From a virus: a stretch of 14,132 nt of DNA. Below, piece by piece: positions 1 to 14,132 of this stretch. Location: IMG/VR virus record IMGVR_UViG_3300045988_079294; one strand, written 5' to 3'. How positions within the stretch are numbered: the first letter of the stretch is position 1; each line of letters opens with the position of its first letter. The notes under the pieces were generated by a model, which saw nothing but the letters and a program-made list of their open reading frames with translations, was not told the origin of the DNA and did no database searches. A program made the position numbers and the translations under genes.

Positions 1-16
1 GCGAAAACCTAATACG

Positions 17-122
17 GTTAGAGACCTCTAACTTCCCACGGGCTGCTTTAACACGCTAAAGCGTTAAAGCGTTTGTTAATTAACTAACAATCTCAGCGTC
101 AGCCCTGTTAAAGCTCTCTAAC
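17..122. repeat. Array of short palindromes and iterated GTTA-core motifs in the terminal non-coding DNA (putative origin/terminal-protein-polymerase recognition region)
   Basis: GTTAGAG 17-23 and CTCTAAC 26-32 are inverted with a 2-bp spacer. GCTTTAAC 45-52 and GTTAAAGC 63-70 are inverted. GTTAATTAAC 75-84 is a perfect 10-bp palindrome. GTTAAAGC recurs at 107-114 and CTCTAAC at 116-122. The whole array is mirrored at 14011-14116. Confidence 0.6.
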
Positions 123-138
123 CGCCCGGCCATGTGAA

Positions 139-164
139 GGGCGCAAGCCTCGGTGCCTGCGCCC
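139..164 (-). terminator. GC-rich hairpin downstream of the left ITR ORF (weak terminator or 3'-end stabiliser)
   Basis: Mirror image of 13969-13994. The stem is about 10 bp (GGGCGCAGGC / GCTTGCGCCC, one G-U). No clean U tract follows it (TTCACAT). Confidence 0.3.
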
Positions 165-173
165 GTGATCGTG

Positions 174-404
174 TTACCAATTGTAAGCCTCCATGTACTC
201 GGTCACGTCCTCTACGTAATCCATGAAGTATTGTGATCCCTTGCCGTAGTCAGGGCGCTCCACGCGGTACAGGCTGTAGATGGGATTGAGGTTGTCTTCG
301 CACTCAAGGCGGATAACGTAGCGATATTTCTTGGTCGTGTAGCTGATCTCTCCGAAGTCGTGCTTGCCGTTTTCAATTATGTTCATAATGAATTTGCTAG
401 TCAT
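174..404 (-). CDS. ITR-encoded 76-aa protein of unknown function, left copy (net acidic, Tyr-rich)
   Basis: Intact ORF, nucleotide-identical to 13729-13959. It has its own consensus promoter (435-463, minus strand) and a GGGAG RBS 9 nt before the ATG. I recognise no motif in it. Confidence 0.7.
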   Translation of the reverse strand: MTSKFIMNIIENGKHDFGEISYTTKKYRYVIRLECEDNLNPIYSLYRVERPDYGKGSQYFMDYVEDVTEYMEAYNW

Positions 405-434
405 GTTTTTTCGCTCCCTTCTCTTGATGGTTAA

Positions 435-463
435 AGTATATCATATATTCCTCAATTTGTCAA
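435..463 (-). promoter_or_regulatory. Leftward sigma70/SigA-type promoter of the left ITR ORF
   Basis: Read on the minus strand: TTGACA (458-463), a 17-nt spacer, then extended -10 TGaTATACT (-10 hexamer 435-440). TTTTCGAAAA (468-477) lies 4 nt upstream of the -35. Confidence 0.75.
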
Positions 464-485
464 TATCTTTTCGAAAATATTTTAC

Positions 486-514
486 TTGACTTTACAGTAA
501 ATATATGATATACT
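486..514 (+). promoter_or_regulatory. Rightward early promoter
   Basis: TTGACT 486-491, a 17-nt spacer, then TGaTATACT with the -10 at 509-514. It shares the 16-nt core ATATATGATATACTTT with both ITR promoters. It is followed by an AAAGGAGG RBS (524-531) and the ATG at 539. Confidence 0.8.
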
Positions 515-538
515 TTTCTCATCAAAGGAGGTGGTATA

Positions 539-742
539 ATGGAAATACAACTTACAGAGCGCGAAGCGCTTGACCTTCAGGGCGTGTGTGCCCTTGCCCG
601 CCTAGGAGGGTTGGCCGTCAAAGACCGCAACCATGGAGACAAAGACTATTGTAGCTACATTGAAAGCCTCATGCAGGTAGCGACTTGCCTAGAGAAGCGA
701 TTAGCGTTAGCAATAGAAACGGAGGCTAAAACGCATGGATGA
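539..742 (+). CDS. Early hypothetical protein, 67 aa
   Basis: First ORF after the early promoter, with a strong AAAGGAGG RBS at good spacing. I recognise no motif. Confidence 0.6.
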   Translation: MEIQLTEREALDLQGVCALARLGGLAVKDRNHGDKDYCSYIESLMQVATCLEKRLALAIETEAKTHG

Positions 743-935
743 TTACTACCGCAAACTTTATGCGCAAGAACTCGCACGTCTGCTCCGCTGCTCCGATACA
801 TGGAACATGCGTCTGGCCGACGAGCTTGTTAATCTTGCAGGATTGAACAGTGAACAAGTCTTTGTAACCGACGAAGAACAACACACCAAGCTAGTATTTC
901 GCGCAGCAGAAAAATTGGGGGTGAAAATCATATGA
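735..935 (+). CDS. Early hypothetical protein, 66 aa
   Basis: GGAGG lies 9 nt upstream. The start overlaps the end of the previous ORF by 8 nt, suggesting translational coupling. Confidence 0.55.
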   Translation: MDDYYRKLYAQELARLLRCSDTWNMRLADELVNLAGLNSEQVFVTDEEQHTKLVFRAAEKLGVKII

Positions 936-1198
936 AAACGTTTATAACGAAAATCGGCAAGGAATGGTACGCGTTTGCCGCCTGTAATCATCTAGGCGAA
1001 CCGTGGGCGTACAATATCGGAATCGAATCCCGCTACGCTCGCTCTGCTGTCAAGGCTACAGCGGCCAACGTGGAACGCATCTGCCGCCCGTCCCGTGACA
1101 AGAACCTAGCAATCAAGAAGGCTCAGCGCGCGGGCAAAATGCACGGCTGGAAGTATTTTGGGGAGGTGGCGTTAGATGGCACGGAAGCCCTTTCTTGA
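932..1198 (+). CDS. Early hypothetical protein, 88 aa (basic)
   Basis: ATGA start/stop overlap with the previous ORF (932-935) and a GGGGGTGA RBS. I recognise no motif. Confidence 0.55.
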   Translation: MKTFITKIGKEWYAFAACNHLGEPWAYNIGIESRYARSAVKATAANVERICRPSRDKNLAIKKAQRAGKMHGWKYFGEVALDGTEALS

Positions 1199-1493
1199 CG
1201 GTGATAACCGTCTGAGTGTGGCTGTCTCCCGCGAGGTTGCCGAGTGGGTTGACGATTATGCCCACGATCTCTATATAAGCCGTTCCGAGCTTCTGCGCGC
1301 TATCATTGACGTAGCGCGCGAAGGCGCGAAGCAAATGCCCGATCTGTACAGCGTTGTAATTATCAATCATCTTGCGGAGGTGTGCCCTTATGGCTGCAAA
1401 AAAGCAACTGCTAACATATCCCGAGGACGTGTATGTACCGCAAGCGATACAGCGCGGACTACTGACCGAGCAGCAGGTAAGAAGCGAGTATAG
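1176..1493 (+). CDS. Ribbon-helix-helix (CopG/Arc/MetJ-type) DNA-binding protein, putative transcriptional regulator
   Basis: Residues ~11-50 (nt 1206-1325), NRLSVAVSREVAEWVDDYAHDLYISRSELLRAIIDVAREG, fit the strand-helix-helix RHH pattern. GGGGAGGTG RBS. It sits directly upstream of the terminal protein candidate and polymerase, like gene 4 in the phi29 4-3-2 order. The C-terminal ~35 aa overlap the next gene and look low-quality. Confidence 0.6.
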   Translation: MARKPFLDGDNRLSVAVSREVAEWVDDYAHDLYISRSELLRAIIDVAREGAKQMPDLYSVVIINHLAEVCPYGCKKATANISRGRVCTASDTARTTDRAAGKKRV

Positions 1494-2028
1494 CCGCTTG
1501 TTAGCCATTGGAATGAAGCGCTATAACCGCCTTGTTGCTGCTGGTTATGCGGAACGCGAATCGGCCAAACTGCTTAAGGCGCAGCTTGTCCGTTTGAAGG
1601 ACATGCCGCGGTACCCGTCAACACCCGCGGGCGAGAACCAGCGTCAGCGCGCGCTAGCCTATCATCTAACAGGCTTGTCCTACGTGCTGACGCTGAAAAC
1701 GGGCACCGTCTCGGGTATTAAGAACTACGAAAAGGCCACGCTTGCTCGCCTGCACAGGTACGGCTATGAATTTGTGACAGAGGCGAATCTCGCCCATTTC
1801 GGCGCGTTTATGGAGAAGCATCGCGCTGAGGTTATGGGCAATGTCCTAGAATCTGACGTTATCGCGCGTGTGTGGAACGAGTCCGAGCGTTTGCAGATTC
1901 CCACGGAACAGGTGGAGAAGGATTTTAGTTTTTTCGTCCAGCATTTGGACGAAATAGAAGACATTCCAGCGGCGCAGGCTGGCGGCGATTCGAAACAACT
2001 GCGCAAATTGCTAGCAAGGAAGAAGTAG
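1390..2028 (+). CDS. Candidate terminal protein (primer protein), 212 aa; assigned by position only
   Basis: Long ORF immediately upstream of the protein-primed polymerase; its stop is 1 nt before the pol ATG. This matches phi29 gene 3-gene 2 synteny. ATG 1390 has GGAGG (1376-1380) at 9 nt. The track's TTG 1372 start would place that RBS inside the ORF. I can verify no sequence motif. Confidence 0.5.
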   Translation: MAAKKQLLTYPEDVYVPQAIQRGLLTEQQVRSEYSRLLAIGMKRYNRLVAAGYAERESAKLLKAQLVRLKDMPRYPSTPAGENQRQRALAYHLTGLSYVLTLKTGTVSGIKNYEKATLARLHRYGYEFVTEANLAHFGAFMEKHRAEVMGNVLESDVIARVWNESERLQIPTEQVEKDFSFFVQHLDEIEDIPAAQAGGDSKQLRKLLARKK

Positions 2029-2029
2029 T

Positions 2030-4027
2030 ATGGATAGCGTTTACACCGTAGAGACATTTCCGTTTGAACTCATAGCGCAGGCGAAACATGTAAAGCGTAA
2101 GCGTGGTAATAACGGCGGTAGAAGTAAACGCGATTTGAAAGACCTTGTATGCGCATTTGATATTGAAACATCTAATCTCCCTGATATTGAGCAAGCATCT
2201 ATGTATATCTGGCAACTACAGATTGACGATCTGGGCACGATCATCGGGCGAACATGGGACGAATACCGGCAACTGCTGGCGCGCGTGTGTGACTTGCTGG
2301 GCGAGAACGAGAGTATTGTTTTTTACGTGCACAATCTCTCGTTTGAATTCCAGTTTTTGCGCGGTATTTATCCCTTTCAGCCGGACGAGGTTTTCTGCAT
2401 GGACAGCCGTAAGATACTGTACTGTTCTATGTTCGACGGGAAAATCCTCTACCGTTGCAGTTACATACATAGTAACATGAGCCTTGCGGACTACACCAAG
2501 AAAATGGGCGTGGAGCATGTCAAGCTATCGGGCGTAGATTTTGATTATCACGAAACGCGCTACCCATGGACTCCACTAACCGATGAGCAGATAGCCTATT
2601 GTATTCATGACGTGCGAGGCCTAGTTGAAGCACTGAAAAAGGAAATGGAAGTTGACGGCGATACACTGATAACCATTCCGCTAACGTCAACCGGTTACGT
2701 GCGTCGGGACGCAAAGCGAGCGATGAAGCAAGTGAGCCACACATTGGTTTCTTCCATTCTTCCGGACGAGAAAACATTTATCTTGCTTCGTGAGGCCTTC
2801 CGTGGTGGGAACACTCACGCAAACCGCTACTATGCTGGGCGCATCATTACTGATGTGGCTAGTGCTGACCGTTCAAGCAGCTACCCCGACACGCAAGTAA
2901 ATTGCAAGTTTCCCATGTCGCGATTTTACTATAAGGGCGAGGCGACCATGAAGGAACTTGAACGCTATATCAATGTGCTGGATAAGGCTGTTGTCATGCG
3001 CGTGGCCTTGTGGGGCGTGCGGCTCCGTGACCCATACTGGGGCGCGCCCTATCTGGCAAGGGACAAGTGTCGGAAGATTATAGAGCCAACCTACGACAAC
3101 GGACGAATATTGGAGTGCAAATACTGTGAAACTACGATTACAGATGTGGACTTGCGAATTCTGCTGGACGAATACGATTTTGATAATTTTAAGGCGTTTG
3201 ACGTAGCATTTGCCCGCTATGGCAAGCTTCCCCGTCCGTTGGTGGAAGAGACAATAAACTACTACCGAAAAAAGACCGAACTAAAGAACGTGGAAGGGCA
3301 GGAAATATATTACATGAAGAGCAAGAACAAATTGAATTCCATCTATGGCATGATGGCACAGAATCCAGCCAAGGAAACCATACTATTTAAGGATAACGAT
3401 TATATTAAAGATGATATACCTCTGGGCGAACGCCTGAAGGAAGCGAATCGCCGAGCATTTCTGGCTTATCAGTGGGGGTGCTGGGTGACCGCATGGGCGC
3501 GCTACCGGCTAGAAGAAGGTATCAAGCTGGCTGGCGACCAGTTTGTCTATTGTGATACGGATTGTGTAAAGTACGTCCGAGAGATTGACTGGCGACCCTA
3601 CAACGTACAGCGTATTAAAGACAGCACGTCGAACGGAGCCTTTGCAGATGATCCGAGCGGAGAACGGCACTATATGGGTGTGTATGAACAGGAAAAGACT
3701 GATCAACGGTTTAAGACGCTGGGCGCGAAAAAATACGCATTTGAGCAGGACGGGAAGACCTATATCACCGTGGCGGGCGTAAACAAACGGTTAGGTGGGA
3801 AAGAACTGGAACGGTTTGGAGGATTAGATGCATTTAACGAAGGGTTTATCTTCCGGGAGGCTGGCGGCATGGAAAGCGTCTACAACGATGAACCGTATGG
3901 ATATGTCAATATTGACGGGCATGAACTCTACGTGGGGACGAATGTCCTTCTCCGTGATAGCACATACTCGCTAGGCATCACGGACGAGTATCGCAGAATC
4001 CTTGAAAAATGTTACTGCATGGGTTGA
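2030..4027 (+). CDS. Family B DNA polymerase, protein-primed (phi29 gp2-like), 665 aa
   Basis: ExoI is FDIET (D44 codon 2159-2161). ExoII-like is HNLSFEF (2330-2350). ExoIII is YCIHD. Motif A is DRSSSYP (from 2867). Motif B is KNKLNSIYG (3323-3349). Motif C is YCDTDC (3548-3565). The KxY motif is GAKKYAF. Confidence 0.93.
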   Translation: MDSVYTVETFPFELIAQAKHVKRKRGNNGGRSKRDLKDLVCAFDIETSNLPDIEQASMYIWQLQIDDLGTIIGRTWDEYRQLLARVCDLLGENESIVFYVHNLSFEFQFLRGIYPFQPDEVFCMDSRKILYCSMFDGKILYRCSYIHSNMSLADYTKKMGVEHVKLSGVDFDYHETRYPWTPLTDEQIAYCIHDVRGLVEALKKEMEVDGDTLITIPLTSTGYVRRDAKRAMKQVSHTLVSSILPDEKTFILLREAFRGGNTHANRYYAGRIITDVASADRSSSYPDTQVNCKFPMSRFYYKGEATMKELERYINVLDKAVVMRVALWGVRLRDPYWGAPYLARDKCRKIIEPTYDNGRILECKYCETTITDVDLRILLDEYDFDNFKAFDVAFARYGKLPRPLVEETINYYRKKTELKNVEGQEIYYMKSKNKLNSIYGMMAQNPAKETILFKDNDYIKDDIPLGERLKEANRRAFLAYQWGCWVTAWARYRLEEGIKLAGDQFVYCDTDCVKYVREIDWRPYNVQRIKDSTSNGAFADDPSGERHYMGVYEQEKTDQRFKTLGAKKYAFEQDGKTYITVAGVNKRLGGKELERFGGLDAFNEGFIFREAGGMESVYNDEPYGYVNIDGHELYVGTNVLLRDSTYSLGITDEYRRILEKCYCMG

Positions 4028-4052
4028 CAAACTGCGCTCCATGGTATATAAT
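4024..4052 (+). promoter_or_regulatory. Consensus sigma70/SigA-type promoter
   Basis: TTGACA 4024-4029, a 17-nt spacer, TATAAT 4047-4052. The polymerase stop codon TGA (4025-4027) lies inside the -35 hexamer. Confidence 0.8.
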
Positions 4053-4058
4053 ATATTC

Positions 4059-4219
4059 GTAACGCAAAGCATCCCAAGCGTGGCATGCAGGTAGGAACAT
4101 TGAGCAGCGCCTACCGACTGCCTGTCTCCCGTGACGTGTGGAAGTTATAGCCTCCTTCCGTGCGTCGCACGACACCCGACTAACCTATCTACCAAATAAG
4201 AGAAACGGAGAAGAAAACT
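4059..4219 (+). other. Structured ~160-nt non-coding leader or candidate small RNA between the promoter and the SSB-like gene
   Basis: No credible + strand ORF. Hairpin 1 spans 4082-4126: 13 pairs with one mismatch, a 3-nt bulge and a 14-nt loop. Hairpin 2 spans 4131-4168: 14 pairs including 4 G-U, with a 10-nt loop. No U tract occurs before the ATG at 4220. Confidence 0.4.
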
Positions 4220-4555
4220 ATGAAAGTTATTGCCAAGTCTAACAACCTCAAGCCGCAGGAACTCTACCAGATGGCCAACGGGAACGACATTAAGCGCATG
4301 CGCGATGTGGCCGGACAGACGCTTGACCTTGCGGGCTGGCTCATCTTTGAGGACGAGAAGCCCGACGGGGAAATCTCCACGATTGTGACCGTACGCACGA
4401 CCGAAGGCGAAATGTACGCCACCAATTCACCGACCTTCCGCCGTAGCTTCGAAAGCATGACTGCCTTCTTTGAATCCGTGGACGCTATCAGAGTTGTGTC
4501 CGCGACCAGCAAGAAGGGAAGGCCGTTCATCACTTGCGACTACGTGGAACGCTAA
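4220..4555 (+). CDS. Putative single-stranded DNA-binding protein (phi29 gp5-like), 111 aa
   Basis: From memory of phi29 p5, TIVTVRTTEGEMYATNSPTF resembles TVTTIFAADGSLYSAISKTV, and IRVVSATSKKGRPF resembles VKVVQGTSSKGNVF. It forms a monocistronic unit between a consensus promoter and a strong terminator, consistent with a highly expressed protein. Confidence 0.5.
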   Translation: MKVIAKSNNLKPQELYQMANGNDIKRMRDVAGQTLDLAGWLIFEDEKPDGEISTIVTVRTTEGEMYATNSPTFRRSFESMTAFFESVDAIRVVSATSKKGRPFITCDYVER

Positions 4556-4562
4556 ACCGGAC

Positions 4563-4590
4563 AGCGCCCTTCATGGGCGCTTTTCTTTTT
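4563..4590 (+). terminator. Rho-independent terminator
   Basis: Perfect 7-bp stem AGCGCCC/GGGCGCT (4563-4569 / 4575-4581) with a 5-nt loop, followed by TTTCTTTTT (4582-4590). It starts 8 nt after the stop codon. Confidence 0.85.
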
Positions 4591-4622
4591 AATGTTCCAC
4601 GTGAAACAATGGGAGGTGCGAA

Positions 4623-5675
4623 ATGAAACTTTACAACGTTGACGGCTGGGCGGACATTCCCGCGATTCTGGAATATTGCGAACGGCAAGGCTGCTTTACG
4701 GTCTTTCTGGTGGGTGGGCGTGGTACAGGCAAGACATACGGCGCGCTATCCTACGTGTTGGATACTCAAACCACGTTTATGTACATGCGGCGGACGCAGG
4801 CTCAGGCTGATATGGTGAGCAGGCCTGAGTTTTCGCCATTTAAGTCTATCAATGACGACCGTGATATCTATATCGGTTCTGTTGCCGTCTCCAAGTATTC
4901 CGCCGGATTTTATCACATGGAGCAGGATAGCGACGATAAATGGAAGCCCGTCGGCGCTCCGCTGGGCTATTCATGCGCCCTGTCTACAATCTCAAATATG
5001 CGCGGCTTTGATGCGTCAAATGTGCGCCTACTTGTATATGACGAGTTTATTCCAGAGCGCCATGAGCGCCCCATAAAGAACGAAGCCGCAGCACTGTTTA
5101 ACGCATACGAGACGATCAGCCGCAACCGTGAAATGAAGGGGCAGAAGCCGTTAATCATGCTATGCTTGTCCAACGCGAACGACCTTGCAAACCCCATTTT
5201 TATGGAGCTCGGCCTTGTGGATAAGGTGGAGCGCATGCGTCAAAAAGGGCGCAGCGAATACATAGACCACAAGCGCGGTTGCGCGGTTATCCTGCTGACG
5301 GATAGCCCTATCAGCCACGCCAAGCGGGAAACGGCGCTTTACCGTCTGACGGCGGGCACCCAATTTGCAGATATGGCGCTGGCTAACGATTTTACTCAGG
5401 ATCACCCGATTAATATTGTGTCGAAGGACTTGAAGCAGTACCGCCCTCTATGCGCTGTTGGGGAGATTACAATATATAAACATAAATCCGCTCAGGAGTA
5501 TTACGTCTCCACTCATCGCAGCGGCTCGCCGCGCTCATATGATGCTACGCCCTACGGGTGCGCGCAATTCCAGAAGGAACAGGCCTGGCTTCGCATTGCC
5601 TATCTTGAAGGAAAGTTATATTTTGAGTCATATTCTTGTCAAAAATACTTGACAAATTACCTTAAGACTGTATAA
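4623..5675 (+). CDS. DNA encapsidation (packaging) ATPase, phi29 gp16-like, 350 aa
   Basis: Walker A is GGRGTGKT (4713-4736). Walker B is LLVYDE (5028-5045). The block VYDEFIPE...NEAAALFNAYETISRNRE...IMLCLSNANDLANPIF parallels phi29 gp16 VFDEFIRE...NEVSALLNLMDTVFRNRE...CICLSNAVSVVNPYF (recalled from memory). GGGAGGTG RBS. Confidence 0.9.
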   Translation: MKLYNVDGWADIPAILEYCERQGCFTVFLVGGRGTGKTYGALSYVLDTQTTFMYMRRTQAQADMVSRPEFSPFKSINDDRDIYIGSVAVSKYSAGFYHMEQDSDDKWKPVGAPLGYSCALSTISNMRGFDASNVRLLVYDEFIPERHERPIKNEAAALFNAYETISRNREMKGQKPLIMLCLSNANDLANPIFMELGLVDKVERMRQKGRSEYIDHKRGCAVILLTDSPISHAKRETALYRLTAGTQFADMALANDFTQDHPINIVSKDLKQYRPLCAVGEITIYKHKSAQEYYVSTHRSGSPRSYDATPYGCAQFQKEQAWLRIAYLEGKLYFESYSCQKYLTNYLKTV

Positions 5676-5676
5676 T
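5649..5676 (+). promoter_or_regulatory. Consensus promoter overlapping the 3' end of the ATPase gene
   Basis: TTGACA 5649-5654, a 16-nt spacer, TATAAT 5671-5676. The ATPase stop TAA (5673-5675) lies inside the -10. The inverted repeat TTGTCAA (5636-5642) N6 TTGACAA (5649-5655) overlaps the -35. Confidence 0.7.
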
Positions 5677-5681
5677 GTAAT

Positions 5682-5758
5682 TGAGCCGTTGTCCACGTGC
5701 AGCCCCGGAAGGGCGGACATGCGCCCGCACAGCGCAAGAAACGGCTCACAATTTTTAT
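5682..5758 (+). terminator. Compound GC-rich hairpin plus T tract (terminator, attenuator or ~75-nt sRNA) directly downstream of the 5649 promoter
   Basis: Outer 9-bp stem TGAGCCGTT (5682-5690) / AACGGCTCA (5740-5748). Inner helices are GTGC (5697-5700) / GCAC (5727-5730) and GGGCG (5711-5715) / CGCCC (5722-5726) with a 6-nt loop. The stem is followed by CAATTTTTAT, with T5 at 5752-5756. Confidence 0.4.
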
Positions 5759-5775
5759 AACGGGAGGGCTGGAAC

Positions 5776-5970
5776 GTGGAAGAGACAATTAATCTGGTTG
5801 TGCAGCTTATTTCGAATGTGGGCTTTCCGATCGCGTGTGTTTGCGCAATGTTCTATTTTTGGAACAAAGAACGGGAAGACCATAAGGAAGAGAATCGCCA
5901 GTGGGTTGAAGCGTTGAACAACAACACACAGGCGATGAATTCTCTGCTGGAATTGGTGAAAAAGGAATGA
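5776..5970 (+). CDS. Small single-TM membrane protein, YvrJ-like; putative holin, 64 aa
   Basis: GTG start, with GGGAGGG RBS (5762-5768) 7 nt upstream. LISNVGFPIACVCAMFYFW forms a hydrophobic helix matching the YvrJ-family signature as I remember it, followed by a charged C-terminal tail. ATGA overlap with the endolysin gene. Confidence 0.6.
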   Translation: MEETINLVVQLISNVGFPIACVCAMFYFWNKEREDHKEENRQWVEALNNNTQAMNSLLELVKKE

Positions 5971-6467
5971 TAGACTGCATCAAGTTTGCCGAGCAGGCTT
6001 ACACATACCGAGACAGTCACATACCATACAAGGAATTGGATTGTCAGGCCTTTGTGGAAAAGGTGCTGCATGACAGCGGAGTGTCCCGCAACTGGCGCGG
6101 CTCTAATCACATGTGGAGGGAAGCGCTGAAGTGGCGCGGAACGTACACGGAAGCCCTTATCAAATATGGCTGTATCCCGCGCGGCGCATTGCTTTTTACC
6201 GTTAAATCAGACGGCGGCGAGAAAAAGCGCGGTTATAACGATAACGACGGTAACGCCTGCCACGTAGGCATTTTTACGGGCGAGGGATACGGCGCAATGC
6301 ACAGCACAACCGGCGGAGTGCAGCAGGCGCGCGGCGACGATAAGCGATGGACACATGTTGGGCTGCTCAAAGACGTGGACTATCACATCGACGGACTGAC
6401 AGAACGGGAAATGCTGGAAAAGATACTAGGCTATGTTGAAATCATAACGGAGGTGCTCAGGAAATGA
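5967..6467 (+). CDS. NlpC/P60-family peptidoglycan endopeptidase (endolysin), 166 aa
   Basis: Catalytic Cys in ELDCQAF (Cys26 codon 6042-6044). The canonical His block is CHVGIFTGEGYGAMHS. No separate cell-wall-binding domain is apparent. Confidence 0.8.
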   Translation: MIDCIKFAEQAYTYRDSHIPYKELDCQAFVEKVLHDSGVSRNWRGSNHMWREALKWRGTYTEALIKYGCIPRGALLFTVKSDGGEKKRGYNDNDGNACHVGIFTGEGYGAMHSTTGGVQQARGDDKRWTHVGLLKDVDYHIDGLTEREMLEKILGYVEIITEVLRK

Positions 6468-6754
6468 CTATCGATGACATCCTCACTCTTGCGCGCGCTG
6501 GCTATACCAGCGAACAGATTAACGCGCTGTACACTGTGCAGGCACAGGCTCCGGTGCAGGCTCCGGTGCAGGCTCCGGTGCAGGCTCCGGTGCAGGCTCC
6601 GACCGCCACGCTTGATGACGTGATGCGCGGCCTTGCAGGCCTTACGACCGCCGTGCAGGCGAACGCGCTTCTGGGCGCACAGCAGCCCGCGCAGCCGACC
6701 GTTAATGACGTGCTGGCGCAGATCATCGCGCCTGACCCGCCCAAGCAGGGCTAA
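6464..6754 (+). CDS. Putative scaffolding protein (by position), 96 aa, with (VQAP)n repeat
   Basis: ATGA overlap with the endolysin stop and a GGAGGTG RBS. It lies directly upstream of the major capsid gene and is about the size of phi29 gp7. The sequence is low-complexity and Ala/Gln/Pro-rich. Confidence 0.4.
   Translation: MTIDDILTLARAGYTSEQINALYTVQAQAPVQAPVQAPVQAPVQAPTATLDDVMRGLAGLTTAVQANALLGAQQPAQPTVNDVLAQIIAPDPPKQG
6536..6601 (+). repeat. In-frame 12-bp tandem repeat GTGCAGGCTCCG x4, preceded by one degenerate 18-bp copy
   Basis: Perfect copies at 6554-6565, 6566-6577, 6578-6589 and 6590-6601. GTGCAGGCACAGGCTCCG lies at 6536-6553. Together they encode VQAQAP(VQAP)4. Confidence 0.95.
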
Positions 6755-6772
6755 CAGAAAGGAAGGTTGAAC

Positions 6773-7972
6773 ATGGCTAACACTCTTTCCATCGATCAGG
6801 TTTGTACCGTCCTCAACTCCGTTGTCCAGCAGGCGACGGGCGCGGCGGACATGGCCGCAACGGATACCGCAAGTTTTGTCACGGTTGCCAAGTACGGCCT
6901 TGAGAAGGGCTACGACCCGCTCATGACCGCGATTTCTCAGGTGCTTTCACGCACGCTGTTTGCCGTGCGCCCGTACAGCGCCAAGTTTAAGGGACTCATG
7001 GCGGACTCCATCCGCTATGGCAACCACGTCCGCAAGATTAACTATATTGACAAGCCGACCGTGGAAAGCCGCGTCCTCCAGCTGACGGAAGGCCAGAGCG
7101 AAGATCAGTATATCGTTCGCAAGCCCGAAGTAGTACAGACGAACTTCTATGGCGGCGGCACGTGGCAGGACTATATCACTCGCTATACCGAGCAGCTCGA
7201 CACTGCTTTCAGCGGCCCGGAAGAGTTTGGCCGTTTCATTTCCGGACTTATGACCGAGCTAACGAACAAACATGAGCAGGAAAATGAAAGCATGGCGCGT
7301 ATGGCGCTTGTGAACTTTATCGGCGGCAAGATTGCGGGCGATACGTCGAACGTTATCCATCTGCTGACCGAGTACAACGCGCTTACCGGGCTCAATCTGA
7401 CCGCGCAGTCCGTATACACTCCGAGCAACTTCAAGCCGTTCATGCAGTGGGTGTACTCCCGCATCGCTGGCCTGTGCGCCATGATGACTGAGCGTTCCGT
7501 CAAGTTCCACACCAACCTCAACATTGGCGGGCAGAACAAACTTATCATGCGGCATACTCCGTACCCGCAGCAGAAAATCTATCTCACCGCACAGAACCGC
7601 TACCAGAGCGAAGCGCAGGTACTCGCCGATACCTATCATGATAACTACCTGCGGATGGCGGACGTTGAGACGGTTAACTACTGGCAGGATATTGATAATC
7701 CCGCCAAAATCAGCGTCTACGAATCCTATCTTAAGCCTGACGGCACGATCGCGACCAACAGCAAGAAGGAAAGCGGCGACGCTCCGACCACAACGGATAA
7801 ACTCTTCGGTGTTATCTTTGACGAAGAAGCCGTAGGCGTGACCATGATTAACAACAGTCTGACCGCGACCCCGATTAACGCGCGCGGACTGTATACCAAC
7901 CTCTGGTGGAACTCCACTTACCGCTGGTGGAACGACTTCACCGAAAACGGTATCGTCCTGCTGCTCGACTAA
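6773..7972 (+). CDS. Major capsid protein, phi29 gp8-like core (no C-terminal Ig-like domain), ~399 aa
   Basis: C-terminal NARGLYTNLWWNSTYRWWNDFTENGIVLL resembles phi29 gp8 [29 protein letters not shown] (from memory). Position and size also fit. ATG 6773 is preferred over the track's TTG 6767 because of the AAAGGAAGG RBS spacing. Confidence 0.8.
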   Translation: MANTLSIDQVCTVLNSVVQQATGAADMAATDTASFVTVAKYGLEKGYDPLMTAISQVLSRTLFAVRPYSAKFKGLMADSIRYGNHVRKINYIDKPTVESRVLQLTEGQSEDQYIVRKPEVVQTNFYGGGTWQDYITRYTEQLDTAFSGPEEFGRFISGLMTELTNKHEQENESMARMALVNFIGGKIAGDTSNVIHLLTEYNALTGLNLTAQSVYTPSNFKPFMQWVYSRIAGLCAMMTERSVKFHTNLNIGGQNKLIMRHTPYPQQKIYLTAQNRYQSEAQVLADTYHDNYLRMADVETVNYWQDIDNPAKISVYESYLKPDGTIATNSKKESGDAPTTTDKLFGVIFDEEAVGVTMINNSLTATPINARGLYTNLWWNSTYRWWNDFTENGIVLLLD

Positions 7973-7992
7973 TAAACAGGGAGGGAGCCACA

Positions 7993-9582
7993 ATGCCCGA
8001 GTTGAAAGTATTTCTTTCCAACTTTTCAAAAAAATCGAATTCTACGAAACTCCCTCCCGAAGACGTTGCACAGATTGCGTTTACGGGGGTGCTCCGTGAG
8101 GGCACTTCCGTACTCGCTCCTGTTATCGGATTCGATTTTGGAGCAGGCGGAACACAAATAAACATGTTCGGCACGCATGGCGCTACCTATGCCGTAATTA
8201 CCGAAACATTTTCGCGCTCCTATTTTATAAATAACTGGACATATCAAGATGGCTTGTGGTGGGCATCTATGACCGTCGACGTGCTAGGAACATACCGCGC
8301 GAACATTGGCGCGATGAGCGCGTACATTCTGCGCGCGTCTAATGCGCTGGCGTGGAACCTCAACGCCAAAGATGGGACATATCCGGCAGTAGGAGGCACA
8401 AACTATAGTTATCAGTATGTGCTTAACCCATGGTATGACCCTACGACCGCAACGCAACCCGGCTACTTGCTGGGCGTGATGAACAATGATGAGAGCGTGA
8501 CCATGCAGCGCGGCGGAGTGAAATACTATCTAATGAGCGATGCAGAGATGCGCGCCCTCATTAGTTATATGATGGGTAATGTTAACTATCTTAATATCAG
8601 CGCGGAAGATGTGAGTGAAAGCGTCGCCAAAATCCTGCTTAATCCATCGCAGTACATCGTTTCTATTAAGTGGTATCCGGATTATACTTTTCTTTTTAAC
8701 CAGCTGGCCAGTGGGAACAAAATTGATTTTAATTTCGGCTGGTGGACACTTACAGGTGTAAAAAACTCCACGACGAAAACCAACGTCACGAGATTGACAA
8801 AGAACTGGGTTATCACCGTCCCAAAACATCCCATGGCAGCAACTTACAAATACACACAGCTAGAACCATACAGTCATTATGTCCTGCACATTCCCCCGTG
8901 GGGGGATATTGGCGTTGACAGTTCCCTGCTTTATGACCTTGACACTGTAGCCGTGTCCGTCCACATCGACCCTACATTGAGCTATGCGGAACTTGAAATC
9001 CAATCGACTGACGGTAACTACCATCCGATGGCGAGATACGAGGGAACCGTTGGCGTAGAGGTTCCGCTGACTACTATCCAAACGCAGGGCGACGTATCGA
9101 AACAGCTTCAGGCGGCATTAGGGCAAGCCGGTTCTCAGATTCTGAACAGCAGCCCTATACAGAGATTCGCAGCAGGTGCACGAGAGACGGCAGCTGAAAT
9201 TATGAGCAAGGCCACTTCTATAGGCAGTTTCGGAACTCTGAACCAACCTGCTGAAGCGTTCTCTAGCCGCATGATTAGTGCAACTGAATTGGCAAGCACT
9301 GTTCTAGATTCCGCTATGAGCGGACAAATTAACGCTTCGTCCTCCGGTTGCGCAGATGCAAGCATGGTTTACTACGATAACGGCTATCTCAGGCTGGATT
9401 ATCTCGATATGGCCGCAACCTCTGATGCTACATTCGGCCGTCCATCCCTTCAGTTTAAGCAGATTTCGACAATTCCCGGTTATATACAGACCGCTAACCC
9501 GCATTTTGCAGTGCCTACCGCAACAGATAGTGAGAATGCAGCAATAGTGCGATATATGCAAGGGGGCTTCTGGTATGAGTGA
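7993..9582 (+). CDS. Tail (knob/tube) protein, phi29 gp9-like, 529 aa
   Basis: The N-terminal region FSKKSNSTK...ATYAVITETFSRSYFINNWTYQDGLWWASMTVDVLGTY parallels phi29 gp9 FSNDYKNTR...[43 protein letters not shown] (from memory). GGGAGGGAG RBS lies 5 nt before ATG 7993. The track's 7906 start overlaps the capsid gene and has no RBS. Confidence 0.6.
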   Translation: MPELKVFLSNFSKKSNSTKLPPEDVAQIAFTGVLREGTSVLAPVIGFDFGAGGTQINMFGTHGATYAVITETFSRSYFINNWTYQDGLWWASMTVDVLGTYRANIGAMSAYILRASNALAWNLNAKDGTYPAVGGTNYSYQYVLNPWYDPTTATQPGYLLGVMNNDESVTMQRGGVKYYLMSDAEMRALISYMMGNVNYLNISAEDVSESVAKILLNPSQYIVSIKWYPDYTFLFNQLASGNKIDFNFGWWTLTGVKNSTTKTNVTRLTKNWVITVPKHPMAATYKYTQLEPYSHYVLHIPPWGDIGVDSSLLYDLDTVAVSVHIDPTLSYAELEIQSTDGNYHPMARYEGTVGVEVPLTTIQTQGDVSKQLQAALGQAGSQILNSSPIQRFAAGARETAAEIMSKATSIGSFGTLNQPAEAFSSRMISATELASTVLDSAMSGQINASSSGCADASMVYYDNGYLRLDYLDMAATSDATFGRPSLQFKQISTIPGYIQTANPHFAVPTATDSENAAIVRYMQGGFWYE

Positions 9583-10255
9583 ATGGACGAAACCTAATGA
9601 TCCAGATGGTCCCGCTATAGTCCATCCGCTGGAAGAACTCAGGGAAGAGACGGGAACCTATGGCAAATACTGGACGGGGAACCGCGACATTACCGACTAC
9701 AGCGACAAACAGAAGCAAAACGCAGTTTATCTCTGGGCATGGGGCAAGGCCAAGGGCTACACGCTAGAAGCAATTTCGGGCATGGCCGGGAACATGACGC
9801 GCGAGAGCCACATAGACCCCGGCAGATGGCAAAAAGTATCCAGCGGCATGACCAAGCGTAAGCAAGGATACGGGCTGGTGCAATGGACGCCATATTGGAA
9901 ATATGGCGACTGGTGCGAAGCGCAAAACCTATACCCGCCCAAATATGATAGCGCGCTGGCGCGCATAGAATACGAGATAGCCAACAATGAGCAGTGGATT
10001 CCAACGAAAACGTATAACCTTACATTCACAGAGTATTTACACACGTCAGATCAAACTATTGAATGGATGGCCAAGGCATTCTTTTACAACTATGAGCGCG
10101 GCAGCGACGCAAGTACACGTGTAAAGCCTGCTCAGTATTGGTATGAGTATCTGGGCGGGGTAACGCCACCATCGCCGGGAGTGACCACGCTTCCCGTTTG
10201 GCTACTCAAAAAATGCGTTGATAACCAACGCAGAGGAAGGGGGATATTCTATTGA
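9575..10255 (+). CDS. Tail-associated peptidoglycan hydrolase (phage tail lysozyme domain), 226 aa
   Basis: ISGMAGNMTRESHIDPGRWQ...QGYGLVQWT matches the AGxxGNxxxES...GxGxxQWT signature of the phage tail lysozyme family. This is the same type as the N-terminal domain of phi29 gp13. The start overlaps the tail gene stop by 8 nt. Confidence 0.65.
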   Translation: MSEWTKPNDPDGPAIVHPLEELREETGTYGKYWTGNRDITDYSDKQKQNAVYLWAWGKAKGYTLEAISGMAGNMTRESHIDPGRWQKVSSGMTKRKQGYGLVQWTPYWKYGDWCEAQNLYPPKYDSALARIEYEIANNEQWIPTKTYNLTFTEYLHTSDQTIEWMAKAFFYNYERGSDASTRVKPAQYWYEYLGGVTPPSPGVTTLPVWLLKKCVDNQRRGRGIFY

Positions 10256-11196
10256 ACGCCCCATACTATTATGACTACATAAACAAACAGAACAGCACTG
10301 TTAAGCCGTCAACCGTTCATATCCACAATACCGGATTGTCCATGTTCTTCAAGCGTTACCTGTTGCAGCGCGCTATCTCCGTGTTTAAGTGGAAACTTCC
10401 GGAGACGTGGAGCAAGGACTATTTCCTCTATTCGCTATATTGCTGGGGCTATGTCGCTATTGTCAACACTGACAAATTCGGAGTTATCCCGCAGGCTTGC
10501 GGCCTGAGCGGATACGACGTATTTTACCAGCCCACAAACGCCATTATTGCGAACCCGCTTCTGCGCGGAACCCTACAGCCGAAAATTGGCAAGGAATGCA
10601 CACTAATTAAGCTACAGCCCGACTATGGCAACGTAATGGGGCTTGTGGACTACTACGGCGACCTTCTCGCGCTGACTGCCGAGAGCACCAGCGTTAACCT
10701 TGTCAATACTCATATGGCCTATGTCTTCGCGGCTGGCAACAAAGCAAGTGCCGAGACCTTCAAAAAACTCTATGACCGTGTGGCTTCTGGCGAGGTGTGC
10801 GCGGTCGTGGATAAGAGCCTGTTCAATGACGATGGTTCCCCCACATGGCAAACGTTCACGCAGAACGTCGGCCAGAACTACATCAGCGACAAACTGTTAT
10901 CCGACTTCCGCCGCATTCAGAATATGTTTGATACGGAAATCGGTATCCCGAACACCAACACCGAGAAGAAAGAACGCATGCTAGCCGATGAGGTTACCAT
11001 AAACGCAGTTGAAACCGCTAGCAAGGTAGACTTGTGGCTGGAAGAACTCAAGGACAGTTGCGAGCGCGCAAACAAGATGTTCGGACTGGATATGTCAGTA
11101 GAGTGGCGCTACCGCCCGCAGAATGTGGAGGGAGGGGACGAGGATGGCAACCGTCAGCCTGCTAGGGCTATACAGAACCGACCCGAGTCTGTTTGA
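10252..11196 (+). CDS. Portal / upper collar connector protein, phi29 gp10-like, 314 aa
   Basis: IGIPNTNTEKKERMLADEVTINAVETASKVDLWLEELKDSCERANKMFGLDMSVEWRY parallels phi29 gp10 [58 protein letters not shown] (from memory). The N-terminal block VFKWKLPETW...GYVAI matches QLFEWENLPP...GYVGF. TTG start with GGAAGGGGG upstream; the start codon is less certain than the gene call. Confidence 0.88.
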   Translation: MNAPYYYDYINKQNSTVKPSTVHIHNTGLSMFFKRYLLQRAISVFKWKLPETWSKDYFLYSLYCWGYVAIVNTDKFGVIPQACGLSGYDVFYQPTNAIIANPLLRGTLQPKIGKECTLIKLQPDYGNVMGLVDYYGDLLALTAESTSVNLVNTHMAYVFAAGNKASAETFKKLYDRVASGEVCAVVDKSLFNDDGSPTWQTFTQNVGQNYISDKLLSDFRRIQNMFDTEIGIPNTNTEKKERMLADEVTINAVETASKVDLWLEELKDSCERANKMFGLDMSVEWRYRPQNVEGGDEDGNRQPARAIQNRPESV

Positions 11197-11812
11197 TTCG
11201 TTCAGCCTGCCAGAGAGCGTGAACAAAGTTACGCTGACTAATCAGATTCTCATGGATACGGCGGAGCTTGAGGTTGTCTATCCCTCCGCGCCCGCCATGA
11301 AGGACGCAATCTCCATGTGGAGCGCGGCCAATGTTGAGAACTGGACGAAGCTCGCGGAGATTTACAAGCTCAAATATAACCCTATCGAAAACTACGACCG
11401 TAACGAAGAATGGGACGATACCGGCACCGTGGGCAACGTCTCCGCCACGACCACGACAAACACATACAGCGAAACGCAAGATACGACCGGAAGCACCAAA
11501 CCTAACGTGCAGGTTCAGGACAATGTTTGGGGATTCAACAGCACGACCAACGTCCCTAAGTCTAACCAGATCACCAGCGGCACAACCGATACCACGGGCA
11601 AAAACACAGCCACCGGCAGCAGCAACGGCGAGGGCAGCAACAACAACACCGAAACTCGCAATTTGAGCCGGAAAGGCCATATTCACGGCAATATCGGCAT
11701 TACCACGTCGCAGCAAATGATTGAGAGAGAAATTCGTCTATGGGGCGATTTCAATATCTACAATTTCATCGCGCGGGCGTTCCGAGAGCGATTCTGCCTA
11801 TTGATTTATTAA
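11144..11812 (+). CDS. Lower collar (tail tube adaptor) protein, gp11-like, 222 aa
   Basis: Lies directly after the portal gene. It has a helical N-terminus with YNPIENYDRNEE, a long Thr/Asn/Ser/Gly-rich middle typical of the beta-tube segment, and a GNIGITTSQQMIEREI block that I associate with lower collar proteins of small podophages. GGAGGGG RBS lies 6 nt before ATG 11144. Confidence 0.55.
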   Translation: MATVSLLGLYRTDPSLFDSFSLPESVNKVTLTNQILMDTAELEVVYPSAPAMKDAISMWSAANVENWTKLAEIYKLKYNPIENYDRNEEWDDTGTVGNVSATTTTNTYSETQDTTGSTKPNVQVQDNVWGFNSTTNVPKSNQITSGTTDTTGKNTATGSSNGEGSNNNTETRNLSRKGHIHGNIGITTSQQMIEREIRLWGDFNIYNFIARAFRERFCLLIY

Positions 11813-11826
11813 GGGAGGGATTGACC

Positions 11827-12408
11827 ATGTGCCCAATTTTTGAGAACTTTCCCTATACCAATTACCACGATCTTAACCTGGACTGGATTCTGGAGCAGGT
11901 GAACCAGATTCCGAACAAGCTGACCAGCAAGCAGGACGAAATTACAGCCAATGCTGCAACCGCAGCCGCCAAGATTGCAGCGCCGCAGGCCGCACAGTTG
12001 GCTATCCCAACCGCGACGGAAGAGGCGACCAGAGCGGCCACACAGGCGGCAACTCAGGCAGCAACCGCAGCCGCCACGGAAGCGGCCACGCAGAACGCAA
12101 TTGCGGCACTGCGACCCGAGCTCAAACCGGACGAGTATCCATATACTATCGCGGTTACAGACTGGATCCTCAACGCCACCACGCAGCTATACACGGCGCA
12201 GATTCCGGTTCCCAACGTCGCGGCTACCGACCGCATTATGGTTGGTCTGGGCGCTGTCACTCAGGCGGAATATCAGAGCGCGGCCAAGGCTGGCCTAAGC
12301 GCTACCGCCCTTACGTTCCCCGGCAAACCCGCCGCCACCGTGTCCATAGCCTGCATGCAGGGCATTAAGCCGACCATTCCCATTCCCGTTATCGCGCTTG
12401 TTTGGTAA
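11827..12408 (+). CDS. Tail fibre/appendage-associated protein, 193 aa, with Ala/Thr/Gln-rich central segment
   Basis: AAGGGAGGG RBS lies 7 nt before ATG 11827. The N-terminus FPYTNYHDLNLDWILEQV resembles an N-terminal motif common in fibre-region proteins of Gram-positive phages (from memory). Residues ~41-95 (nt 11947-12111) are low-complexity AATQ-type repeats. Confidence 0.45.
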   Translation: MCPIFENFPYTNYHDLNLDWILEQVNQIPNKLTSKQDEITANAATAAAKIAAPQAAQLAIPTATEEATRAATQAATQAATAAATEAATQNAIAALRPELKPDEYPYTIAVTDWILNATTQLYTAQIPVPNVAATDRIMVGLGAVTQAEYQSAAKAGLSATALTFPGKPAATVSIACMQGIKPTIPIPVIALVW

Positions 12409-12420
12409 GGAGGTAAGAGC

Positions 12421-13638
12421 ATGAGCATTTTTAATAACTTCCCCGCGGTTGGCGCGGGCGGAGACACAAGCGACGCAACCGCAACCGCCGCCGACATTTT
12501 GCAGGGCAAGACTGCTTATGGCGCTGACGGCAAGATTACCGGTACAATCAAGAGCATAGCGGGTGGGCAGGTTGTGCCTAAGGCGGCAGGGCAGATAGCC
12601 GCAGCCGGTAACGTATACACGACCGGCGCACGTATCATTCCCAAAGAGGATAACTTCATTCCCGCCAATATCCGCAAAGATGTATCTATCTGGGGCGTGG
12701 TGGGAACACTCGACCCCGGCAGCACGCCCACACCAGACCCCAATCTGATTCCTGCCAACGTCAAGGCAGGCGTAACCATCAACGGCGTTACGGGCACGTT
12801 CACCAACGACGCGACAATTACGGCAGATTATATACTTGACGGCTTCAGCGGTTACGCACAGGGCGCTAAAATTACGGGCAATATTCCTAGCAAGGACACT
12901 GCCACATACACGCCCGGAACCGCCGACCAGTATATCAACGCTGAGCAGTATCTAAGCGGCTCGCAGAAGATCGCAGGTGATGCTAATCTTGTGGCCGGTA
13001 ACATCGCGCAGGGAAAAAGCATTTTTGGTGTAACCGGTACATACACCAACGATGCAAACGCGACCGCCGAAAGTATGCAGCTGGGCGTGAGCGCCTACGT
13101 CAAGGGCGCGCGCGTGGTTGGTACTGCGCCCATTCAAGCGGCTAAGACGGTAACGCCTACGACCACGGAGCAGACCGCCGTAGCAAGCGGGAGTTTTACC
13201 AGTGGGGCGGTTAAGGTGGCCGGAGATGCGAACCTAGTGGCCGAGAACATCAAGAGCGGCGTGAGCATTTTCGGAGTGGCAGGAGCCGCAGCGGCCGGAC
13301 AAAACATCGAAGGAAAATTTGTAACAGTGGACAGCACAGGCACTGGAAAAACGCTTTTAACTTGCACGTTCACCCCAAATTGGGCATTAATTGGCGGTTA
13401 TTTTAGCTACTCTGGGGGTAGCAGTGGCGCGCAGTATTACGCCAACGGAACTCTATCTAAATCAGGTTCATTCGGCGCACTTAGTTACATGAATATGAGC
13501 ATTTCAGGCTCGAATGTTGTAATTGATAAAGGCGGATTCATCGGTTCTGTTATCGCGGGAGACGGAGAGCCGCCTACATTCGACACGACACCGCTGTCTA
13601 CCAACGACGAGCCGGGAGAGCCTGACGAAACTATCTGA
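12421..13638 (+). CDS. Tail fibre / receptor-binding protein with internal repeat modules, 405 aa
   Basis: AAGGAGG RBS. Motif Y, DAxxTAxxILxGxxAYxxGxKITG, occurs at aa 18-41, 130-153 and 211-234. Motif X, (I/V)xxN(I/V)xxGVxIxGVxGT, occurs at aa 80-96, 110-126, 191-207 and 272-288. A distinct C-terminal domain follows, then an acidic Pro-rich tail. It is the last gene before the right ITR. Confidence 0.65.
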   Translation: MSIFNNFPAVGAGGDTSDATATAADILQGKTAYGADGKITGTIKSIAGGQVVPKAAGQIAAAGNVYTTGARIIPKEDNFIPANIRKDVSIWGVVGTLDPGSTPTPDPNLIPANVKAGVTINGVTGTFTNDATITADYILDGFSGYAQGAKITGNIPSKDTATYTPGTADQYINAEQYLSGSQKIAGDANLVAGNIAQGKSIFGVTGTYTNDANATAESMQLGVSAYVKGARVVGTAPIQAAKTVTPTTTEQTAVASGSFTSGAVKVAGDANLVAENIKSGVSIFGVAGAAAAGQNIEGKFVTVDSTGTGKTLLTCTFTPNWALIGGYFSYSGGSSGAQYYANGTLSKSGSFGALSYMNMSISGSNVVIDKGGFIGSVIAGDGEPPTFDTTPLSTNDEPGEPDETI

Positions 13639-13669
13639 AAAAATTCCTTAATTTATTTTCGCAAACCTC

Positions 13670-13698
13670 TTGACAGGAAATAAAATATATGATATACT
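13670..13698 (+). promoter_or_regulatory. Rightward sigma70/SigA-type promoter of the right ITR ORF
   Basis: TTGACA 13670-13675, a 17-nt spacer, TGaTATACT with the -10 at 13693-13698. TTTTCGCAAA (13656-13665) lies 4 nt upstream of the -35, matching TTTTCGAAAA at the left end. Confidence 0.75.
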
Positions 13699-13728
13699 TT
13701 AACCATCAAGAGAAGGGAGCGAAAAAAC

Positions 13729-13959
13729 ATGACTAGCAAATTCATTATGAACATAATTGAAAACGGCAAGCACGACTTCGGAGAGATCAGCTACACGACC
13801 AAGAAATATCGCTACGTTATCCGCCTTGAGTGCGAAGACAACCTCAATCCCATCTACAGCCTGTACCGCGTGGAGCGCCCTGACTACGGCAAGGGATCAC
13901 AATACTTCATGGATTACGTAGAGGACGTGACCGAGTACATGGAGGCTTACAATTGGTAA
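13729..13959 (+). CDS. ITR-encoded 76-aa protein of unknown function, right copy
   Basis: Identical to 174-404 (-). GGGAG RBS at 13715-13719. Confidence 0.7.
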   Translation: MTSKFIMNIIENGKHDFGEISYTTKKYRYVIRLECEDNLNPIYSLYRVERPDYGKGSQYFMDYVEDVTEYMEAYNW

Positions 13960-13968
13960 CACGATCAC

Positions 13969-13994
13969 GGGCGCAGGCACCGAGGCTTGCGCCC
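13969..13994 (+). terminator. GC-rich hairpin downstream of the right ITR ORF (weak terminator or 3'-end stabiliser)
   Basis: Pairs run from G13969-C13994 to C13978-G13985, giving a 10-bp stem with one G-U. It is followed by TTCACAT rather than a U tract. Confidence 0.3.
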
Positions 13995-14132
13995 TTCACA
14001 TGGCCGGGCGGTTAGAGAGCTTTAACAGGGCTGACGCTGAGATTGTTAGTTAATTAACAAACGCTTTAACGCTTTAGCGTGTTAAAGCAGCCCGTGGGAA
14101 GTTAGAGGTCTCTAACCGTATTAGGTTTTCGC

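Follow-up and report, generated by a model that had tools for sequence, protein, structure and literature searches.

The window, by which we mean the whole 14,132-nt stretch of viral DNA analyzed here, is a complete phi29-like podovirus genome of 14 kb, and it ends on both sides in a perfect inverted terminal repeat (ITR) that contains a whole protein-coding gene, p76. In our judgment, this is probably a linear, protein-primed, phi29-like gut phage whose long ITR is genuine, a core ITR having grown inward over p76 and concerted evolution keeping the two copies identical.

A phi29-like podovirus genome

The window encodes a family-B DNA polymerase (PolB) of the protein-primed type (PF03175, E = 1.8e-11, 44 bits against a cut-off of 25.8), together with a gp16-type packaging ATPase (PF05894), a phi29-type capsid protein (PF25622) and a gp10-type connector (PF05352), all of which scored above their cut-offs. 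A holin, an NlpC/P60-like lysin, a tail lysozyme and a fibre are also encoded; all of these genes lie on the plus strand throughout, and the start codon of the capsid gene (MCP) is TTG. Early genes other than p76 are all located at the left end. The first-pass annotation had proposed a protein-primed phage, and the presence of phi29-type genes (PolB, gp16 ATPase, capsid and connector) agrees with this; on the basis of this gene content, replication of the window genome would be protein-primed. Homology and profile searches of the window ORFs returned no terminal protein. An ORF at 1372/1390-2028 (212-218 aa) lies directly upstream of PolB, in a syntenic position as in phi29, and had 0 profile matches.

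Neither megablast nor tblastn of p76 found a match among deposited phages, none of which is close to the window. The nearest records are unannotated human-faecal contigs, and the next nearest are Amedibacillus phages (25% capsid identity). A genome scan also found one relative, with incomplete ends, within a Clostridiales MAG contig, which is a weak hint as to the host.

The inner edge of the repeat lies in a promoter spacer

The features of the two ends are collected in Table 1. The two ITR copies make up 898 of 14,132 nt (6.35% of the genome), in line with the first-pass description of 449-bp perfect ITRs covering 6.4%. A perfect repeat of this length cannot have arisen by chance in 14 kb, and its lack of mismatches could mean an identity of at least ~98%, since metagenome assemblers can merge near-identical repeats. 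The inverted repeat reaches both ends of the contig, which are assumed to be the physical ends of the molecule. The first bases of the window are GCGAAAACC, and those of L008, a related genome described below, are AAAAACC. No obvious terminal reiteration suited to sliding-back was seen at the window start, and a few terminal bases of the contig may be missing, or its ends may have been trimmed.

Table 1. Positions of terminal features in the window.
Feature	Position	Strand	Description
Left ITR	1-449		100% complementary to 13684-14132
Terminal non-coding region	1-124; mirror 14009-14132		Fast-evolving; two 16-nt palindromes
Hairpin	139-164; mirror 13969-13994	(-); mirror (+)	10 bp, GC-rich, conserved; just after p76 stop codon
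p76, left copy	174-404	(-)	76 codons; outward, towards terminus
RBS of left p76	414-418		GGGAG
Left p76 promoter (L-type)	435-463	(-)	Promoter scan, 11/12 consensus match
Left-specific flank	450-485		Homologous to right flank 13648-13683, diverged; 68% identity
Early-operon promoter	486-514	(+)	Third copy of core ATATATGATATACTTT; back to back with left p76 promoter
Right p76 promoter (R-type)	13670-13698	(+)	Promoter scan, 11/12; -35 outside ITR, -10 inside
Right ITR	13684-14132		100% complementary to 1-449; length 449 nt
p76, right copy	13729-13959	(+)	76 codons; outward

The left p76 promoter consists of a -35 box (TTGACA, 463-458), a 17-nt spacer and a TG-extended -10 box (TATACT, 440-435). 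The extended -10 (435-443) is within the ITR and the -35 (458-463) is beyond it, hence the edge at 449/450 falls within the promoter spacer. The precise inner edge in a promoter spacer reported in the first-pass annotation is therefore confirmed, with -35 and -10 on opposite sides. Its claim that each ITR holds a complete expression unit needs trimming: the gene, its RBS and the -10 are inside, but the -35 is not. Both -35 boxes, as part of the motif TTTTCGnAAA-N4-TTGACA, lie beyond the perfect repeat at each end. Similarity between left and right persists for ~30 nt past the edge, to about position 479, at about 68% identity, so that the ends are, as had been noted, related but diverged, with the motif on both sides and a flank identity of only ~68%. 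The promoter core ATATATGATATACTTT occurs three times in the window, at 436(-), 501(+) and 13685(+). The triple core and the back-to-back promoters suggest co-regulation as well as a substrate for recombination.

p76 is under purifying selection

For p76, dN/dS falls at 0.15-0.35, changes at third codon positions are in roughly threefold excess, and indels stay in frame. Judged by these substitution patterns, p76 is a real gene under purifying selection. Its AF2 model is confident, with a pLDDT of 81.7. Searches of Pfam, PHROGs, PADLOC, NCBIfam and PDB sequences, and of PDB/BFVD with Foldseek, gave no significant match; the best fold match, to PUR-alpha (E = 0.18), is only a hint. Profile searches recovered a family of just 7 clusters at 90% identity; at 50%, it shrinks to 2 representatives among 1.84 billion proteins. 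p76 is an ORFan confined to this phage clade.

ITR copies are identical within genomes and diverged between them

A separate genome, L008, is about 85% identical to the window overall (L003 is the same genome in a trimmed contig). The ITR of L008 is a perfect repeat of 417 nt that includes p76 in each copy and stops at the same promoter position as in the window. Aligned with each other, the ITRs of the two genomes show 58 substitutions and 42 gapped positions (77.9% identity), whereas the two copies in either genome are 100% identical. The flanks inside the edge behave differently. The left flank of the window is 83% identical to the left flank of L008, and the right flank is 89% identical to its right counterpart. 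Across genomes, a left-type and a right-type class of flank can be distinguished, with 74-100% identity within a class and 53-68% between classes. An identity of 77.9% between genomes but 100% within each, a shared boundary and conserved end-specific flanks indicate, at the level of sequence comparison, concerted evolution with a stable boundary. The homogenization postulated in the first-pass annotation is thus borne out by this pair of genomes.

A sister genome carries a single copy of p76

The possibility, raised in the first reading of the window, that relatives might carry the gene at one end only is realized in L002, which has p76 at the left end only and an ITR of ~150 nt that ends at the hairpin. 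The second copy of p76 is therefore dispensable. L002 was the sole return of a terminal-motif scan of viral contigs. The left ends of L002, L053, L055, L061 and L063 have p76 with an R-type flank and an extra outward ORF upstream. This extra ORF, absent from the window, is situated between p76 and the early promoter (~380-510, minus strand, in L002; also in L053, L055, L061 and L063) and has a promoter of its own; its product of ~43 aa ends in ...EAWEAV or similar.

L063 is the most divergent member of the p76 family, and because the single-copy layout is also found there, we infer that this layout is ancestral. The difference in ITR length most likely reflects inward expansion of the repeat to the long form and not shrinkage to the short one; this polarity is tentative, with the long ITR seen in two distinct genomes and the single-copy right end verified in one.

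It had also been claimed that the promoter, gene and terminus together form the selected unit. This does not follow, because a gene within a homogenized repeat stays in two copies without selection for two; moreover, in the L002-type genome one copy and a ~150-nt ITR suffice. We nevertheless weighed selection on the two-copy state itself, either for gene dosage or for a strong promoter at both ends, so that p76 would be expressed first regardless of which end enters. Entry of phi29 DNA into the cell starts with the right end. Several findings would fit such selection: the extended -10 and the 11/12 consensus match of each p76 promoter, the purifying selection acting on p76, and the persistence of the layout in two genomes ~15% apart. 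However, L002 manages with a single copy and none at the right end, homogenization alone would keep both copies, and p76 has no match in Pfam, PHROG, PADLOC, NCBIfam, PDB or BFVD. We consider selection for two copies unlikely, and prefer homogenization of a repeat that happens to include the gene.

The terminal region and its hairpin

The two 16-nt palindromes of the terminal region are GTTAGAGACCTCTAAC at 17-32 and GTTAAAGCTCTCTAAC at 107-122, and there is a further AT-rich palindrome around 75-92. Identity between the window and L008 over the terminal region is 66.9% overall; both 16-nt palindromes are kept in the window, L008 and L002, with indels in the sequence between them. Compared with shuffled sequences, the fold of the region is far more stable (z = -5.6). 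From their position, bases 1-124 are the probable replication origin.

In L002, the outer palindrome (13630-13645) has an inverted centre relative to window 17-32, GTTAGAG-GT-CTCTAAC versus GTTAGAG-AC-CTCTAAC, which could be the product of two substitutions or of a hairpin-mediated flip. Long-range pairing between the two palindromes was considered and rejected: the altered centre in L002 weakens this pairing, with no compensation. The ORF at 1176-1493 was likewise discarded as a ribbon-helix-helix reader of the terminal palindromes, the sole sign being a VapB match at E = 0.085.

Across 7 distinct sequences, 100% of cells in the hairpin at 139-164 are paired; the loop varies, a G.U pair is invariant, and there is a single compensatory change, A:U to U:A. 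L002 has the same hairpin directly 3' of its fibre gene stop codon. A terminator scanner found no intrinsic terminator at 139-164, where the conserved stem has no U-tract and is followed by the tail UUCACAUG; the hairpin may nonetheless stop or stabilize RNA.

In phi29, the packaging RNA (pRNA) is an outward unit at the left end. An outward unit that matters mainly as RNA, for example as a pRNA, with the p76 ORF being incidental, would likewise account for the conserved hairpin and its strand-specific G.U pair, and for the three-way-junction-like fold of the terminal 185 nt of the outward transcript (z = -5.6), in a genome that does encode a gp16-type ATPase. This is very unlikely in view of the clear coding signatures in p76. 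Furthermore, Rfam gave no pRNA match at E <= 10, and the fold is not conserved, with one inner hairpin lost in L008 and L002; asccphi28 has also been reported to be without a pRNA (PMC7823558). The gap at 4028-4219, considered as an internal pRNA site, shows no marked structure (z = -1.5). Weak Rfam matches to miRNA/snoRNA at 4542-4602 are spurious and reflect merely a hairpin. This hairpin has 28-nt arms, is followed by a T-run and lies 3' of an SSB-like gene; it is probably the terminator of the early operon.

The second copy is not readily explained by assembly

A contig from an independent assembly at k = 31 (Logan contig L062, SRR1930144) is 100% identical to window positions 420-6380, and begins at 420, that is, exactly 30 nt (k-1) inside the ITR edge. 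A break k-1 inside the edge is expected of a true repeat boundary in a de Bruijn graph, which argues against an artefact. It is scarcely credible that the second copy is an assembly artefact and that the actual genome combines a short ITR with a single p76 at one of its ends: the data are metagenomic, the sequence is known from assemblies and repeat collapse is possible, but the ITR joins two different flanks, which needs reads across both junctions, the different genome L008 has the same layout in separate assemblies, the end of L062 fits a real boundary at k = 31, and assemblers reported a short ITR as short where it is present (L002).

A proposed route to a gene-bearing repeat

Our preferred reading, a core ITR that has grown inward over p76, could be pictured as follows. 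The outer ~150 nt, with the terminal region, its two palindromes and the hairpin, would be the core ITR, most likely acting both as the replication origin and as a stop or 3' stabilizer for outward transcripts. In the window lineage, the repeat would have extended inward to 449 nt, incorporating p76, the outermost gene, along with its RBS and -10, such that p76 came to be present twice. During protein-primed strand-displacement replication, the terminal sequence would be copied repeatedly from one end to the other, either by annealing of the ITRs in displaced single strands (panhandle) followed by repair, or by strand exchange or template switching between the ends of replicating molecules. 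Crossover would be limited to where the ends match, hence copying would halt at the promoter core ATATATGATATACTTT, and the flanks beyond it would be old and end-specific. The panhandle is the standard model for restoring homology between ends, although direct evidence for it is lacking in any system (PMC11886824).

A broader version of this proposal holds that ITR growth guided by a repeated promoter core is a general route by which protein-primed phages recruit end-proximal genes into a self-correcting two-copy compartment, with p76 as an immediate-early factor (end-binding or anti-defence) that gains from expression at whichever end enters first. We offer it as a speculation that we ourselves think improbable.

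Comparison with known terminal repeats

The first-pass annotation overstated the case in describing the ITRs of protein-primed phages as usually short, given repeats of 577 bp in asccphi28, 350 bp in Mycoplasma P1 and 236 bp in Cp-1. All three are isolated phages, and their deposited records, which we checked, contain perfect ITRs with annotated promoters inside. asccphi28 (EU438902) is, like the window, phi29-like with a perfect ITR, and its repeat is the longer of the two. Each asccphi28 copy is annotated with an outward promoter-to-terminator unit and an inward promoter. Unlike the window, asccphi28 has neither an annotated nor a convincing protein gene in its ITR; its late genes are on the opposite strand, and it has no sequence similarity to the window. 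Cp-1 (Z47794) shares with the window a perfect ITR with an outward promoter inside, and an ITR edge located between the -35 (222-227) and the -10 (245-250) of a promoter. The split promoter of Cp-1, however, points inward, and its ITR is shorter and has no gene. The perfect repeat of Mycoplasma P1 (AF246223) also has a promoter and ends at the start of the first gene, but, in contrast to the window, it comprises promoter and leader only and no whole gene.

Other virus groups show comparable dynamics. In the haloviruses PH1 and SH1, the ITRs are 78.5% alike and the inner edge is shifted (PMC3622292). This drift, together with end restoration in adenovirus and PRD1, resembles the situation in the window in that ends are alike, relatives diverge and edges shift (PMC11886824, PMC3622292). 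By contrast with the window, the ITRs of adenovirus, PRD1 and PH1/SH1, which belong to other virus groups, are without a gene.

The length, perfection, promoter content and edge position of the window ITR are thus already known in this group, and only the complete, selected protein gene within the repeat is new, being absent from the asccphi28, P1 and Cp-1 records. Nothing is overturned by this, as long, perfect, promoter-bearing ITRs had been documented in the group before. Genes doubled by repeat expansion, as in the window, are familiar from the diploid ITR genes of poxviruses and from the long terminal repeats of linear plasmids. Poxvirus ends, however, are hairpins and not protein-primed, and their repeats are on the kilobase scale with no homology to the window.

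The sister genomes, with a ~150-nt core in one and, in the other, a 449-nt gene-bearing ITR whose edge is fixed at a shared promoter core, offer a clean case from nature of how ITRs change in a protein-primed phage. The ~150-nt and 449-nt states delimit the minimal end element and make a tractable case for how ends stay identical. They are also relevant to designing orthogonal protein-primed replicons that have genes inside their ends.

Further observations on the window and its relatives

L006 was tried as a further example, within the clade, of a gene-bearing long ITR, but its 286-nt ITR is without a gene. In the ITR of a distant relative, L005 (1-107), the edge is in a promoter spacer. That of another, L014 (1-121), includes a promoter and RBS and runs as far as the start codons at both ends. 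At the left end of L001 (1-~800, minus strand), p76 and the terminus are replaced by a fragment encoding the acyltransferase catalytic domain of a 2-oxoacid dehydrogenase (PF00198, E = 1.9e-52); this left end reflects either a chimera in the contig or the capture of part of a host gene.

Within the window, a 12-nt tandem repeat, CAGGCTCCGGTG, is present in 4-5 copies at 6545-6604 and encodes QAPV repeats in a 96-aa ORF (6464-6754). We also noted that the C-terminal part of the fibre gene (13277-13638) is non-homologous to that of L001 and L002, and looks like a swapped receptor-binding module.

Follow-up and report, generated by a model that had tools for sequence, protein, structure and literature searches.

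Why does a tailed phage with a genome of 14 kb carry the same small gene at both of its ends, and what might the encoded protein do? The window, i.e., the whole stretch of DNA that was analysed here, comprises 14,132 bp, the entire linear genome of a small, protein-primed gut podophage that is related to phi29. Each of its ends harbors an open reading frame of 76 codons, designated ORF76 in the following, that is oriented outward.

Genome organization and relatives

The linear genome is bounded by inverted terminal repeats (ITRs), as in phi29-like podophages of the Salasmaviridae or Guelinviridae type. It encodes a protein-primed family B DNA polymerase (PolB; 2030-4027; PF03175 at 1.8e-11, phrog_1907 at 7e-59), a gp16-type packaging ATPase (4623-5675; PF05894 at 7.9e-18), a phi29-type major capsid protein (Phi29_MCP; 6767-7972; PF25622 at 1.2e-15), a tail lysozyme (9575-10255) and a gp10-type connector (10252-11196; PF05352 at 2.2e-22), and every gene of the window other than ORF76 is located on the plus strand. 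The presumed terminal protein (TP) is a 218-aa ORF directly upstream of the polymerase gene (1372-2028), which had no match in Pfam or PHROGs and is 93-95% conserved in the relatives. Its listed TTG start is overlapped over 120 nt by a 105-aa ORF (1176-1493), and since the relatives call the TP at 202-212 aa, the true start is probably located further downstream. An RHH-like motif (SRSELLRAIIDVA) was recognized by eye in the 105-aa ORF, for which Pfam returned no match.

The nearest cultured relatives are the Amedibacillus phages AD70P2 and AD70P3 (Guelinviridae), with a polymerase identity of 35%, whose host genus points to Bacillota of the human gut as candidate hosts. The nearest GenBank records are unannotated phage scaffolds from human faeces with polymerase identities of at most 57%, and megablast with the complete sequence of the window found no match among GenBank phages. 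In one relative with a polymerase identity of 56% (L021; MT835998.1), paralogous small ORFs with the common motif DFYR.C...P...I.VY are located near both ends; this record exhibits an 81-nt inverted repeat that is offset by 170 nt and may be misassembled at its ends. Much closer are two genomes with 86-87% identity to the window, namely, L014 and the independent IMG/VR contig L015.

The genome also contains a second promoter class, represented by two perfect-consensus promoters of the form TTGACA-16/17-TATAAT without TG at 4024-4052 and 5649-5676, which precede the SSB-like/ATPase genes and the structural genes. A long imperfect palindrome at 4542-4602, located after the 111-aa gene, includes a canonical terminator (AGCGCCC-TTCAT-GGGCGCT and a subsequent T-run) that looks bidirectional; it gave a spurious sub-threshold miRNA match in Rfam.

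ORF76 is a protein-coding gene

The left copy of ORF76 occupies positions 174-404 on the minus strand and reads towards the left end, the right copy occupies positions 13729-13959 on the plus strand and reads towards the right end, and both translate to MTSKFIMNIIENGKHDFGEISYTTKKYRYVIRLECEDNLNPIYSLYRVERPDYGKGSQYFMDYVEDVTEYMEAYNW. The initial annotation had described an identical 76-aa ORF with a ribosome-binding site (RBS) and a promoter at each end, reading outward, and a composition of 13 acidic (D+E), nine basic (K+R) and ten tyrosine residues. The arrangement is confirmed, and so is the composition by count. The gene call of the source is a protein of 70 aa that starts at M7. We prefer the 76-aa reading and regard the shorter call as truncated, because all homologues exhibit an MT.KFI N-terminus and because of the position of the RBS.

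Frequent frameshifts or stop codons in the relatives had been named as the observation that would indicate selection on the DNA rather than on the protein. The eight available nucleotide sequences of ORF76 are instead all intact, and the length of every indel is a multiple of three. Pairwise dN/dS values among them are mostly 0.12-0.35; they do not exceed 0.52 in 27 of the 28 pairs and reach 0.66 in the remaining one. Differences at the first, second and third codon positions amount to 367, 393 and 713, respectively. The GC3 value of 0.71 is similar to those of the genes for the major capsid protein and the SSB-like protein. ORF76 is a genuine protein-coding gene under purifying selection. A signature of positive selection is lacking, since dN/dS is well below 1, and the codon-level selection rules out a non-coding or pRNA reading of positions 174-404.

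Promoters and other expression signals

An RBS with the sequence AAGGGAG is located 9 nt upstream of the ATG of both copies (414-420, minus strand; 13713-13719, plus strand). The left promoter (435-463, minus strand) consists of a TTGACA hexamer (-35; 463-458), a 17-nt spacer, the TG of an extended -10 and the -10 hexamer TATACT (440-435); its right equivalent (13670-13698, plus strand) has the -35 at 13670-13675 and the -10 at 13693-13698. The pattern TTGACA-17-TG-n-TATACT, with the -10 region TGATATACT, scores 11 of 12. The boundary of the ITR falls within the promoter spacer, so that the -10, the RBS and ORF76 itself are located inside the repeat and each -35 lies 9-14 nt outside. The earlier claim of a promoter in each end hence stands as far as its presence is concerned, but the promoters do not belong entirely to the repeat, and their -35 hexamers are placed in non-identical flanks. 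The retention of a -35 at both ends, at the correct distance and in flanks that otherwise differ, argues for a functional promoter.

A divergent promoter of the same class (486-514, plus strand) serves the rightward early operon with several small ORFs, the presumed TP and PolB. The 15-mer AATATATGATATACT is common to all three promoters, i.e., the two of ORF76 and that of the early operon, and the 29-nt class pattern TTGAC[AT]-N14-TGATATACT was found three times in the window versus 0.00 times expected from 200 shuffles. Twelve copies, among them those at the two ends of L015, have retained the promoter with its spacer length and extended -10, the RBS and an upstream box, the sole -35 deviation being TTGAAA in L014. 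The proposal of a strong host-type promoter is well compatible with this near-consensus sequence and its conservation. Since its promoter and that of the operon for the replication genes (TP and polymerase) are members of one class, ORF76 is probably expressed early, a timing that is deduced from promoter class and fits the idea of an early gene.

The upstream box is the palindrome TTTTCGAAAA (468-477), which is located between the two divergent -35 hexamers; an equivalent box, TTTTCGCAAA (13656-13665, plus strand), precedes the right -35 by 4 nt. The window contains three strand-matches of the box versus 0.06 expected. With the consensus TTTTCG[AC]AAA, it precedes each -35 by 4-8 nt and is kept in most of the 12 ORF76 upstream copies, but it is degenerate in both arms of L015. 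The box at 468-477 is a candidate for an operator or an UP-like element.

Since the tail gene and the right ORF76 are not separated by any predicted terminator, this copy should also be readable from the late operon. The suggested head-on orientation of ORF76 transcription relative to replication forks from the termini is geometrically correct, but this situation is ordinary for phi29-type genomes.

Terminal repeats and copy number

The two ITR arms (1-449 and 13684-14132) comprise 449 nt each and are 100% complementary. The contig L015 starts and ends within ORF76, its repeat boundary is located at the same position of the promoter spacer as in the window, and its right junction is collinear with that of the window at 85% identity. 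Because L015 exhibits the same arrangement, we conclude that the two-copy state is real and shared. L014 harbors a single ORF76 at its left end and has an ITR of 148 bp that extends precisely as far as the stop codon of ORF76 on the left and that of the tail gene on the right; its right end stops at most 1 nt from the same terminal sequence as in the window. The ITRs of more distant relatives span 55-286 bp, contain no gene and are not accompanied by ORF76. This comparison of both ends draws on three relatives only.

The region upstream of the right ORF76 is similar to its counterpart at the left end of L014-type genomes, but not to the left end of the window itself. The right copy thus appears to have originated from recombination with an L014-type left end, followed by homogenization up to the limit of homology. 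As the compared termini show, the ITR of this lineage has expanded inwards, from a core of about 150 bp to its present 449 bp, and ORF76 with its -10 was thereby placed at both ends. Judged from these genomes, the duplication is lineage-specific. The doubled gene dosage noted in the initial annotation is valid for the window with its two copies, but it is not a conserved requirement, given the single copy of L014. The argument that ORF76 would be available whichever end enters the cell first is a conjecture that is weakened by the same one-copy relative; phi29-type phages eject their DNA with fixed polarity.

A further contig, L013 (IMGVR_UViG_3300045988_060694), was considered as a relative without ORF76 and rejected. 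Its left 1 kb (1-1000) is of bacterial origin and encodes part of a 2-oxoacid dehydrogenase E2 acyltransferase (PF00198, 1e-53); it is joined to the phage sequence at about window position 735. The contig is truncated and probably a chimeric assembly, and is therefore uninformative.

A narrowly distributed and fast-evolving protein family

ORF76 is represented in seven of 5.8 billion protein clusters. Six relatives came from the search of these clusters, and a seventh was recovered when 1.84 billion representatives were searched exhaustively with phmmer. The homologues have lengths of 73-88 aa and identities of 57-78%, and all of them are located at the polymerase-proximal end of syntenic contigs, reading outward. 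A profile search with the eight sequences recovered no additional relatives. ORF76 was found neither in a scan of reference genomes nor by tblastn in GenBank phages, and it is absent from relatives with polymerase identities of 33-57% and the same replication machinery. Three large repeat proteins from the phmmer search (P0008-P0010; arrestin-like, He_PIG/Kelch and Sel1/TPR) were discarded due to repeat-inflated scores.

The initial annotation recognized no family for the protein, and the searches bear this out: scans of every family member against Pfam, PHROGs and NCBIfam gave nothing consistent, the profile had 0 matches at E <=10 among all PDB chains, and a Foldseek search of the structural model against PDB and BFVD returned nothing at E <=0.001. 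The structure prediction and Foldseek comparison that had been recommended thus led to a model with sub-threshold matches alone. Based on an alignment of six sequences, AlphaFold2 (AF2) predicts an alpha-beta5-alpha topology with one helix, five strands and a short helix (pLDDT 81.7, pTM 0.71), and the single-sequence model is poor (pLDDT 65.5). Seven tyrosine and arginine residues are invariant (Y22, R28, Y29, Y46, R47, R50 and Y63), and four additional tyrosines (Y27, Y43, Y53 and Y59) are conserved except in the most distant homologue.

The comparison with small acidic proteins such as p56 of phi29 does not withstand the inspection of the family, in which acidity is no common trait. The isoelectric points of the eight members are 4.5, 4.8, 4.8, 5.2, 6.1, 7.9, 8.8 and 9.45, i.e., three of the eight are neutral to basic. 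The proposed analogy to p56 or another DNA mimic therefore loses its main basis. The UDG inhibitors p56, Ugi and SAUGI do not occur among the top 50 PDB Foldseek matches of ORF76.

ORF76 evolves rapidly. Between the window and L014 its dS is 1.0, its dN 0.17 and its omega 0.16, versus dS values of 0.4-0.9, dN values of 0.008-0.05 and omega values of 0.02-0.10 for the core genes, and its amino-acid divergence is four to seven times that of polymerase, ATPase, capsid, portal, TP and SSB-like proteins. The sole gene with a comparable rate is the one for the tail receptor protein, with a dN of 0.12 in the same comparison. The tail proteins of the window (12421-13638) and L014 (12334-13512) are 92% identical over the first 284 residues, and the final ~110 residues are wholly replaced, which suggests a swap of the receptor-binding domain. 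Internal repeats of the motif GDANLV..NI..G..IFGVTGT are present in the tail protein. The neighborhood of ORF76 is variable as well. The first gene of the early operon (539-742; 67 aa), which adjoins ORF76, has no counterpart in L014 and L015, and L015 contains a different 63-aa ORF at its place. This replacement characterizes the left-terminal early region as a variable accessory part of the genome.

A putative host-directed function and its main alternative

We tentatively regard ORF76 as a clade-specific early accessory protein that is most likely host-directed, an explanation that we hold with slightly less than even confidence and whose functional part we infer. Each copy forms a self-contained unit composed of a sigma-A-type near-consensus promoter with extended -10, a strong RBS, the coding sequence and a conserved G+C-rich hairpin, and this unit adjoins the terminal replication element and reads outward. 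Host RNA polymerase would transcribe ORF76 at once on DNA entry, simultaneously with the replication genes and from two templates. The product would be a soluble alpha-beta5-alpha protein without known fold relatives, and it would most likely act on a host component, serving takeover, counter-defence or exclusion instead of core replication or packaging. Such a host-directed, non-core role is suggested by the fast evolution of ORF76, its location in the most variable region of the genome, its absence from distant relatives with the same machinery and its varying copy number. An anti-defence role, as proposed in the initial annotation, would have indirect support from the first two of these features. 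Several observations count against a host-directed protein, namely, the lack of a functional or structural homologue, the dN/dS values well below 1, the constant linkage of ORF76 to the terminal replication element and the predicted Tyr/Arg-rich beta-sheet with its weak resemblance to PUR repeats. The last two would also fit a protein that binds nucleic acids or the genome terminus.

The corresponding alternative is that ORF76 is a terminus or replication factor that binds the terminal element, ssDNA intermediates or the TP, comparable to p6 and p17 of phi29, SSB or PUR-type proteins. In every relative, the gene is located next to the hairpin and the terminal element and would thus travel with its origin, its promoter class implies co-regulation with the replication genes, and the predicted five-stranded sheet bears the invariant tyrosines and arginines. 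The best PDB matches in the Foldseek search were indeed ssDNA/RNA-binding PUR repeats (8chv, 5fgo and 3nm7), but with E values of 0.18-0.8, TM scores of 0.40-0.49 and rmsd values of 6-8 A they are not significant, and we take this weak, model-based resemblance as a lead and not as a match. A factor of this kind is also difficult to reconcile with an evolutionary rate four to seven times that of TP, polymerase and SSB-like proteins, with the absence of ORF76 from relatives that use the same replication machinery at polymerase identities of 33-57%, and with a net charge that varies between acidic and basic among the family members. We accordingly consider a terminus factor unlikely.

Structured termini and the remaining alternatives

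Nine nt past the stop codon of the left ORF76, a hairpin with a 10-bp G+C-rich stem follows (GGGCGCAGGC-N6-GCTTGCGCCC; 139-164, minus strand), and the same hairpin is located after the right ORF76 (13969-13994, plus strand). The stem is 100% paired in seven of seven relatives, whereas the adjacent coding sequence is merely 73-79% identical; an invariant G.U pair is present on the outward strand, and one A-U pair has been exchanged for U-A by a compensatory swap. At the right end of L014, the same hairpin is located directly 3' of the tail gene, and a search of IMG/VR for further terminal copies of the hairpin found that of L014 alone. Regarding the features of a Rho-independent terminator, the G+C-rich stem-loop is present at 139-164, but the sequence immediately 3' of the stem, UUCACAU, is not a U-tract, and the hairpin was not among the results of the terminator scan.

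Beyond the hairpin, the outward strand contains a terminal structured element with a long stem and a three-way junction (6-131, minus strand), whose mirror copy at 14002-14127 (plus strand) results from the identity of the ITRs. As RNA, the outward strand of positions 1-173 has a predicted folding energy of -73.4 kcal/mol (z -5.5 versus shuffles), compared with -57.1 kcal/mol (z -3.5) for the opposite strand. The right end of L014 (13557-13660) keeps the architecture of the three-way junction with different inner hairpins (z -7.7). The element corresponds to the whole 148-bp ITR of L014 and hence to the core ITR of the clade. Within it, the motifs GGTTAGAGA / TCTCTAACC and TTTAAC / GTTAAAG occur repeatedly. 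The element may represent protein-binding sites of the origin DNA, a stabilizer of the mRNA 3' end or a pRNA-like RNA.

If the last of these were true, a terminal structured RNA, i.e., a pRNA-like packaging RNA or an origin RNA, could be the main product of outward transcription and ORF76 a co-transcribed leader gene. The position mimics that of the phi29 pRNA gene, the outward strand folds better than both the shuffles and the opposite strand, L014 keeps the three-way junction, and the invariant G.U pair of the hairpin is found on the outward strand. Moreover, a gp16-type ATPase and a phi29-type connector are present and a pRNA was not found elsewhere in the genome, and the element of L014, which is located directly after the last late gene, would therefore be transcribed late. 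These observations are confronted with the lack of any Rfam pRNA match at E <=1 in the genome and with a comparison of two full-length copies of the element, hence without covariation statistics. The outermost nucleotides of the genome, which necessarily act as the replication origin, are part of the element, its internal inverted repeats could equally be protein-binding sites in the DNA, and the selection on the ORF76 protein shows that the gene is no mere leader. Altogether, we regard a structured RNA as the principal product as improbable. A combined version, in which the terminus is a two-part module whose single outward transcript yields ORF76 and a structured RNA (pRNA-like or origin-acting) with ORF76 as its possible partner, has in our view an even slightly smaller chance. 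This RNA would comprise the hairpin and the three-way junction, and the packaging or origin RNA of a phi29-type phage would then be encoded within its replication origin, at either end of the genome. An alternative site at which to seek the packaging RNA is the 160-nt untranslated leader at 4055-4219, which follows a perfect promoter, precedes the 111-aa SSB-like ORF and exhibits weak structure (z -1.45).

Still a shade less probable, and thus rather doubtful, is a role of ORF76 as a small regulator of phage transcription that controls the class I early promoters or the switch from early to late genes. Its divergent orientation relative to the early operon around the conserved box TTTTCGAAAA, which recurs at the right copy, would be in agreement with such a regulator, but ORF76 lacks HTH, RHH or other DNA-binding signatures, the RHH-like candidate (recognized by eye, and without a match in Pfam) is located elsewhere at 1176-1493, and the variable charge of the family speaks against a conserved DNA-binding surface. 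Finally, metagenome assemblers can create terminal inverted duplications, and the contigs of the relatives, with 13.6-13.7 kb, correspond to the genome of the window less one arm, but an artificial inverted repeat or a chance ORF within a DNA element is scarcely credible in view of the independent contig L015 with an ORF76 start at both ends, the same spacer boundary and a collinear right junction (85%), of the differing flanks beyond the ITR that each keep a -35, and of the clear coding selection on ORF76.

Comparison with known systems

We return to the preferred explanation, an early accessory protein that is probably directed against the host, and compare it with known phage systems. The p56 protein is a DNA mimic that inhibits UDG, and its gene is located in the leftward early region of phi29. 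It is an acidic protein of 56 aa that is expressed early (PMC4974454). Both p56 and ORF76 are small proteins of protein-primed podophages, the former being early and the latter presumably so, but ORF76 differs by the lack of a significant sequence or structure match in the PDB, by its non-conserved acidity, by its own monocistronic promoter and by its location inside a long ITR. A functional parallel is gene 0.3 (Ocr) of T7, the first gene to enter the cell, which is transcribed from a promoter for the host RNA polymerase and confers anti-restriction. The likeness lies in the logic put forward by the initial annotation, whereby a strong promoter for the host polymerase on the DNA that enters first would give rise to a small protein ahead of all others; in contrast to Ocr, ORF76 is not consistently acidic, it has no similarity to it, and a relative with one copy exists. 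If ORF76 is an early host-directed factor, it would be a narrowly distributed candidate with a new fold among phage proteins for counter-defence or takeover. It originates from a group of gut podophages with genomes of 12-14 kb that has hardly been studied, and its compact native cassette makes it readily testable.

With respect to position, the closest counterpart is the pRNA gene of phi29, which reads towards the left end from its own promoter, and the left early operon of this phage is likewise leftward. The pRNA gene is located 147-320 nt from the left end (PMC11476376). This is nearly identical to the position of the left ORF76 (174-404), but the latter is protein-coding and the structured candidate RNA is found in the 173 nt downstream of ORF76. 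The structured terminal element could help to locate the missing packaging RNA of the group.

In the cultured relative AD70P2, all genes but one are located on one strand. The exception, AD70P2_00015 (L022, 11856-12056), encodes a protein of 66 aa, is located at the polymerase-proximal end, reads outward and is preceded by a TATGATATAAT-type -10; a terminal palindrome (CCTAGCAC...GTGCTAGG) is found within the 264 nt that follow the gene. As a homologue of ORF76 it was rejected, because the two proteins are unrelated (hhalign probability 0.2%). The genes agree in place and direction, but that of AD70P2 is a single copy and located outside of an ITR of 55 bp.

Diploid genes in long ITRs are known from poxviruses, from linear plasmids and chromosomes of Streptomyces and from some archaeal viruses. 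ORF76 resembles them as a complete gene in a perfect repeat with shifting boundaries and an accessory, fast-evolving content: its entire coding sequence is located within the repeat at both ends, and its expression signals lie inside or straddle it, as is the case in L015. The difference is the replicon, here a protein-primed tailed phage of 14 kb. Published ITRs of the phi29 group comprise 6-16 bp (PMC6266182). In the window, L015 and L014, the ITR boundary moves from about 150 to 449 bp within one species-level cluster and thereby alters the number of gene copies. Their comparison represents a small and tractable system for the question how protein-primed replicons homogenize and extend their terminal repeats. 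The arrangement does not overturn the current understanding and is a variation on two known themes, the early orphan accessory gene and the diploid ITR gene.
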